A model generated the notes under the pieces. The model was not told where the DNA came from and ran no database searches. It worked only from the letters and a program-made list of their open reading frames with translations. DNA of 64,000 nucleotides, from positions 35,764 to 99,763 of the forward strand of contig JBKAGE010000072.1 of NCBI GenBank assembly GCA_046290225.1, given 5' to 3'. Source of the DNA: Bradymonadia bacterium. Lineage in GTDB: Bacteria > Myxococcota_A > Bradymonadia > UBA7976 > UBA1532. The position numbers were made by a program, and so were the translations under genes. Positions 1 to 64,000 of the stretch are shown one piece after another (the stretch's first letter is position 1; each line of letters opens with the position of its first letter).

Positions 1-1
1 A

Positions 2-1207
2 TCAGTCGAGGAGGCAGGCCTTGAAGGGGCCGTCACCGTTGGGGCGGAAGGCATCTTTGCAGGTGAGGCCCTCACGACAGCCCTTCATGGGGAACAGGCC
101 GTAATCGCACCGGCTGTGACACATGCCTTTGCCGTCGCCTTGAGCGATGCACACGGTGGCGGTGTGCGCGCCGGCCATATCGGGGCAGAAGCGCTCACAT
201 GACTGGCTGCACATACCCACAGCCTTGTCTTCTGCAGCTTCGTCTTCTGCAACGTCGTCTTCCCCAGCGCCTTCGGCGTCCAGAGTGATGCACTGAGCCT
301 CGGCGCTCTCGATCAGGTGACAATCCGAGACCGCCTCGCACGCACCGCCGATGAACCCACGGTTGAGCTCGACCTCCGGCGTGGGGGCCCGGGGACACAC
401 CAGCTCGGGATCGTCTGCGGCGCAGCGCTCGAGGTAGGTCTCCAGGATATCGCCAGTGGCCTGCATCTCTTCTACGGCGGGGCGGCCGATGTACCGGAAG
501 TGCCAGGGTTCGAAGGCGTACCCGGTGATCTCTTCTTTGCCGTCGGGGTAGCTCAGGGCGAAGCCGTATTTCCAGGCGTTGGCGGCGAGCCACATGCCCT
601 CGGTGGTGGAGAAGAGTTCGCTGGTGAGGGCCCAGTTCACCGAGGGGGTGGTGATGTCCGCGGTGGTGCCGAGCTGATGCTGGCTGCGGCCGGGCTGGGC
701 GCTGTAGCGGAAGGCGTGCTCGAAGCCGTTCTGCCTCACCTTGTAGTCGAAGGTAATGCACTGGGTGCGGTAGCTGCGGTAACCCGAGCGCACCCGCAAG
801 TCGAAGCCCTCTTCGGCGAAGGCATCGTCGGCCAGCTCGATGAAGGCCAGCCACGCGCCCTGACGCAACTTTGCCGAGCGGCCCGGCATGACGTAGCGCT
901 GGCCGAGCGCCATCAAATCGACGGGGGCATAATCGGCCTTCAGCCGCTGGTGCTCGTCTTTGTTCACCCAGGTGAGCAGATCGTCGCCGTCGAGATCACC
1001 GCTCCCGTGGCGCTCGCAGGGGTTGCTGTCGGCCTTGGACTCGAGATCGGCGAGCAAATCCGGATCGAGCTCGTGATCGTGGCCGGCTGACTCAGCAGCC
1101 GGTGGCTGCTCCTCTGGTCCCTCTGCAGACCCCACTCCAGAATCCGTCTCTGTTCCGCATGCGGTGAGAAACAGGGCCAGGCAGGCCATTTTGAAGTGCA
1201 TGTGCAT
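2..1207 (-). CDS. D-Ala-D-Ala carboxypeptidase-like zinc peptidase (M15/VanY, LAS family), lipoprotein
   Basis: ORF 2..1249. Internal ATG at 1207 is preceded by GAGG. Lipoprotein signal MHMHFKMACLALFLTAC. M15/LAS-like motifs SGYRSYRTQ, HQLGTTADI, EPWHFRY. Cys-rich acidic C-terminal tail. Confidence 0.75.
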   Translation of the reverse strand: MHMHFKMACLALFLTACGTETDSGVGSAEGPEEQPPAAESAGHDHELDPDLLADLESKADSNPCERHGSGDLDGDDLLTWVNKDEHQRLKADYAPVDLMALGQRYVMPGRSAKLRQGAWLAFIELADDAFAEEGFDLRVRSGYRSYRTQCITFDYKVRQNGFEHAFRYSAQPGRSQHQLGTTADITTPSVNWALTSELFSTTEGMWLAANAWKYGFALSYPDGKEEITGYAFEPWHFRYIGRPAVEEMQATGDILETYLERCAADDPELVCPRAPTPEVELNRGFIGGACEAVSDCHLIESAEAQCITLDAEGAGEDDVAEDEAAEDKAVGMCSQSCERFCPDMAGAHTATVCIAQGDGKGMCHSRCDYGLFPMKGCREGLTCKDAFRPNGDGPFKACLLD

Positions 1208-1411
1208 GAGAGACCTCACGGTGTTCGGCGTGTGCAGCATTCTGGGCATTCTTCTTTTAGCACTCTATGTGCCAGCCTTTCGAGACCCAGACACCGCCTC
1301 GCTTCAGCGGCGCCCTTCCAGCGCCGATGATTGAAGGGCCATCTCGCCGGGAGATGGTGGACGTCGAGGTCGGCTGGTGTCTACTATGCCCTCGCACCGT
1401 CCCACACACGG

Positions 1412-2308
1412 ATGTGGGGACCGCCCCAAGGAGGCCCATTGCGCACTCGAAGCCTGCTGACATCTGGCCCGCGTAAGCTCAACCCTCTCGCCCTGTGCGC
1501 CTTGATCCCCAGCCTCGCGATCGCTGATCCGCAGCCGACGCCGAGCCCTGCCGTGCCCTCTGCAGAGGTGCCCCTGGCTCCGGTCCGAGCCTTCACAGCC
1601 CCTGCCGAGCATCCCGAGGCCGGCGAGGGTGAGGCGATCGAGGTGGCCCAGCGCCGTCGCCGCCGTCGTCGCCGCCGCGCGGCCCCTGGAGGCATCGACG
1701 ACTCGGATCTCGCCCGCGAGGAGACCCTCGAAGAGCTCAAAGAGGAAGAGTACGAGAAAGAGGCGTGGTCCGTGGGTACTGCCATCGGCCTGAGCTTCAT
1801 CCCCGGCGGGGGTGCGGGGCTCATCTACGCCGAGAAGCCCGCGGCTTCGACAGTGCCCTACCTGCTCAGCGCCATCGGCTACGGGGTGGGCATCGCCTAC
1901 TTCGTCGGCGCCTTCGACGAGTCGTCGAGCGTGGTGTGCAACCATGACATCGACGGCCGCGTGGCCTTCGAAGAGTGCAGCTTCGGTGATCCCGGCAGCG
2001 CGGTGCGCAACGATCGCGATCCCCGCGGCACCCCCATCAACGGGCAGCAGCCCCCCTACTTCCAGACTCAGGGTCAGTACACCGAGGCCACCATCGGTGA
2101 AGACTTCGACGGCAAGCAGACGGGTCTGATCATCATCGCCGGCACCTACGTGGTGACGACGGTGCTCGGCGCTGTCTGGGCAGCCAGTTCGGTCTCTGAT
2201 CACAACGACGCGGTGCGCAAGAAGATCGACTCCACGGTGCAGGCGCCGAAGCCCATCGTGGCCTACGACGGCCGCCGTGGCTTCCTGGGCCTGTCCTTCG
2301 ACTTTTGA
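1412..2308 (+). CDS. hypothetical secreted/membrane protein with a poly-Arg tract
   Basis: ORF 1331..2308; first ATG at 1412. Signal-like LALCALIPSLAIA. Run QRRRRRRRRRAAPGG followed by an acidic helix and two hydrophobic segments. The antisense ORF 1304..2353 is judged an artefact. Start uncertain. Confidence 0.4.
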   Translation: MWGPPQGGPLRTRSLLTSGPRKLNPLALCALIPSLAIADPQPTPSPAVPSAEVPLAPVRAFTAPAEHPEAGEGEAIEVAQRRRRRRRRRAAPGGIDDSDLAREETLEELKEEEYEKEAWSVGTAIGLSFIPGGGAGLIYAEKPAASTVPYLLSAIGYGVGIAYFVGAFDESSSVVCNHDIDGRVAFEECSFGDPGSAVRNDRDPRGTPINGQQPPYFQTQGQYTEATIGEDFDGKQTGLIIIAGTYVVTTVLGAVWAASSVSDHNDAVRKKIDSTVQAPKPIVAYDGRRGFLGLSFDF

Positions 2309-2741
2309 GCGGACGGCTGTGCTGCGCACCGCCTGTAGCGAACGACCCAGCAAAAGCTTTCGCTTCGCTGCGTCTGTAGCGGACGCCTCGCCTTCGGCGA
2401 AAGCTGTAGCGGACGCTCATTTGCCTCCGGCAAATTCCCTGTAGCTTTTTTGAAGATCACTTTGGGGGCGTTGGCTCATCTACCGCGAACGTTGAGGGTT
2501 TCTGGCGGACCAGTTCCGGCGCAAGTCCAATCTGGGTTGAGAAGCCCAGCAGGTGCACCATAACTCTCTAAAAAGCTACAGCCCAGGCTGCCGGAGGCAG
2601 ACTCGGCGTCCGCTACAGCTCTGCAAGGCGAAGCCGCAGCAGGCGTCCGCTACAGGCGGTGCCAAAGGCACGGCCGTCCGCTACAGACGCAGCGAAGCTG
2701 GGTCGTCCGCTACAGGCAGCCGTCCGCTCACACCAGATACA
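2308..2741. repeat. MITE-like palindromic element built from CTGTAGCGGACG 12-mers
   Basis: Left arm 2308-2460 carries about four copies of CTGTAGCGGACG/CTGTAGCGAACG. Right arm 2570-2741 carries about five copies of the reverse complement CGTCCGCTACAG in mirrored order. Inner inverted pair GTAGCTTTTT/AAAAAGCTAC. Unique ~110 bp core. Lies in the intergenic region upstream of lspA. Confidence 0.6.
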
Positions 2742-2830
2742 AGCTAGAACAGCCCCCTTGTGCCTGCATAGGTCCCCGGTTTAAACCCACCCGGGCATAA
2801 GCCAGCAGCAGCAAAAGGTTCAGCCTCACC

Positions 2831-3388
2831 ATGAGACGCTACCGATCTTTGATGACGATCGCCTTCACCTGGGTGGTGGCCGACCAGCTCACCAAGTGGT
2901 GGGCCGTGTCGGCTCTATACCCCGGTGATCTCCCCGAGCAGGCCGGGCTTCTGCGGCGCAACACGCAGACCTACGAGGTCTTCGAGTCGTGGTTCCGATT
3001 CGAACTCGCCGGAAACAAGGGCGCCGCTTTCAGCATCTTCGGGACGATGTCGGAGTCGTTCCGCGTGCCCTTCTTCGTGATTCTCACGGCGGCGGCCATC
3101 GGGCTGATCTTCATGCTGTATCGCAAGACCCCTGACGATCAGCGCCTCATGAAGACCGCCCTGGCCTTTGTCATGGGTGGCGCCATCGGCAACTTGATCG
3201 ACCGGGTGGTGCGCGGATACGTGATCGACTTCATCAGCTGGCACTACGGCAACGAGTGGGCGTGGCCCACCTTCAACATCGCCGATGTGGCCATCAGCGT
3301 CGGGGTGGGCTTGCTGCTCATCGACGCCTTCTTCCAGAAGAAGCCTCCGGAGACCGAGCCTCCAGGCGCCGAACCACAGGACGCTTGA
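2831..3388 (+). CDS. lspA: lipoprotein signal peptidase II
   Basis: 185 aa. Conserved NKGAAFS and FNIADVAISVGV motifs of signal peptidase II. Four TM segments. Confidence 0.9.
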   Translation: MRRYRSLMTIAFTWVVADQLTKWWAVSALYPGDLPEQAGLLRRNTQTYEVFESWFRFELAGNKGAAFSIFGTMSESFRVPFFVILTAAAIGLIFMLYRKTPDDQRLMKTALAFVMGGAIGNLIDRVVRGYVIDFISWHYGNEWAWPTFNIADVAISVGVGLLLIDAFFQKKPPETEPPGAEPQDA

Positions 3389-3389
3389 C

Positions 3390-4367
3390 GTGCACCCAGT
3401 CCTGCTCAACCTGTTCGGGTACCCGATCCACCTGTATGCGGTGATGATCGCCACCGGTTTCATCGGTGGGGTCTGGCTCTCTGCCCGCTACGGCGAGCGG
3501 GTGGGCCTCGATCGCGACATGATCCTCGACCTGTGCTGGTGGCTGCTCGTGGCAGGCCTCGTCGGGGCCCGCATCGGCTTCATCGTCACCCAGTTCGATC
3601 AGTACTACCTGCCCTGTGTCGATGTACCCAGGTACAACGAGCTCTACCCCGACGATCCTCTCACCGAGCCCGACTGCTTCCGGTTGCTGAAGTTCTGGAA
3701 CGGCGGCCTCGTGTTCCTCGGCGGGGTGGTGCTGGCCCTCTTCGCCCTCGTCTGGTTCACCCGGCGCGAGGGTGTGAAGCTGCTCCCTGTGGCCGACGCC
3801 CTGATCCCTTCCCTGGCCCTGGGTCAGTTCTTCGGACGCCTGGGCTGCCTCGCCGCGGGCTGTTGCTGGGGCAAGGTCACCGAGGCGCCGTGGGCGATCC
3901 ATTTCCCCAAGGGCTCGATGGTGCACTACCTGCACGCCGAGGCTCACTTGATCCCCCACTCTGCCGTCGAGTCCATGGGGGTGCACCCCACTCAGCTCTA
4001 CGACGCCGGCGCGGGCTTGCTCATCTTCGGGCTGCTCATCTGGATCCGGCAGCGCAAGACCTGGCACGGGCAGGTCTTCGCGTGGTGGCTGCTGCTGTAC
4101 CCGCTCGCCCGCTCCACCATCGAACTGTTCCGTGGTGACGACGAGGAGCGCGGGTTCCTCTTCGAGGTGGTCTCCGAGTCCCTCAACGAGATGCTGGGCC
4201 TGCCTCCGGGCAGCATCACCTTCTTGTCCACGAGCCAGTTCATCAGCCTCTGCCTCGCCGCCGTGGCGGTGTACCTCATCCTCAGGCACCGCAAACAGGG
4301 CGCCGCGAACGATCCGCCGAGCGCGCCCACCAGCGCGCCGCCGACGGACGAGGCGAGCGCAGTCTGA
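3390..4367 (+). CDS. lgt: prolipoprotein diacylglyceryl transferase
   Basis: In-frame GTG at 3390, directly after the lspA stop, gives VHPVLLNLFGYPIHLYAVM... Lgt hallmarks include the GRLGCLAAGCCWGK and HPTQLYDAG regions. The ORF tracker extends upstream to 3285 only because it overlaps lspA. Confidence 0.9.
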   Translation: MHPVLLNLFGYPIHLYAVMIATGFIGGVWLSARYGERVGLDRDMILDLCWWLLVAGLVGARIGFIVTQFDQYYLPCVDVPRYNELYPDDPLTEPDCFRLLKFWNGGLVFLGGVVLALFALVWFTRREGVKLLPVADALIPSLALGQFFGRLGCLAAGCCWGKVTEAPWAIHFPKGSMVHYLHAEAHLIPHSAVESMGVHPTQLYDAGAGLLIFGLLIWIRQRKTWHGQVFAWWLLLYPLARSTIELFRGDDEERGFLFEVVSESLNEMLGLPPGSITFLSTSQFISLCLAAVAVYLILRHRKQGAANDPPSAPTSAPPTDEASAV

Positions 4368-4372
4368 CCGTC

Positions 4373-5236
4373 ATGAAGGGCTTCGGGCTCATTTCATCGC
4401 TGTGCGTGATGGTGCTGCTGAGCGGCTGCGGCTCCGCGGGCAAGGTGCAGGTCCAGCCACTGGGCCCTGAGCGCGCCTCCACACGTGATGCACATGTAGA
4501 GTTCATCGAGGGGCTTCGCGGGCTGCCAGCGGGGTTCTTCTACGTCGAAGACCCGATGGGCCGGAAGGCCCACCTGCACGCTGTGGCCGAGTACCCCACT
4601 CTGGGATCCCCTCATCAGGTGATCGGCGCCCTGTTGATTCAAAACGCAGATCGCCTGCTGGCCCCGCTTGACGACGAGGCCCGCTCCAAGTTGCGCGCCC
4701 GGGCCACCACGTTGGGGGCCAACCGCATCTTCTTCCCCAACGCCCGACGCGCTTTCGGGTATGCGATTTGGGTGAGCAATGCCCAACCATCAGCGCACCA
4801 CCTGGGCCTCGAGGGCATCACACGTCAGCGAGAGGCGTTGTCCGGCTGGACTCCGGTGTCCGAGCCGATTCAGGCGACGCTCGACGACGCCCAGATCGTG
4901 CTCGAGGGTGAGGCGGGCTTCTGTCACCAGCTGCTGGTCTCGCTCGATCAAGACGCTCAATGGGCCGAGGGCGCCTCTCGCGGGCTCGCTGTCGTACGCG
5001 AGGGCCGAAAGCTGCTGGTCCGCCAGTCACTGGGCGAGATCGACGGGTTCCCCATCGTCGCCCCCACAGGAGGCCGCTACGTGGGGCTGCACGCCTTCAG
5101 CCAGCCCCTGGGGTGTTTGAAGGCGAACACGACGCAGCACCTGACCCTCACCGACCGACTCGGCAAAGCCGCAGGGCGCGGCGACGTCTGGCTTCAGTTG
5201 GTGAGGCGACCTCGGCGCAGGAAGGGCCGCCGCTGA
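4373..5236 (+). CDS. hypothetical lipoprotein
   Basis: Lipobox LLSGC after MKGFGLISSLCVMV. 287 aa. No recognisable catalytic motif. Start is 5 nt after the lgt stop. Confidence 0.55.
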   Translation: MKGFGLISSLCVMVLLSGCGSAGKVQVQPLGPERASTRDAHVEFIEGLRGLPAGFFYVEDPMGRKAHLHAVAEYPTLGSPHQVIGALLIQNADRLLAPLDDEARSKLRARATTLGANRIFFPNARRAFGYAIWVSNAQPSAHHLGLEGITRQREALSGWTPVSEPIQATLDDAQIVLEGEAGFCHQLLVSLDQDAQWAEGASRGLAVVREGRKLLVRQSLGEIDGFPIVAPTGGRYVGLHAFSQPLGCLKANTTQHLTLTDRLGKAAGRGDVWLQLVRRPRRRKGRR

Positions 5237-5239
5237 GCG

Positions 5240-8194
5240 TCAGCGACGGCTCGCCAGGGCCGTGCGGGCGCCACCGGCACGCAACAGCTCGATGATGGCG
5301 TCGCGGTTGGGCAACTCGGCCCCCTGCAGCTCCTCCACCAGCGCCGCCACCTTCTGTGCCTCTTCGAGGTAGCCGAAGGCCAACGGACCCAACGCTGAAG
5401 GGTCGAGGCTCTCCACGAACCCCAGCCCCTCTCGATAGACGATGTCGGCGGCGAGCCGCGCAGCCATTACACGGTGCAGATACGCCTGGGGCAGACCAGC
5501 CACGGCCGCTTCGCCTGCGGTGCTCAGCAAGACCTGAGGCAAGTGAGACCGCACCAGGGGCATCATGCGGGATTGCCCCTCGTCACCCACCTGACCCAAA
5601 CCGGTGAAGATGGCGTCGCCGAGGGTGTTGATGGCCCGGCTCAGGCGAATGCTGGTCCGGGCCAGAGACTGACTCGGGTCGAGGCGGTGGGTGCGGAACA
5701 AGGCCTCGGCCTCTTGACGGGCCACGGCCCTCAGCCGGTGCAGCACCTGCTCGACGAAGACATCCTTGATGGCCATGAAGGCCTCCGCAGAGACCAGCAT
5801 CCCGGCGGCGATCTCGAAGCTCGAGCAGATCACCCCGCACTTGTTCGCGGAGCTGTCCTTGACCACGAGCACGCCGGCCTCGGCGGAGAGCGCCTCACGG
5901 GCCCCCTTGGTGAGGAACAGGTTGGCCCCTTCGACGATGAGCTTTGCCCGAGGGCGGCCGCCTGCGTCGAGGAAGGATCGCCAGTTCCCTTCGTGGATCG
6001 TACCTGGGCGCCCGCCGCAAGGCAGGAACGCGTCGACGGTGAGGCGCTCGTGCAGGGTGTTCCGCCGGTGGGCGCCTTCAGGGGCGCTCAGGGGCACCAC
6101 CTGACCCCGAGGGCTCAGGTGCGATGGATCGAAGTCAGCGATGGGCAACCCCTCGGCCACCAGGCGTAACAACTCGCCGTGGTCGAGACCCTCGGGATCT
6201 TCCGCGCTGCCGCTGCCGTCGGCGATGCCCACGATGTGGGCGTGCTCTCCGAACTCCCGGTGGAGGATCTTGATCTCGTTCCCCGCCACGTCACCATCGG
6301 GGCCGCCAGTGAGGCTCACGGTGAAGGGTGTGGTACGCGGATCGATGCCGATGGCGTTGAGGGCCACCTCGAGGAACACCGTCACCCCTTCGCTGGTGAC
6401 GCCGTACCGCTTGTGATTGATGCCTGCGCCGGGCTTGCTGCTCATGAAGACGTCGGGCAACGGGTAGCCGCGGCTGCGGGCTCGCTCCACGAGCCACACG
6501 ATGTAGTCGTCGGCGATGTTCTCGTCGGGGCCCAGGTACAAAATCTCGGGGCGACCCAGGCGGTCAGGCACAGGCTCGGTGGCGGGCACCAGCAGGTCGA
6601 GTAACGCGTCGCCGAAAGCCTTCACCGACGACTCGACGTCGACGTTGGGCTCCAGCAACATCACCCCCTTAGACCCACCCTCGGGGATGTCCTTATTCTT
6701 GAGCTGTTGGGCAAAGGCGAGGCCGTACACCTCGTCGTAGAGCCGCTGCGCCTCGCGAAAGTGGTGCTCGGGGTTGCGGGATCGCACCGCCCGGATGCCG
6801 CCCCGAGCGATGTCCCGGAACCGCACGTGGAACCCGTCGAAGCCCCTGCCGTGCACGAAGAACACGCCATAGGGCAGCACCGCCCGGTTGGGATCATCTG
6901 CGTCGGTGAGGAACGCCGGATCGAGGCGGAATGAGAGGGCATAGCGCCCCTCTCGGTGCACATTGGTCTTGAGGACCGCCTTCACCGCCCGGGTCAGCGT
7001 CACCATGACCTGACGGGCCTCCGGAGCATCTACCAGCATGGGCAGAGTGGCCTCGATGGCATCGACTTGAGCGAGGAAGTCTTCCTCAGCGAGGGTCTCC
7101 TGGGGGTCGAAGCGGCTGATGAGGGCCTGGACCAGCGGCATCACCACCTGTGGGTGTCGATCTGCAGCCTCGAGGATCCTGGCCCGGGAGAACCCGTGTC
7201 GGTCACGCTTCGTGAGCGACTGGTGTGCCAGATCACACAAAGCCACCTGCATCTCTGCAGCGAGCACGTCGAAAGCGTGCTCGGCGCCAGAGCGCGCCAG
7301 CACCCGATCGTCGAGCCACTTGAGGCGCCCGCAGGCCCGGCTCAGCTCCGCCCACAAGGGGCTGCCTGCATCGAGCTCTTCGTCTTCTGGCGGTGCCACC
7401 ACAAAGCTCAACACCGCCAATGCCCTACCTGTGGCCGGCTCTTCGGGATCATCCGCCGGCCCGCGCTCGTCGAAGAGATCGAGGTAGGCGCGGCGAATAT
7501 CGACCCCGCGGCTCCCGAAGTGATGGGAAAACCGCTCAAGCAGGGTCCGGGGCTGGGCGCGGTCCACGGTGATGGTCACCCGCCACAGATCAGGCTCGAG
7601 CAGGTCCTGCTCCAAGTGAGCCACAGCGGCCTCGGTGCCCTCCACCGCCTGGATCTGCCGCCAGTGCATCCACGAGCGGGCGGGGCTGATGGTGTTCAGG
7701 TACGACAGGCTGCAGCGGGTGAGGTGGCGCTCGAAGGCAGCGTCGACCTCGCCACCGTTCGCCTCGAGGGCGTGGGCTCGGAAAGGCGACAACAGCGCCT
7801 CGTGCTCAGGGTTGCCCATGTCGACGTACGCGGCGCCGCCGAAGCGGAACACGTCGACAACGAGGGCGCCGTCGTTGCTGGTGTGCACCTTCGCCGACGA
7901 CAGGCGCTTCCCCTTGGGCAGGCGCTTCAACAACGCCCCCAGGAGACCGCGTCGATCCTGAGCATGGATGAAGGTGACCTCGCTGCCGTCATCGCGCTGG
8001 AGCGTCAGCGAGAGGGGCTGCTCCGAGGCCCGAGCGGCGATCAGAGCCCCGATGTGCGCCTCACGACTGCGCAGATCAGTGTCGCGAAAATATGACGGCG
8101 GCATCACCGACAAGAACCAGGGCACCACCTGCTCGGTGGTCTCGGCAAATGTATCGGAGAGGCGGCGGACGAGCTCTTCAGAAGAGGTGGACAT
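5240..8194 (-). CDS. NAD-specific glutamate dehydrogenase, large (~110 kDa) class
   Basis: 984 aa. Glu/Leu/Phe/Val dehydrogenase core motifs GGSKGVMLL, GPDENI and SSKPGAGINHKRYGVTSEGV sit in the centre of long N- and C-terminal extensions, as in GDH2-type NAD-GDH. Confidence 0.75.
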   Translation of the reverse strand: MSTSSEELVRRLSDTFAETTEQVVPWFLSVMPPSYFRDTDLRSREAHIGALIAARASEQPLSLTLQRDDGSEVTFIHAQDRRGLLGALLKRLPKGKRLSSAKVHTSNDGALVVDVFRFGGAAYVDMGNPEHEALLSPFRAHALEANGGEVDAAFERHLTRCSLSYLNTISPARSWMHWRQIQAVEGTEAAVAHLEQDLLEPDLWRVTITVDRAQPRTLLERFSHHFGSRGVDIRRAYLDLFDERGPADDPEEPATGRALAVLSFVVAPPEDEELDAGSPLWAELSRACGRLKWLDDRVLARSGAEHAFDVLAAEMQVALCDLAHQSLTKRDRHGFSRARILEAADRHPQVVMPLVQALISRFDPQETLAEEDFLAQVDAIEATLPMLVDAPEARQVMVTLTRAVKAVLKTNVHREGRYALSFRLDPAFLTDADDPNRAVLPYGVFFVHGRGFDGFHVRFRDIARGGIRAVRSRNPEHHFREAQRLYDEVYGLAFAQQLKNKDIPEGGSKGVMLLEPNVDVESSVKAFGDALLDLLVPATEPVPDRLGRPEILYLGPDENIADDYIVWLVERARSRGYPLPDVFMSSKPGAGINHKRYGVTSEGVTVFLEVALNAIGIDPRTTPFTVSLTGGPDGDVAGNEIKILHREFGEHAHIVGIADGSGSAEDPEGLDHGELLRLVAEGLPIADFDPSHLSPRGQVVPLSAPEGAHRRNTLHERLTVDAFLPCGGRPGTIHEGNWRSFLDAGGRPRAKLIVEGANLFLTKGAREALSAEAGVLVVKDSSANKCGVICSSFEIAAGMLVSAEAFMAIKDVFVEQVLHRLRAVARQEAEALFRTHRLDPSQSLARTSIRLSRAINTLGDAIFTGLGQVGDEGQSRMMPLVRSHLPQVLLSTAGEAAVAGLPQAYLHRVMAARLAADIVYREGLGFVESLDPSALGPLAFGYLEEAQKVAALVEELQGAELPNRDAIIELLRAGGARTALASRR

Positions 8195-8224
8195 CAGAGT
8201 GGAAGTCCTCGTGGTGGGGCTGAA

Positions 8225-9358
8225 TTACTTGGCTTTCTTCGCCAACTCTCGGTCGATGATGGCGGAGAAGGCCTCGAGGGGCTGCGCACCGCTTAGGGGG
8301 ATCCCGTTGATGAAGAAGGCTGGGGTGCCCTCGACGCCTGCAGCGGAGCCCACGGCGGCATCAGCAGCCACCGCATCCTTGATCTCGTCCGAAGCCTGAC
8401 AGGCCTTGAGCGCCTTCATATCGAGGCCCTTGATCTCCGCGAGGGCCTTCTCGATGGCCCCCTCGGGCAGCTCGGCGTCGAGGGCGAAGAGGGCGTCGTA
8501 CGCCGCCCAGAACTTCCCCTGCTTGCCGGCACACCGCGCCGCCACCGCAGCAGGGACTGCCTGAGGGTGGAAGCCCAGCGGGTAGTCCCGGAACACCACC
8601 TTCACCTTGCCGGGGTACTTCTTGGCCACCTCTTCGACCACCTCGGCCCCCTTCGCGCAGAAGGGGCACTCAAAGTCGGCAAACTCTACGATGGTGATGG
8701 GGGCGTCTGCGGGGCCGCGGCTGGGGCCCGCCTCGATGGGGCCACGATCCACGCGCCAGGGCTCCAGGGCCACCATGAGGCCTGCCTTGCCCCGCAGGCC
8801 CTGAACCAGCTCGTTCACCCGAGCTTCTTGAGCTTGCTCTTTGAGGTAGCTGGCGATGTCGGCCTTCACCTCGTCGAACTTCGCCCCCTGCATGCGATCT
8901 TTGTATTCCTCGTAGAGGGCCTTCACCTCGGCCTCTTTGGGCTCGGGCACCTTGGCCATCTCCGCCTGAATCAGCGCCTTCATGTCGGCGAGCTTGCGGG
9001 ACTTCGCCTCGGCCTCGAGCAGCTTGCGGTCGACCATCTCCTCCACGGCGCCCGAGCGCAGATCATAGACCTGCTGCTGCCAGGCACGGCGAGCGCTGCA
9101 CAGCTCGTCGGCGATGCTGGCGTCGAGCTCGCCCACGGTGATCTTCACCTCTTTGCCATCGATCTTCACCGTGGCCGCGGTGGCCGAGGGCGCCATATCC
9201 GGTGCGGACTTACATTGCTTGGGGGCCTGAGCTGAAGCGCTCAGGGTGCAGCTGCCCCACACCAAAGTGGTCAGCATCACGCGACCGAGCACGGTCTTCA
9301 GGCCAGCGTTCTTTAAAACAGTGTTCTTTGGGGCTGCATTCTGTGGAGCAGTGGTCAT
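8225..9358 (-). CDS. DsbA-family thiol:disulfide oxidoreductase (secreted)
   Basis: Signal peptide. Thioredoxin-fold active site FADFECPFCAKG. Long helical N-terminal domain. Confidence 0.75.
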   Translation of the reverse strand: MTTAPQNAAPKNTVLKNAGLKTVLGRVMLTTLVWGSCTLSASAQAPKQCKSAPDMAPSATAATVKIDGKEVKITVGELDASIADELCSARRAWQQQVYDLRSGAVEEMVDRKLLEAEAKSRKLADMKALIQAEMAKVPEPKEAEVKALYEEYKDRMQGAKFDEVKADIASYLKEQAQEARVNELVQGLRGKAGLMVALEPWRVDRGPIEAGPSRGPADAPITIVEFADFECPFCAKGAEVVEEVAKKYPGKVKVVFRDYPLGFHPQAVPAAVAARCAGKQGKFWAAYDALFALDAELPEGAIEKALAEIKGLDMKALKACQASDEIKDAVAADAAVGSAAGVEGTPAFFINGIPLSGAQPLEAFSAIIDRELAKKAK

Positions 9359-9560
9359 CAGGGCCTCCAGCCCGCCACTGCGGGCACGTTGAGCGTCGTG
9401 TTCTGGACCTCATATCAGGGTGAAGGCGCAGGGGTGGATCTTTTTTATTTGACTGAACATGGGTTCAGCACTAAATCAATCCTTGTACCTACACCACCCT
9501 ACTCAATGGCGGGGGATCGTCAATCCCCCCGACAGGGTGGGAGACTTCGAGGAGGTTCAG

Positions 9561-9827
9561 ATGTTCATCACCCCGACTCAACTCACCGTCCTGCTCAGCC
9601 TCACCTGCTTCGGCGTGCTGCTCTGCATCGGTTGCTGTGTGTGGATGATGCGCCATCGTGGGGCGGGTGTCGTGGCCCGTGTGATGCCGGCCCGCCACCC
9701 GTCATCTGCGCGGCGACAGGCCCCAGGGCCCGTGAGCATCGATCCCACCCCCGGGCCCGCCTGGCGGGAGACCATGGGGCCGGAGAGCCCTCACCCCTTG
9801 GCCTGGCCTGTGGTTCGGCCTTCGTGA
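9561..9827 (+). CDS. small single-TM membrane protein (hypothetical)
   Basis: ATG at 9561 preceded by GGAGG at a 6-nt spacing. MFITPTQLTVLLSLTCFGVLLCIGCCVWMMRHRG... Its 3' end overlaps the convergent histidine kinase, so this call is weak. Confidence 0.3.
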   Translation: MFITPTQLTVLLSLTCFGVLLCIGCCVWMMRHRGAGVVARVMPARHPSSARRQAPGPVSIDPTPGPAWRETMGPESPHPLAWPVVRPS

Positions 9828-12562
9828 GTGTTGTGGGCGCCGCTCATGAGCCAGCGTTGAAGCACCTGAATGATGTCTTCAGCGCGTACAGGCTTGGTCA
9901 GGTAGTCGTCCATACCCGCTTCGAAACACCGCTCCGCGTCTCCGTGCATGGCATTGGCAGTGACGGCCACCACCGGCAGATTGCACAGAGGCGGTGGTAG
10001 CTTGCGAATGGCCTCAGTGGCCATGAAGCCGTCCATCACTGGCATCTGACAATCCATGAAGACCAGCTTGTACGGACCCCCTTCTTGGATGCAGACGAGG
10101 GCTTCCTGACCATTGTCGGCCACCTCGGCGTTCATACCCAAACGGCCGAGGATCCGCATGATCACCCGCTGATTCACAGGGTTGTCTTCGACAACGAGCA
10201 CCCGAGCCGGTGGCAGGCGCACCGGGAATCTGACGCCCTGGTTCGGATCCTTGCTCTCACACAACCCCTGAGGTTCGAGCACCTCGACGATGCGATCGAG
10301 GATCGCCGACTGTCGAAGCGGGCGCGTCAACATGCCCTGACATCCTTTGCCCATCACACCACGCCATTGCGGGCGCTCTGACAGCTCGAGCATCAACAAG
10401 ATGGACAGATCGGGTTGTGTGAGCTCTTGAAGCGTCTTGGCCAGCTTGATGAAGCCTTCTGGGCCATCATCATCGAAGAGGTTCGACTCCAAGATCACGA
10501 GATCGATCTCTTCAAGGGCCCAGGCCGCGGCGATGAGGGCGGTGGTCTCGTCGAGCACGTCGGGGCGCAGAGACCACCGCTGCATCATCTCGATGAAAGC
10601 CCCTCGGGCAGGCCCTGGGTTGCCCACATAGAGGATCCGTTTGCCCACGAGGGATGGCAGCGGCTCTGCAGGGGTCATGACAGCGTGAGGTGCCTCTCCG
10701 AAGACCGCGTCGAAGTGGAAGGTGCTGCCCTCCCCCACCACGCTACTCACGGCGATCTCACCCTTCATCAGCTTGCACAGTTGCCTGCAGATGGCGAGAC
10801 CCAGCCCTGTACCACCATACTTTCGGGTCGTACTCGAATCAGCCTGCACAAAGGGCGCAAACAGTTTGCGTTGTGCCTCTTCGGAGATGCCGATGCCGGT
10901 GTCGGTCACCGAGAACTTCAGCTTGAGCTTCTGCTCGAGACCCTGCTCAGGCTCCAGATCGACCCGGACGGTGATCTCTCCGGTTTCCGTGAACTTCACG
11001 GCGTTGCTCAGCAGGTTGACCAGCACCTGTCTCAGCCGCTTGGGATCCCCGAGGACCACCTTGGGCGCCTCCGGATCGACCCGACACAGCAGAGAGAGAT
11101 CACGGGCTTGAGCCCTTGGCGCGGTGATGCCCAGGCTTTCTTCTACCAGGGCCCGGACATTGAAGGGGATCTGCTCCAACTCAAGCTGGCCGGCCTCGAT
11201 CTTCGAGTAATCAAGGATGTCATTCACGAGGCCCAGCAAGTTCTCGCCGCATAGCCGGATGTTCTCGAGGTAGTCCCGCTGCTCGCTGTCGAGGCTGGTG
11301 TCCCCCATGAGGCCGGTCATGCCGATGATGCCGTTGAGGGGGGTCCTGATCTCGTGGCTCATGGTGGCCAGGAACAACGCCTTGGCTTCCACGGCAGCCT
11401 CGGCGGTCTGCTTGGCTTTGCGGAGGGTCTCTTCGGCCTCGTGTCGATCGGTGACGTCGCGGCCGATGACGAAGACCTGACGATCTTCGAGGCTCGCCGC
11501 CCCAGACCACATGATCCACCGCCACTGACCATCGCCGGTCTGGATCCGATACTCGAAGGTGCCGACGGACTGGCCCTGCCTGAGCTGTTCGAAGGCCTCT
11601 CGGGCCATGGCCTTGTCGTCGGGGTGCACCAGACCCATGAAGGGCCGGGAGAGCAAATCACCTTCGACCCAGTTGAGCAAAGAGCGCCACCGACGGTTGA
11701 GTCGGATGATCTGGCCATCGAAGTCGAGGCTCATCAGCAAGTCGGGCGAGACCTCGAACATGCGCTGATGTGCCTCCTGGGCACGACGCAACGTGAGAAA
11801 CCGGGCGAGGTGACCGCCGAGCAGCTCGATGAGCTCCAAGCGCTCGCCGGCCCCCATGGTGACCCAGGCTGAGGCCTCTTCTCCCCGCGGTGCACCGAAC
11901 CACAGCACCCCATAGAGCTGGTGCTCCACCCTCAGCGGCACCCCGATGAAGGCCCCGAGCTGCAACAGGCGGCACTCCCCGTGACGGGCGAACACGCTCT
12001 TGTTGCTGGCATTGGCCGCCTCCAGAGGGCCCTCGGCAGCCACAATCTCTGCAGCGATCGAGTCGGAGAGCTGGACCTCTTCTGGCAGCAGCTTCACAGC
12101 GGCGCCCAGGGAGCTCTGCGTCAGACATCGGCCTTTCTCGATGCGTGAGATCATGCCCCAGGTGAGCCCGAAGAGGGCACAGCCGGTTTCCAGATACGCC
12201 TGAAAGAGTTGATCGACGTCGCCCCACTGTTGAAGCGCGAGCTGATGGATCAGGAACAACCGCTCCTGATGGCTCACGCCCACCGCCGGGGCCACCAGAT
12301 GGCTGCTGGGCTCTTCTTCAGGTGAAAGCTGCAGGCCGATGAGATCTTTGAGCTTTGCCCATGCAGCTTCGTCGCGACAACATGCGCGCAGCGACGTCAG
12401 CATCTCGGGTGCCCAGGCGGACATGCAAGCTCCGGGATCGGTCCAGGGAAGCACGGCAGACCCTATGACTGGTCTGACGTCTCTCAGGGCACATCGTCGA
12501 TTTTGCTCAGGATCTGAACGGGATCCCCCAGATGACCCAGGTGGGTAGAGTGCGAGGGGCAA
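9791..12562 (-). CDS. hybrid sensor histidine kinase/response regulator (GAF-PAS-HisKA-HATPase-REC-REC)
   Basis: H-box [18 protein letters not shown]. ATPase G-box GGTGLGLAI. Two receiver domains; the second has [18 protein letters not shown]-terminal GAF and PAS regions. N-terminal start uncertain. Confidence 0.85.
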
Positions 12563-12606
12563 AGAACAACCGCGTCGAGCCTCTCAAGAGGGACTTGGAG
12601 GCCATC

Positions 12607-13812
12607 TCAGTCTGCGGTGATGATCTCCACCCCAGCGGGGGTGTCGAAGTCGATGACCAGGGCAGCGTCTCCGCTGAGCAGCGCGGTGAGCGCTCCACCA
12701 AAGGCTTCGCCCCGCCAGCCCTCGGACAAGGCACCGCCTCCTCCTCGAGTGCGATGGGCGAGCCAGTGACGGGCGAGCAGCTCTACATCGGCACGGGTGC
12801 CCACAAGCCAGGGGGAGATCTCCTCGCCACGACACAGGCCCTTGAGGCAGCCGTCGAGGATCAACGCGATGGCCCCGAGCCGCGGATCGCCCGGAAGGCC
12901 GCTCTCCCCCGGCCACACCGGCCATGTCTTCGGATCGGCACGGGCACCTGACTGGATGGCCTCAAGCAGCGCTGGGCCATGACCATCTTTGACCCATCGC
13001 CGCACGATGCGGATGTCTTCGAGTCGCTCTTCGGTCACAGGTGCGGCCTTCGCCAGAGCCACCATGATGCTGTCGGACATGACCCGCTTGGGCAGGGTGC
13101 TCCGCGACACCGACAGCGCCTCGCGCCAGCGGGCGAGGGCGGCGAGGATGGACAGCTTGCGACCCCGAAGCGACTTGGCCCCGCCCACACGGGTCCAGGC
13201 CTCCGTGGGGGCGGCGGCCTTGATGGCGTCGCTGCGCAGCTTGGCCGATGCCTCTCGGGCCCACTCGAGCCGGCCTCTGGCCTCGAGGCGGTCCATCAAA
13301 GTGCGGTACAGGGGCAGCAGATACTCAACATCTTCGAGGGCATACCTGATCTGGCTGGCCTTGAGCGGCCGCCGGGACCAGTCGCTCATGGACTGATCGC
13401 GGCTGACCTCGACGTTCAAGAAGCTGTTCACCGTCCTGGCATAGCCGGGGCGGCCGTCAGTGCACTGTAAGAAGCCCGCGGCGATCTGAGTGTCGAAGAC
13501 CCGCTCGGGGACCGGGGCCCCGAGGTAGGCGATGACCTCGAGGTCCTGCCGGGCATCGTGGAGCACCACCTCGCACTCGGCGAGGGCCTCGAAAAGGGGG
13601 CCGAGATCGAGATCGGCATATGGATCGACCGCGACGAAGGGCTGATCGGGCACGGCGAGCTGCAACAGACACAGCTCGGGGGCCAGGCGGCCTTCACGTT
13701 GAAACTCGGTATCGATCCCCACAACGTCGGCCTCTTTTACGGCCTCGACGAGGGCCTGGAGTGCCGAAGGGGTTTCGATGAGACTGCTCTCGGTGTATGT
13801 GCGTTTCGCCAT
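12607..13812 (-). CDS. rnd: ribonuclease D
   Basis: Start MAKRTYTESS. DEDD exonuclease motifs VGIDTEF, then the YALEDVEYLLPLY region, then an HRDC-like C-terminus. The ORF tracker extends 14 codons upstream. Confidence 0.8.
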   Translation of the reverse strand: MAKRTYTESSLIETPSALQALVEAVKEADVVGIDTEFQREGRLAPELCLLQLAVPDQPFVAVDPYADLDLGPLFEALAECEVVLHDARQDLEVIAYLGAPVPERVFDTQIAAGFLQCTDGRPGYARTVNSFLNVEVSRDQSMSDWSRRPLKASQIRYALEDVEYLLPLYRTLMDRLEARGRLEWAREASAKLRSDAIKAAAPTEAWTRVGGAKSLRGRKLSILAALARWREALSVSRSTLPKRVMSDSIMVALAKAAPVTEERLEDIRIVRRWVKDGHGPALLEAIQSGARADPKTWPVWPGESGLPGDPRLGAIALILDGCLKGLCRGEEISPWLVGTRADVELLARHWLAHRTRGGGGALSEGWRGEAFGGALTALLSGDAALVIDFDTPAGVEIITAD

Positions 13813-13966
13813 GGCGCCACTGTGTACCGGCACGGGCCATGGAGCAACTTCCACGGTGGCGGCTGCATCACTGGGCCATCACCGTCGGCACGCCGCTCGG
13901 TCCATCGCTCGCACTCGAGCGCCACAGCCGATACAGTGTGCCCACCAACGAAGAGAGAGATTGGTC

Positions 13967-14941
13967 GTGGTCCAGAATCATGCCCTCAACCCCCGCCCCG
14001 TCGCCGAAGAGCTCTATCGCCTGCTCAGGGAGATGGACCCCGCCCGCTGGAAAGACGAGTGGGAGGGTAAGGCCCGTGATCGCATGCTGGCGCTTCGTGA
14101 GCGGCTGCATCAGATGCTTGAGGATCGCGCCCTGAGCGCGCCCTCTGCCGAGGCCCTCAAAGAGCGCCTCGCTGAGCTGGCCCACTTGATCGAGACCGCC
14201 ATGCCCCGGCCAGGGCAGCCCGTGGAGCGACTCAAGGGCAGCTGGGGTGAGTTCCGGTTGAAGATGGTGCCGGCCTACGAGCGCCTCGCCGGCACCCTCT
14301 CGGGCATGGACATCCACGTGCCCTCACTGCGGCCCACCAACTACCGCCGCAACGTGTTCCACGCCTTCAACGGCATCTGGGCCCTCACCTTCGTGCACCA
14401 CATCATGTCGATGCTGGGCATCCAGATCTTCGCCGTGGTCTTCACCACCATCTGCTGGACGACCGAGTTCTTGAGGCGCCGCAGCCCCGAGCTCAACGCC
14501 CGCATCATGCGGCTGTTCAAGCCCATCGCCCACCCTCACGAGACCTGGCGGGTGAACTCGGCGACCTGGTACGCCACCTCGTTCCTGTTCCTGGCTTTCT
14601 GTGGTGATCTCGCCGCCGTGAGCGTGGCCCTCATCGTGCTGGCCCTCGGCGATCCCGCTGCGGCGATCATCGGCCGACGGTTCGGCCGCACCAAGCTGGT
14701 CCACGGTCGATCCCTCGAAGGCACCCTGGCCTTCGTGGCCTTCGGCGCCCTCGGCGCCTTCGTCACGCTGTCGATCTACCACCCCGAGTTCACCGCCGCT
14801 CAAGCGGTGGCCGTGGCCTTCGCCGGTGCGGTGCCCGGGGCCCTCGCTGAGCTCTTCAGTCGCCGCGTGGACGACAACTTCTCGGTGCCGGTGTGCACCG
14901 CCACTGGGGTGCTTGTGTTGCGCGCCCTCGCTGGTTTCTGA
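13967..14941 (+). CDS. CTP-dependent polyprenol/phytol kinase-like membrane protein (dolichol kinase/CTP-transferase-1 superfamily)
   Basis: C-terminal GRRFGRTKLVHGRSLEGTLAF motif within a multi-TM domain. Soluble helical N-domain. GTG at 13967 follows AGAGAGAGA. The ORF tracker start at 13778 would overlap the divergent rnd gene. Confidence 0.5.
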   Translation: MVQNHALNPRPVAEELYRLLREMDPARWKDEWEGKARDRMLALRERLHQMLEDRALSAPSAEALKERLAELAHLIETAMPRPGQPVERLKGSWGEFRLKMVPAYERLAGTLSGMDIHVPSLRPTNYRRNVFHAFNGIWALTFVHHIMSMLGIQIFAVVFTTICWTTEFLRRRSPELNARIMRLFKPIAHPHETWRVNSATWYATSFLFLAFCGDLAAVSVALIVLALGDPAAAIIGRRFGRTKLVHGRSLEGTLAFVAFGALGAFVTLSIYHPEFTAAQAVAVAFAGAVPGALAELFSRRVDDNFSVPVCTATGVLVLRALAGF

Positions 14942-14970
14942 GCCCCCTCCCTTCCCCCCTGGAGCCCAAC

Positions 14971-15744
14971 ATGTCCGACGGCCACATCGAGGTCCGTGAT
15001 CACGGCGCGGTGCGGGTGCTGATCTTTCAGCGCCCTGAGCGCAAGAACGCCTTCACCCGGGCGATGTACACGCAGATCAACGCCGCCCTCGACGACGCCG
15101 CCGAGGCCCGAGAGGTCAGAGCGGTCCTGTTCACCGGCGCCGGTGATGCCTTCAGCGCTGGCAACGATCTGATGGACTTCATGCAAGATCCTCCCACCGG
15201 TGAGGACTCTCCGGTCTTCGGCCTGCTCAAGCGCCTGGTCAGCTTCGAGAAGCCCATGGTCGCTGCGGTGAACGGCGCCGCCATCGGCATCGGCACCACT
15301 CTGCTGCTGCACTGCGATCTCGCCTACACCGCCGACAACGCCACCTTCCAGATGCCCTTCGTACCCCTGGGCCTCGTGCCCGAGGCGGCCTCGAGCCTGT
15401 TCGTGCCCATGATGGTGGGCCACGTGAAGGCGGCGGAGTTGCTGCTCCTCGGCGAGAAGTTCACCGCCGACGCCGCAGAGCGGATGGGCTTCGTCAACGC
15501 CGTGGTGCCCGCAGCACAGCTCATGGAGACGGCTCTGGCGAAAGCCATCCGCCTCGCAGCGCTGCCCCCGGGGGCCGTGAAGCAGTCCAAGGCCCTCATG
15601 CGTCGGGCCCAGAAGGCCCTGGTGGCCGAGACGATGACCGAAGAGGGTCGCGTCTTCGTCGAGCGCCTCGCCAGCCCCGAGACTTCTGAGGCGATCCAGG
15701 CGTTCTTCGAGAAACGCGCCCCCGACTTCTCGAAGTTCTCCTGA
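14971..15744 (+). CDS. enoyl-CoA hydratase/isomerase family protein
   Basis: Start MSDGHIEV. Crotonase-fold motifs LFTGAGDAFSAGNDL and AAVNGAAIGIGTTL. Confidence 0.8.
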   Translation: MSDGHIEVRDHGAVRVLIFQRPERKNAFTRAMYTQINAALDDAAEAREVRAVLFTGAGDAFSAGNDLMDFMQDPPTGEDSPVFGLLKRLVSFEKPMVAAVNGAAIGIGTTLLLHCDLAYTADNATFQMPFVPLGLVPEAASSLFVPMMVGHVKAAELLLLGEKFTADAAERMGFVNAVVPAAQLMETALAKAIRLAALPPGAVKQSKALMRRAQKALVAETMTEEGRVFVERLASPETSEAIQAFFEKRAPDFSKFS

Positions 15745-15745
15745 G

Positions 15746-16654
15746 ATGGGTGCCCACGACGACGGGGGCTGGTATCCCCGCAACCTGATCGGCTACGGCG
15801 TCACCCCGCCGGATCCCCAGTGGCCCGACGGCGCCCGGCTGGCGCTGTCCTTCGTGGTGAATTACGAAGAGGGCGGCGAGAACACCGTGCTCGACGGCGA
15901 CGCTGGATCCGAGGTGTTCCTCAACGAGACCCCAGGGGGCACGCCGATCCTCGGGGCCCGGGACATCGAGATCGAATCTCAGTACGCCTACGGCAGCCGG
16001 GCCGGGGTCTGGCGCCTGCTGCGCATGTTCCGACAGCGCGGCCTGCGGTTCACGAGCTACGCCGTGGGGCTGGCCATCAGCCGGAACCCCGACGTGGCCC
16101 GAGCCATGATCGAAGACGGCCACGAGATCGCCAGCCACGGGCACCGCTGGATCGATTATCAAGACGTGCCCGAAGAAGTGGAGCGTGCTCACATCGCAGC
16201 GGCGGTGCAGGCCATCGAAGAGGCCTGTGGGGTCAAGCCCCGAGGCTGGTACACCGGCCGCGTGAGCCCGCGCACGCGTCGGCTGGTCATGGAGCACGGC
16301 GGCTTTGATTACGACTGCGACGCCTATGATGACGATCTGCCCTATTGGGTCTCTGTAGGTGAGCAGCGACAGCTCGTGATCCCCTACACCCTCGATCACA
16401 ACGACATGAAGTTCTGTGTGCCTCCGGGCTTCACCTCTGGGGCAGGCTTCTACAACTACCTCAAAGACGCCTTCGACACGTTGCACGCCGAGGGGGGACG
16501 CATGATGTCGGTGGGGCTGCACTGTCGCCTCGCCGGACGCCCTGGCCGCGCTGCGGCCCTTGGGCGGTTCCTCGACTACGTCAAAGGCTTCGACGATGTC
16601 TGGATCTGCACCCGAGCCGAGATCGCCGATCACTGGCGCGCCACCCACCCCTGA
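15746..16654 (+). CDS. polysaccharide deacetylase-family protein (PuuE-type allantoinase-like)
   Basis: ATG 1 nt after the upstream stop. YPRNLIGYG...NYEEGGEN...HGHRW...HGGFDYDCDAYDDDLPYW matches PuuE/chitooligosaccharide-deacetylase-like proteins. Confidence 0.7.
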   Translation: MGAHDDGGWYPRNLIGYGVTPPDPQWPDGARLALSFVVNYEEGGENTVLDGDAGSEVFLNETPGGTPILGARDIEIESQYAYGSRAGVWRLLRMFRQRGLRFTSYAVGLAISRNPDVARAMIEDGHEIASHGHRWIDYQDVPEEVERAHIAAAVQAIEEACGVKPRGWYTGRVSPRTRRLVMEHGGFDYDCDAYDDDLPYWVSVGEQRQLVIPYTLDHNDMKFCVPPGFTSGAGFYNYLKDAFDTLHAEGGRMMSVGLHCRLAGRPGRAAALGRFLDYVKGFDDVWICTRAEIADHWRATHP

Positions 16655-16671
16655 ATCCATCACGAGGGATC

Positions 16672-17568
<897 letters not shown>

Positions 17569-17585
17569 TCACCCCTGCGTCGCGC

Positions 17586-18260
17586 TCAGCTCCGATCCCG
17601 CCCCACCGTCAAGCCCACCATCGCCGCGATGAAGATCGCCACGTAGAGCACCCCGATGGAGCCCTCCACCATGGCCAGCGACTGTGTCTGCGTCGTCGCC
17701 GGGGTGATGTCACCGTAGCCCACGGTGGTGAGGGTCATGAAGCTGAAGAACACCAGTGTCTGCCAGCCTGCCTGGGCCTGAATCGGGTTGCCCACATGAA
17801 ACGAGCCTGGGTTCACGGTCTCGATGAGATCGTAGATTTGGGCGAAGGTGAAGCCCACGAGCAAATAGCCGGAGATGGCCCCGGCGATGGTGCCCGCAGT
17901 GAGCCGGGCGCTCATCAACACTTCGTGCATCACCATCACGGTGACGAAGAGATAAAACAGGCCGTACAGCAGCTCGGTACACCAGATCGGCGCCATCTCG
18001 GGCTCGATGAAGTCGAGGCAATGACACCCCAGAGCCAGCACGGCCAGCCCACCACTCACCGGATACGCGAAGCTGTGGCCTCTCAGGGCGTAGACCCCCG
18101 TGAGCACCCCAGTCATGGCGAGCAAGCCCCCAAGCAACGCGCCGAGCTCCCCATCGGGCACGTAGGGATACGCCAGCATCATGAAGAAGAGCGCCACCAT
18201 CAGCGGAGCGAATCGATCTCTCTGGCTCGGCAGGCGCTTGAGAGCGCGCGGGGCGTTCAT
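17586..18260 (-). CDS. two-TM potassium channel family protein
   Basis: Selectivity filter TLTTVGYGDITP. Flanking TM helices. Confidence 0.75.
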   Translation of the reverse strand: MNAPRALKRLPSQRDRFAPLMVALFFMMLAYPYVPDGELGALLGGLLAMTGVLTGVYALRGHSFAYPVSGGLAVLALGCHCLDFIEPEMAPIWCTELLYGLFYLFVTVMVMHEVLMSARLTAGTIAGAISGYLLVGFTFAQIYDLIETVNPGSFHVGNPIQAQAGWQTLVFFSFMTLTTVGYGDITPATTQTQSLAMVEGSIGVLYVAIFIAAMVGLTVGRDRS

Positions 18261-18270
18261 TCGGTGAAGC

Positions 18271-19680
18271 TCACAGATCGATGCTCAGGTTCAGACCGCC
18301 GCCATCATATAGGTTCCCGTCACCGTCCACATCCCATCCCAGGCCGAAGGATCCCCAGATGCGATCGCCGAGCTGTAGCGTAAAGCGTGTGGTGATACGC
18401 TGATTGGCCAGCTGTTGCCGGGCCCCGACCCGACCACTGATCAGCCTGCGCCCCGCCATGAACCCCAACTCGCCCCCCCACACCTCACCAAAGGGCCAGA
18501 ACAGGCGGCTGTGCGCCAGCCACCGCGTCTCCCCGGCCTGGGCGCGCTCACCAGGCAGGTTCGGCGGGATCGGTGGGATCTCCCCGGGACGAGGGGCGTT
18601 CGACAGGCGACTGCCCGCCCACTCGGCCAGCGGCCCTGTGACGTCGGTCCACGTGAAGCCCACCTCGAGATGACGCCCCCGGCCCAGATCACTCAACGCC
18701 CAGCCCCGGCCCTGCCGCCAGCCCTCGTCGATGCGGCCATTGCGCGACTCGCCTTCGGACAGCTCGGCATACCCCCGCCAACGGGTGGAGGTCTCCAAGG
18801 CCAGCGCTGATGCGCCGATCGCCACGGGCCATGTCGGCAGGTGATATTCAACCAGCGCACCGGCGGCCCAGCCATGATCGAGCCGCTGGTGATCGAGGAT
18901 GCCGTCGTCTGTGTAGACATACGCGGTCTCGAAGGTGGGGATCAGCGCCCCATAGATCTCCACATAGGCCCCAGAGTACTGCGCGCTGACGCCTTCGAGC
19001 ATCACGATCAATGGCAGCTGCTGGTGATCGACGGTTCGAGGCAATGGCGCCTCTCGGGACTCTGCCAGAGCGTAGGCCACGTCGTTGAACGGATCGACGA
19101 GCAGCGCCCTCAGGCTCAGGCGACCCCATCGATCGTCGCGCAGGCCCACAGCGAGATCGACGTCGAGATCTTCCTTCTCCCAGCGCGCATACAGACCGGT
19201 CCGGAGGTAGAGCGGCGTGTCGGCGAGCTCGCTCACCTCGACGTCGAGGCGCAGCAACCCGCTCTGGGTGGTGCGATCGGCGCGCCGATCGAGACGCATG
19301 CCCACCTTCACCCCATCACCCACTGGAGCGGCCACTTTGATCTCGGCCTCGTGAAAGAATGTGAACTCGTTGATGCTCTGCACCCTCAGCCGGGCGCCGT
19401 TGTCCCGCACGGACCACGCCCTGTTGCCCCGTACTGGGTAGTCGGTGACGGCGAGGTCGAAGGCATACTCCGGGTACTGACGGGCATTGAGGCGTTGCTG
19501 AAGACCACCCTCGGGATCAGGGCGCCCATGACGATCGATGACGCGCCGCCACTGGGCATCCCAGGTGAGCTTCAACGTCTCGCTGCCGACCTCCTGGCCC
19601 TGAGCATGGGCAAAGCGTGCAGAGAGCCCGAGAGCGGACCAGACGGCACAGAGACAGATGAAGGTTTGCAGGGGGTGCAC
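18271..19680 (-). CDS. hypothetical secreted protein (possible outer-membrane protein)
   Basis: Long ORF ending 10 nt upstream of the channel gene. Candidate GTG start at 19680 precedes the signal-like HPLQTFICLCAVWSALGLSARFAHA. The 5' extension to 19944 is unlikely to be translated. No recognisable domain. Confidence 0.4.
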   Translation of the reverse strand: MHPLQTFICLCAVWSALGLSARFAHAQGQEVGSETLKLTWDAQWRRVIDRHGRPDPEGGLQQRLNARQYPEYAFDLAVTDYPVRGNRAWSVRDNGARLRVQSINEFTFFHEAEIKVAAPVGDGVKVGMRLDRRADRTTQSGLLRLDVEVSELADTPLYLRTGLYARWEKEDLDVDLAVGLRDDRWGRLSLRALLVDPFNDVAYALAESREAPLPRTVDHQQLPLIVMLEGVSAQYSGAYVEIYGALIPTFETAYVYTDDGILDHQRLDHGWAAGALVEYHLPTWPVAIGASALALETSTRWRGYAELSEGESRNGRIDEGWRQGRGWALSDLGRGRHLEVGFTWTDVTGPLAEWAGSRLSNAPRPGEIPPIPPNLPGERAQAGETRWLAHSRLFWPFGEVWGGELGFMAGRRLISGRVGARQQLANQRITTRFTLQLGDRIWGSFGLGWDVDGDGNLYDGGGLNLSIDL

Positions 19681-20116
19681 GACCAGGCGTCGCGGATGGG
19701 GGGATACAGGCAGACGGCTCTGGAGGTTCAGTTGAGGGTCGCGTAGCCCGTGGACGCGCTCGCATGGGCGATGACCCTGGGCGCGAGCAGGGCGATGACC
19801 GCAAGAGACAACACCAGGATCACCCACCACCCGTAGCGCTCCATGAGGGCGCTGGGGGTGATTGCGCTGCTCTGTGTTTTGTTGCTGTGCATCGGCAACC
19901 TCCAAAGGACGGCGGAGTGTTCCATTGTGCAGCATCTCTGTCAATCCCCTTGGGTTTCATGGGGTTCTACGCACAATGAGGCGAAATGTAGGGCAATTGT
20001 CACCTGATGTGGAGCCCTCCACGACCCCCACGGGACCGCTCGCACCATAAACTCCTGTATGTAGATCCTTTCGGGCGGTAAACCGTGTATCGGCTCAACC
20101 CACAGCGGATCCGCCC

Positions 20117-20917
20117 ATGCAGCTCACCGACGTGATTCTTGAGATCGACGGCCCCATCGCCCAGATCACCCTCGACCGACCCGAGGCTCGAAACGCCTAC
20201 AGCGACGCCATGATCGACAGCCTCGTCGGCGCCTTCGACGCCGTGGAGGCCGATCCATCGGTCAGGTGCATCGTGCTCACCGGCGCCGGCAAGGCCTTCA
20301 GCGCCGGAGGCGATCTCAAGGCCATGCGCGACAAGACCGGCATGTTCGCCGGTGGGCCCGCTGACCTGCGGGCCCGATACATCGCGCGGATTCAGCAGAT
20401 CCCCCGCCGGCTCGCCCGCTGCGCGCTGCCCATCGTCGCCGCCGTCAACGGCCCCGCCATCGGCGCGGGGCTCGACCTCGCCTGTATGTGCGATCTGCGC
20501 ATCGCCGCCGAGGGGGCCCGCTTTGGCTCGACCTTCACCCGAGTGGGCCTCGTGCCCGGCGACGGCGGCGCGTGGCTGCTCCAACGCGTCATTGGGCTGC
20601 CCAAGGCCCTCGACCTGATGCTCACCGCACGCCTCGTCAAGACCGACGAGGCGCTGGCCATGGGCCTCGTCAACCGCGTGGTCCCGCCCGAGCAGCTGCT
20701 CGACGAGGCTCGGACCACGGCCACGCACATCGCCAGCAACTCGCCTCTGGCCGTGCGGCTCACCAAACGTGCCGCCTATCAGGCCTACGAGACCTCTCTC
20801 GAGGCCGCCTTGGAGCAGGCCGCCACATACCAGGGCATCGTGCAGAACACCGAGGATCACCTCGAAGCCGTAGCTGCCCTGCTCGAAAAACGCACCCCCA
20901 ACTTCACCGGACATTGA
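20117..20917 (+). CDS. enoyl-CoA hydratase/isomerase family protein
   Basis: LTGAGKAFSAGGDLK and AAVNGPAIGAGLDLA crotonase motifs. Confidence 0.8.
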   Translation: MQLTDVILEIDGPIAQITLDRPEARNAYSDAMIDSLVGAFDAVEADPSVRCIVLTGAGKAFSAGGDLKAMRDKTGMFAGGPADLRARYIARIQQIPRRLARCALPIVAAVNGPAIGAGLDLACMCDLRIAAEGARFGSTFTRVGLVPGDGGAWLLQRVIGLPKALDLMLTARLVKTDEALAMGLVNRVVPPEQLLDEARTTATHIASNSPLAVRLTKRAAYQAYETSLEAALEQAATYQGIVQNTEDHLEAVAALLEKRTPNFTGH

Positions 20918-20939
20918 TCCCCCACCCCTGAGGAGGCCC

Positions 20940-23078
20940 ATGCACACCCCCACCCCACCGCCGTGGCTGTGGGTGGCCCTGAGCGCCACCGCCACCCTCG
21001 GCGCCCCGACCCTCTGGCCCGTCGACGCCGCAGCGCAGAAGCTGCCCGACATCGTCGCCGGCCCGGACCTCGCCAACTCCGCCTCCCCTGTCGAGGCCCC
21101 CATCGACGAGGTGGTGGTCTTCAGCGATCGGGCGCGGATCACGCGCCGGGGCATGCTCGCCCCGGGGAAGGGCATGCGCACCTTGCGGTTGCCCGATCTC
21201 CCCGGCGGCACGCAGCTCAACACGATCCGTCTCGAAGCCAGGGGCGCCCGCGTGCTCCGGCTGGAGGCGGCCCCCATCGAGCAGGATCAGGTGGCCATCG
21301 CCGAGGTCGAGACGCTGCTCAAGGACATCGAAGGCCTCGACGACCAGCTCGTGGGCCTGCGCATGGCAGAGCAAGTCCTCCTGGCGGAGGTGGCGCTGCT
21401 CGATCGACTCACGCCGATCCCCCCGACCAAAGAAGGGCAACCTGCTCAGGTGCCTTCGAAGGGGGCCATGAAGCGGGTCCTCGACTTCCTCGACGGGCGT
21501 CGCGCCTCTCTCGATGAGGGTCAGGCGAGCATCACGGTGCGCCGCCGCACGCTGTCGAAGACCCGCCAGGAGAAGGTGACGGCGCTGTCTCAATATGACG
21601 CCCGGGCCTTCACCGAGCAGCGCGTGCAGGTGACCGCCATCGTCGACATCACCGGCTCGGCGCCGAAGGTGGCCCTGGAGTACTTCGTCCCCGGCGCCAC
21701 CTGGCGCCCGGATTACGAGGTGGAGTTCGACCCTGCCCGTGGCCGCCTCACCCTCCGCACGGCAGGTCGAGTGCGGCAGAGCACTGGTGAAGACTGGCGC
21801 GGAGTGAAGATGGGCCTCTCCACGGCCATGCCCGGCGCCGGCATCGACGCCCCAGAGCTGCTCACCTGGACCCTCGGCGAGAGCCGTCAGTTCATCCCTC
21901 AACCCCGCGCCATGCCACAGCGCAGGATCAGCGTGCCTCTGCCCCCGCCGGCGCGGCCGCTGCGCCCTGTGGGCCAGCAGGCTCAGGAGCAGATCAGCGA
22001 TCTGCAACGCCGCATTCAGCAAACCCTCTCCGGCCAGGCCCTCACGTCGCGCCTGAGCAGTCTGGGGCAGAACCTCGGCGACATCAGCACCATCGTCTCC
22101 GCTGGAGAGTCCACGGGTTACGGGTATGGTCGTGGTGGCCTCGGTGTCAGAGGATCCGGCGCCGGAGGCGGGGGCCGAGCCACAAAAGCGACCCCCTCTC
22201 GGCCCAAGAAGCGGCCCGCGAGAGCCCGGCGGCCTGCGCCTCCGCCCCCGCCGCCCTCTCCCATGGCCGCGCCAGAGCCCAGCGCTGCGTATGCAGACGA
22301 TGTCGCCATGGCCGAGTCCGCCTCCGTTGACGCTGTCTCTCTCAGCGGAAGAGCTGCCTCAGCGGGCCCGCGGGTGCGGGCCACCCCCCTCGATCTCTTC
22401 GACAACGCCCGGAGCACCCGGCGACGGCTCAGCGATCCCAGCCTGCCCGCCGTGGCCGCTGGTGGCCTCGACTTCACCTGGGATGCCACCACCCGCGTCG
22501 TGGTGCCTTCGGGCCCCGACGAGCAGCAGGTACCCCTCGCGGCCTTCCAGGCCCCCATCACTCTGTATTACGAAGCGAGCCCCGGGGTGAGCACCACGGC
22601 CTACCTCAAGGGTGAGGTGGCCAATGGCACCGGAGATCCGCTCCTGGCGGGCCCGGTGCGCCTCTTCTCTGGGGGTGACTTCGTGGGCCGCGGCGACATC
22701 AACACCGTGGGCGAGGGCGGGCAGTTCCAGTTGCCCCTCGGCGCCGATCAGGACATCCAGATCGTCCGCACGGTGACCCCGAGCAGTCGTACTGAAGGCG
22801 TCTTCTCCAAGAGCGACGTCACCGTCTACACCACCAAGATCCAGGTGGCGAACTACAAGCGCCGGGCCATCGACATCCAGATCACTGATCAGATCCCCAA
22901 GTCGCTGCGGGAAGACATCAAGATCAAGAAGACCAAGGCCAGCCCCGAGGCTGCCGCTGGCCCCGACACCGACGGCATCATGCGCTTCGATCTGCGCCTG
23001 AAAGCCGGCGCCACGAAGACCATCGAGTTCACCTACACCATCGAGCGCCCCGCCGACTGGCGCTTGTGGCAGCAGTGA
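20940..23078 (+). CDS. DUF4139/MuiA-family (mucoidy inhibitor A-like) secreted protein
   Basis: Signal peptide. N-terminal VVVFSDRARITRRG and mid TGEDWRGVKMGLSTAMP are typical of the TIGR02231/DUF4140-DUF4139 architecture. Has a Pro/Ala-rich low-complexity insert. Confidence 0.65.
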   Translation: MHTPTPPPWLWVALSATATLGAPTLWPVDAAAQKLPDIVAGPDLANSASPVEAPIDEVVVFSDRARITRRGMLAPGKGMRTLRLPDLPGGTQLNTIRLEARGARVLRLEAAPIEQDQVAIAEVETLLKDIEGLDDQLVGLRMAEQVLLAEVALLDRLTPIPPTKEGQPAQVPSKGAMKRVLDFLDGRRASLDEGQASITVRRRTLSKTRQEKVTALSQYDARAFTEQRVQVTAIVDITGSAPKVALEYFVPGATWRPDYEVEFDPARGRLTLRTAGRVRQSTGEDWRGVKMGLSTAMPGAGIDAPELLTWTLGESRQFIPQPRAMPQRRISVPLPPPARPLRPVGQQAQEQISDLQRRIQQTLSGQALTSRLSSLGQNLGDISTIVSAGESTGYGYGRGGLGVRGSGAGGGGRATKATPSRPKKRPARARRPAPPPPPPSPMAAPEPSAAYADDVAMAESASVDAVSLSGRAASAGPRVRATPLDLFDNARSTRRRLSDPSLPAVAAGGLDFTWDATTRVVVPSGPDEQQVPLAAFQAPITLYYEASPGVSTTAYLKGEVANGTGDPLLAGPVRLFSGGDFVGRGDINTVGEGGQFQLPLGADQDIQIVRTVTPSSRTEGVFSKSDVTVYTTKIQVANYKRRAIDIQITDQIPKSLREDIKIKKTKASPEAAAGPDTDGIMRFDLRLKAGATKTIEFTYTIERPADWRLWQQ

Positions 23079-23088
23079 GGAGGCCCAC

Positions 23089-24717
23089 ATGAGACTCACC
23101 CGTATTCAGGGGATGACCTTCGGGCTGCTCCTCGGCGGCCTCGCCGCTCAAGCCCAGGGCGCACCCGCAGCATCGGAGACCCCGATCAAGAAGGTGCTCG
23201 TACTCTCGGACCGGGCCCAGGTGACCCGCGAGGCAAAGGTGCCATGTACAGATGGCGCCGCCACGGCCCGCTTCTTCCCGCTGCCGGCGACGGTGCAGCT
23301 CGAGAGCGTGCACGCCCAGGGCGCCGGGCAGACCCGAGCTGTGGGCACCGCTCAGCGACAGCGCACCCTCGACGAGGCCATCGATCCCCGAGCTGAGGCC
23401 CTCAAGACCGAGATCATCGCCCTCGATGACGAGATCATGGCCTTGAGCCGACAACTGCAGCGCCTCGACGCGCGGCACAACCTCTCGTCGCAATACAGTG
23501 ATCGCATCGTCGACGCCATCAACGGCCGCATGCTCGACCCCAACGGCAACTGGGATGTACCGGAGTGGGGCCGCAACCTCGATCAGCTCCAGGCGGAGCA
23601 CACAGGCCGTACTCAAGCCATCCTCGATGTGCAGCGCACTCTCAGGGAGAAGCAGCGCGTACTCGATCGCAAGCAGCAGGCCCTCGGCCGTCTGCAAAAC
23701 GGCGCGGGACGCACGGCCCTCGAGGTCGAGGTCAGCGCCAGCTGCAAGGGCCCCCAGGCCAGAGTGCAGCTCTCGTACATCGTCTCCGGTGCTCAGTGGA
23801 AGCCCGAGTATGATCTGCGCTTCGTGCCTCAGAGCAGCGGCTCGAGCAAGGGCACGGTAGAGCTGACGGTGGGCGCCATCATCCAGCAACGTACTGGAGA
23901 AGACTGGGAGGACGCTCAAATCATCCTCTCCAGCGCCCGGCCCCGCCTCGGCGGAGAAGCCCCCAAGCCTGCCCGCCTCAACGTGACGGGCAACAAGGGC
24001 AGCAAGGACAAGGTGCTGGTTCAGGCCCGCGAGCGGCGCGAGAAGCTCGACGCGGGTAACACCCCCACCGACGCGCCTTCCGGCGCCACGCTGGACGACA
24101 AGGGCCAGTCGGTGACCCTCACCCTGCCCCGCCGCATCAGCGTCGCCGCTGATGGCCGCCCTTACTGGGTCCCCGTCGACCTGCGAAAGACCAAGGGGGA
24201 GCAGTTCCTGAGCGTGATCCCCAAGCTGTCCCACCGCGTCTGGCGCAAGGTCCGCTTCAAGAACCCCGCGCCCTATCCGCTCATGGCGGGCCTGACCCAC
24301 GTGTTCCGTGGCGGCGACTACGTAGGCGACACCTCTATCCGCCATCGAGGCCCTGGCGCCCCCATCGAGGTGGCGCTGGGTGTTGACGAGGGCTTCAAGG
24401 TAGAGCGCAAGGCGGCGAACGAGCAGACCCGCAAGCCGGGCATGTTCCAGAGCGCCAAGAAGATGGAGCGCGCCTACGAGATCATCATCGAGCGCAAGGC
24501 CCGAGGCTCGGCAAAGCTGGAGATCACCGAGAACCTGCCGCTGAGCCGAGTGGACAAGGTGAAGGTGGATCTCGACAAGAAGGGCACGACGCCGGGTTAC
24601 TCGATCGACAAGGATCGCGGCTTCATCACGTGGCCTCTCAAGCTGAAGGCCAACGAGAAGGAGACGATCTCGCTGAGCTACACGATCCGCCTCCCCGACG
24701 ACTGGAAGGTACAGTAG
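23089..24717 (+). CDS. DUF4139/MuiA-family secreted protein (paralogue of upstream gene)
   Basis: Signal peptide. VLVLSDRAQVTREAKV and TGEDWEDAQIILSSARP. Same architecture as 20940..23078, 10 nt downstream. Confidence 0.65.
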   Translation: MRLTRIQGMTFGLLLGGLAAQAQGAPAASETPIKKVLVLSDRAQVTREAKVPCTDGAATARFFPLPATVQLESVHAQGAGQTRAVGTAQRQRTLDEAIDPRAEALKTEIIALDDEIMALSRQLQRLDARHNLSSQYSDRIVDAINGRMLDPNGNWDVPEWGRNLDQLQAEHTGRTQAILDVQRTLREKQRVLDRKQQALGRLQNGAGRTALEVEVSASCKGPQARVQLSYIVSGAQWKPEYDLRFVPQSSGSSKGTVELTVGAIIQQRTGEDWEDAQIILSSARPRLGGEAPKPARLNVTGNKGSKDKVLVQARERREKLDAGNTPTDAPSGATLDDKGQSVTLTLPRRISVAADGRPYWVPVDLRKTKGEQFLSVIPKLSHRVWRKVRFKNPAPYPLMAGLTHVFRGGDYVGDTSIRHRGPGAPIEVALGVDEGFKVERKAANEQTRKPGMFQSAKKMERAYEIIIERKARGSAKLEITENLPLSRVDKVKVDLDKKGTTPGYSIDKDRGFITWPLKLKANEKETISLSYTIRLPDDWKVQ

Positions 24718-24855
24718 CTCCGACGCTCCGGCGGCGTCAGCCGTCGTGAGCGCGGCGATTTCACGCACAGCTGCGGCGGGCAAATGCTCGACGCAGCGCT
24801 GCTGCGCCTGCGCTTTCCCCACCACAGCTGCACGCGAACTCACCACGCTCACGAC

Positions 24856-25005
24856 GACTGCCGCCACCTCCGCGTCTCCGCGGGGCACGTGCACAGGTGG
24901 GTTATGGCTTTGTTGGGCTCTTTGGGACTTCTGACTGCCGCCACCTCCGCGCCTCCGCGGGGCACGCGCATGGGTGGGTTATGGCTTTGTTGGATTGGAG
25001 TGGGG
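24856..25005. repeat. ~77-bp direct duplication
   Basis: GACTGCCGCCACCTCCGCG(T/C)CTCCGCGGGGCACG(T/C)GCA...GGTGGGTTATGGCTTTGTTGG occurs twice in tandem, at 24856-24932 and 24933-~25005. Confidence 0.7.
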
Positions 25006-26502
25006 CTGTTGGGGTTGACGGCTTGTTTTGATGGCATATGAGGGTGACTTGCGAGATGTGGTCGGTATGGCTCCCTGCCATTTCAGGGTTATCGTGTCTC
25101 TTACATTTACTCACACCGACAATACATACAAAAAATGCCTTCGATCACTGGCACTTACAAAAAAGTCGACAAAATGTCACATAAGGGCTTGATCACTGCT
25201 GACGAGGTGACTAACAATTCTCTTCGTAGGGTTGAGGTTGGCTCTACGGAACACCACCTCCCTTCAGAAACACCAAACAATTTGCACTGATACTCCTAGG
25301 AGAATTGGCGTGTCTTGTTCTGGTGCATGTGCATGTAACCTGTAGGGTGTTGTGGCTGACTCACATCAACCGTGGCACACATGCAATGCATGTATATTTG
25401 ATGGGATTCGAGCGTACACACACCAAAACTGCAGACCTCGTGTTGGCAAGATGGAGTGAAAGAAACAACCGGCTCTTGGACCAGGACCTCGCGTCTTGTG
25501 CTCAGGTTCATCGTTTCTTGTACGTAGACAGCCTTATTTGCTCAATGACAGGTGCTTGCACCTGTACCCTTCTCAAGGGTGTGGATTGATGCCCTCTGTG
25601 GGGCCGCATTTCAGTCCTTTCGGGGATTGGCTACAGAACTCATCCAATGGGCCATGTAGGCGGTGCTGCTTGGACACAGACAGACCTGAAGGCATGAGCA
25701 GGTAAGTGGTGGATGGTGGATACGATGGTTGGGTTTACCCAGTTGACGTACTGCCAGTCAGGCCTGAGTTCAGGCCATGAGCGCACATGATGGCGAACGC
25801 TCCACATATGTGAGGTGGGTCGCCATGATGGGCATGAGAGCACACATGCATACAGAAACATTCTGCTTTCGGGTGGATGAGTATGTATGCACATATGTCT
25901 CTGACATCGGTTCGCACGTGAGGTCGAAGGTCCCCCTTCAACCAAACTGGCGAGTACATTGATGACAGAGTCGAGGAGAGAACGACACGGAGAGAGGCGT
26001 CTTGGGTCAGAATACGTGCACATAGATGGCGAATAGACATCGTGCGCCCTGACCTTTGCCGAGCGTGTATTGACTCATCTCAGGTTCGACCTGTCGAGTT
26101 TGAGAGTTGAAGCACTCGTCAATGCTGCACATTCGACCCCGAGCAGATGTATTCCATATATCGGTTTGATGGTTCGTGTGGCACTGATGGCTTCAGGGTT
26201 CATCACACTCATTGGCCCGAAGGTGCCTTGTAAAACTGTTTGATTCAGAGACGCGAACGCGTACTGCACGTGCCGGCTTCAAGCCATGCACCTGTGCCCA
26301 CCTTTCGGGGTGCGGTGTGGGGCGACGGTGAGGGCAGGTATGGTCTGGCGTCGATGTCTGGCTCTTCACGGAGAAAGGCAGCGGCGGTCACCCATGACCA
26401 GCAGCATGCATTCAGGCGCTTTGGAGAGGTTTTACGAGGATGTAAGGTCAGAGAGCTGTGGTGCCAGGCGACTGGGGTTGCCACACGAGACGGTCGTGAT
26501 GC

Positions 26503-26590
26503 GAGACAGAAACACCTCGAGACAGAAACACCTCGAGACAGAAACACCTCGAGACAGAAACACCTCGAGACAGAAACACCCTGAGACAGG
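26503..26590. repeat. tandem repeat, 16-bp unit x ~5.5
   Basis: GAGACAGAAACACCTC repeated contiguously. No unique spacers, so it is not CRISPR-like. Confidence 0.9.
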
Positions 26591-26663
26591 AGCACCGCGG
26601 GACAGTCAGCTGAAGGGCTTGCCTTGATGATGACAGTTTCGACACAGCCCCTGCCTTGAGAGA

Positions 26664-26745
26664 GTGACTGCCTCGAAAAAGTGACTGCCTCGAAAAAGTG
26701 ACTGCCTCAAAAAAGTGACTGCCTCAAAAAAGTGACTGCCTTGAG
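26664..26745. repeat. tandem repeat, 17-bp unit x ~4.5
   Basis: GTGACTGCCTC(G/A)AAAAA repeated. Flanked on both sides by GCCTTGAGAGAG(T/C)GACTG. Confidence 0.9.
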
Positions 26746-27515
26746 AGAGCGACTGACCCTCGAGTGTGCAATTGACTGAGACATGACACATTCGGAATGC
26801 ACGATCAGCGACGACAGGCAACCTTGCCAGGCACATCGTCAGATGTGCACCCAAGCCCAGTCGAGGCCGAGCGCACTGCAGCAATGCAGCGCCATCAGTC
26901 GCCCCTGAGCGAGAGTGTACGACTGATGTCTGGTGACAGTCCGGAGCCGCTGATAGCAGAGACGGCGTGAAAGCGCTGTTCAGCTGGCCCCTCCTCGGAG
27001 GTGACCAGTCTTCTGTCACGGAGCCGGCGCGGTGGCCTTCCCTTTCAGGGCCGGCCGCTGAAACGGTGCCTGCGCAGAGTGCGACGTTTCTCGAAGACCA
27101 CGCGACGGCGTGGGCAACTCGACGGACAGACGACCCGAGGCTTCGGTTTTGGGCAGACGGTCTAGAGAGCGCCTCGCCATACACATACAGCCCTGCTTTC
27201 GGGTGTGGCGGTGTGTTGTGCTGGTCGACATTCAGAACGCTGAGGCGTGTTTGCAGGGTACCATGCGGCACACTTTGGCAACTCTGACGTGACTGTTCTT
27301 CTGCACTGTACTTTCACGGGGCGCCTTCGGGCCTCTGTAGGGTGCGGTGCCTTCGAGTGCTCATCCTGAGAATGGGTGTGTTTGCCTTTGGGCCAGATGC
27401 ATCGATTCGAGGGCCTGCCAGCGTTGATGGCTCTCTCTGGTTTGATGTTCCGCCAACCTCAGCCCGTTTTTTCTTTCTCTACCCCCCTTTGCCTTTGCGT
27501 GTCGCTTGAGCCATC

Positions 27516-28823
27516 GTGTCGCTCACGATGACATCACCATCACTCCACATCGCAGTTCTGGGTGCCGGCTTTGCCGGATGTGCAACCGCCATTCATCTGG
27601 GCGCACTGGGCCACCGCGTCACCTTGATCGAACGCGTGCCCGAGCCTGCCCCCGTGGGCGCCGGCATCATCGTGCAACCCACGGGCATGCATGCCCTGAG
27701 CACCATGAGCGCGCTCAGCGAGGTGCTTCGTCTCGGAGAACCCCTCACCGCTTTGTGGTGTCAAGGGCATCGCGGCCAGGCGATCCTCGATTTGCCCTAT
27801 GCGCACCTGCATCCCGAGCTCTTTGGTTTGGGTTTGCACCGTGGTGCTCTCTTCGAAGTGCTCTTTGATCGGGCCCGCGCGCTCTCTGAGCGTGTGTGCT
27901 GCGGTCTGGAGGTCAGCAGGCTGCGCCCTGCGGACATTGGCGGCTCTCCTCGGTGGCACCTCGAAGACAAGGCTGGTCGTCGCTTGCCTGATCCCGACAC
28001 GCCAGCCTTCGATCTCGTCGTGGTGGCCACGGGGGGCAGCACCCTGCTCGAAGGCGGACCTCGCCTCAAACGCTCCGTGAAGGTGTACCCCTGGGGAGCG
28101 CTCTGGGCGGTGTTGCCTGATCCAGGTGGGCCTCACCTCCCTGCTGAAGGCGGACGCCTGTTCCAGGTGGCCCGGGGCACTCACACGCTGTTCGGGCTGT
28201 TGCCCAGTGGGGCCTTGTCGGGTGCGCCATCAAAGAAGACCGTCAGCCTGTTCTGGAGCCTGCCCCTCGATGCATATGATGGCTGGCGCACCCGCGGGCT
28301 GGCGGACTGGCGTCAACGCGTCTTGTCGTTGTGCCCGGAGTCCGAGCCCGTCATCGACCTCATCGAATCACCTGAGCAGTTGCTCCTGGCCCGTTACCGC
28401 GATGTGCGCATGAAGCCCTGGGGGCGAGATGGCGTGCTCTACATCGGCGACGCCGCCCACGCCACCAGCCCCCAGTTGGGCCAGGGCACCAACCTCGCCC
28501 TCATGGACGCAGTGGCCCTCGGTACGGCGATGGCGTCACTCACCGATGCCGACGCTCTCCCCGCTGTGCTCGCACACTATCATCAGCTGCGGCGTGCCCA
28601 CCTGCGCTGGTATCAGCGGGCCACACGATGGCTCACGCCGCTGTTTCAGTCGAACCTGCGCCCCATTGGCCCACTGCGAGATCTCGCTCTCGGCCTCGGT
28701 GGTCGGATCCCGTACATCCGCCGTCAGATGCTGGCCACGATGTCAGGGGTGAAGCTCGGTACCCTGTGGCCGAGCATCCCCCTGAAACCCATCGTGAAAT
28801 CCATCACGCATGATAAGTCTTGA
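27516..28823 (+). CDS. FAD-dependent monooxygenase (UbiH/salicylate-hydroxylase-like)
   Basis: N-terminal dinucleotide fold IAVLGAGFAGCATA. Second FAD site YIGDAAHATSPQLGQGTNLALMDA. Confidence 0.8.
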   Translation: MSLTMTSPSLHIAVLGAGFAGCATAIHLGALGHRVTLIERVPEPAPVGAGIIVQPTGMHALSTMSALSEVLRLGEPLTALWCQGHRGQAILDLPYAHLHPELFGLGLHRGALFEVLFDRARALSERVCCGLEVSRLRPADIGGSPRWHLEDKAGRRLPDPDTPAFDLVVVATGGSTLLEGGPRLKRSVKVYPWGALWAVLPDPGGPHLPAEGGRLFQVARGTHTLFGLLPSGALSGAPSKKTVSLFWSLPLDAYDGWRTRGLADWRQRVLSLCPESEPVIDLIESPEQLLLARYRDVRMKPWGRDGVLYIGDAAHATSPQLGQGTNLALMDAVALGTAMASLTDADALPAVLAHYHQLRRAHLRWYQRATRWLTPLFQSNLRPIGPLRDLALGLGGRIPYIRRQMLATMSGVKLGTLWPSIPLKPIVKSITHDKS

Positions 28824-28855
28824 TTTGGAGGCGGGCTCCATGATGTGAAAGAGGG

Positions 28856-28978
28856 GTGAAGCTCTTCGCACCACCGCTGCCCAGCGAGGTCCGTACCCGG
28901 CCCCGCGCCCTCGTCTCCATCATGGTGGTGGCCTTTGTGCTGCTCCCGCCTGTGATCTCGGCCCTCGCCCGGGCCTGA
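28856..28978 (+). CDS. possible 40-aa membrane micropeptide
   Basis: GTG at 28856 follows AAAGAGGGG. Encodes MKLFAPPLPSEVRTRPRALVSIMVVAFVLLPPVISALARA with one TM helix. Speculative. Confidence 0.2.
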   Translation: MKLFAPPLPSEVRTRPRALVSIMVVAFVLLPPVISALARA

Positions 28979-28989
28979 GACGGCAATAG

Positions 28990-29892
28990 CTACTCGAACA
29001 GCTCTGGGTCTTCTCTGCTCGGTGTCTCGTGCGTCGCCTCTCGAGGGGTGAGCTCTCCCGTGACCATCTGTACGGGGATCGGCGCCGTGGCTTGACCCGC
29101 GTAGAGGCTCATGTGAGGCAGCGGGATCTCGATGTCGTGCTCGTCGAAGGCCTGCTTGATGGCGATGAACATCTCGCTCTTGGTCCCGAGGTGGTTCCCT
29201 GTGGCCACCCAGAACGAAAACCGCAGATCGATCGACGAAGTACCAAAGGCCAGGGGCACACACTGAGGCGCCGGCTCCTCGAGACAGGACGGGTGCGCAT
29301 CGGCGACAGACATCAGCACCGCCACCACACGCTCAAGATCTTCTTTGTAAGCGACGCGCAGGACGAGATCTGCTCGACGGATCGGAAACCGCGTGAGGTT
29401 GGTGAGCTGGCTCTTGATGAGGGTCTCGTTGGGCACCCGCACCATCAGGTTGTCGAAGGTGCGCAGTTTCACAGCCATCAAGTCGATGGACACCACCTCG
29501 CCTTTGGTGTTGCCCACCTCGATGACGTCACCCACCACGAAGGGGCGCTCAGCCACGAGGAACAAGCCGCTGATCAGGTTGGAGGTGGAGGTCTGGGCAG
29601 CGAAGCCCACGGCGACGGTGAGCAGACCCGCGGCACCGAGGAGCACGCCGAGGTTGAAGCCCCAGGCGTTCAAGGCCGCCCCGAACAAGATGAAGAACAT
29701 CACATACTGCACCCCCCGTCGGGCGATCATCGCCGACTGAGGGCTGCCGTGTCGCTCGGCGATGTTGGCGGCGCTTCGGGCGGCCCACCGGGCCACGGGC
29801 CAGCCGAGGACCAGGATCAAGAGCCCCTGCAGCAGGCTCATGAGCCGATCGCCGGTGAGCCAGGCGCTGACGGCGTCGATCATTTGTCCCAT
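28990..29892 (-). CDS. mechanosensitive ion channel, MscS family
   Basis: ATG at 29892 lies 5 nt after GGAGG and 1 nt after the upstream gene's stop. Pore-helix region GAALNAWGFNLGVLLGAAGLLTVAVGFAAQ, then a beta-domain. The ORF tracker GTG at 29904 is less likely. Confidence 0.8.
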   Translation of the reverse strand: MGQMIDAVSAWLTGDRLMSLLQGLLILVLGWPVARWAARSAANIAERHGSPQSAMIARRGVQYVMFFILFGAALNAWGFNLGVLLGAAGLLTVAVGFAAQTSTSNLISGLFLVAERPFVVGDVIEVGNTKGEVVSIDLMAVKLRTFDNLMVRVPNETLIKSQLTNLTRFPIRRADLVLRVAYKEDLERVVAVLMSVADAHPSCLEEPAPQCVPLAFGTSSIDLRFSFWVATGNHLGTKSEMFIAIKQAFDEHDIEIPLPHMSLYAGQATAPIPVQMVTGELTPREATHETPSREDPELFE

Positions 29893-29893
29893 C

Positions 29894-30718
29894 TCAGCCT
29901 CCACTCCGCCGCAGCCGGCTGAACATGCGGAAGATCAACGGATCGGTCACCGGCAGCCGCCGCTCGCCGATCTTCACCCCATCAGTGATGGTCGGTGGCG
30001 CCCCAGGGATGATGCGCACCGGCAAGGGCTCGGTGCCCCCGGCCCACTCTGCCTGTACGGACTCGGTCCACAGCCCTCCGGCATCTCGATACATGGCCAG
30101 GTGATCGGTGGGCAGACTCAAACGCTCCACGGTGAGGCCATCTGAGTGTCGGTTGTGGATGATGACTTCGGTGGCCACCCGATAACGCAGGCCCAGCAAG
30201 GCCTCGACCCGCATGCGCGCCGCCGTGCGCCCGGCATAGCACAGCACGCCCTCTCGAAAATTGGGGCCGAACCACGTGTCCGAGGGGCGGTAGGTGGGCA
30301 GCTCCATGATCTGCACCCCACCGATGTGCACACCACACCACATGGGGGTGGTGACATAGATGATCGCCTTGCCCTCGGGCGGCACCCACAGGGGCTCGTC
30401 CGGGCGGACCACGACAGGCCGATCGGCCAGCATGGGGGTGATCTGCACCTCGTCGATGTCGGTGGCGGCGAAGCGGCTGGCGTGGAAGCCGTCAGGGGGT
30501 GGCTCGAGGGTGGAAGTGTCATGCACCGCGCACGACCAGACCTTCGCTGTGGGATCTTTGTCGCTCCACCACACCACGCGCCAGTCATCGGGGCGATGGG
30601 TCAGCTCCAGAGTGAGCGGGCCCAAGTGCCATCGGATGGTCTGGCCTTGTTCGATGCTGTGGGGCTCGAGTGGATCGAGGGTGTCGTGCATGGGCACCTG
30701 CTCAATGGCTGAGAGCAC
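29894..30718 (-). CDS. hypothetical protein (co-transcribed with MVP-like gene and MscS)
   Basis: 274 aa, no signal peptide. Codon usage is consistent with neighbours. Stop 1 nt before the MscS ATG. No recognisable motif. Confidence 0.5.
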   Translation of the reverse strand: MLSAIEQVPMHDTLDPLEPHSIEQGQTIRWHLGPLTLELTHRPDDWRVVWWSDKDPTAKVWSCAVHDTSTLEPPPDGFHASRFAATDIDEVQITPMLADRPVVVRPDEPLWVPPEGKAIIYVTTPMWCGVHIGGVQIMELPTYRPSDTWFGPNFREGVLCYAGRTAARMRVEALLGLRYRVATEVIIHNRHSDGLTVERLSLPTDHLAMYRDAGGLWTESVQAEWAGGTEPLPVRIIPGAPPTITDGVKIGERRLPVTDPLIFRMFSRLRRSGG

Positions 30719-30791
30719 GCGACAGCTCAGCGCTGAAGCTCAGATGAGACAGTGGCACACCCTCACCCCCTCGGCCAGATGCCCCACGACC

Positions 30792-40310: not shown

Positions 40311-40848
40311 ATTGGGCAGTGATGTAGGCTGTGGCTGAGTCCTGGTAGGCAGTCATCGCTGCGCTCTGCCTGCGTAGGCAGCTGCCGACGGCCGGCCTTC
40401 GGCCCGCCTTGTAGCTGCGTACACGTCGGCACGCTCGCTGGCGCGAGCAGGCCTCCGGGTAGGCAGGGTCGCTCAATGCTGACGCATTGTTTGCTCGCTC
40501 CCCTGCGTAAAAAGTCAGTTCTGGTGTGACTTTGCACAGATTCTGGCGCTGTTGGGGCTTTCGCCGAGCCTTGGGGCTCAGAGGCTTGCACGTTCGCGGC
40601 AGGTCGAATCACGGCAGGCATCAGCAACAAGATACAGACGAAACTCTTTACGCAGGGGAGTGAGCGAATAAGGCGAAGCCTTGAGCGACCCTGCCTACCC
40701 GGAGGGGTTCCGCGAAGCGGATGCCCGAACGTGTACGCGCCAGACAAGGCGGTCCGCAGGACTGCCGAAGGCCCAGCGCCTACGCAGGCAGAGCGCAGCG
40801 ATGACTGCCTACCAGGACTCAGCCACAGCTTACGTCACTGCCCAATTC
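40311..40848. repeat. MITE-like long-hairpin repeat element, copy A
   Basis: Terminal inverted repeats ATTGGGCAGTGATGTAGGCTGTGGCTGAGTCCTGGTAGGCAGTCATCGCTGCGCTCTGCCTGCGTAGGC... and its reverse complement at 40780-40848. The arms remain largely complementary toward the centre. ~85% identical to the copy at 57081-57554. Confidence 0.75.
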
Positions 40849-40865
40849 GACTCTTGGTCTGCTTT

Positions 40866-41645
40866 CTATTCCATCAGCTCACCATGAACCGCCCAGACCT
40901 GAGCACGCCGTAGCTCGCTCGGCGTCAGCACCACAGAGGCCGGATCAGCCTGCCAACGGGTGAACTTCTCCCGCCAGCGCACTCGATCCGCCTCCAGAGC
41001 TTTGAGCCTGACCTCTGCCGCGGCATCTCGCTGTGACGCCAGCTGCATGCCGAGGCTCTGCGTCTGACCCGGCGGCAACCACACCGCCACGAGCTCTTTC
41101 ACCGCCGCTCGACGATCCAGCGGATCTGCCCCCACACGATCCAGCACCTGGCGGATCTCCACCGAGCGCGCCAGGGACTCCAGCTGGATGTTCACCATGT
41201 TCGCCGGCATCGTGCCCAGCTCGGCGAGCAAGCCGCCATGAGCCTTCTGCACCTCTTCCCACGTGGGCGGCTCCGGGGCGCCGTGCCAGCGGGACAGCGC
41301 CTCAGCCACCCCCTGGCGATAGGTGAGATAACGGGTGAAGATCGACGCCGCCTCCTCCGCGGCCTCGGGCGGCACCATCGTCAGGGCCAGCTGCTCCACT
41401 TTGTCCGCGAGGGCCTCCGGGCCAGCCTCTCCTTCCGCCGTGAGCACATAGTCGAAGAGTGTGTAGAGCTCCTCGTCGATGCGCAGCCGGCCGTGATCGT
41501 CCAGAGTGAGCTGACCGTCCGGGGTCGTACCTGCCAGGGCTTGCAGCGTCTCCTTTGCCGGCGCCTCGGCGCTCTCGAGCTGACCGTCAGCGCACCCGGC
41601 GAGGGCCACGCAGATCATCATGGGCTTCATCATACGTGTCATCAC
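40866..41645 (-). CDS. lipase-specific foldase (Lif/LipB-like chaperone), lipoprotein-anchored
   Basis: Immediately downstream of, and overlapping by ATGA, a family I lipase gene. Helical Ala/Glu/Leu-rich ~260 aa protein with lipobox VALAGC. Gene order lipA-lif as in Pseudomonas/Burkholderia. Confidence 0.6.
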   Translation of the reverse strand: MMTRMMKPMMICVALAGCADGQLESAEAPAKETLQALAGTTPDGQLTLDDHGRLRIDEELYTLFDYVLTAEGEAGPEALADKVEQLALTMVPPEAAEEAASIFTRYLTYRQGVAEALSRWHGAPEPPTWEEVQKAHGGLLAELGTMPANMVNIQLESLARSVEIRQVLDRVGADPLDRRAAVKELVAVWLPPGQTQSLGMQLASQRDAAAEVRLKALEADRVRWREKFTRWQADPASVVLTPSELRRAQVWAVHGELME

Positions 41646-42580
41646 AGGCCGGCCCTCCGCAGTCGATTGGCGTGGGCCCGCAGCTGGCTTCGAGGGCTCG
41701 GGCCGAAGAAGCGCACCAGGCCCAGGATCTGGTTCACCTCGTCCAGGTGGTTCTGAGGGTAGTTGTCGCGAATGACCTGACCAAAGTGGCTGCTGCAGCG
41801 ACCCACGAGGCCGTCATTGGGCTCGGAGTAGACCAGGCTGGTGAGGGCCAACAAACCATCGGAGATGTCGAAGATGTTGGTGAACACCCGGGTGCCCGAC
41901 CATGAGTAGTAACGCACCCCGTTCACCTGCGCGGCGCCCTGACCACAGCGCGTCGCCGGCAACCCCTGTGGGTGTCGGGCGTTGAAGCGGGCTGCGCCAT
42001 CGGCGCTGAGCGATTCCAGGGCGTCTACGCCGTCTTGGGGCTGGCGGGCGCCCGAGACGAGGGCCACCACATCACCCAGGCGCTCGGCGAAGAACGAGAG
42101 CGCCTGCTCGGTGAAGCCGCCTTCGCGTACGTTCGCCCTCAAGAAGGTCGCCAGCTCCGCCCCCTTGTGGGGGGTGGCGATGGTGGTCACTGAGGCCACG
42201 AGATCAGGCCGCACCGAGGCCACATAACGGGCGTCGAAGCCCCCCATGGAGTGGCCGATGAGGTTCACTTTGCCTTTTCCGGTGATGGCGACGATCTCTT
42301 CCACCTGGGCCAGCAGCTGCTCACCTCTCAGCTCAGCGTCGGCGAACTGGCTCACCTCGGTCACGAAGACCGTGGCGCCGCCAGAGCGCAAGGCGCTGGG
42401 GATGCGGAACCAGTATTCGTACACCCCGAACAGCTGGTCGAACCCGGAGAGCCCGTGGGCCAGCACGATGGGATATCGGGTCCGCGTATAGTTCGCCTGG
42501 GCGGTGGTGGTCATCCCGACCAGCCACAGCGCCGCCAGCAGAGCCAACGCTGTGCCCTTAGAGCCTCGTCGCCTGCGCAT
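41642..42580 (-). CDS. secreted triacylglycerol lipase, family I.1/I.2 (LipA-type)
   Basis: ATG at 42580 (MRRRRGSKGTALALLAALWLVG...) preceded by GGAGGTGAGG. YPIVLAHGLSGFDQL oxyanion region. Nucleophile elbow LIGHSMGG. The ORF tracker's 208-codon upstream extension (Pro-rich, no RBS) is rejected. Confidence 0.85.
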   Translation of the reverse strand: MRRRRGSKGTALALLAALWLVGMTTTAQANYTRTRYPIVLAHGLSGFDQLFGVYEYWFRIPSALRSGGATVFVTEVSQFADAELRGEQLLAQVEEIVAITGKGKVNLIGHSMGGFDARYVASVRPDLVASVTTIATPHKGAELATFLRANVREGGFTEQALSFFAERLGDVVALVSGARQPQDGVDALESLSADGAARFNARHPQGLPATRCGQGAAQVNGVRYYSWSGTRVFTNIFDISDGLLALTSLVYSEPNDGLVGRCSSHFGQVIRDNYPQNHLDEVNQILGLVRFFGPSPRSQLRAHANRLRRAGL

Positions 42581-42746
42581 CCTCACCTCCTTGTGTCGTG
42601 AGCAGGTGCGAGACCTCACACCTACACTCCATTCTTGAGTCTCAAGGTCGGCATTGGTCGACTTAAAGGTGAGGCGACCGTGATCGCCGACAGAGGCCGA
42701 CGATCGATGGTATGTAGAACCACGCCCGATCATGGAGTCCTGGCCG

Positions 42747-43349
42747 ATGTGGAAGTTGAGCGTGAGCGCAGTGCTCGTCAGCGCCCTGACCTTTGGGTGC
42801 GAGCCCACCCCCGTGAACGCCGACGCAGGTGCCGAAGGCGGCGCCGGGGGCATGACGGGTGGCTCGGGGGGTACAGGCGAGCCCGACAGCCTGCCCCCTG
42901 CGCGCATCCCTGACGCCGAGCTGCCCACGCCCATGCCCTGGATCGTCATCGTCGACCGCACCGAAGGTCTCGGCGTGGGCCCCAGCTTCGGCTCTGACAT
43001 CGATGCAGTGATCTGGAGCTGCCCCGACGGCACGAGCGGCAACGCCGTCGCCGCGGTGGCCGAGCAGAATGGCGAAGCTGAGGGCACCTCGACTGATCCG
43101 GCCCTGGGCGCCCCTGACGGCCCCTGTGTCCCTTCAACCGACTGCGCTGCAGTCACAGGGGCCCTCGGCTGGCTCGCCCTCGACCCTGGCGTTGAAGATC
43201 TCACCGGCTGTGACGTTGAGGTCTATGAGATCCAAGATGGTGCCATGGAGCAATTCGAAGTGCGCGCGTGCCCCGAAGGCGATCTCACCCTCGACTGCGT
43301 GACCAAGGGCAGCGGCGTCGACGGCGAGACCATCACCGTGACCTTCTGA
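42747..43349 (+). CDS. hypothetical lipoprotein
   Basis: MWKLSVSAVLVSALTFGCEP lipobox. Gly/Ala-rich linker, then a Cys-containing ~150 aa domain. Confidence 0.5.
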   Translation: MWKLSVSAVLVSALTFGCEPTPVNADAGAEGGAGGMTGGSGGTGEPDSLPPARIPDAELPTPMPWIVIVDRTEGLGVGPSFGSDIDAVIWSCPDGTSGNAVAAVAEQNGEAEGTSTDPALGAPDGPCVPSTDCAAVTGALGWLALDPGVEDLTGCDVEVYEIQDGAMEQFEVRACPEGDLTLDCVTKGSGVDGETITVTF

Positions 43350-43452
43350 GCGACCGCCACGGTGGAGACTTTCTGAAGATCCCGCCCCCACGCTACGATG
43401 CCCTCCGGCACATGCCTCTGATCAGGCATATGCCTCTGGTCGACTGGAGCCC

Positions 43453-45258
43453 GTGATGTCTCTCCCCTCAACACACGGCCACCGCGCCCTCCGGCCGCGG
43501 GGGCTGTCGCTCATCGAGATCCTCGTGGTCATCGCCCTGCTGGGCATGATCCTGGTGGCCATCATCGTGAGCTTGACCCCCGGTGACGATCAGCGCGTAC
43601 GCAAAGAGGCCGAGCGCCTCGCCGCCTATCTGACCGCGGCTTCTGCAGAAGGCCTCATGCGCGACGGCCCGGTGCGGGTGGCCTTCGATCTCGAAGATCA
43701 ACGCTACGCCCGAGAGGTGGGCCGCGTAGGGGCCGACATCAGCGCCGCCATGTGGGATCCGGACAAGCGGGCCAAGCGCCAGACCGTGGGCAAGCCGGTG
43801 AAGCTGACCGTGCTCGATCTCCCTCTCGTGGGCGAGATGAAGTCGGGCCGCGGCTGGATGGTCTGGAACGGCGTGCGCACGGGCGGTGGGGTGGCAGTGC
43901 TCGAGTACAACGCCGCCATGTGGTCGGTGGTGGTGGACCCCCGCTCCGGCGACATCGACGTAGTGAAGGGCCGTGGCCGCCTGCCCGAGCGCTCGGTGGC
44001 CCGCGGCAGCCGCTACTTCCTCAACGACAACGCCCTCGCGGGCCTCTCCGGTCCGGGCTCCGACGTGCTCGACACTCCAAACATCGACGATCTCGATGCT
44101 GGTGTGCTGCCCCCCTTGCCCAACCTGGGCAACGACACTCCCATCGAAGACGACGACGACTTCGACGCTGACCTGCCCCTCGATGATGAAGAGGAAGAAG
44201 AGGAAGAGCTCCAGGGGCCTCAAGATACACCCGTGGAAGAAGATGATGATCCCGAGGACCTCGACGCCGGGGTCGATGACACCCCCGATGCGGATCTCGG
44301 CTGTACTCGGGACGAGGACTGCAAAGATCCGGGCGATCCCTCGACGGAGTTTCATCGCTGTTATCTGCCCCCAGGCGAAGCCGGTGGCACATGCGTCTTC
44401 GATCCTGCAGGAATGGACTTCCGGGTGGACCGTCTCACAGTCACTCAGCCTCAGGGCTTGCTGGCCACTCTCATGAGCGCGGTGTTGCAGGACGGCATCA
44501 ACCGCCGCCGGACCAACATTCTCTTCTCGTTCCCCTATCGAGACGCCCCAGGGCAGGCGTGGCTGTATGGGCCCTCGGACACGATCAGCCAGGGGATGTA
44601 CATCTCCCAGGCAGAGACGAACGGCTCCAGCTATCAGTCCAAGCTCGACCTGCCCTCGTTCAACATGGGCCTTTTGAACATGCGCGGCGTCACGAGCGCA
44701 CAGGGCAACGTGTCACAGGTCCAGTATTGCGATGAGCTGAACGCCTCTCGTGGTGGTGCGTGCACCCTCGAAATGCAGAAGCGCGACAGCGCCTTCTCCG
44801 GCACCGCTGGGCGGCTGGAGTTCTACGCTCAAGGCGGCCGTATCCCTGGTACTCGAACTGAGTGCCTGATCCGATTCGTCCTGCCATCGACCACCATTGT
44901 GCAGTTCGATCTCAGCTATGATCGCGGCTGGAACGCCGACATCAACATGCTGGCGGTGATCAACACCAGCCACGCCGACGAGACCGAGCTGCCCGAAAAC
45001 GTCATCCCCGCTGAGCTGAAAGAAGCCCTTGATGACCAAAACGCCGAGTACTACACGCTGCGGGAGATCTTCAAAGCGCTGGGCATGGCTGATCCCACCT
45101 ACGATCAGAACCGTGATGGGGTAAAAGACTCCTGGCAGATGGGTTTCCAAGGCACGGCCAGCCTGGTGGAGCTCGGCAACAACGATGCTCAAGCGACCCG
45201 GATCTTGAGCGGACTGGTGGGCAGAGAGCCCTCTCGGACGTGCTCTGATGACGACTGA
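43453..45258 (+). CDS. prepilin-type N-terminal cleavage/methylation-domain protein (T2SS pseudopilin/type IV pilin-like), 600 aa
   Basis: N-terminal RGLSLIEILVVIALLGMILVAII matches the G/F-xxxE prepilin peptidase site and hydrophobic helix. Unusually large C-terminal region with a polyacidic stretch DDEEEEEEELQ...EEDDDPEDLD. Confidence 0.65.
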   Translation: MMSLPSTHGHRALRPRGLSLIEILVVIALLGMILVAIIVSLTPGDDQRVRKEAERLAAYLTAASAEGLMRDGPVRVAFDLEDQRYAREVGRVGADISAAMWDPDKRAKRQTVGKPVKLTVLDLPLVGEMKSGRGWMVWNGVRTGGGVAVLEYNAAMWSVVVDPRSGDIDVVKGRGRLPERSVARGSRYFLNDNALAGLSGPGSDVLDTPNIDDLDAGVLPPLPNLGNDTPIEDDDDFDADLPLDDEEEEEEELQGPQDTPVEEDDDPEDLDAGVDDTPDADLGCTRDEDCKDPGDPSTEFHRCYLPPGEAGGTCVFDPAGMDFRVDRLTVTQPQGLLATLMSAVLQDGINRRRTNILFSFPYRDAPGQAWLYGPSDTISQGMYISQAETNGSSYQSKLDLPSFNMGLLNMRGVTSAQGNVSQVQYCDELNASRGGACTLEMQKRDSAFSGTAGRLEFYAQGGRIPGTRTECLIRFVLPSTTIVQFDLSYDRGWNADINMLAVINTSHADETELPENVIPAELKEALDDQNAEYYTLREIFKALGMADPTYDQNRDGVKDSWQMGFQGTASLVELGNNDAQATRILSGLVGREPSRTCSDDD

Positions 45259-45337
45259 GTGGCATGCTGCCTGGCCAATGCTCGTCAATGACTCGAAACG
45301 TGAGTGAGCATGTGGGTCTCGAAGCCCAGATGCGTGT

Positions 45338-46495
45338 GTGCTGATGACAACTGAACTACGCTCCCTGTGGCCTGCTGTGGCCCTGCTCGTCGCCTTCGCG
45401 GGTTGTGAAGACAACAGCCCGAAGACGCTGCGGAACTACAACAGCCCGCAGCCCGACGCCTTCATCCCCGAGCTGCCCGACGCCGAGCCTTCTCCCGACG
45501 CTCTGCCGCCGCCTGACGCCGAGATCCCCGATTTCGAGGTGCCCGAGGTGGCCTGCACCGGGGAAGATGATCAGTGTCCCTTGCTGCACAGCTGCATCGC
45601 TGGCACCTGCACGCCCTTCATCGACGGGCACTACCGTGTCACCGGCCTCGCGGTGACCCAGCCTGCCGGCGCGGCGAACCTGCTCACGGCGGCCTTCAGG
45701 GCCACGCTCAACCAGGGTGATTTGCGTCTGGTCCTCGAGGCAGATGGTTACCTCGGTGACGGCGATTTCCGCTGGTTCCTGGGCTACGCCGACGAGGCCC
45801 CGCTGATCCGCGACGGGTGCCCCACCAACGAGGTGCTCCCGGGCAAGTACGTGTTCCGTCACGATCAGCCCATCTTCCCCCTAGACGGCCCCTGGCTCAC
45901 CTCGCCTCTCCGGCCACCCCCGGACGCCGGCGTCGCTGATCCGGACGCTGATGCTGGCATGCCCGACACAGAAGAGCCGGATCTGCTGGCCCCCGACTGC
46001 GCCCCCTCGGGCCTGCGCTTCGTTCAACGTGTGCCCCTGGACTTCACCCTCACCTACCCGAGTGGCTCCCCAGTCCAGGTGGACGATCCTTCGCCCTGTG
46101 CTCAGGAGGGCGACAAGGTCAACGCGTCCTGCTACTCGCGCATTGTGGTAGAGGCCACCTTCGAGGTTCGCCCCTGCCTCGCGCCCGCCCCTGAAGGCGC
46201 TGAGGCTCTGCTGACACCGCCCGGACCCAACCTGCGCGGCGTACTCAGCGGAGTTCTGGCCGAAAGCGAGGTTCGGGGCCTGGACATCATCGTGGGCGGT
46301 ATCTCGAACAACCTGGCCTCTCTCCTGGCCAGCCAGGGGGTCCTGCCCACGGTCGACACCAATGACGACGGTGCCAGCGACGCCTACCCCTTCGAATTCG
46401 AGTTCCTCGCCACGCCGACGGTTTTCGTGGATGACAATGAGGATCGGATTCTCAGCCCAGTGCGTGAGGCTGATGAGTTGTGTGATCTTCGCTGA
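45338..46495 (+). CDS. hypothetical lipoprotein
   Basis: MLMTTELRSLWPAVALLVAFAGCEDN lipobox. Pro/Asp-rich linker. Cys-containing domain. Confidence 0.5.
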   Translation: MLMTTELRSLWPAVALLVAFAGCEDNSPKTLRNYNSPQPDAFIPELPDAEPSPDALPPPDAEIPDFEVPEVACTGEDDQCPLLHSCIAGTCTPFIDGHYRVTGLAVTQPAGAANLLTAAFRATLNQGDLRLVLEADGYLGDGDFRWFLGYADEAPLIRDGCPTNEVLPGKYVFRHDQPIFPLDGPWLTSPLRPPPDAGVADPDADAGMPDTEEPDLLAPDCAPSGLRFVQRVPLDFTLTYPSGSPVQVDDPSPCAQEGDKVNASCYSRIVVEATFEVRPCLAPAPEGAEALLTPPGPNLRGVLSGVLAESEVRGLDIIVGGISNNLASLLASQGVLPTVDTNDDGASDAYPFEFEFLATPTVFVDDNEDRILSPVREADELCDLR

Positions 46496-46523
46496 CTCTC
46501 TGTTGGGGGGCGCTCCGCGGGCA

Positions 46524-46790
46524 AGAGAGTTTTTCGGGCACGGGCACGGGCACGGGCACGGGCACGAGTTTTACGGATGTGGACAGTGCAGCCTGAGGCT
46601 GCATGTCTTGGAGCGAGTGGAGGTCGGCGTAGCTGGCCGGAGGGAGCGGAAAGACACCCGGAGGGCTGTCCACTGTTTGGCCTGACAGTGCAGCCTGAGG
46701 CTGCATGTCTTGGAGCGAGTGTAGGCCTGCGTAGCTGGCCGGAGGGAGCGGAAAGACACCCGTAGGGCTGGCCACTGTTCGACCTTGGAC
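46524..46790. repeat. left inverted-repeat arm flanking four-helix-bundle gene
   Basis: Contains (CACGGG)5 and two tandem ~87-bp subunits, each with the hairpin TGCAGCC-TGA-GGCTGCA. Near-perfect reverse complement of 47298-47580. Confidence 0.85.
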
Positions 46791-46830
46791 TCGTGACCCA
46801 GTGAGGGGTCAAAGCTGTATGTTGGGTTGA

Positions 46831-47184
46831 CTATGAGGCTCGACTGGCCATCTTGATGAGCATGGCCACGACATCTACGAGCAGTGATTTGCCATCTTGT
46901 GCCCGCTCAGCTCGGCCAAGCCGAAGCATATGCAGACAATCCAAGACCGCAGCACACTCCGTAGCCGATCTCTTGGCCATCCGATAAAAACGACTCTTCT
47001 CAGCCTTTGAGAACTCGCCAGCTCCTTCCGCAATGTTCAGCACTACAGACAAAGACGCACGTCTCAATTGATCTGAGAGATACGCCCTTCCTGTAGGCAG
47101 TTGACGACAGAGTTCATCAGACAACACCAAAAACTCGAGCGACTTGCGGTAGACATCCAACCTCTCGTGATCAAGACAGCTCAT
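46831..47184 (-). CDS. four-helix-bundle protein (23S rRNA intervening-sequence protein family, TIGR02436/PF05635)
   Basis: ATG at 47184 preceded by GGAGG. 117 aa. LDVYRKSLEF...SDQLRRASLSVVLNIAEGAGEFSKAEKSRFYRMAKRSATE matches the family consensus (QL.RAA.S...NIAEG.G). Lower GC than surroundings. Confidence 0.7.
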   Translation of the reverse strand: MSCLDHERLDVYRKSLEFLVLSDELCRQLPTGRAYLSDQLRRASLSVVLNIAEGAGEFSKAEKSRFYRMAKRSATECAAVLDCLHMLRLGRAERAQDGKSLLVDVVAMLIKMASRAS

Positions 47185-47297
47185 ATGACCTCCAATGCTG
47201 GTTCTCATTGGGTCTACATCCGAGGGTGCTGATGCCTTCCACCAAAATTGACCCATACCAAGGATCGCCCCCCCTCATCACGCACAGGTTTGACCCC

Positions 47298-47580
47298 TCA
47301 CCGGGCCATGGGTCCAGGGTCGAACAGTGGCCAGCCCTCCGGGTGTCTTTCCGCTCCCTCCGGCCAGCTACGCAGGCCTAAACTCGCTCCAAGACATGCA
47401 GCCTCAGGCTGCACTGTCAGGCCAAACAGTGGACAGCCCTCCGGGTGTCTTTCCGCTCCCTCCGGCCGGCTACGCCGCCCTCCACTCGCTCCAAGACATG
47501 CAGCCTCAGGCTGCACTGTCCACACCCGTAAAACTCGTGCCCGTGCCCGTGCCCGTGCCCGTGCCCGAAAACTCTCTCAC
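47298..47580. repeat. right inverted-repeat arm flanking four-helix-bundle gene
   Basis: Reverse complement of 46524-46790, including (CCCGTG)5. Confidence 0.85.
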
Positions 47581-47721
47581 CCGCGGAGCGCCCCCCAAAG
47601 AACCAAAACCTCTCACCTCCCCCTTCCTGCGATATAATCCCCACCCATTGAGCCAGTCTGCCCCTCAATCCCGTACCGAGGCACGGGTTGTGGCGACGGC
47701 GAACACGCAGGGAGACACTGC

Positions 47722-48213
47722 ATGCAAATCGCAGACGGGATGGTGGTCACCATCGAGTACACCCTCAAAGACGACAAGGGTGAGGTGGTGGAATCTTCTC
47801 AGGATCGAGGCGCGATCTCGTTCCGTATGGGCGACTCGCGCATGTTGCCGGGTCTGGCAAAGGCGATCCACGGCATGGAAGTCGGGCAAACCCGCGAAGG
47901 CAAGATCCCCCCAGGCCAGCTGGTGCCTGCGGAGATGACCGACACCCGCGAGGTGCTGCTCGCAGAATTCCCCGAAGGGATCGACCCGAAGATGGGCGAT
48001 CGATTCCAAGCGAAAGATCTCGAAGGCCGCCCAGTGATGTTCGAGGTCTTCGAGCGCAGCGACGAGGCAGTCAAGGTGCGCTTGTTGCACATCTTGCACG
48101 ACGTGGAGGTGAGCTACACCGTGAAGGTGCTCGCAGCCCGAAAGGCCAACATCCCACCCCCGCCACCTGTGGACGGTGTGCCTGACTTCACTGATGACTT
48201 AGAAGAGCTGTGA
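47722..48213 (+). CDS. FKBP-type peptidyl-prolyl cis-trans isomerase (SlyD-like)
   Basis: MQIADGMVVTIEYTLKDDKGEVVESS...ISFRMGDSRMLPGLAKAIHGMEVG... Typical FKBP/SlyD fold with insert-in-flap region. Confidence 0.8.
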   Translation: MQIADGMVVTIEYTLKDDKGEVVESSQDRGAISFRMGDSRMLPGLAKAIHGMEVGQTREGKIPPGQLVPAEMTDTREVLLAEFPEGIDPKMGDRFQAKDLEGRPVMFEVFERSDEAVKVRLLHILHDVEVSYTVKVLAARKANIPPPPPVDGVPDFTDDLEEL

Positions 48214-48254
48214 GCGCTTGAGCAAACCGCCCCATCAGGGGAAGCCATCCGCGT

Positions 48255-51200
48255 CTACTGATCGCTGTTGTTGATCAAACGCTGCTCCCCGTCTTGCACG
48301 GGGGTGTTACGCACATTGTTCCCCACCTCGAAGATATCCACGAAGCGTACCGCGATATCAGCGATCGTCGACTCACCCAGCGTGAGCACCGTGGGCACTG
48401 TCGATGACGCCCTCAGCGCACGATCAATGACCTCGCCGCCGGGCAGGTCCTGCGTGATCACTACGCCGATGGCATCTTCAGGGCCATCCTCGTTGGCCAG
48501 CCCTCGACGCACGATCAACTGGGCGTAGTTGTACTCCACATCCAGATCAGTGAGGTTCGAGCGGATGACGTTCACCCCAGCAGCGGTGCCGACGACGAGA
48601 TCGAGATCACCGTCTGCGTCGACATCGACCATCTCCAGGGCGCGGACCGCGCCAAAGGGCACCAGGCCCAGGCTCGGGTTGTCGGCCTGCTCATATTCGA
48701 TGGCGCCCCCCTCGCCCACACGCTGGTAGTACAGCTGAGCCCCAGCATCGCCATAGACGATGAAGTCATCGCGAGTGTCGCCATCGATGTCACCGAAGGT
48801 CGACGCCCGAGCACCACCAGGACGCTCGACGCCGAACAGGCTGGACACCCACTCCGTGCCGAGGTTGTCGCTGGCGTACAGCTGGAACTGGCTGTCTTCG
48901 AGCAAGAGGCCATCGAGATCACCATCTCGATCGACGTCGAAGATGTTCATGTGGGTGCCATCTCGATCAGCAAACCCGGTGCTGTCGGGATCCAACTCGG
49001 CGAAGATCACATTGTCCTGCCCACGCCAGAGGCTGGTCCCTGTACCCGTGCCAACGATGTCCAGGATACCGTCACGGTTGAAGTCCACGATCTCGATGCT
49101 GGTGGCGTCGGTGAGGCCCACGATGCCCGCATCACCGAGCGGGGTGCTGAAAAAGGTCCCATCGACGAGTTGCTGGTAGATGGCGCTGTCGGCCCCTGCA
49201 ACAAAGACCACATCGAGACGGCGATCCCGGTTCAGATCAGCGAAGGCCACATCGGTCGCTGGTGAATTGGTGAAGCCGATGTTGGGCACCTCGGCAAAGG
49301 CCCCACCGCCAATGCCGAGCAACAGCGCGTTGTCACCATCAGGGCTGGCGATGACGAGGTCGATCAGACCATCACTGTTGATGTCGCCCAGATCAGCCCC
49401 GGAGACCACACCATCAGGTAGGCCGGCCTGCTCTGCAGTGAGGGCGGTGTAGCGCCCCGTTGCGCCGAGCAGGTAGACCGCAGGGATACCGCCCACATCT
49501 TGTGGCAGCGCGACGATGTCGGGTCGACCGTCACCGTTGAGATCAGCCACCCCCACCCAGCCTACGCCGCTGGCGACATCGAGGCCGTTGAAGACAGGAT
49601 CGATGGGCGCAAACTGACGCACGCGCACATTGAGCGACTGCACCGCACTGATGTTGCCCGCCAGATCGGTGGCCAGGACTTCGAGCGAAGCCTCACCGGC
49701 ACCATCAGGGGCAAGCACCAGATCCTCATAGGTCCAGGTGCCCGCCTCGGCATCATAGTCGGCGATCACCGACTGGCCACTCTCGATCTCGTTGACCCGT
49801 ACCTCCACCACACCGCTGCCGCTGAAGCCATCGGTGACAGTGCCGGCGAGATCGACCAGGGCGTCGACGTTCTGCAGCGGTACTGGGTGAGCGATGGTCA
49901 CTGTGGGCGCGATCTCGTCCTGCAGCACCTCGAAGTTGATCTCATGACGCAGCCCCACCGTGTCGACGGCGACAACCTGCACCTGGTTGAGGGCACCGCG
50001 GTTGAGGCTGACACTCCCGCGCACCAGCGTCTCGCCCGTGTCGGGGTTGAACGACGACTCGGGGAAAGGCAGGCCGTTGAGGGTGACCGAGGCCAGCCCC
50101 GAGCCCGTCTCGAGCACGACGGCTTCGACGAAGACCTGTGCTTCCCTGACGATACGCGCATCTTCGAGAGGGGCCCGCAGCGCGATGACGGGCGGGGTGC
50201 TGTCGACGATGAAGTTCACGGTCTCTCGGGCCTCGTTCCCGAGCGTATCCGTGGACACGAGGGTCACGGCGTTGGGCCCTTCCACGGCCTCGATGTCGAC
50301 CTCATAGCGGGTCAGGTTGCCCGTGCCGTCATCTTGAAGCGGCACGATCTCACCGTTGAAGGTGAGCGCGTCGTTCCCCAAGCCAGCACAGTTCACGTCG
50401 AAGGTGCGGCCAGAGATCGTGATGACGCCCACTGCACCATTGACGAAGGTGTCGGGCAGCGGGCTGTCGATGAACAGGTTGGGCTCGGTGCGATCCACGT
50501 TGACGGTAATGACGTCTTCACCCCGCAAGAAACCGAAGTTGTCTGCATTGACGCGGATCGGCAGGTTGCTGCCCTCTTGCAGGGCGATGTCGGCACAGAA
50601 CGAGCCGTCGAAGCCCAGCTGAGCCGGGGCGTTGTTCACCCGCAATGTGAGCACGCCGCTCTCGTCATCTGTGGCTCGACCACACACCTCCACTGGATCC
50701 GCCGCGATGCAGTCATCCTGTCGAGGACGATCGATGACAATGTTGGGTGGTGTGTCGTCGAAGAGCACGTTGATGCGCTCGGTGGTCTGTCGGTTGGCCT
50801 GGTTGGTGGCCACAGCTGTGATTGTGTGGTTGCCGGCGCCTGGCAGGTTCACCACAGCGGTGTACCGGTCCAGCTCTGCATCGTAAATCGCTTCGACCTC
50901 GGCGAGATCTTCCACCTGCACCGTCACCCCGGTGACAAAGGGCCGCGCCTCGCAGACGACTGTCACTTGGTTGTTCTGCAACACCTCGCCGTTGTCAGGC
51001 TCGAGGATCGTCAGGGTGGGTGGTGAAGTGTCGACCCGCACCCGACGGTTCTCACGTGCCTCGTTGCCGGCGCTGTCCGTGGCGATGAGTATGAGATCGT
51101 TGTCGCCTTCGAACAGCATGATCTCCTGGCTGAAGCGCCCTTCTTCATCGGGCACGATGACTTGCTCGGCCCGTTGCTGAGTGTTGACGTCTACGATTGC

Positions 51201-52298
51201 CAGGCCGACTTGCACACCCTGTGCGCCCAGGTTGTCACTCACCGAGCCGGTGAGCTGGGCGGTCTCTTCCGCGAGCACGACATCGCGCACGGGGGAATCG
51301 ATCTGGAGGACGGGATCTTCCAAGTCGAGGGTGAGGGTGACGGAGACGGGGGGCTCGGTCTGGTTGCCAGCACGGTCGACAGCGGTCAGCTGCAGGGTGT
51401 TCTCGCCTGCGTTGAGGCTGAGCCTGACCGTGTACTCGTTGGGCTGATCTCCTGGTGCCACAGCGTTGATGCGCAGCGGATCCCCATTGAGCGTGCCCTG
51501 GATCGAGCCGATCCCCACCAAACCGGCAAGGGGGTCGATGGCGTCGAAGACCACCTCGAAGTTCCGGCTTCTGGTGGGGGCTGATCCGCCCTCAGGGACT
51601 CGAATGATCAGCTCGGGCCCAGTGCGATCGACCACCAGGTCGAGCGTGTCCTCGCAGGACAACTCGCCGTCGCTGCCACTCAAGGTGACGGTGCGGGCCC
51701 CCTCGTCGAGGGGCAGCATCACCGTAGCCACGCCCTCGTCGTCGAGGGTGACGGGCATGTCGTCGAGGGTGACGGCCAATGCTTCGGGGGCGGTATCGGC
51801 GTCAGTGACCTGAATCCGAATCTCGGCCTCTGCTGTGGACACCAGGGTGCCTGGCCCCGGCGACAGGATGTTGCACACTGGGCGCTGAGGCTCGACGACC
51901 ATCATGTCGACCATCATGTCGGGCTCGGCGTCGGGCATCATGTCAGGCTCGGCGTCGGCGCCCATGTCGGGCATCTCGCCGCCCATGCCGCCGACGTCAC
52001 CGCCCATACCGCCCATGCCACCCATCGCCTCAGCGTCGATGGACATGTCGGGCTCACCGCCGCCAGCGCCGCCATTGCCTGCGTTCCCGCCGCTGCCACC
52101 GGCGCTGCTGGTCACGCACACGCCATCGCTGCAGACACCTACAGCGCAGTCGTTCGTGGAGGCGCAATCAGGGTCGAGCAGCAGGCTACAGCCTGGGGCT
52201 GTGAGCAACACCACTGCCCAGGGCCAGAGGACGCGGCCGAGCCGCCCGACCTTTTCGATCATGTGGGTACCGCCCATGCTCACATTCATCATCCACAT
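48255..52298 (-). CDS. giant secreted FG-GAP/VCBS-repeat protein with Ig-like domains, lipoprotein signal
   Basis: Repeated DxNxDGxxD(I/L)V calcium-binding FG-GAP motifs (DLNGDGRPDIV, DINSDGLIDLV, DFNRDGILDIV, DVDRDGDLDGLLL, DVDADGDLDLV). Multiple beta-sandwich repeats. N-terminus with lipobox LLTAPGCS and a Gly/Met/Asp-rich low-complexity tract. Alternative start 52262. Confidence 0.7.
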   Translation of the reverse strand: MWMMNVSMGGTHMIEKVGRLGRVLWPWAVVLLTAPGCSLLLDPDCASTNDCAVGVCSDGVCVTSSAGGSGGNAGNGGAGGGEPDMSIDAEAMGGMGGMGGDVGGMGGEMPDMGADAEPDMMPDAEPDMMVDMMVVEPQRPVCNILSPGPGTLVSTAEAEIRIQVTDADTAPEALAVTLDDMPVTLDDEGVATVMLPLDEGARTVTLSGSDGELSCEDTLDLVVDRTGPELIIRVPEGGSAPTRSRNFEVVFDAIDPLAGLVGIGSIQGTLNGDPLRINAVAPGDQPNEYTVRLSLNAGENTLQLTAVDRAGNQTEPPVSVTLTLDLEDPVLQIDSPVRDVVLAEETAQLTGSVSDNLGAQGVQVGLAIVDVNTQQRAEQVIVPDEEGRFSQEIMLFEGDNDLILIATDSAGNEARENRRVRVDTSPPTLTILEPDNGEVLQNNQVTVVCEARPFVTGVTVQVEDLAEVEAIYDAELDRYTAVVNLPGAGNHTITAVATNQANRQTTERINVLFDDTPPNIVIDRPRQDDCIAADPVEVCGRATDDESGVLTLRVNNAPAQLGFDGSFCADIALQEGSNLPIRVNADNFGFLRGEDVITVNVDRTEPNLFIDSPLPDTFVNGAVGVITISGRTFDVNCAGLGNDALTFNGEIVPLQDDGTGNLTRYEVDIEAVEGPNAVTLVSTDTLGNEARETVNFIVDSTPPVIALRAPLEDARIVREAQVFVEAVVLETGSGLASVTLNGLPFPESSFNPDTGETLVRGSVSLNRGALNQVQVVAVDTVGLRHEINFEVLQDEIAPTVTIAHPVPLQNVDALVDLAGTVTDGFSGSGVVEVRVNEIESGQSVIADYDAEAGTWTYEDLVLAPDGAGEASLEVLATDLAGNISAVQSLNVRVRQFAPIDPVFNGLDVASGVGWVGVADLNGDGRPDIVALPQDVGGIPAVYLLGATGRYTALTAEQAGLPDGVVSGADLGDINSDGLIDLVIASPDGDNALLLGIGGGAFAEVPNIGFTNSPATDVAFADLNRDRRLDVVFVAGADSAIYQQLVDGTFFSTPLGDAGIVGLTDATSIEIVDFNRDGILDIVGTGTGTSLWRGQDNVIFAELDPDSTGFADRDGTHMNIFDVDRDGDLDGLLLEDSQFQLYASDNLGTEWVSSLFGVERPGGARASTFGDIDGDTRDDFIVYGDAGAQLYYQRVGEGGAIEYEQADNPSLGLVPFGAVRALEMVDVDADGDLDLVVGTAAGVNVIRSNLTDLDVEYNYAQLIVRRGLANEDGPEDAIGVVITQDLPGGEVIDRALRASSTVPTVLTLGESTIADIAVRFVDIFEVGNNVRNTPVQDGEQRLINNSDQ

Positions 52299-52301
52299 GC
52301 C

Positions 52302-53702
52302 TCAGAACTCGATCCGGCCAAAGGCGCTGAAGCCACCATCAGGCGTAGGCGCCACGCCCCAGCTGGTCCCGGAGGCGGCCTGCTGTGGATCGTCGGCGAG
52401 CAGGTAGAGGGTCAACCCGGTACCCGCCACAGCAGCACCGCTGAAGAGCAGAATGTCGGTGAAGAGGGCCTGACTGCGCACGCTGTCGGCGAGTTCGGAC
52501 TCTTCGGGGGTGCCTGCACACCGGCTGGCGCGACAGTCATCGAGCTCACCGCTCTTGCCCAGGGCCAGCACACCGACCACGGCCCCGCCGACGATCAACG
52601 CGCCGCCGCTGCCCATCAAGATCCAGCCCCAGTCTTCCTGATCGTACCCCTCACCTCCGAGGGCACCGAGGTTGATGATGGCCCGTGTGGTCTGGCCCGC
52701 AGCGACGTCAACCGCCCTTTGCTGGCTGCGGCCGTCGGGGGCGATGGCCTCCACCTTGTGCGGGCCACCCGGCAGCTTCAGAGGCTCGGCGAGGGGTGCA
52801 GTGCCCACAGGGTTGCCGTCGACCTTGATCTCGGCCCCCGCCGCATCGACGGCCACCTCGAGGGTGCCCAGAGCGGACAACGGGACCAGCTTGACCTTGA
52901 GCGGCAGCGGCTGCTGAACGTGGCTGTCATCGAGGGTGATGGTCTCGGTGACCTCGAGATGGTCTTTCAGGCTGAGCACCACCGTGTGCTGACCCGCTGC
53001 AGCGGTGTGCGCCACAGGGGTCTGCCCAATCTCGACGCCATCGACTTTCACTGTGGCACCAGAGGGCGCGGTCTGAATCTGGACCACGGGCCCCTGTGGT
53101 TTGAGGGCCACCTCAAGAGGGGTGACCGCCCGAACACGAACGTCGACGGGCACCGCTTCCTGGGTGTAGCCATCTGCGGTGAAGCGCAGGGTATGGCGAC
53201 CCGCTGGCAAAGCGACATCAGCAGGAGTGATCCCGCGGGGGCGCTCATTGGGATCGTCCAACCTCACCTCGGCCCCTGGCGGGTTGCTGGTGATGCGCAC
53301 CACCCCCCAGCCGGACTTCATGGTGGTGAGCAAGGCCCGCACCCGCTGCTTGACCGCCTCTGCCTTGGCTACAGGAGGCCCCGCGGCGACGAACTGCTTG
53401 TAGTAGTTCACCGCATCAGGCAGGCGGCCCATGGCCTCGTACACCTGACCGATGTTGAGCAACATCACCGGGTGAGGCTTGATGGCGTTGGCCTTCTCGA
53501 AGGCCGTGAGGGCGGCGTCGTAGTTCTTCGCTTTGAATTGAGTGCGCCCTTCAGCGAACAACACCTTGGCCTGCTCCTTGGCATCGTCGGCGCTGGCGAC
53601 ACCAGCAAATCCTGCCAAAGCGAGCACCAGCCACAAGCTGATCAAACGACGCAGCACACAACGGCCACGTGGACCAGAGTTGGTCACGGCGTGATGAATC
53701 AC
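52302..53702 (-). CDS. TPR + PEGA-domain protein with C-terminal TM anchor
   Basis: Signal peptide. TPR-like N-terminus. Three PEGA-like segments (PPGAEVRLD, PSGATVKVDG, AGAEIKVDG). C-terminal hydrophobic helix. Confidence 0.6.
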   Translation of the reverse strand: MIHHAVTNSGPRGRCVLRRLISLWLVLALAGFAGVASADDAKEQAKVLFAEGRTQFKAKNYDAALTAFEKANAIKPHPVMLLNIGQVYEAMGRLPDAVNYYKQFVAAGPPVAKAEAVKQRVRALLTTMKSGWGVVRITSNPPGAEVRLDDPNERPRGITPADVALPAGRHTLRFTADGYTQEAVPVDVRVRAVTPLEVALKPQGPVVQIQTAPSGATVKVDGVEIGQTPVAHTAAAGQHTVVLSLKDHLEVTETITLDDSHVQQPLPLKVKLVPLSALGTLEVAVDAAGAEIKVDGNPVGTAPLAEPLKLPGGPHKVEAIAPDGRSQQRAVDVAAGQTTRAIINLGALGGEGYDQEDWGWILMGSGGALIVGGAVVGVLALGKSGELDDCRASRCAGTPEESELADSVRSQALFTDILLFSGAAVAGTGLTLYLLADDPQQAASGTSWGVAPTPDGGFSAFGRIEF

Positions 53703-53795
53703 CAGTCAACCTCACACATTTCATTCCGGCATGCCGGGCATTGAACAGGAAGATAACCCCCTATCGGGGGCTTGTGCCAGCAGCCTGAGTCACCC

Positions 53796-56543
53796 TCAGT
53801 CGTAGGGGTTGTCCAGATCACCAGTGGAAGGGGGGGTCACGGGGGGCTTACGACCCCGGCTGGTGCGCCCGCGGCGGGTGTTTCGGCGGGTTCGGGGCGC
53901 AGCCTTTTCAGGGCCGGGCTCAGGTGTCGGCACCACCACGGGGGCCGTCGACTCGAGGATCACCTCGCGAATCACGATGGATCCCGCGGTCACCTTCACC
54001 TTGAGCGGATCAACGCGGTGGGTCGTCGGCAGATGCCCGTCGAGCTGAAGCTCGTACACCATCGGCCCCTCACGGACAAACTCGCGCTCGTAGGGGGTGG
54101 TGGCGATCTCGGCGCCGTTCACTTTCACGATGGCCCCAGCCGGATCAGTCACCAGACGCATCTTGAAGGGGGTGTCGAGCAACCTGCCCAGCTCTTCTTC
54201 CTGAAGCATCTGCTCAGTGCGCTTCACGATGGCGGGCTTGAACGAGTCTTCTGTGGCCTTCGGGTCTTTCGCCTGCTCTGGTGTGCCTGGCTGAGCCCCA
54301 GCAGCAGCCGACTTGGGATCAGCCTGCTCTCCCTTCGGCGTATTCTTCTGGGCACCGTTCAGTGCCCCCTTCTGCGCCCCAGCCTTCGATGTGGCAGCTT
54401 CAGGGGCCACAGGCGTGTTCGACTTCGTCGGCTTGTTTGGCTTCGCACCAGCGGCGCCTGCGGCCTTCGGCCCCTTCACGGGCTTTGTCGGCGTCTTCAG
54501 GTCTGCCTTGGGCGGCTTTCGGTTCGCACCCGTACGCTTTGTCGTCGTGGACAAGGACCAGGGCGCCCAGAGCACAACCCCAACGGCGAGCACGACCAGC
54601 AACAACCCGCCACCAGCGAGCATCATCAGTCGCTTGCGATCGCCACCAGAGGCCTTGGGGGCTGGCGGTGGTGCTTCTGCCTCCTCTTGAGGCGCTTCTG
54701 GCGCAGCAGAAGGCTCTGGGGGAGGTGTCACCAGCGGCACATCGCCCACCACGAGGGGCGCGGCGCCGTTGATGCCCTCGGTCACCGACAGCTCTTCGCT
54801 GATGGCGTCGAGGATGGAGTCGGTGTCGAGCGCGCTCTCCTGAGCCTCAGCCCGAGCGATGGCCGCAGCCACCTGGCTGGGATCGATGGGGGCCGTGGCA
54901 GGGTGATGATCTCGAGCAGGCGGTCGATGGGCTTCTGGTGGAGGCGGCGGAGGGCCGCCACTCTCGGAGAGATCCATGTCGCCGAAGAGATCATCCTCGT
55001 CGAGGACACCCGTGAGTGCCTCTACGTTCATCGTACGCGTGCTGTCGGGATCTTCCTGTTGTGCTGCATCAGGCAACGCGTTGAGGTCGACCGAATGCAC
55101 GGGCGGTGGTGTGCCTGCTGCTGCGGCAATGGCTGCAGCAAGATCGGCAGAATCATGGGTGCCGGTCATCAAGATCGCAGGAGACTCTGGCACTGGGGAC
55201 GTGTGCGCTGACGCCGACCCGTTCGCAGGGGGATCCGGCTCGAGCAGCTCGTGCACCGAGAGGTCGTGCACCGAGTCCCCTGGCAGATCGGACAGGATCG
55301 ACTCCAAGGCGTCTTGCCCGAACGGCGAAGGTGAGTCTTCAGGCGTCAGATGTGCTGCCGATGAGCCATTGGAGGCCAGGCTGCCCAATGAAGCAGCGAG
55401 CCATTGCGGGTCATCCAGCCTCGGGCCTCTGGGCTGGCTGGGCACCACAGCCTGCATGCCACCCGAAGATGTCAGTGATGGCTGAGGTGTGCCGTTGACC
55501 TGCGCACCATGATGCCCGTTCACCCTGGCCTGCGGGCGGGGCATCGCTGGAGCGGACTTCACCTGAAACAAAGCCCGGGCGAGGGCCCGCACGTCAGGGA
55601 AGCGCTGGGCAGGATCATCAGACAAGCAACGCTCGATGATCTGCATCAACTCGGACTGGCCCCAGCCATTGTCTGCCCGCGGTACGGGCACAGGCGCCTG
55701 AGCGCGCATGGCAGAGATGAGGGCAGCGTCATCGATGTCGTCAAAGGGCTGCACACCGGTGAGCAGCTGCTGGGCCATCAACCCGATGGAGAACTGATCG
55801 CTCAGAGGACCCGCGGCCTCCTGTCGCGCCATCTCAGGGGCAAAGTACCGGGGCGTGCCCAGGTTCAGACGCTCTTCGAGCTGCCCTTCGCGCATCAGAG
55901 TCTCTGGCAGCGCGTCGGTGACCTTGACGAAGTCGCCATCGTTCTCGAGGTCGATGAGGAAGACGTTCGCCGGACTCAAATGCCCATGAGGTCGCTCCAT
56001 TTGATGGAGCGGAGACAAGGCACTGCACACCTGAGCCATCAACCGGGCGACGCGTTGTGGATCTTGTGGGCCTTCGCGCTCGACGAGCTGAGCGAGGGTC
56101 ATGCCCTCGAGCATCTCGGAGACGACATAGACTCTGCCATCATCGCCCTGAGCGGCCTCGTTGAGGGCGCAGAGCTTGAGATGATGAATCTGGGTGAGCT
56201 GCCGGGCGCCATCGATGATGGCCCGACCAAAGGCCTGTGAGACCTCAGAGTTGAAGATCTTCAACGCCACCCGCGTGCCCGTGTGCTCGTCCGATGCGCA
56301 GTAGACACTGCTGCACGGACCGTCACCGAGATGTGCGGAGATCAGGTAACGCTCGGCAAACCGCTCACCGGCACCGAGTACGGAAGATCCTGCGCTCATC
56401 CCTTGGGTGACGGGCTCATCGCTCAGACCTGAGCCACACTGCATACAGCGTGTGAGCTCGGCTGGATTGAGCGCGCCACATTGGGGGCACGTCCTCATAT
56501 GGGGGCTCGCCTCATGCTGTGATGAACCGATGCTTTGACTCAT
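53796..56543 (-). CDS. serine/threonine protein kinase with N-terminal zinc-ribbon, TM segment and C-terminal PEGA domain
   Basis: Zinc ribbon CPQCGALNPAELTRCMQCG. Hanks kinase subdomains (VALKIF, HGHLSPANVFL, DFV). Pro/Ala-rich linker. TM helix LMMLAGGGLLLVVLAVGVVLWAPW. Lys-rich region. PEGA-like RLVTDPAGAIVKVNG. Confidence 0.8.
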   Translation of the reverse strand: MSQSIGSSQHEASPHMRTCPQCGALNPAELTRCMQCGSGLSDEPVTQGMSAGSSVLGAGERFAERYLISAHLGDGPCSSVYCASDEHTGTRVALKIFNSEVSQAFGRAIIDGARQLTQIHHLKLCALNEAAQGDDGRVYVVSEMLEGMTLAQLVEREGPQDPQRVARLMAQVCSALSPLHQMERPHGHLSPANVFLIDLENDGDFVKVTDALPETLMREGQLEERLNLGTPRYFAPEMARQEAAGPLSDQFSIGLMAQQLLTGVQPFDDIDDAALISAMRAQAPVPVPRADNGWGQSELMQIIERCLSDDPAQRFPDVRALARALFQVKSAPAMPRPQARVNGHHGAQVNGTPQPSLTSSGGMQAVVPSQPRGPRLDDPQWLAASLGSLASNGSSAAHLTPEDSPSPFGQDALESILSDLPGDSVHDLSVHELLEPDPPANGSASAHTSPVPESPAILMTGTHDSADLAAAIAAAAGTPPPVHSVDLNALPDAAQQEDPDSTRTMNVEALTGVLDEDDLFGDMDLSESGGPPPPPPEAHRPPARDHHPATAPIDPSQVAAAIARAEAQESALDTDSILDAISEELSVTEGINGAAPLVVGDVPLVTPPPEPSAAPEAPQEEAEAPPPAPKASGGDRKRLMMLAGGGLLLVVLAVGVVLWAPWSLSTTTKRTGANRKPPKADLKTPTKPVKGPKAAGAAGAKPNKPTKSNTPVAPEAATSKAGAQKGALNGAQKNTPKGEQADPKSAAAGAQPGTPEQAKDPKATEDSFKPAIVKRTEQMLQEEELGRLLDTPFKMRLVTDPAGAIVKVNGAEIATTPYEREFVREGPMVYELQLDGHLPTTHRVDPLKVKVTAGSIVIREVILESTAPVVVPTPEPGPEKAAPRTRRNTRRGRTSRGRKPPVTPPSTGDLDNPYD

Positions 56544-56871
56544 ATAGCATCCAGACAGTGGAGGCTCAAACCCCCAAGCTGCCGTCCCTGTTGTACGCCG
56601 CTGATCGATTTATCGGCATTTCTTCAAGAAATGAAGAGGGGGGTGTGTCACCTCTGCCAGATTTCGCGGCCTATGAGCGCGATGTTTACCTCTGACTACC
56701 GTATGAGCCGATGTGCTCAATGTACAGACCGAAATGTGCACGCGGTTCGATTTGAAACACTGTCATGAACACGCTTTTGGGCCGTTTTTCGTCGCTCTTC
56801 GAAGAAAAACGCACGAAAAATGATGTGAGCCTTGACAGGGGGGGCGGATCAATGAGAAACACCGCGTCGCC

Positions 56872-56956
56872 GCGAAGGTGGCGGAATTGGTAGACGCGCT
56901 AGGTTGAGGGCCTAGTGTCCGCTTAGGACGTGGGGGTTCGACTCCCCCCCTTCGCA
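56872..56956 (+). tRNA. tRNA-Leu (anticodon GAG)
   Basis: Class II tRNA, 85 nt. Sequence GCGAAGG TG GCGG AATTGGTAGA CGCG C TAGG TTGAGGG CCTAG T GTCCGCTTAGGAC GT GGGGG TTCGACT CCCCC CCTTCGC A. Near-identical D arm, T arm and acceptor to E. coli tRNA-Leu. CCA not encoded. Confidence 0.85.
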
Positions 56957-56963
56957 CTCCTGA

Positions 56964-57000
56964 AACGGGGTTGGGCTCAGGCTCAACCCCGTTTTTTATT
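56964..57000 (+). terminator. intrinsic terminator after tRNA-Leu
   Basis: Perfect 10-bp stem AACGGGGTTG...CAACCCCGTT with a 10-nt loop, followed by TTTTTTATTT. Confidence 0.6.
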
Positions 57001-57080
57001 TCGAACCTTGGAATTGCCTTGGACGACAACTCGCCTGCCCGATGACGTCCACTTGTGATTGAAGATTGCTGCTGAGCCTT

Positions 57081-57554
57081 TGTAGGCTGTCATCGCTGCG
57101 CTCTGCCTGCGTAGGCACCCGGTCTTCGGCAACCCTTCGGGCCGCCTCGTCGGTCGCGTACACGTCGGCGGGCTCGCTGTCGCGAGCAGGCCTCCGGGTA
57201 GGCAGGGTCGCTCAATGCTGACGCATTGATTGCTCGCTCCCCTGCGTAAAAAGTCAGTTCTGGTGTGGCTTTGGGGGTACTTTCAACGCTATTGGGGCTT
57301 ACGCCGAACGTTTGATGTTCAGAAGCTTGTACGTTCGCGGCAGGTCGAGTGCCGGCAGACATCAGCAACAAGATACAGAAGAAGCTCTTTACGCAGGGGA
57401 GCGAGCGAATAAGGCGAAGCCTTGAGCGACCCTGCTTACCCGGAGGCCTGCTCGCTTCAGCGAGCGTGGCGACGTGTACGCAGCTCCAAGGCGGGCCGAA
57501 GGCCGGCCGTCGGCAGCTGCCTACGCAGGCGGAGCGCAGCGACGACTGCCTACA
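57081..57554. repeat. MITE-like long-hairpin repeat element, copy B
   Basis: Same family as 40311-40848 (GTAGGCTGTCATCGCTGCGCTCTGCCTGCGTAGGC... and its reverse complement). Shorter variant lacking ~20 bp at each end. Lies between the tRNA-Leu terminator and the secG 3' end. Confidence 0.75.
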
Positions 57555-57662
57555 AGGGCCCATCGCACAGGCTCGACCTCAGCTCTCGTATGGAGGTCAG
57601 CACCAGAGACAAACACCTATGGCCCAAGCGCTATACATGAAGATTTTTGGAAGAGCCCAATA

Positions 57663-58048
57663 TCAGGGCTTGGGTGCCTCAGCAGGCTTCTCGGCGGGCT
57701 TCTCAGCGGCCTTCTCCGCCTCAGCAGCAGCCTTGATCGCCTCGTCGGCGGCCTTCTGCTCCTTCTCCTTGTCCGCCTGAGCCTGCTTCTCTGCGGCGGC
57801 CTTGATGGCGTCGTCCACAGGGGGCGTGGAGAGCTTGGCCAGAGTCATGCTGGTGGTCATGAAGAGCACCGCGCAACCCACGGTGATCTTGCCGAGCACC
57901 GTGGCCGCAGCCCGCTGACCGAGGGCAGCGCCAGCGCCACCACCGAAGGCGGCGCTCACGCCGCCGCCCTTACCAGCCTGCAACAACACCACCAGGATGA
58001 TGAAAATCGAAACAATGATGTGCAGAACCGTGACGATGGATTCAAACA

Positions 58049-58049
<1 letters not shown>
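57663..58049 (-). CDS. secG: preprotein translocase subunit SecG
   Basis: MFESIVTVLHIIVSIFIILVVLLQAGKGGG... then a second TM helix and a Lys/Ala/Glu-rich tail. Last gene of the gap-pgk-tpiA-secG cluster. Confidence 0.85.
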
Positions 58050-58816
<767 letters not shown>

Positions 58817-58818
58817 GA

Positions 58819-60042
58819 CTACCTCCGGTGACCCAAGGCTACGAGCCCGGGCAGGGCGCGGCCTTCGACAAACTCCAAGCTGGCGCCGCCGCCGGTGGAG
58901 ATGTGGCTGATGTCGCCGGCGCGGCCGCTCTCGTTCACGGCGCGGACCGAGTCGCCGCCACCCACGACAGAGAAGGCGTCGGCGCTGGCGATGGCGTCGG
59001 CCACGGCTCGGGTGCCTGCGGCGAAGGCGTCGAACTCGAAGACCCCCATAGGGCCGTTCCAGAAGATCGTCTTCGCTGTGGCGAGGCGGGCGGCATAGGC
59101 CGCCTGGGTCTTGGGGCCGATGTCGAGGGCCATATGACCTGCGGGGATATCGACCTCGTCGACGTTTCGGCGTAGAGCGCCTGCGTCAAAGTCGGTGGCC
59201 ACACCATGATCGACAGGGAGCAGAACCTGCACGCCCTTCTTGCTCGCCGTGGAGAGTACCTCGCGGGCGGTGTTCAAGTGGGCTTCCTCGACGCGGCTGT
59301 TGGCCACCTCGTGGCCCTGCACCTTGAGGAAGGTGTAGGCCATGGCGCCGCCGATGACGAGGGCCTCGACCTTGTTGAGCAGGTTCTCGATGACGGCGAT
59401 CTTGTCGCTGACCTTGGCGCCGCCGAGCACGGCGACGAAGCCCGCCTTCGGAGCGTTGAGCACGCGACCGAGGGCTTCGACCTCGCGCATCATCAGCTTG
59501 CCCGCGGCCTTGTGCTCCACGAGGCCAGCGACACCGGCAGTGCTGGCGTGGGCCCGGTGGGCGGTGCCGAAGGCGTCGTTGATGTAGACGTCAGCGTAGG
59601 CGGCGAGGGCCTTGGCGAGCCCTTCGTCGTTTTTGGTCTCGCCGGCGTGGAACCGCATGTTCTCCAGCATGACCACCTGGCCGTCGCGCATCTCGCGGAT
59701 CAGCTTGGTGGCAGCGTCGCCCACAGGGGCGTCGGCGAGGAGCACGTCCTGGCCCAGGTGGCCAGCGAGCACACCGCCCGCAGGGGCCAGCGACATCTCG
59801 GGGACCACCTCGCCCTTGGGTCGACCGCAGTGGCTCGCCAGGATGACCCGAGCGCCCTGCTCGACGACGTACCGAATGGTGGGCAGCGCAGCACGGATGC
59901 GGCTGTCGTCGGCCACCACCATGCGGCCCTTGGCGTCGGCTTCGAGGGGGACGTTGAAGTCCACCCGGATGAAGACGCGCTTTCCTTCGAGCTCGAGCTG
60001 ATCGACGGTGGTCAGCCCGGCGTTACGACTGCGATCGGCCAT
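58819..60042 (-). CDS. pgk: phosphoglycerate kinase
   Basis: [17 protein letters not shown]-terminus. [12 protein letters not shown]. Hinge and C-domain motifs GGGDSV and [13 protein letters not shown] at 60042 is 1 nt after the gap stop. Alternative GTG start at 60051. Confidence 0.9.
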
Positions 60043-60043
60043 C

Positions 60044-61060
60044 TCAGGCACTCGCCCGGGGCAGGCCCAGCATGAGGCGGGTCAGATCGACCATGCGGCA
60101 GCTGAAGCCCCACTCGTTGTCGTACCAGCTGAGCACCTTCACGGTGTTGCCCATGACCTTGGTGTTGGGCAGATCGGCGATGCTGGAGTGGGGGTTCCCG
60201 GTGAAGTCGATGCTCACCAGCTCGTTGTCGTCGGTGGCGAGCACACCCTTAAGGGGACCCTCGGCGGCGGTGGTGAACGCGTTGTTCACCTCGGCAGCGT
60301 CGGCGGGGGCCCTCTTGAGGGTGGCCACGAAGTCCACCAGGGAGACGTCGGCGGTGGGCACGCGTACGGCGAGGCCGTCGAGCTTGCCGTTCAGGTGGGT
60401 GAGCACCTTGCCGATGGCCGCGGCGGCCCCGGTGCTGGTGGGGATCATCGACAGGCCGGCAGCGCGGGCCCGGCGGCGATCCTTGTGGGGCAGATCGAGC
60501 AGCTTCTGATCGTTGGTGTAGGCGTGGATCGTGGTCATCACGCCGTGCTCGATGCCGTAGGTCTCGTCGAGGACCTTCACGATGGGGGCCAGGCAGTTGG
60601 TGGTGCAGGAGCCACAGGAGACCACCCTGTGCTGCGCAGGATCGAGGTCGGCGTCGTTCACGCCCACCACCACGGTCATGTCCTCGCCCTTGGCCGGGGC
60701 GCTCACGATGACCGCCTTGGCGCCGGCGTCGAGGTGCTTGGCGGCGGTGTCGCGGGTGCGGAAGTGGCCGGTGCACTCGAGCACCACCTCGACCTCGTTC
60801 TCGCCCCAGGGCAGCTTGGTCGGATCAGGCTCCGCAGTGGCGAGCACCTTGCGGCCGTTCACGAGGATGTGGTCCTCGGCGGCCTCCACGGTGCCGTTGA
60901 AGGCGCCGTGCACGGAGTCATACTTGAGCAGGTGGGCCAGCATGCCATTGTCGGTGAGATCGTTGATGGCGACGACCTCGACCTCAGGATCGTTCTCCAG
61001 GATACGGAAAACAGCGCGGCCAATGCGGCCAAACCCGTTGATGGCGATCTTGCGGCTCAT
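60044..61060 (-). CDS. gap: glyceraldehyde-3-phosphate dehydrogenase
   Basis: ATG at 61060 preceded by [23 protein letters not shown] Rossmann start. Catalytic [22 protein letters not shown]-terminus. Confidence 0.9.
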
Positions 61061-61195
61061 GCTCTCGCTCCTCCCTCGAATTGCAGACACACGGGTGCCC
61101 GGAAAAAGTGGTGCAAACTAAGCGAGTGGGGGGGCCTCAGTCAAGAGGGCTGGAGGGGGTATGCAGAAGGTGCGGCAGGTATTTGTTTTGGGGCT

Positions 61196-61930
61196 CTACT
61201 GAACCCGGCGCAGGACCATGGCCACATAGAAGACGCGACCCCGGCCCACGTTGCGATACCAGCGGGCCTCGTCGAGCACGCGGCGAATGGTGGGATCTTC
61301 CTCGGAGACGCGCTCGGACCGCATGAGAGCCCAGGCGTGACGCACACAATCGTTATAGTGCGACTCCCAGAGCTCGGGCTGCATACTCACCTGGTGCACG
61401 AGCTCAAAGCCGGCGCCACGGACCACGGCGTGATAGTCGGCGAGGGTGCCCATGGGCTCGGCCATGCGGCGCTCAAGCGGCCCACGAACCTCGGTGGGCG
61501 CACCCTTGTTCACCACCCCAGGGTAAGTGAGGGCGAGGATGCCTCCAGGGGCCAGGATACGACGCCAGACCGTGAGGGCGTGCTTGAGCCCCAACGACAG
61601 CGCCGCACCTTCGGAGACCACCACCTTGAAGGCCTGATCCTGGAACGGCAGGCTGGCCAGATCGGCCCGCACCGGCCGCACGAAGACGTCACCACCGCCC
61701 TCTTCGGCCCGACGCATCGTCTCTTTCAGGCATCGAGGATCAGGATCGACGGCCACCACAGGGCAGCACCGCGAGCGGGCGATCCAGGTGGCGTTTGATC
61801 CGAGCCCCGAGCCCAGCTCGGCGACGACATCGGTGGATTTGATGGTGATGGCCGAGAGATAGGCGGACGAAAAGGTGACCCCGCCGGGCTCGATGCGTGG
61901 GAGATCGGCATAAAACCCGAAAAGATCCAC
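61196..61930 (-). CDS. class I SAM-dependent methyltransferase
   Basis: Motif I VVAELGSGLGSNATWIA. Post-I acidic residue VVAVDPDPRC. Motif-II-like VVVSEGAAL. Confidence 0.65.
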   Translation of the reverse strand: MDLFGFYADLPRIEPGGVTFSSAYLSAITIKSTDVVAELGSGLGSNATWIARSRCCPVVAVDPDPRCLKETMRRAEEGGGDVFVRPVRADLASLPFQDQAFKVVVSEGAALSLGLKHALTVWRRILAPGGILALTYPGVVNKGAPTEVRGPLERRMAEPMGTLADYHAVVRGAGFELVHQVSMQPELWESHYNDCVRHAWALMRSERVSEEDPTIRRVLDEARWYRNVGRGRVFYVAMVLRRVQ

Positions 61931-62062
61931 AGTACTGGCCTGCCTCTACGTGACGAAGATGTTGGAGATGGTGGAAGGCCGTGGGCTGGAAGTCAATCCC
62001 TTGCGTCTTCTGGAGACGTCAGGCGCCCACTTCGATGGGCCGACCGTGGGGCCGAAGGGGCC

Positions 62063-63193
62063 TCAGCGCTCGGCGCTGGGCACGTAGGCGGCGTCGGTCT
62101 CGCCGACGTAGACCTGGGTGGGGCGGAAGATGCGGTTGTCCTCGAGCTGCTCCATCCAGTGGGCGGTCCAGCCGGAGACGCGGGCGATGGCGAAGAGGGG
62201 GGTGAAGAGGTCGGTCTCCACACCCATCTTCTGGTAGACGAGGCCGCTGTAGAAGTCGACGTTGGGGTAGATGCCCTTGGCCCCGAACTCCTCGGCGGCG
62301 AGGGTCTCGAGCTGGTGAGCGATGTCGTACATATCGGTGGAGCCGTGGCTCTCGAAGAGATCGGCGGCCATAGACTGGAGCACGTGAGCGCGGGGGTCCT
62401 TCACCTTGTAGACGCGGTGGCCGAGGCCCATGATCTTCTGCTTGTTGGCCACGGCGTTGTCGAGGAAGCCCTTCACGGCGTCGACGTTGCCGATCTTCTC
62501 GAGCATGCGGAGCACGCGCTCGTTGGCGCCGCCGTGCAGGGGGCCCGAGAGGGAGCCGATGGCACCACAGATGACCGAGAAGGGGTTGGCCAGGGTGGAG
62601 CCCACGACGCGGGCGGTGAAGGTCGAGGCGTTGAAGCCGTGCTCGGCGTGGAGCACCAGGCAGACGTCGAGCAGACGGGTGACCTTGTCGTCGGCCTTCT
62701 CACCGGTGAGCATGTAGATGAAGTCGGCGGCGTGGCTCAGGCTGGCGTCGCTGGCCACGACCTCTTTGCCCTTGCGGATGCGGTCGAAGGCGGCGGTGAT
62801 GGCGGGCACCGCGGCGATGACCTGCAGCGCAGCGGTGCGGTTGCCGGCCTTGTCGGTGACGTCCATGTGGGGGAAGGCACCACCGTAGGCGCTGATGCCC
62901 GCCTGCAGAGCCACCATGGGGTGGGTGGTCTTGGGCAGGGCCTTGAGCACGTTGATGACGCCCTCGGGCAGGCTGCGCTTGGCGGCGAGCTCGGCGGTGA
63001 AGCTGGCGAGCTCGTCGCTCGTGGGCAGCTTGCCGAAGAGGAGCAGGTAGGTCACCTCTTCGAAGGTGCTGTTCTCGGCGAGGGCTTCGATGCGAATGCC
63101 CCGGTAGCGCAGGATGCCCTGCTGGCCGTCGATGAGGCCGATGGCGGACTTGGCAGCGGGGACGCCAGCGAGGCCGGGCACGAAATCGCTCAT
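62063..63193 (-). CDS. citrate synthase (small type; could be 2-methylcitrate synthase)
   Basis: 376 aa. GLGHRVYKVKDPRA and LHGGANERV catalytic-region motifs. GGAG-rich RBS before the ATG at 63193. Confidence 0.85.
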   Translation of the reverse strand: MSDFVPGLAGVPAAKSAIGLIDGQQGILRYRGIRIEALAENSTFEEVTYLLLFGKLPTSDELASFTAELAAKRSLPEGVINVLKALPKTTHPMVALQAGISAYGGAFPHMDVTDKAGNRTAALQVIAAVPAITAAFDRIRKGKEVVASDASLSHAADFIYMLTGEKADDKVTRLLDVCLVLHAEHGFNASTFTARVVGSTLANPFSVICGAIGSLSGPLHGGANERVLRMLEKIGNVDAVKGFLDNAVANKQKIMGLGHRVYKVKDPRAHVLQSMAADLFESHGSTDMYDIAHQLETLAAEEFGAKGIYPNVDFYSGLVYQKMGVETDLFTPLFAIARVSGWTAHWMEQLEDNRIFRPTQVYVGETDAAYVPSAER

Positions 63194-63389
63194 GATGCTT
63201 AGGGCTCCTCAACCCGTTTTTGCAAAGGGGCTCGGAGATCGACCGCTTCAGCCAATCTCGGCGCACACCTGATTCATAGAAGGAGTCCGGCCCATCTCAC
63301 CGACCTGCCCGGACACATGACACGGACAGGCTCTGAGGCGCAGGACGGGGCCGATCTGCGTTGCGGGGCTTATACCAGAAAGGCCCCTT

Positions 63390-63480
63390 GTTAAAAAGCG
63401 TCGCTTTACACAGATGCCCCGTCATTTTGCAAAGTCGCGAAGCTGTTTTACAGACACGCATTTACATACATGTAAAGCCA
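63390..63480 (-). promoter_or_regulatory. AT-rich putative promoter/operator upstream of citrate synthase
   Basis: Unusually AT-rich for this genome. Contains the inverted repeat TTTACAT-AC-ATGTAAA at 63461-63476. Three further TTTACA hexamers. The palindrome TTTGCAAA at 63426-63433 also occurs at 63219-63226, next to the RBS. Confidence 0.35.
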
Positions 63481-63501
63481 ACGTCACCCTTTCGATACAC
63501 C

Positions 63502-63936
63502 TCACCACCTCAAGGCGACGCGCCCCCCAAACCGGGCCTCCCAGGCATCGAGGAACTCCTCTTCGGGCCGCTCGAGATCCAGTGCGCTCAGGGGCAGATT
63601 AAAGTTCGCCCAGCCGCTCAGCTGTAAATGCTCACCGAGCTCGATGCCGAGGCTGACCTCCTGAACTGTGAAGAACCCCTTGCGCTGATCGATGGTGCTG
63701 CCCACCACTTCCCCGTCGAAAGGGCTGATGGGGATCCCCAGGGCGACGCCCCCCTCGATGGTCAGGACAAAGGGATCAGGCCACCACGTGAAGCCGAGCC
63801 CCACCGTGGTCTGGGCGCCGGAGAACGTGTCCTGGACTGCGGTGGTGAGCACAGGGCGCACGAGGCCCTGCAGCCACGCGTGGGCGAAGATGCTCTCTCG
63901 AGGCCGGCCCGCGGCGATCTGCAGCGTGCCGCCCAC
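63502..63936 (-). CDS. hypothetical protein (may continue beyond the ORF tracker's first ATG)
   Basis: 144-aa ORF with codon bias consistent with coding. Ends in ...GGRVALRW. No recognisable domain. Confidence 0.3.
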   Translation of the reverse strand: MGGTLQIAAGRPRESIFAHAWLQGLVRPVLTTAVQDTFSGAQTTVGLGFTWWPDPFVLTIEGGVALGIPISPFDGEVVGSTIDQRKGFFTVQEVSLGIELGEHLQLSGWANFNLPLSALDLERPEEEFLDAWEARFGGRVALRW

Positions 63937-64000
63937 AAGGGGGGCGTCGGGGCTCCAGACCCCTTCGAGGGCGAAGACGGCCTGTCGGGAGATCCCGATC

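Follow-up and report, generated by a model that had tools for sequence, protein, structure and literature searches.

A gene-free island at positions 24718-27527 of the window, the 64,000-nucleotide stretch of Bradymonadia DNA analyzed here, appears to be a promoter-to-terminator gene on the + strand for a long, structured, fast-evolving noncoding RNA; we put the probability of this reading at about 0.75. The predicted RNA of this predatory marine bacterium would be about 2.2 kb long, and a single-copy, vertically inherited gene is the best explanation of the data. Directly observed were the lack of coding sequence, synteny, a conserved promoter-like block, complementarity between the 5' and 3' ends, strand-specific pair-preserving substitutions, and identical contig ends. 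Transcription and the precise position of its start are inferred, as are processing, a stop at the U-run, and the abundance and function of the RNA.

The island is the sole gene-free gap of more than 1.2 kb within the 64-kb window, where the next-largest gaps are 916, 1053, and 1142 nt, and the initial annotation rightly described so large a gap as unusual. It is also the sole sustained low-GC stretch in the 64 kb. While the GC content of the flanking genes was about 0.63-0.72, that of the region at about 25000-26900 was 0.44-0.56; the first 280 nt or so of the gap (24718-25000) were not low (0.62-0.66), and the final 700 nt had a GC content of 0.57-0.64. The mean for the entire gap was 0.558, compared with 0.655 for coding DNA. 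The fall in GC content noted previously is real, although its description as a drop from 70% to 40-50% was somewhat overstated. Nor is the island compositionally foreign, as had been claimed, since its mean lies inside the range of the other non-coding DNA in the window (0.44-0.66). The GC content of the island is low because the high GC content of the genome resides mainly in third codon positions, and a non-coding RNA gene has none.

We found that the three-base GC periodicity was lost between 24840 and 27480 (spread of at most 0.14, compared with 0.2-0.5 in genes). The longest ORF in the island, 221 aa on the - strand, had a flat GC content by codon position (0.63/0.55/0.59), and its substitutions compared with a relative were spread evenly across the codon positions (24/30/26). 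A Pfam search of six-frame translations of the island returned no match at an E value of ≤1, and a search of 1.8 billion representative proteins found no gene remnant, the 221-aa ORF matching only the same non-coding locus in a relative, species C. The island is thus without protein-coding capacity, in agreement with the earlier statement that it holds no credible ORF, and no intact gene was found at the locus in related genomes. A pseudogene or decayed gene was rejected, since there was no residual protein similarity and the corresponding position in a second relative, species B, is free of genes.

An Rfam search had also been proposed, and no family was matched. Using the Rfam 15 models, which included OLE, GOLLD, ROOL, HEARO, SSU/LSU rRNA, RNase P, tmRNA, 6S, and group I/II introns, we found no match at an E value of ≤5 in 24500-27700; the only match at the gathering threshold in the entire window was tRNA-Leu. 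The species B island gave only two chance-level matches (E values of 2.4 and 4.3), far below gathering. The predicted RNA matches no described RNA family. Thermodynamic z-scores in 150-nt windows were no better in the island (-0.86) than in the flanking genes (-0.67).

Outside the predicted RNA gene, a GC-rich segment (24733-24993, no strand assigned) lies directly 3' of the DUF4139-2 stop codon. It comprises a 134-nt imperfect hairpin (24733-24866; -82.3 kcal/mol, z -6.9) and two direct repeats (24856-24916 and 24933-24993) with a spacing of 77 nt. The segment is missing in species B; there, the promoter block follows the stop codon after only about 60-80 nt. On the other side of the island, the true start of the FAD monooxygenase gene is probably ATG 27528, not GTG 27516, and no separate promoter or Shine-Dalgarno sequence was evident upstream of ATG 27528.

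The locus was then compared across three lineages. In species B, whose DUF4139-2 is 71% identical to that of the window, the gene order seen in six contigs from six samples was ECH, DUF4139-1, DUF4139-2, a 1.94-kb gene-free gap, MscS, DUF432, and PAS-GGDEF. The GC content of this gap was 0.58, compared with 0.70 in the sequence upstream of it. The FAD and MVP-like genes present in the window are missing in species B, making the locus a synteny break point. Species C, a closer relative, is represented only by flank-free contigs of about 2.1 kb (L043, L044, and L045) from three samples and at least two assemblers, and it is 81-85% identical to and collinear with 25237-27466 (+ strand), the RNA body that these contigs delimit. 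L043 and L044 begin at the base equivalent to 25237, and the right-hand end of all three contigs corresponds to 27466. These ends are shared despite a divergence of 3.3% between L043 and L044. In this shallow comparison, the body could be aligned only between the window and species C, and neither had detectable sequence similarity to the body in species B.

The sole part of the island that could be aligned to species B was a region of about 130 nt that consists of a promoter-like block and a 23-mer. The promoter-like block (25130-25218, + strand) was 79% identical over 91 nt, with both hexamers exact and the spacer and discriminator variable, and its substitution pattern, as read from the alignment, was not codon-like. 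The block contains UP-element-like A-tracts (25130-25135, 25159-25164, and 25171-25174), a -35 TTGATC (25189-25194), an 18-nt variable spacer, and a -10 AACAAT (25213-25218). The hexamers match the consensus at 8 of 12 positions, where the cutoff of the scan tool is 9 of 12. The tRNA-Leu promoter in the window is similar in architecture, with two A-tracts, TTGACA, and 17 nt. The 23-mer CGTAGGGTTGAGGTTGGCTCTAC (25225-25247, + strand) is identical in the window and species B and is unique within the window, with 0 expected by chance. Transcription is predicted to start at about 25225-25226. The 23-mer can form either a local hairpin (GUAGGGUU/GGCUCUAC), which appears in the minimum-energy fold of species B, or the 5' strand of a terminal helix. 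Downstream of the 23-mer, we found no short-sRNA terminator common to the window and species B.

The 5' strand of the terminal helix (25229-25252, + strand) consists of GGGUUGAGGUUGGC (25229-25242), a 5-nt bulge, and GGAAC (25248-25252), and its 3' strand (27447-27465, + strand) consists of GUUCC (27447-27451) followed by GCCAACCUCAGCCC (27452-27465). Positions 25229-25242 and 27452-27465 are complementary at 13 of 14 positions, and the pairing in the window contains one U-G wobble. The top duplex partner of the 5' strand within 20 kb was 27447-27465 (-30.2 kcal/mol). For the 5' 22-mer, the top intramolecular partner was the extreme 3' end both in the window (-30.2 kcal/mol, runner-up -24.8) and in species B (-24.9 kcal/mol, runner-up -21.0). 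The global minimum-energy folds of the window and of the species C sequences C1 and C2 all closed both ends via the terminal helix. The counterparts of the 3' strand are GCCAACCUCGACCC and GCCAAUCUCGACCC in species C and GAGGCCACCUCAAUCC (L037 13206-13221) in species B. Across the lineages, four of the six departures from perfect arm complementarity were G-U wobbles on the + strand RNA, and the remaining two, both in species B, were mismatches.

A T-run, TTTTTTCTTTCTC (27467-27479, + strand), abuts the terminal helix and, judged by its sequence, is likely the termination site. No local terminator hairpin precedes the T-run in the window, and the local fold leaves the 3' strand of the helix unpaired. 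The + strand of species B has a single terminator, a strong one lying about 1.45 kb downstream; it is a canonical hairpin (L037 13257-13286; -31 kcal/mol, z -6.8) with a similar T-rich tail after it.

We then analyzed the substitutions between the window and species C. Identity was 92-98% in the cores at 25437-25786, 25987-26086, 26187-26236, and 27037-27086 and 64-68% in the variable stretches at 25287-25386 and 26087-26136; per 50 nt, its variance was four times the binomial expectation. The structure predicted from one sequence was tested on the other, with substitutions shuffled among positions of the same base as the null. On the + strand, 54-64 pairs were broken, compared with 90-97 expected (z -4.3 to -6.9), and 63-68% of one-sided changes kept the pair, compared with 51-52% expected (z +4.1 to +6.7). 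On the - strand, the effect was weak or absent (z -0.8 to -2.7 for broken pairs and -1.8 to about +2 for one-sided changes). RNAalifold predicted 261 pairs in the first third, 7 of them with compensatory double changes, compared with 3.0 ± 1.2 in shuffled and 0-3 in slid controls. The results indicated that, for the two effective sequences compared, secondary structure has been evolutionarily maintained on the + strand. Within species B, the 20 SNPs inside the predicted transcript had no clear pair-preserving pattern.

It could be proposed that the island is weakly constrained spacer, or "junk," left as the residue of genes gained and lost, with a small functional element such as a promoter, an operator, or a short sRNA surviving at its left end. 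Such a spacer fits the unalignable bodies of the window and species B, the synteny break point, and the unremarkable fold z-scores, and both the arrays described below and the short internal repeats resemble neutral slippage. The SNP density of the species B island (0.7-1.3%) was also close to that of third codon positions (0.8-1.0%). However, we consider this explanation unlikely in view of the strand-specific preservation of base pairs, the four-fold overdispersion of conservation with its 92-98% cores, the complementary 5' and extreme 3' ends seen in three lineages, and the identical ends of independent contigs. Neither a gene remnant, in six frames or among the representative proteins, nor a common short-sRNA terminator 3' of the 23-mer was found.

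The two arms of the helix, GGGTTGAGGTTGGC and GCCAACCTCAGCCC, could be the 14-bp terminal inverted repeats of a MITE-like non-autonomous element, the species C contigs then being a collapsed multi-copy consensus. An ORF-free unit of 1.4-2.2 kb between inverted repeats of 14-16 nt does resemble a MITE, and the species C contigs stop at or near these boundaries without flanking sequence. However, the unit is single-copy in the 64-kb window, sits at equivalent syntenic sites in the window and in species B, and lacks a target-site duplication, the flanking bases being CGTA at the left end and GTTT at the right. The short-read contig of the window crosses the right boundary and continues into the FAD gene, which means that no repeat break occurs on that side, and the left contig end at 25237 falls within the repeat arm instead of at its outer margin. 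Conservation continues upstream of the left arm into the promoter-like block, the four wobble-type arm mismatches are compatible with pairing on the + strand only, and a DNA element leaves unexplained the internal substitutions that keep RNA pairing on one strand. A mobile element is therefore less likely still.

The two tandem arrays of the initial annotation are present: a 16-nt array of CGAGACAGAAACACCT (26502-26605, + strand; 6.5 copies) and a 17-nt array of CTGCCTCGAAAAAGTGA (26651-26741, + strand; 5.4 copies, or six units to 26755 counting diverged outer ones). The GCCTTGAGAGAGTGACTG said to bracket them is merely the diverged outer units of the 17-nt array. Species C1 has about 2.5 of the 16-nt units and about 3 of the 17-nt units, C2 has about 1.5 and about 2, and species B has none of either. 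From the sequences, we interpret both arrays as putative copy-number-variable expansion segments of the RNA. A CRISPR array was rejected, as the 16- and 17-nt units are arranged head-to-tail without spacers and no Cas domain was found in the 10 neighboring proteins scanned. An iteron or DnaA origin was also rejected, with no TTATCCACA box in the island (1 mismatch allowed) and no adjacent rep or dnaA; the cumulative skew was not decisive for an origin, and the arrays are missing in species B.

The initial annotation had also raised a phase-variable regulatory region, and a related possibility is that the island serves the FAD monooxygenase gene as a long 5' leader or regulatory region, with the repeats as a phase-variable or protein-binding switch. 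The FAD gene does lie directly downstream on the same strand, with no separate promoter or Shine-Dalgarno sequence evident, and the proposed variability of the arrays holds in that copy number differs between lineages. However, species B has the island but lacks the FAD gene, and there a strong terminator ends the unit ahead of a convergently oriented gene. The species C contigs stop 61 nt short of the FAD start position, and a U-run separates the RNA from the FAD gene. The arrays themselves fall within the predicted transcript, with about 1.3 kb between them and the promoter and at least 770 nt between them and the FAD gene downstream. We regard a leader as quite improbable.

Same-sample independent short-read contigs were identical to the window up to 24726 and from 26712 onward, the latter break lying in the 17-nt array. 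Least probable of all is that the island was acquired recently from a foreign source or is an assembly chimera. The GC content below that of the flanking genes and these two contig breaks could be cited in favor, but the GC content is within the intergenic range, the right break falls in a repeat, each junction was confirmed by independent assemblies, species B has a syntenic counterpart, species C is collinear, and no phage or plasmid matches, and no integrase or tRNA at the borders, were found. The same syntenic position beside a 71% identical protein and the lack of a gene remnant likewise argue against the decayed horizontally acquired element suggested initially; among the three candidates offered then, the long noncoding RNA locus is the sole one backed by evidence. 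Neither of the two outcomes that the initial annotation had named as refuting, an intact gene in related genomes or a misassembly, was observed.

For the noncoding RNA gene, we propose that a sigma-70-type promoter with upstream A-tracts (25130-25218) would direct transcription from about 25225 to yield an RNA of about 2.24 kb with no translated ORF. The first 25 nt may pair with the last 20 nt (25229-25252 with 27447-27465) to form the terminal helix abutting the U-run, at which transcription probably stops. The assembled ends of the sister species suggest a mature molecule of 25237-27466; with an assembled 5' end at 25237, the missing stretch of about 11 nt would reflect either trimming of the RNA or an incomplete assembly. 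Many internal helices would be under selection, while, a few cores aside, the primary sequence changes rapidly, and the two arrays would be slippage-prone expansion segments rather than iterons or phase switches. The product may be a stable scaffold-type RNA, the core of a ribonucleoprotein or of an RNA-only assembly, and this role seems more likely than that of a base-pairing regulator. More tentatively, and with slightly less than even odds, it could be the first representative of a new RNA class in Bradymonadia, whose members would be stable, structured, and kilobase-scale (1.4-2.2 kb). Such an RNA would have a stable-RNA-type promoter and a 5'-3' terminal helix, would be abundant enough in situ to be assembled whole from environmental RNA, and would scaffold a particle.

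The predicted RNA resembles an rRNA operon precursor in its upstream A-tracts, like those of the tRNA promoter in the window, in the pairing of a 5' leader with a 3' trailer around a kilobase-sized RNA, in a GC content well under the average of a high-GC genome, and in an assembled 5' end compatible with removal of a short leader. However, it has no SSU or LSU match at an E value of ≤5, is fast-evolving and not universally conserved, and its assembled ends lack the 2-nt stagger expected of RNase III. The CsrB/RsmZ sponge RNAs are non-coding transcripts that contain short repeated units and diverge rapidly in sequence from species to species. The predicted RNA shares these properties, but it is far longer, and it carries two local tandem arrays, which species B lacks, in place of dispersed hairpin-loop motifs; the lineages have no binding motif in common.

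Compared with OLE, ROOL, and GOLLD, the predicted RNA is about 3-4 times longer, has no Rfam match to these families, carries variable tandem-repeat expansions, and is found in three lineages only. OLE is about 600 nt long (PMC12286853, PMC12054373) and is described as well conserved (PMC12054373), whereas the predicted RNA turns over fast, with no detectable similarity at 71% identity of the flanking protein. OLE, ROOL, and GOLLD were first spotted as long gene-free intergenic regions, and they are long, non-coding, apparently highly base-paired, and lineage-restricted RNAs whose precise biochemical functions are not established (PMC12286853, PMC12054373). Like the RNA proposed here, they are candidate scaffolds for ribonucleoprotein or RNA-only assemblies. 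If the more tentative reading, that of a new class, is correct, a predatory, diatom-associated bacterium would use an RNA far longer than these large bacterial noncoding RNAs to scaffold a ribonucleoprotein or RNA-only particle that has yet to be described.

The low-GC island between the second DUF4139 gene (DUF4139-2) and the FAD monooxygenase gene is best explained, with a probability of roughly three in four, as the gene for a long, structured noncoding RNA with a conserved promoter-like block, a helix joining its 5' and 3' ends, and variable repeat expansions. Among the three candidates of the initial annotation, the long noncoding RNA locus would thus be the right one. The proposed RNA (plus strand, about 25225 to about 27466) is about 2.2 kb in the window organism, 2.05-2.11 kb in a close relative (species C) and about 1.4 kb in a second relative (species B).

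The gap extends for 2810 nt without a credible gene, from the DUF4139-2 stop codon (24717) to the ATG at 27528 with which the FAD monooxygenase gene probably begins, in a window of 64.7% GC with densely packed genes. Between about 25000 and 26900 its GC content was 0.44-0.56; the gap as a whole had 0.558 versus 0.655 for coding DNA, and the three-base GC periodicity was lost between 24840 and 27480. Neither the island ORFs nor the six-frame translations matched Pfam, and neither the island nor the species B gap matched Rfam, whether at the gathering threshold or at E<=5. A 127-aa island ORF was absent from the records in a look-up, and a 221-aa ORF (26606-27271, minus strand), in which substitutions were even across codon positions (24/30/26), is spurious. 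These results bear out the annotation of a low-GC, gene-free island; the low GC holds for most of its length and fails for the leftmost 280 nt, which are GC-rich. The label "compositionally foreign" did not hold, since the island GC lies inside the range of the other intergenic regions of the window (0.44-0.66): the island has the base composition of non-coding rather than foreign DNA. Right after the DUF4139-2 stop codon, a GC-rich segment (24733-24993) contains a 134-nt hairpin (-82 kcal/mol, z -6.9) and two direct repeats with a 77-nt spacing; it is missing in species B, and a short-read contig from the same sample stops just 5' of it, at 24726.

We then compared the locus with its relatives. 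DUF4139-2 had a single close homolog in the protein collection, 71% identical, which belongs to species B and whose cluster members were found in several samples, on long contigs (L004 and L037-L042; L037 serves as the coordinate reference). The species B order is ECH, DUF4139-1, DUF4139-2, a 1.94-kb gene-free gap, MscS, DUF432 and PAS-GGDEF, which is the window order without the FAD monooxygenase and a gene resembling that of the major vault protein (MVP). The syntenic gap argues against the decayed acquired element proposed initially, and its lack of a credible ORF argues against an intact gene at this place in relatives; its GC content is 0.58 versus 0.70 in the sequence upstream. In more distant relatives (46% identity), the downstream neighbour is a different one and the gap is absent. 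When the genome collection was scanned with DUF4139-2, the sole match was a Leptospirales locus at 27% identity. The island had no blastn match in the plasmid collection, and two scans of viral collections gave matches in chance number in one and none in the other. [quoted passage not shown] The locus is inherited, and is neither inserted nor mis-assembled.

The homologs of the FAD monooxygenase were useless for right-flank synteny because the best was only 48% identical. The gene itself (27528-28823) has a GC3 of 0.73 versus 0.83-0.85 in neighbour genes, lacks a Shine-Dalgarno sequence, has no homolog above 48% identity, is missing from the species B locus and looks like a recent gain. Also missing there, with DUF432 and PAS-GGDEF adjacent, is the MVP-like gene (30792-33338, minus strand), which lies 3.3 kb from the proposed RNA gene and encodes an 848-aa protein with Pfam Vault_3 and MVP_shoulder domains.

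The window and species B sequences could be aligned at one place only, window 25130-25247 against L037 11740-11862. Exact matches begin with two A-tracts and then TTGATC (25189-25194); past a variable spacer of 18 nt comes ACTAACAATTC containing AACAAT (25213-25218) and, beyond four variable bases, a 23-nt identical stretch, CGTAGGGTTGAGGTTGGCTCTAC (25225-25247), which forms the 5' element of the proposed RNA. The differences within the conserved block avoided the third-codon-position pattern. Exact hexamers around a scrambled spacer would fit a promoter, and the tRNA-Leu gene of the window is preceded by a similar layout of two A-tracts, TTGACA and then 17 nt. The hexamers agree with the consensus at 8 of 12 positions, one below the cut-off of the scan tool, so that the promoter at 25130-25218 is putative. 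Reading the conserved block as a minus-strand terminator was rejected, as the hairpin was found in species B alone. Downstream of the start site, the window organism and species B have no small ORF or peptide in common, and a metagenome scan with the conserved 20-mer gave one match, inside an efflux-adaptor gene, by chance. The 5' element (25227-25237, UAGGGUUGAGG) also has 8 consecutive bases in common with the anticodon arm of the window tRNA-Leu(GAG) (56903-56919, CUAGGUUGAGGGCCUAG), a likeness that is probably due to chance. Just downstream of this tRNA gene (56872-56957) and its strong terminator, a gene-free stretch carries an imperfect palindrome of about 490 nt (57073-57562) with nested inverted repeats of 45, 64 and 41 nt.

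The spurious 221-aa ORF was used as a query against 1.8 billion representative proteins and returned one homolog, 72% identical, which with its cluster mate lay on three species C contigs: L043 (C1; SRR5270431, 2114 nt), L044 (C2; IMG 3300012394, 2085 nt) and L045 (SRR35106448, 2047 nt). Their reverse complements aligned end to end with window 25237-27466, with L043 81% identical and the aligned pieces of the other two 84-86% identical. Despite a difference of 3.3% and separate assemblers, L043 and L044 have the identical start base (window 25237, GTTGGCTCTACGG) and end base (window 27466, ...CTCGACCCG); the 3' end of L045 is likewise at this base. These ends lie 11-12 nt past the predicted start and immediately 5' of the T-run in the window, and none of the three contigs carries the flanking genes. 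A literature search with the species C sample accessions found nothing. On the simplest reading of these sequences, the contigs would be assembled transcripts. Alternatively, they could represent a multi-copy DNA element; however, the locus is single-copy within the window, and the window organism's own short-read contig continues across the right boundary. If the species C contigs are indeed RNA, the molecule is directly testable, with its ends, cores and variable segments mapped.

The two ends of the proposed RNA can pair with each other. The 5' segment GGGUUGAGGUUGGC (25229-25242) is complementary to GCCAACCUCAGCCC (27452-27465), and the pairing continues through GGAAC with GUUCC. This helix is the best duplex of the 5' 22-mer within 20 kb on both strands; the best in-transcript site of the 22-mer is the 3' end in the window organism (-30.2 kcal/mol) and L037 13206-13221 in species B (-24.9), 36 nt before the terminator. 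The 3' strands read CAGCCC in the window organism, CGACCC in species C, AAUC.. in C2 and CAAUCC in species B; six positions depart from perfect complementarity, four as G-U wobbles in the plus-strand RNA and two, both in species B, as mismatches. Global minimum-energy folds of the window, C1 and C2 sequences all closed the molecule with this helix. Since the helix abuts the U-run in the window organism and a local terminator hairpin was not found there, termination may depend on the predicted long-range helix. In species B, the sole plus-strand terminator is a strong one at L037 13257-13286 (-31 kcal/mol, z -6.8), about 1.45 kb downstream of the conserved promoter-like block. A 41-aa hydrophobic small ORF (MRLLSPRRISKAKAPSKRVTLLYVLILLILPPIFSALARAL; L037 13456-13581) lies between this terminator and the convergent MscS gene.

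Identity between the window and species C per 50 nt was four-fold over-dispersed, with cores of 92-98% alternating with stretches of 64-68%. In the pairing test, the structure was predicted from one sequence alone, and the substitutions of the other were scored against the prediction, with a null in which substitutions were shuffled among same-base positions. On the plus strand, 54-64 pairs were broken when 90-97 were expected (z -4.3 to -6.9), and 63-68% of one-sided changes kept the pair versus 51-52% expected (z +4.1 to +6.7); the corresponding minus-strand z-scores were -0.8 to -2.7 and -1.8 to about +2. Judged by these predicted folds, RNA structure appears to be under selection between the window organism and species C, on the plus strand only. 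RNAalifold gave 261 pairs in the first 754 nt, with compensatory double changes at 7 pairs (for example U-A to C-G in hairpin 25552-25559) and one-sided variation that kept pairing at 39; double changes numbered 3.0+-1.2 in shuffled and 0-3 in slid controls. The single-sequence test is cleaner, because the RNAalifold structure came from the very sequences tested. Sliding-window fold z-scores of the island did not differ from those of the flanking genes and were uninformative.

The body alignment comprises the window and species C alone, and their bodies had no significant homology to that of species B by blastn, nhmmer or common 9-mers. Among species B strains, the SNP rate in the gap was about that of third codon positions, and the SNPs were too few for scoring pair preservation. 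Given this pattern of divergence, the family evolves fast and, at three lineages so far, is tiny; protein-handle searches found no further homologs. As a sponge site or common motif, TGATG was dropped: its enrichment and strand bias in the window (14 plus, 3 minus) are lacking in species B (4 and 4).

Both tandem arrays of the initial annotation were confirmed. The 16-nt array (26502-26605) has 6.5 copies in the window, about 2.5 in C1 and about 1.5 in C2, and the 17-nt array (26651-26741) has 5.4 to 6, about 3 and about 2, respectively; species B has neither. The arrays behave as slippage-prone expansion segments within the RNA. Iterons were rejected (no DnaA boxes, no rep gene), as were a replication origin (no DnaA boxes, no clear skew switch) and CRISPR repeats, because spacers are absent. 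The segment after the 5' element (25255-25274, CACCTCCCTTCAGAAACACC) is 80% identical, in register, to the 16-nt unit (CACCTCGAGACAGAAACACC; 26513-26580), and because of this likeness the array may have grown from a duplicate of the 5' segment. In local folds, ACCUC in this segment and GAGGU in the 5' element pair with each other. Elsewhere in the window, 46503-47598 contains two inverted repeats of about 320 nt, 96% complementary (arms 46531-46818 and 47284-47571), each with two 102-nt tandem units and (CACGGG)n runs at the outer end, around a 465-nt core of lower GC; this could be an invertible or mobile element.

Where a high-GC genome has a long gene-free gap of low GC that carries a conserved promoter block, the gap can flag an RNA gene that homology searches overlook, and spurious ORFs on RNA loci are usable handles for fetching homologous loci from protein databases. 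If our reading is correct, the RNA comes from the little-studied predatory Bradymonadia (Myxococcota), here out of a diatom phycosphere, and would belong to the large structured bacterial noncoding RNAs, yet outside every Rfam family. A 2.2-kb non-ribosomal RNA selected for base pairing would stretch their size range several-fold. The large bacterial noncoding RNAs compared here (OLE, ROOL and GOLLD) have a few hundred nucleotides. OLE is about 600 nt (PMC12286853, PMC12054373), and by cryo-EM all three were recently shown to assemble into homo-oligomeric RNA complexes (PMC12286853). While these three are its closest likeness, the proposed island RNA is several times longer (PMC12286853, PMC12054373).

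Follow-up and report, generated by a model that had tools for sequence, protein, structure and literature searches.

A multi-copy family of composite palindromic repeats with GTAG-box and hairpin arms in a Bradymonadia MAG

The window, i.e. the whole 64,000-nt stretch of Bradymonadia DNA that was analysed, includes two similar intergenic palindromes, designated A and B, which lie 16.7 kb apart on a single contig (Table 1). Element A is located 137 nt upstream of Met 40173, the start of a gene for an alpha-2-macroglobulin (A2M), and its right end is 18 nt from the stop codon of a gene for a 259-aa protein. An earlier note had placed A between the 3' end of a foldase gene and the A2M promoter. 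The position is correct, but the 'foldase' label is carried neither by a Pfam match nor by a homologue, as the 259-aa protein has no match in Pfam and, among 5.8 billion proteins, no homologue except itself. A neighbouring alpha/beta-hydrolase gene is the sole contextual support for the label. Element B is found where it had been described, between tRNA-Leu(GAG) (56872-56957, + strand), which is the only Rfam match in the window, and the 3' end of secG (stop at 57663).

The longest open reading frame for A2M (35230-40476, - strand) includes 101 extra codons and reaches a TTG codon at 40476, inside the left arm of A. However, a lipoprotein signal peptide follows Met 40173, the Pfam domains of A2M start at residue 281 as numbered from this Met, and the GenBank entry MFN3201501.1 is a 1647-aa A2M that starts at the same position. 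The 101-codon extension is therefore an artefact of taking the longest frame only. The spurious codons do run into A, as had been proposed, but the annotated 5' end of the gene has not been displaced, given that MFN3201501.1 is the 1647-aa form.

Table 1. Features of the window and of the palindromic elements.
Feature	Position	Strand	Remarks
Element C, type 2	2306..2729	-	Core ~2451-2569; orientation opposite to A and B
A2M (alpha-2-macroglobulin) gene	35230..40173	-	True start Met 40173; Pfam, GenBank MFN3201501.1
Element A, type 1, whole palindrome	40310..40847	+ (core orientation used throughout)	Nested repeats, RNA and DNA folds, identity to B
A left arm	40310..40515	+	Boxes and local hairpins
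A left arm, GTAG-type boxes	40324, 40345, 40374, 40411, 40459; GTAA at 40507
A left arm, local hairpins			GGCC-TTC-GGCC, GCTCGC-TGGC-GCGAGC, CAATGC-TGAC-GCATTG
A asymmetric core (loop), 127 nt	40516..40642	+
A core motifs	40514-40526; 40590-40602; 40616-40626		GTCAGTTCTGGTG; ACGTTCGCGGCAG; AGGCATCAGCA, respectively
A right arm	40643..40847	-	Inverted counterpart of left arm
A right arm, local hairpins at equivalent positions			GTCC-TGC-GGAC, TCCGC-TTC-GCGGA, AAGGC-TTC-GCCTT
First arm position, stem variants			GGCC-TTC-GGCC / GTCC-TGC-GGAC / CCC-TTC-GGG
Second arm position, stem variants			GCTCGC-NNNN-GCGAGC / TCCGC-TTC-GCGGA
Third arm position, stem variants			CAATGC-TGAC-GCATTG / AAGGC-TTC-GCCTT
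Gene for 259-aa protein, upstream of A	40866..41645	-
Element D, possibly related palindrome	46503..47598	-	1.1 kb; 288-nt arms, 96% complementary
tRNA-Leu(GAG) and its terminator-like hairpin	56872..56995	+	65-100 nt left of B
Element B, type 1	~57060..57577	+	Outermost layer degenerate
B arms	57060-57254 and 57384-57577
B core	57255-57383
secG	57663..58049	-	Stop 85 nt from B right end

Alignment of A with B gave a mean column identity of 87% over ~500 nt, in agreement with the earlier estimate of ~85%, and the flanks of the two copies are unrelated outside the element. The description of each copy as one long imperfect palindrome also holds. In A, the outermost inverted repeat (40310-40379 / 40778-40847) is 70 nt long and 97% complementary, and nested inverted repeats run inward as far as 40483-40515 / 40643-40675. 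Those in B are at 57073-57117 / 57518-57562, 57156-57219 / 57418-57481 and 57222-57262 / 57376-57416, and the outer limits of B were set by its degenerate homology to the outer layer of A. In both copies, arms of ~200 nt enclose an asymmetric core of ~127 nt. The RNA of each folds into one giant hairpin far beyond chance (A, -382 kcal/mol, z -22.7; B, -337 kcal/mol, z -18.2), and A folded as single-stranded DNA has a z of -26.4. The sequence strings quoted in the earlier note are exact where it had placed them and absent from the rest of the window.

A repeat scan of the whole window identified a further palindrome, C (2306-2729; fold z -13.0), the left end of which overlaps the TGA stop codon of a gene at 1331-2308. 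The left arm of C carries three full CTGTAGCGGACG boxes and the right arm four, with a partial box, CTGTAGC, innermost, and the sequences of these arms are unrelated to those of the A and B arms. Only the core motifs are common to C and A/B, in the arrangement AGTTNTGGTG-N73-75-ACGTTCGCGGYAG. The string ACGTTCGCGG occurs three times in the window, each time in the loop of A, B or C and 73-75 nt downstream of AGTTNTGGTG, and for the gapped pattern these three matches compare with 0.00 expected. As judged by global alignment of the cores with 1000 shuffles, B and C are related with a z of 6.8 and A and C with a z of 3.4, in a single orientation only, and an unsupervised nhmmer search with C recovered the core of B (E = 0.03).

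A fourth element, E, is located ~6 kb beyond the right side of the window, at the end of Logan contig L090. It is known from 58 nt, which match each box of the outer arm of C but differ in the small hairpin, and the end of the element lies 3-6 nt past the stop codon of a gene for an NYN-domain protein. Hence, ~70 kb of sequence holds two elements with one arm type (type 1, A and B) and two with another (type 2, C and E). The finding of a third and a fourth member confirms a repeated, non-coding, palindromic intergenic element, and A and B are not a mere local one-off duplication. They belong to a non-coding family of composite palindromic repeats that is present in multiple copies in the Bradymonadia MAG, with at least four loci in these ~70 kb.

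All four elements are found just past a stop codon, the distance ranging from an overlap to 85 nt (0-18 nt for A, C and E; 85 nt for B). A and C are between co-directional genes and B is between convergent genes. In A, C and, by arm type, E, the core runs antisense to the gene with the stop codon that precedes the element, and the core of B does so with respect to secG, which is the closer of the two convergent genes on either side of it, in a sample too small to weigh.

The arms, which are ~140-205 nt long, are head-to-tail arrays of four to six modules of 37-53 nt. Each module consists of a GTAG-type box (GTAG or GTAA, four to six per arm) and, after it, a small GC-rich hairpin whose loop is often TTCG or TCCG; the GTAG ends of the modules point outward. 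The type 1 box is YG(C/G)GTAGGCAG and the type 2 box is CTGTAGCGGACG. The window includes nine matches to GTAGGCAG versus 1.3 expected, eight of them in A or B, and eight matches to CTGTAGCGGACG versus 0.4 expected, seven of them in C; no free-standing box that might represent a single REP was found elsewhere in the 64 kb. The related boxes GTAGGCTG, GTAGCTGC, GCGTACAC and GCGTAAAA are interspersed between the GTAGGCAG copies of A and B. The type 1 box is immediately adjacent to a bulged stem, e.g. GTAG-GCAGGG...CCCTGC, whereas in type 2 the hairpin is ~10 nt from the box and no stem directly follows GTAG.

When each arm was folded alone, local hairpins were found at equivalent arm positions with stems that differ between the arms. 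The type 2 hairpins are likewise variable (GCC-TTCG-GGC, TTTGCC-TCCG-GGCAAA and others). The boxes are nearly invariant and the hairpin bodies are swapped between arms and copies. Box modules of A and B are 94-98% identical, and the inner modules are collinear and 95-98% identical. The middle module of the left arm of A is 94% identical to that of the right arm of B, versus 65-77% for the other arm pairings. A simple inversion of the centre of one copy relative to the other was rejected, as it would produce two arm matches and only one is seen: A-left matches B-right at 94%, but A-right matches B-left at 72%. By these alignments, the elements are mosaics of interchangeable modules rather than simply diverged copies, and their arms are not the simple terminal inverted repeats that had been proposed. 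Counted in the arms only, G:T versus A:C stands at 26 to 17, which is not significant.

The loop enclosed by the arms is ~120-130 nt long and asymmetric, and includes motifs common to both arm types. Within type 1, it is the least conserved part of the element, with an identity between A and B of 79.5% overall, 72% in the 5' half and 91% in the 3' half. The string previously quoted as a conserved core is in fact the arm/loop junction; what the two arm types have in common is the asymmetric loop. A peptide encoded by the core was considered and rejected, since just one of the 10 substitutions in the A/B frame is synonymous and the frame is interrupted by a stop codon in C. No open reading frame conserved between A/B and C was found, the longest frames spanning A and B had no Pfam match, and a 157-aa frame spanning B had no match in a library of 5.8 billion proteins or in one of 1.84 billion representatives. 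A conserved RNA fold of the core is unsupported, the covariation term of the consensus being positive (unfavourable) with only three sequences. The core-sense strand of A, B and C has a folding energy more favourable by 10-19 kcal/mol than that of its complement, and more G-U pairs. Neither sigma-70-like promoters nor intrinsic terminators were found inside A or B when both regions were scanned, and terminator-like sites occur only outside B, adjoining tRNA-Leu.

A larger palindrome, D, encloses a gene for a 23S_rRNA_IVP four-helix-bundle protein (47184-46834; Pfam E = 3e-21), and its arms carry inverted (CGGGCA)5/(CGTGCC)5 runs. Upstream of the IVP gene, D has GTCANTTNTGGTG and AGGCATCAGCA in the same order and orientation as in A. 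Comparison of the A, B and C cores with the D loop by Smith-Waterman alignment and nhmmer revealed no significant similarity.

Relatives of the elements were sought in public collections. An exact 21-mer from the arm/loop junction had no match in the GTDB representative genomes, and the gapped core pattern had one match there, by chance, in a Burkholderia coding region. In the JGI metagenomes, the core pattern without YAG had 78 matches, all of which are due to chance: blastn revealed no similarity, and none of the inverted repeats in the flanks exceeded 13 nt. The core pattern had four matches in IMG/VR, at the pattern level only; the box pair matched one coding tandem repeat there and the type 1 box had no match. 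Blastn searches of plasmids with A, C and D and of phages with A were negative, and these searches of the GTDB representatives, JGI metagenomes, plasmids, phages and IMG/VR gave no hit pointing to a full-length autonomous element with the same ends. No Rfam family matched the elements at the gathering score or at E <= 10, the best sub-threshold E being about 1-10. As no relatives were found in the GTDB representatives, JGI metagenomes, IMG/VR, plasmids, phages, Rfam or, as spurious reading frames, the protein libraries, the earlier suggestion of a widespread family is not supported. On present data, the family is lineage-restricted.

Two further checks that had been proposed in the earlier note, for target-site duplications and for a cognate transposase such as IS630/Tc1 or TnpB, were also negative. 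Direct reading of the flanks revealed no duplication of 2-10 bp or of any length at A, B or C, and no left-flank oligonucleotide is common to A, B, C and E. Neither the window nor the extra 6 kb of L090 encodes an IS630/Tc1, TnpB, RAYT or other transposase.

The GTAG-REP super-family was catalogued together with its clusters (BIMEs) by Di Nocera et al. 2013 (PMC3733652). Its unit is a 20-40-bp palindrome, one end of which bears GTAG, or the degenerate GYAG/GTRG, in unpaired form. GTAG-REPs are dispersed through the genome in high copy number and lie outside genes, for the most part downstream of an ORF where the two flanking genes are co-directional or convergent (PMC3733652). In that literature, RAYT-type HUH tyrosine transposases, whose genes have the same repeats on either side, are taken to mobilise them in trans. 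The elements described here are similar in that a GTAG-type tag is found at the outer end of stem-loop modules, the modules are in outward-facing (head-head) inversion and cluster into larger foldable structures, and alternative complementary residues occupy the stems of different units. They likewise lack coding capacity, and their extragenic sites downstream of ORFs between co-directional or convergent genes are those described for GTAG-REPs. They differ in the length of the modules (37-53 nt, not 20-40 nt), in the symmetrical nesting of ~5 modules per side, and in the conserved asymmetric loop of ~125 nt under two box types, which is no known feature of REPs or BIMEs. Furthermore, free-standing single units are absent from the 64 kb and a partner RAYT from the window and L090.

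A REPIN consists of two inverted REPs with a short spacer, and with a length of ~100 nt folds as one hairpin (PMC3116915, PMC3337134). Like a REPIN, each element here has two inverted REP-bearing arms around a spacer, forms a single hairpin as a whole and is non-autonomous, and the whole hairpin appears, by this analogy, to be the unit that is copied. In contrast to a REPIN, which has one REP per arm, the elements are four to five times larger (420-540 bp), multi-modular and mosaic, so that their size, the ~5 modules per arm and the ~125-nt loop fall outside the REPIN definition. The conserved loop under two box types is unexplained by the REPIN model, and could point to a function borne by the element itself.

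Since the arms are mosaics of GTAG boxes and hairpins, the elements resemble repeats of the REP/BIME type rather than classical MITEs. The GTAG tag, the outward-facing pairs, the clusters, the site downstream of ORFs, the G-T pairs, the compensatory stem variants and the absence of an end duplication together suggest a lineage-restricted, oversized, multi-module family of non-autonomous repeats akin to REPs, BIMEs and REPINs, a reading by analogy to which we give about an even chance. Against it, modules of 37-53 nt and elements of 420-540 bp are to be compared with 20-40 bp for REPs and ~100 bp for REPINs, no RAYT or other transposase is seen in the window or in the 6 kb beyond it, the boxes have no free-standing copies in the 64 kb, the type 2 box has no stem directly after it, and the model does not account for the loop under two arm types. 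Moreover, neither an empty site nor a polymorphic insertion was found, and nothing similar turned up in the public collections searched, hence comparative support is lacking.

Several other explanations were weighed. That A and B are only a local segmental duplication, with no family, would fit their distance of 16.7 kb on one contig and the absence of a copy from public collections. However, such a case of only two copies is contradicted by C and E, which have the same architecture with different arms, C also having the core motifs. The unrelated flanks of A and B and the mosaic rather than simply diverged modules likewise make it extremely improbable. MITEs, such as the Correia, ERIC and Nezha-type elements, are also shorter than 600 bp, non-coding, intergenic and multi-copy, with inverted ends. 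A classical MITE would here be an internally deleted DDE transposon with multiple transposase-binding sites in its ends, as in Tn7, Mu and Tn402-like elements, moved by the cut-and-paste activity of a full-length relative. The iterated boxes of 8-12 nt with a spacing of ~30-50 nt at each end, the outermost at the tip, would agree with this, as would the size of 420-540 bp and the lack of coding capacity. The type 2 tips, TGTGAGCGGACGG...CCGTCCGCTCACA, are of the TG...CA type, and resemble the tip of Tn7, TGTGGGCGGACA. However, MITEs are defined by terminal inverted repeats with a target-site duplication, and no duplication of any length accompanies the inverted termini of A, B and C. The inverted repeat makes up ~75% of the element, versus 20-40 bp in MITEs, and the arms have internally iterated boxes. 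The spacers between the boxes are also complementary between the arms, which arrays of binding sites do not require, while the local hairpins with compensatory differences point to recognition of single strands. With no DDE transposase in the window or the extra 6 kb either, we consider a classical MITE unlikely. Palindrome-associated elements (PATEs), which derive from IS200/IS605, have different subterminal hairpins at each end and no terminal inverted repeats, and insert 3' of a fixed tetra- or pentanucleotide; the long inverted repeats at the ends of the elements and the dissimilar left flanks of A, B, C and E do not conform to this.

The elements might instead be structured or cis-acting RNAs akin to the intervening sequences of rRNA, either as a long stem cut by RNase III or as a small RNA from a promoter in the core, with copies that arose by duplication or recombination and not by transposition. 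Intervening sequences are inserted in a helix of 23S rRNA and excised by RNase III, and occur with or without an S23p/IVP ORF (PMC4990558). Their long stem of complementary termini enclosing a loop is similar to the architecture seen here, and D, with two motifs of the A core in the same order and orientation, has the same layout of a stem plus an IVP gene as the sequences that RNase III excises (PMC4990558). The location directly past stop codons, the common UNCG-type loops, and the better fold with more G-U pairs on the core-sense strand of A, B and C and on the gene-sense strand of D point the same way. However, A, B and C are outside rRNA and have no ORF, and their stems are ~200 bp versus ~28 bp; no rRNA is encoded in the window, and the genes that precede the elements code for proteins. 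The negative Rfam result even at E <= 10, the lack of promoter-like or terminator-like sites, the unfavourable covariation term of the core, the non-significant G:T over A:C bias of the arms (26 to 17), and a type 1 core less conserved (79.5%) than the box modules (94-98%) also tell against an RNA element, which therefore seems unlikely to be the correct explanation. A related proposal, that A, B and C are gene-less derivatives of a D-type palindromic IVP cassette moved by the same machinery, would account for the occurrence of GTCANTTNTGGTG in the window only in A, B and D (expected 0.01) and of exact AGGCATCAGCA only in A and D. In D, both motifs are found at the margin of the loop, on the upstream side of the IVP gene. 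D, too, begins close to a stop codon, 7 nt past it, and GCGTAG boxes occur in its arms. However, beyond these two short motifs, which were noticed after the fact, no significant alignment of D with A, B or C was obtained. The two motifs adjoin each other in D, whereas 89 nt separate them in A, and the hexamer runs typical of IVP cassettes are absent from A, B and C. Derivation from D is distinctly doubtful, more so than either of the two preceding possibilities.

We infer that the family represents an unusually large, multi-module form of the REP/BIME/REPIN kind. Under this REP-like model, the elements would be copied in trans by an enzyme acting on single-stranded DNA that recognises the GTAG-plus-hairpin modules. 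Our guess is that this enzyme is an HUH tyrosine transposase of the RAYT/IS200 type, with its gene in another part of the genome, in which case a gene for an HUH/Y1 transposase should be flanked by GTAGGCAG or GTAGCGGACG boxes. Given that the elements lie immediately 3' of genes, they are probably co-transcribed with them, and the stem of ~200 bp may serve as a barrier, or as a target for a double-strand RNase, at the end of the upstream message while leaving the downstream promoter intact. A role as a hairpin barrier in transcripts is plausible from the position.

In a rather unlikely alternative, the loop and not the arms would be the functional heart of an undescribed class of elements. The loop would be a ~125-nt module related to the region upstream of the gene in IVP cassettes and transcribed from its own strand, around which GTAG-hairpin arrays that differ in specificity had been built. 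Such a module might act, for example, as a small RNA or as a recognition module for a mobilising or processing enzyme. If so, REP-like repeats, stems of the intervening-sequence type and IVP cassettes would be linked in one system.

To our knowledge, repeats of the REP/REPIN type have been studied almost entirely in Proteobacteria. The Bradymonadia are predators related to the Myxococcota, and a family of multi-module palindromes of ~500 bp in this lineage would widen both the host range and the form of REP-type repeats. If the window is representative, with about one element per 15-20 kb, then by extrapolation the number of copies in the genome could run into the hundreds. Long open reading frames that mislead annotation, such as the 101-codon extension of A2M, are created by the elements, which also coincide with contig ends in de Bruijn graphs. 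Logan contigs L002 and L090 both stop inside elements, which is no proof of multiple copies, as one inverted repeat that exceeds k is enough to break the graph, but which matters for the assembly and annotation of MAGs in this lineage.

The arms of the palindromic element D carry the inverted runs (CGGGCA)5 and (CGTGCC)5. PF05635 homologues numbered 2697, most of them on contigs of 0.5-3 kb, and D was compared with five homologue loci drawn from unrelated metagenomes with GC contents of 39-71%. In all five, a (GGGCAN)n run matching the sequence pattern of a G-quadruplex lies 3-20 nt past the PF05635 gene, and in at least three (L086, L088 and L091) there is a complementary run ahead of the gene, with a partial one in L092. 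The gene in D is inverted relative to this arrangement of runs. Among the papers that a PF05635/IVP literature search listed, none appeared to deal with this arrangement.

Features of the window, its rightward continuation and the PF05635 homologue loci
Feature	Position	Strand	Remarks
Element D	46503-47598		PF05635 (23S rRNA IVP/four-helix-bundle) gene within palindrome
Homologue locus L086	2449-2887		
Homologue locus L087	~1360-1400		
Homologue locus L088	2301-3117		
Homologue locus L091	~1380-2000		
Homologue locus L092	~1854-1883		
Element E	L090 1-58, ~6.2 kb past window's right end		palindromic; type-2 arm boxes, as in element C
259-aa protein gene	40866-41645	-	adjoins alpha/beta-hydrolase gene
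Low-GC stretch, ~2 kb	~24850-26800		GC 0.58 vs ~0.65
61-nt direct repeat	24856/24933		in low-GC stretch
16-nt tandem units, n=6	26486-26613		CGAGACAGAAACACCT; in low-GC stretch
17-nt units, n=6	26631-26766		TGACTGCCTCGAAAAAG; in low-GC stretch

Two Logan contigs of sample SRR22269038 that overlap the window end inside palindromes. The ends of L002 fall at ~40803, within the right arm of copy A, and at ~46543, within the hexamer run of D, and L090 ends at ~57533, within the right arm of copy B. The A, B and D palindromes appear to break up de Bruijn-graph assemblies of this Bradymonadia MAG genome.

Element E, the fourth palindromic element of the set, is represented by its outer 58 nt, at which L090 terminates, and the stop codon of an NYN-domain gene lies 3-6 nt before it. 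Type-2 elements start with TGAGCGGACGG (2306-2308 in the window; ~50-64 in L090). In C, the upstream gene has the TGA inside TGAGCGGACGG as its stop codon, and the element may therefore have supplied or replaced the 3' end of that ORF.

The sigma-54 -24/-12 consensus is TGGCAC-N5-TTGCA. A near-match, CTGGCAC-TGACC-CTGCAT, is present at 40222-40239 on the reverse strand, 49 nt upstream of Met 40173 of the alpha-2-macroglobulin (A2M) gene and with copy A on its other side. The putative sigma-54 site supports the short A2M start at Met 40173 and suggests that A2M would be under sigma-54 control.

The 259-aa protein has no Pfam domain, and its sole match among 5.8 billion proteins was itself; the lineage of this MAG appears to be very thinly sampled. 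The low-GC stretch includes no long ORF and is the site of the repeats listed in the table.

Follow-up and report, generated by a model that had tools for sequence, protein, structure and literature searches.

The unit at positions 46503–47598 of the window (the whole 64-kb stretch of DNA that was analysed) is, on balance, probably a long-armed, non-autonomous representative of a widespread cassette family derived from transposons, and it contains no transposase. As judged by comparison of the related loci, the family is formed by an intact four-helix-bundle (4HB) gene of the S23p/Avd-like type placed between inverted arms; the conserved core of the arms consists of some five arrayed hexamers, each with GGG plus three nucleotides. 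This transposon-derived, phylum-spanning family has apparently not been described so far. Our literature survey found no relevant account in which such hexamer arrays occur alongside 4HB genes or insertion sequences.

Structure of the inverted-repeat unit

The unit is 1,096 bp long (~1.1 kb) and is bounded by two inverted arms of ~316 nt (46503–46818 and 47284–47598) with 96–97% complementarity. In the preliminary description, the arms were given as perfect inverted repeats of 265 bp. Their inverted arrangement was confirmed, but they are longer and not perfect: the whole-arm alignment contains 13 substitutions and one indel over ~316 nt, with a mean column identity of 97%. The main arm blocks (46531–46818 and 47284–47571, 288 nt) are 96% complementary, and the inverted repeat extends outward past the 1-nt indel as a 31-nt stretch with 94% complementarity (46503–46533 and 47568–47598). 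From the outside inwards, each arm has an outer segment of 32 nt, which is followed by a (GGGCAC)5 array and a pair of 102-nt tandem units. Terminal inverted repeats are thus present in the unit as 316-nt arms including 32 nt beyond the hexamers. The left outer terminal segment (TTGGGGGGCGCTCCGCGGGCAAGAGAGTTTTT, 46503–46534), located outside the hexamer array, pairs with the right outer terminal segment (AAAACTCTCTCACCCGCGGAGCGCCCCCCAA, 47568–47598).

The left hexamer array (46535–46566) was detected by TRF as (CGGGCA)5.3, equivalent to (GGGCAC)5, with a score of 64 and 100% matches. It is G-rich on the plus strand, reading from the outside to the inside of the unit ("frame B"). Its reverse complement, the right array (47536–47567), was detected by TRF as (CGTGCC)5.3 and is G-rich on the minus strand. 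The (CACGGG)5 microsatellite noticed earlier in each arm is therefore real, and these are the only two arrays of this kind in the 64 kb, with a shuffle expectation of 0.00. For the isolated G-rich strand of the left array, the computed minimum-energy fold was a G-quadruplex model.

Inward from the array, the left arm carries a pair of 102-nt tandem units (46582–46785, i.e., 46582–46683 and 46684–46785) with a hairpin in each, and ends with a small hairpin GACCC-AGTGA-GGGGTC (46786–46818), at a distance of 12 nt from the gene's stop codon. The right arm interior (47284–47535) is composed of the inner hairpin segment and two 102-nt units (47318–47418 and 47420–47520). Tandem pairs in each arm had been predicted correctly, but with a period of ~87 bp instead of 102 nt. 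The tandem units are 92–94% identical. Identity is higher between mirror-image units of opposite arms (97%) than between adjacent units of the same arm (93%). The hairpin TGCAGCC-TGA-GGCTGCA, also reported previously, was found in each of the four units, and the window contains four occurrences of its 36-nt core vs. 0.00 expected. GC content of the arms is 0.64–0.66.

Single 102-nt units fold only marginally beyond shuffled sequences (z about −2.3 to 0). Folding of the whole arm is unremarkable on the plus strand (z = −0.5) and has z = −3.4 on the minus strand. In RNA, the unit is predicted to form a stem of ~316 bp whose loop contains the ORF, in line with the earlier suggestion of a stem around the gene; this computed fold is thermodynamically trivial. 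Rfam at the gathering score gave no RNA family at the arms and only chance-level matches in the locus.

Four-helix-bundle gene and its product

The gene (46831–47184 on the minus strand, stop codon included) encodes a 117-aa protein of the S23p/23S-rRNA-IVS/Avd-like family. Its early assignment to the TIGR02436 type was supported by profile matches to TIGR02436 (71 bits vs. the cut-off of 24) and PF05635 (E = 3e-21, 76 bits vs. the cut-off of 33.8; profile positions 1–105 of 106). All family-invariant residues are present in the protein, which is basic (pI 9.0). To our knowledge, the very large TIGR02436/PF05635 family has been assigned a function only in the case of Avd of diversity-generating retroelements. 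Residues 5–105 match PDB 2GSC (E = 9e-11), a homologue reported as a homopentamer (PMC4990558); by this similarity, the window protein may likewise be a homopentameric four-helix bundle.

With a GC content of 0.52 vs. 0.647 for the window, the gene is compositionally foreign to its surroundings, as was noted before. Between the gene and the right arm lies a unique 99-nt leader (47185–47283, minus strand), in which the GGAGG ribosome-binding site described earlier was found at 47189–47193, 4 nt before the ATG. The leader is the presumed location of the promoter; since the consensus scan revealed no sigma-70 promoter for the gene, this location is inferred only. Exact-protein look-up with the 117-aa and 141-aa products found none on record. 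Among the cassettes, 75 of the 92 copies of the 4HB gene look intact, and the median dN/dS of their proteins is 0.064 over 116 pairs; the 4HB protein family in cassettes is under strong purifying selection.

Insertion site and junctions

The unit is located between a 385-aa ORF on the left and an FKBP gene, and the 4HB gene is antisense to these neighbours. The junctions read CTCTG/TTGGGG...CCCCAA/AGAAC (slashes mark the ends of the unit). No target-site duplication, for which a search next to the arm ends had been suggested, is present at 46503 and 47598, and the flanks have no direct repeat. In the relative L094, the orthologue of the left neighbour (66% identity) ends 52 nt before the FKBP gene, and this spacer contains no 4HB gene and no repeats. 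The −10-like sequence of the FKBP gene, GATATAAT, follows the right end of the unit; in the alignment with the empty site of L094, its counterpart is CGCTATAAT. Because L094 has only the 52-nt spacer at this place, the two genomes differ by insertion or deletion of the ~1.1-kb unit; the comparison is with this one relative, and insertion here vs. deletion there is inferred from composition. An empty site in relatives, proposed as a check, was thus found, and since the unit is absent there, L094 does not carry the gene with identical flanks.

Short-read contigs from Logan SRR22269038 match the window exactly at the left flank (L095) and at the right flank (L001), including the outer arm segment, where the two arms differ from each other; each of them breaks inside the hexamer arrays. 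Both outer junctions are thereby confirmed by an independent short-read assembly. Rfam detected a single tRNA and no rRNA in the 64 kb, so the unit is outside a 23S rRNA gene, in which intervening sequences occupy helix 25 or helix 45.

The window contains no second copy of the arm, and exact 21-mers and 25-mers of the arms were absent from 185,579 species-representative genomes and from JGI metagenomes; the search for other copies of the terminal repeats, recommended in the preliminary description, was consequently negative at all these levels. The 102-nt units had no blastn similarity to any of 94 other loci and are private to the window locus. With their absence from the representative genomes, JGI metagenomes, and the 94 loci, the 102-nt unit was rejected as a genome-wide repeat family. 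No transposase, including IS5-like ones, is encoded in the window. Phage or plasmid origin was rejected as well: relatives were found neither in IMG/VR nor in PLSDB, and PHROGs and PADLOC gave no match.

Array-bracketed 4HB genes in other genomes

About 90 related loci were gathered. The closest homologues of the window protein (53–64% identity) came from six or more phyla, and such identity across unrelated phyla implies horizontal spread. Inverted (N3CCC)n/(GGGN3)n arrays flank the closest homologues in 48 of 57 independent genomes when two array detectors are combined, and at 32 of 57 independent loci with the strict detector alone, the background of which was four arrays in 232 kb. The density of perfect arrays with at least three units was 1.62 per kb in the 450 nt next to the gene vs. 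0.076 per kb elsewhere. Inverted repeats of 25–160 nt surround the gene in ~70 of 80 genome loci, and in most family members the arms are only 25–60 nt long and made of hexamers.

The commonest array length is five units. The repeated unit varies among lineages (GTGCCC, TTGCCC, GAGCCC, ATGCCC, and GTTCCC): the spacer bases drift, but the GGG tract is conserved, as is the period of 6 nt, and the two arms of one cassette always match in their hexamer unit. The conserved hallmark of the family is the microsatellite and not the 102-nt units, a point missed in the preliminary description. A G-rich strand that reads inward is the minority polarity, found in the window copy, L054, L045, L067, L072, and L074; it is not derivable from the majority polarity by inverting the core. 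As both polarities coexist, a strand-specific role of the arrays would have to work both ways. At L044, L072, and L074, both arrays are on one side of the gene. An rRNA context for the homologues was considered and rejected: none of 19 loci on short contigs or from Legionella or Coxiellaceae was in rRNA.

IS5-family element of Chlamydiota

A 4HB gene is carried by an IS5-family element in the Chlamydiota genome assembly CAWCVY01 and in metagenome contigs L005–L013. The order of its parts is terminal inverted repeat, hexamer array, IS5-family orfA/orfB, 4HB gene, hexamer array, and terminal inverted repeat, and the termini are GAC[A/T]TCTTGCATAAC. TA is present on both sides of 30 of the 32 distinct insertions, the flanks of which are unrelated. 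Three size classes were found (1.43 kb, ~1.1 kb, and 0.5–0.65 kb). The smallest derivatives have lost the transposase and retained the 4HB gene and the ends. Taken together, the insertions show that the gene-plus-array module of Chlamydiota transposes within the IS5-family element, making TA duplications.

The element resembles the window copy in several respects. Its protein belongs to the same 4HB subfamily (58–62% identity), its inverted ends consist of an outer unique segment (28 nt; 32 nt in the window) followed by about five hexamers, and its transposase-less derivatives are composed of the gene and ends only. The window copy differs in its termini (TTGGGGGG... vs. GAC[A/T] followed by the sequence given above), in having neither a TA duplication nor any transposase, in the opposite polarity of its hexamer arrays, and in additional arm sequence of 250 nt built from the 102-nt units.

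The idea that several transposase families use the module holds only partly. At L059, the IS4-family element is a secondary insertion into a hexamer array and has its own 18-nt ends; for the IS630-family gene at L019, no ends belonging to it were detected.

The preliminary description suggested that the window unit is mobilisable. For homologous cassettes mobility is borne out by the 30 TA-flanked insertions and the transposase-less derivatives, but present-day mobility of the window copy is unsupported because no target duplication, second copy, or transposase was found.

Proposed origin of the window copy

The window copy may have arrived by transposition, with the transposase acting in trans or since lost. 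Its target would have been a spacer of 50–60 nt that begins just past the upstream gene's stop codon. Later, the arms could have grown by tandem duplication of the 102-nt unit, and arm-to-arm gene conversion may have maintained their likeness. The 4HB protein, which is basic and has a homopentameric homologue, probably binds the arrays of about five units at both ends. By analogy, the bound protein would pair or mark the ends for transposition or else repress transposition; accessory end-binding proteins of other transposons act in this manner at subterminal repeats. A transcript crossing the whole unit would produce a double-stranded stem of ~316 bp, possibly leading to excision by RNase III similar to that of rRNA intervening sequences, and such excision would limit harm to the flanking genes.

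Comparison with known systems

ORF-bearing intervening sequences of 23S rRNA were described in Leptospira and Coxiella burnetii (PMC4990558, citing Ralph & McClelland 1993). They share the PF05635/TIGR02436 protein with the window unit and have the ORF in the loop of an inverted-repeat stem, with short tandem repeats adjoining the ORF; they are regarded as selfish, and their origin from transposons is suspected. The window unit differs in being placed between protein-coding genes and not in an rRNA gene, and in having arms about ten times longer. Its gene is antisense to the neighbours, intact, and belongs to a subfamily under purifying selection, whereas the ORF of the Coxiella intervening sequence was reported as decaying and untranslated (PMC4990558).

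Avd, the accessory protein of diversity-generating retroelements (PDB 4DWL), is in the same superfamily of basic, pentameric four-helix bundles as the 4HB protein (PMC10053308). Unlike the Avd system, the window unit has no reverse transcriptase nearby, its repeats are inverted and do not form a direct template/variable pair, and the mismatches between the arms are mixed and not adenine-specific. On these grounds a diversity-generating retroelement was rejected.

Among eukaryotic transposons, long ends composed of subrepeats that are bound by an accessory protein are known for Foldback, for En/Spm (TnpA and 12-bp subterminal repeats), and for Ac/Ds (AAACGG hexamers). The window unit may be compared with them in its long inverted ends of tandem subrepeats with short motifs just inside the termini; the proteins and hosts are unrelated, there is no homology, and the likeness is an analogy only.

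Alternative explanations

It seems unlikely that the unit is purely an RNA-level element like an rRNA intervening sequence, in which the arms act only as an RNA stem and which need not be a transposon. Cleavage of this stem by RNase III would then free or destroy the 4HB message and insulate the neighbouring genes, the arrays providing a register-tolerant, G:C-rich stem. The predicted fold of the whole unit agrees with such a role, as do the intervening sequences of Coxiella and Leptospira, which have the same architecture, an ORF of the same family, and cutting by RNase III, the Coxiella one also with short tandem repeats of variable number by the ORF (PMC4990558). A stem is, moreover, indifferent to array polarity, in agreement with the occurrence of both frame A and frame B. 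What a stem does not explain is the conservation of the GGG + 3-nt period and of ~5 units despite the drift of the spacer bases; insertion polymorphism and the TA-flanked multicopy spread are likewise left without explanation, and the three loci with both arrays on one side of the gene argue against it. Since the 99-nt leader is inside the arms, the gene's own transcript probably does not include the upstream arm. Formation of the stem is compatible with a transposon-derived cassette as an added property of the element. We consider it distinctly improbable that the 4HB gene is a domesticated, immobile host gene with the arrays as operators for its own product, which would autoregulate the gene through a loop joining the two inverted operators; the long arms would then be a local duplication, and the site difference a deletion in the relative. 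The missing target duplication, other copy, and transposase of the window unit would suit such a gene, as would the strong purifying selection on the protein and the presence of arrays near both gene ends in most loci. The foreign GC content of the gene, the horizontal spread implied by protein identities across unrelated phyla, and the finding of the same module inside a proven transposon all point the other way, and the inverted repeat in the window reaches 32 nt outside the arrays, which resembles a terminal inverted repeat.

Inversion of the 465-bp core between the arms by RecA or a recombinase, which would reorient the gene to outside promoters, is very improbable. Long inverted repeats of 97% identity are suited for homologous inversion, and the orientation of the core is not independently fixed, as the short-read assemblies break in the arms. 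No recombinase gene occurs within ~8 kb of the unit, though, most arms in the family comprise just 25–60 nt of hexamers, and the two array polarities cannot come from core inversion. An assembly artefact, namely a fold-back chimera in the metagenome-assembled genome, is hardly credible: assemblers or amplification can create palindromes, and the interior has no exact protein match in the Logan collection, but the arms differ at 13 positions and by one indel, an independent assembly reproduces both outer junctions and is exact where the arms differ, and the same architecture was found in ~70 unrelated assemblies, long-read ones included.

Wider significance

Together with its ~90 relatives, the locus provides the repeat-ORF-repeat unit in a free-living form with insertion polymorphism, and the family includes a version which demonstrably transposes with a DDE transposase. 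The sharply conserved cis motif (GGG + 3-nt hexamers in inverted arrays of about five) is an obvious candidate ligand of a pentameric protein. With the transposing version and this motif at hand, the function of the 4HB protein becomes directly testable in binding and transposition assays.

A broader proposal, which as a joint claim is tentative and rather doubtful, is that the 4HB protein, together with a pair of inverted (GGG + 3 nt)~5 arrays, serves as a portable end module for bacterial DDE transposons in multiple phyla, and that the classical ORF-bearing intervening sequences of 23S rRNA are decayed insertions of this family. A ring of five 4HB subunits would recognise the five-hexamer arrays or fold them, perhaps into a G-quadruplex or i-motif, and in this way pair or license the ends of the element. 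Modules with or without a transposase in cis would have spread over Chlamydiota, Verrucomicrobiota, Planctomycetota, Myxococcota, Acidobacteriota, and Gammaproteobacteria. Decayed insertions would survive in rRNA because RNase III removes the inverted arms. If true, this proposal would give a function to the large orphan family TIGR02436 and would settle the origin of rRNA intervening sequences, which has been open since the early 1990s, when they were proposed to be mobile elements with an ORF that aids mobility (PMC4990558). That large screens scored the family as linked to CRISPR arrays may likewise be due to the tandem repeats of the arms.

Structure of the element

The four-helix-bundle (4HB) protein gene of the window is part of a unit at positions 46503–47598, in which a 465-bp core (46819–47283) lies between two inverted arms. 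An ORF of 117 aa occupies the minus strand of the core, with GGAGG 4 nt ahead of the ATG, a leader of 99 nt, and a stop codon 12 nt from the start of the left arm. The product matched PF05635 and TIGR02436 well over the curated cut-offs, as well as the solved homopentamer 2GSC. GC content was 0.52 for the gene vs. 0.647 for the window. The NCBI gene call (P0001) is 141 aa long, its start being 24 codons ahead of the family-consistent ATG. The annotated homologue P0003 ends with the tail ...GRGSGSGS since its reading continues into the downstream hexamer array (tandem units of GGG plus 3 nt); repeats can lengthen gene calls in this family.

The inverted repeat, given as 265 bp and perfect in the preliminary description, is real and larger: the left (46503–46818) and right (47284–47598) arms are ~316 nt each and differ in the arm alignment by 13 substitutions and one 1-nt indel. 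From outside to inside, an arm consists of 32 nt of unique sequence, followed by a (GGGCAC)5.3 array (46535–46566 on the left; its complement at 47536–47567 on the right), 15 nt, two tandem units of 102 nt (92–94% identical), and an inner segment of ~33 nt that contains a small hairpin. The measured period of 102 nt replaces an erroneous earlier value of ~87 nt; the hairpin TGCAGCC-TGA-GGCTGCA was described correctly and is present once in each unit. Mirror-image units across the arms were more similar (97%) than adjacent units of one arm (93%), which suggests either that the tandem duplication preceded the arm duplication or that the arms are homogenised against each other. No further arrays or unit cores were found in the 64-kb window, with 0 matches expected in shuffles.

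The locus and its counterpart in a relative

The source genome of this Bradymonadia bacterium is metagenome-assembled, with the window on a contig of 112 kb, and the locus was checked in an independent short-read assembly of run SRR22269038. One contig ended at the left junction and another began at the right junction. Neither differed from the window, not even in the outer arm segments, by which the two arms can be told apart, and each broke within a hexamer array; short-read assembly graphs are expected to break at an inverted microsatellite. The element is not an assembly artefact; the independent confirmation covers the two outer junctions, and the orientation of the 465-bp core rests on the source assembly.

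The left neighbour of the element had one non-identical homologue, P0122 (66% identity), on a 12.6-kb contig whose genes are arranged as in the window: abhydrolase, two unknown genes, the orthologue, FKBP, and a large FG-GAP protein. The cassette, previously suggested to be a mobile unit, is missing from the orthologous site of this one relative, where 52 nt separate the stop codon of the orthologue from the FKBP start codon and contain neither a 4HB gene nor the repeats. The -10-like CGCTATAAT of this spacer is aligned to GCGATATAAT, immediately to the right of the window element, which places the element between the stop codon of the upstream gene (7 nt off) and the FKBP promoter region. The element is thus an insertion/deletion difference between relatives. 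The empty site in one relative and the low GC of the 4HB gene make insertion in the window more likely than deletion in the relative. A target-site duplication was looked for beside the element, and none was visible.

Of the left-hand neighbours (43453–46495), one encodes a protein of 601 aa that has a long acidic low-complexity stretch and, at its N-terminus, a weak prepilin-type methylation motif (E=3e-4). The product of the other is 385 aa long, lacked any Pfam match, and had a single non-identical homologue among 5.8 billion sequences. A tRNA gene at 56872–56956 was the sole Rfam match at gathering score in the window.

A family of 4HB genes flanked by hexamer arrays

The closest homologues of the window 4HB protein had only 53–64% identity and were scattered over Chlamydiota, Verrucomicrobiota, Planctomycetota, Myxococcota, Holophagae, Legionella, and Coxiellaceae, a spread that implies horizontal movement. 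A median dN/dS of 0.064 indicates strong purifying selection on the protein, and 75 of 92 copies looked intact. The closest homologue of all (64% identity; ENA contig_108, around 343–6348) was located in a mobile-element-rich region, where genes for an IS66-family transposase and a PemK toxin and a TnpB/Cas12f-like gene were all within 3 kb.

Inverted repeats of 25–160 nt surrounded the 4HB gene in ~70 of the 80 best genome loci, and their core was a hexamer array. Up to 450 nt from the gene, perfect arrays of at least three units occurred at 1.62 per kb, vs. 0.076 per kb elsewhere in the same loci. After 23 copies from one genome were dropped, 57 independent loci were left. A strict detector found arrays at 32 of them, two-sided at 22, against a background of 4 arrays in 232 kb of distant sequence; combined with a GTGCCC-template detector, it found arrays at 48. 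The unit varied by lineage (GTGCCC, TTGCCC, GAGCCC, ATGCCC, GTTCCC/GTACCC), with the CCC/GGG tract and the 6-nt period constant, and both arms of any one cassette always shared one unit. Five units were the commonest length of unique arrays (n = 23, 29, 50, and 19 for 3, 4, 5, and 6 units).

Arm segments were tandemly multiplied also in L003/L004 (59 nt), L035 (45 nt), L054 (~40 nt), L064, and L065, and the 102-nt units of the window are an extreme form of this recurrent arm expansion. In these loci (e.g., L003, 3386–3617), whole arm segments including hexamers were repeated in 3–5 tandem copies with periods of ~40–100 nt on one side of the gene. '23S rRNA IVP' is listed among CRISPR-array-linked proteins in a large CRISPR screen (PMC10910872), and such tandem repeats might be what the screening pipelines pick up. 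In locus L086, a tRNA gene (681–764) was located ~30 nt outside the right arm of the cassette.

Mobile elements with the 4HB gene

An IS5-family element carrying the 4HB gene was seen in metagenome contigs bearing the homologue P0049 (L005–L013) and in the long-read Chlamydiota assembly CAWCVY01 (MFD01633.bin.3.44; L015–L070), with more than 20 loci, in three size classes, in this one genome. The element is 1.43 kb long, has 60-nt ends (28-nt terminus and ~5 hexamers), and consists of a 28-nt terminal inverted repeat (GAC[A/T]TCTTGCATAAC...), ~5 hexamers, an IS5-family transposase, the 4HB gene, ~5 hexamers, and the second terminal inverted repeat. The transposase spans two frames with an A-run frameshift site, and the 4HB gene overlaps its stop codon. 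TA, the target duplication of this element, was present on both sides at 30 of 32 distinct insertions, with unrelated flanking DNA. In CAWCVY01, copies of ~1.1 kb had an internal transposase deletion, and copies of 0.5–0.65 kb retained only the 4HB gene and the ends. The 4HB-array family transposes. Two more elements of 301–409 bp (L017, 5245–5780) had little left except ends.

Simple nesting of one element in another is contradicted by the interleaved layout, in which the hexamers are inside the termini and the transposase separates the left array from the 4HB gene. The (GTGCCC)n array of another 4HB cassette (L059, 2247–3759) was interrupted by an IS4-family element that has 18-nt ends of its own (GCAATGTCATTCGGTTAA), with array on both sides; this is a secondary event, indicating that arrays can serve as insertion targets. 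In a Verrucomicrobia assembly (L019, 1060–2630), an IS630-family transposase gene (NF033545, 218 bits) stopped 4 nt before the 4HB start codon, and hexamer-only arms enclosed both genes; separate transposon ends were sought at this locus and none were found.

The window element differs from the Chlamydiota element in having neither TA duplication nor transposase, and its outer segment is unrelated to the termini of the latter. Its arms are 2–10 times longer than any others in the family. Its arrays, as set by the independently confirmed junction sequences, have the minority polarity (G-rich strand from outside to inside), shared with L054 (Myxococcales), L045, L067, L072, and L074; flipping of the core cannot convert the majority polarity into it. 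The window copy is an orphan, perhaps inactive, member of the family.

Insertion sequences with non-autonomous derivatives are already known, as are the 4HB protein family and rRNA intervening sequences with a 4HB ORF. In literature searches, we found no description of conserved inverted hexamer arrays flanking this 4HB subfamily, of free-living, insertion-polymorphic 4HB cassettes, or of a 4HB-carrying insertion sequence; the 1.43-kb element is apparently uncatalogued. The interest lies in the family revealed by the window copy, which opens the function of S23p/TIGR02436, and likewise the origin of rRNA intervening sequences, to testing.

Possible role of the arrays

The 4HB gene moves along with the arrays, and both are conserved. 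Since the arrays co-occur with the 4HB gene and not with any single transposase, we infer that they are the cis partner of the 4HB protein. Four or more units of GGG plus 3 nt form a G-quadruplex motif, and for the isolated G-strand the quadruplex was the minimum-energy fold (-18.9 vs. -13.1 kcal/mol, ViennaRNA quadruplex model). As both polarities exist, recognition of a paired stem or of duplex DNA is more plausible than that of one particular strand. The protein is basic (pI 9.0), and a solved homologue is a pentamer (PMC4990558); the coincidence of five subunits with the commonest count of five hexamers is suggestive. A transcript spanning the whole window element was computed to fold into a ~316-bp duplex, which RNase III would cleave by analogy with rRNA intervening sequences (PMC4990558). 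One array was hyper-expanded in locus L093, with 26 hexamers (GGGCAG/GGGCAA) at +10 to +163 past the 4HB gene.
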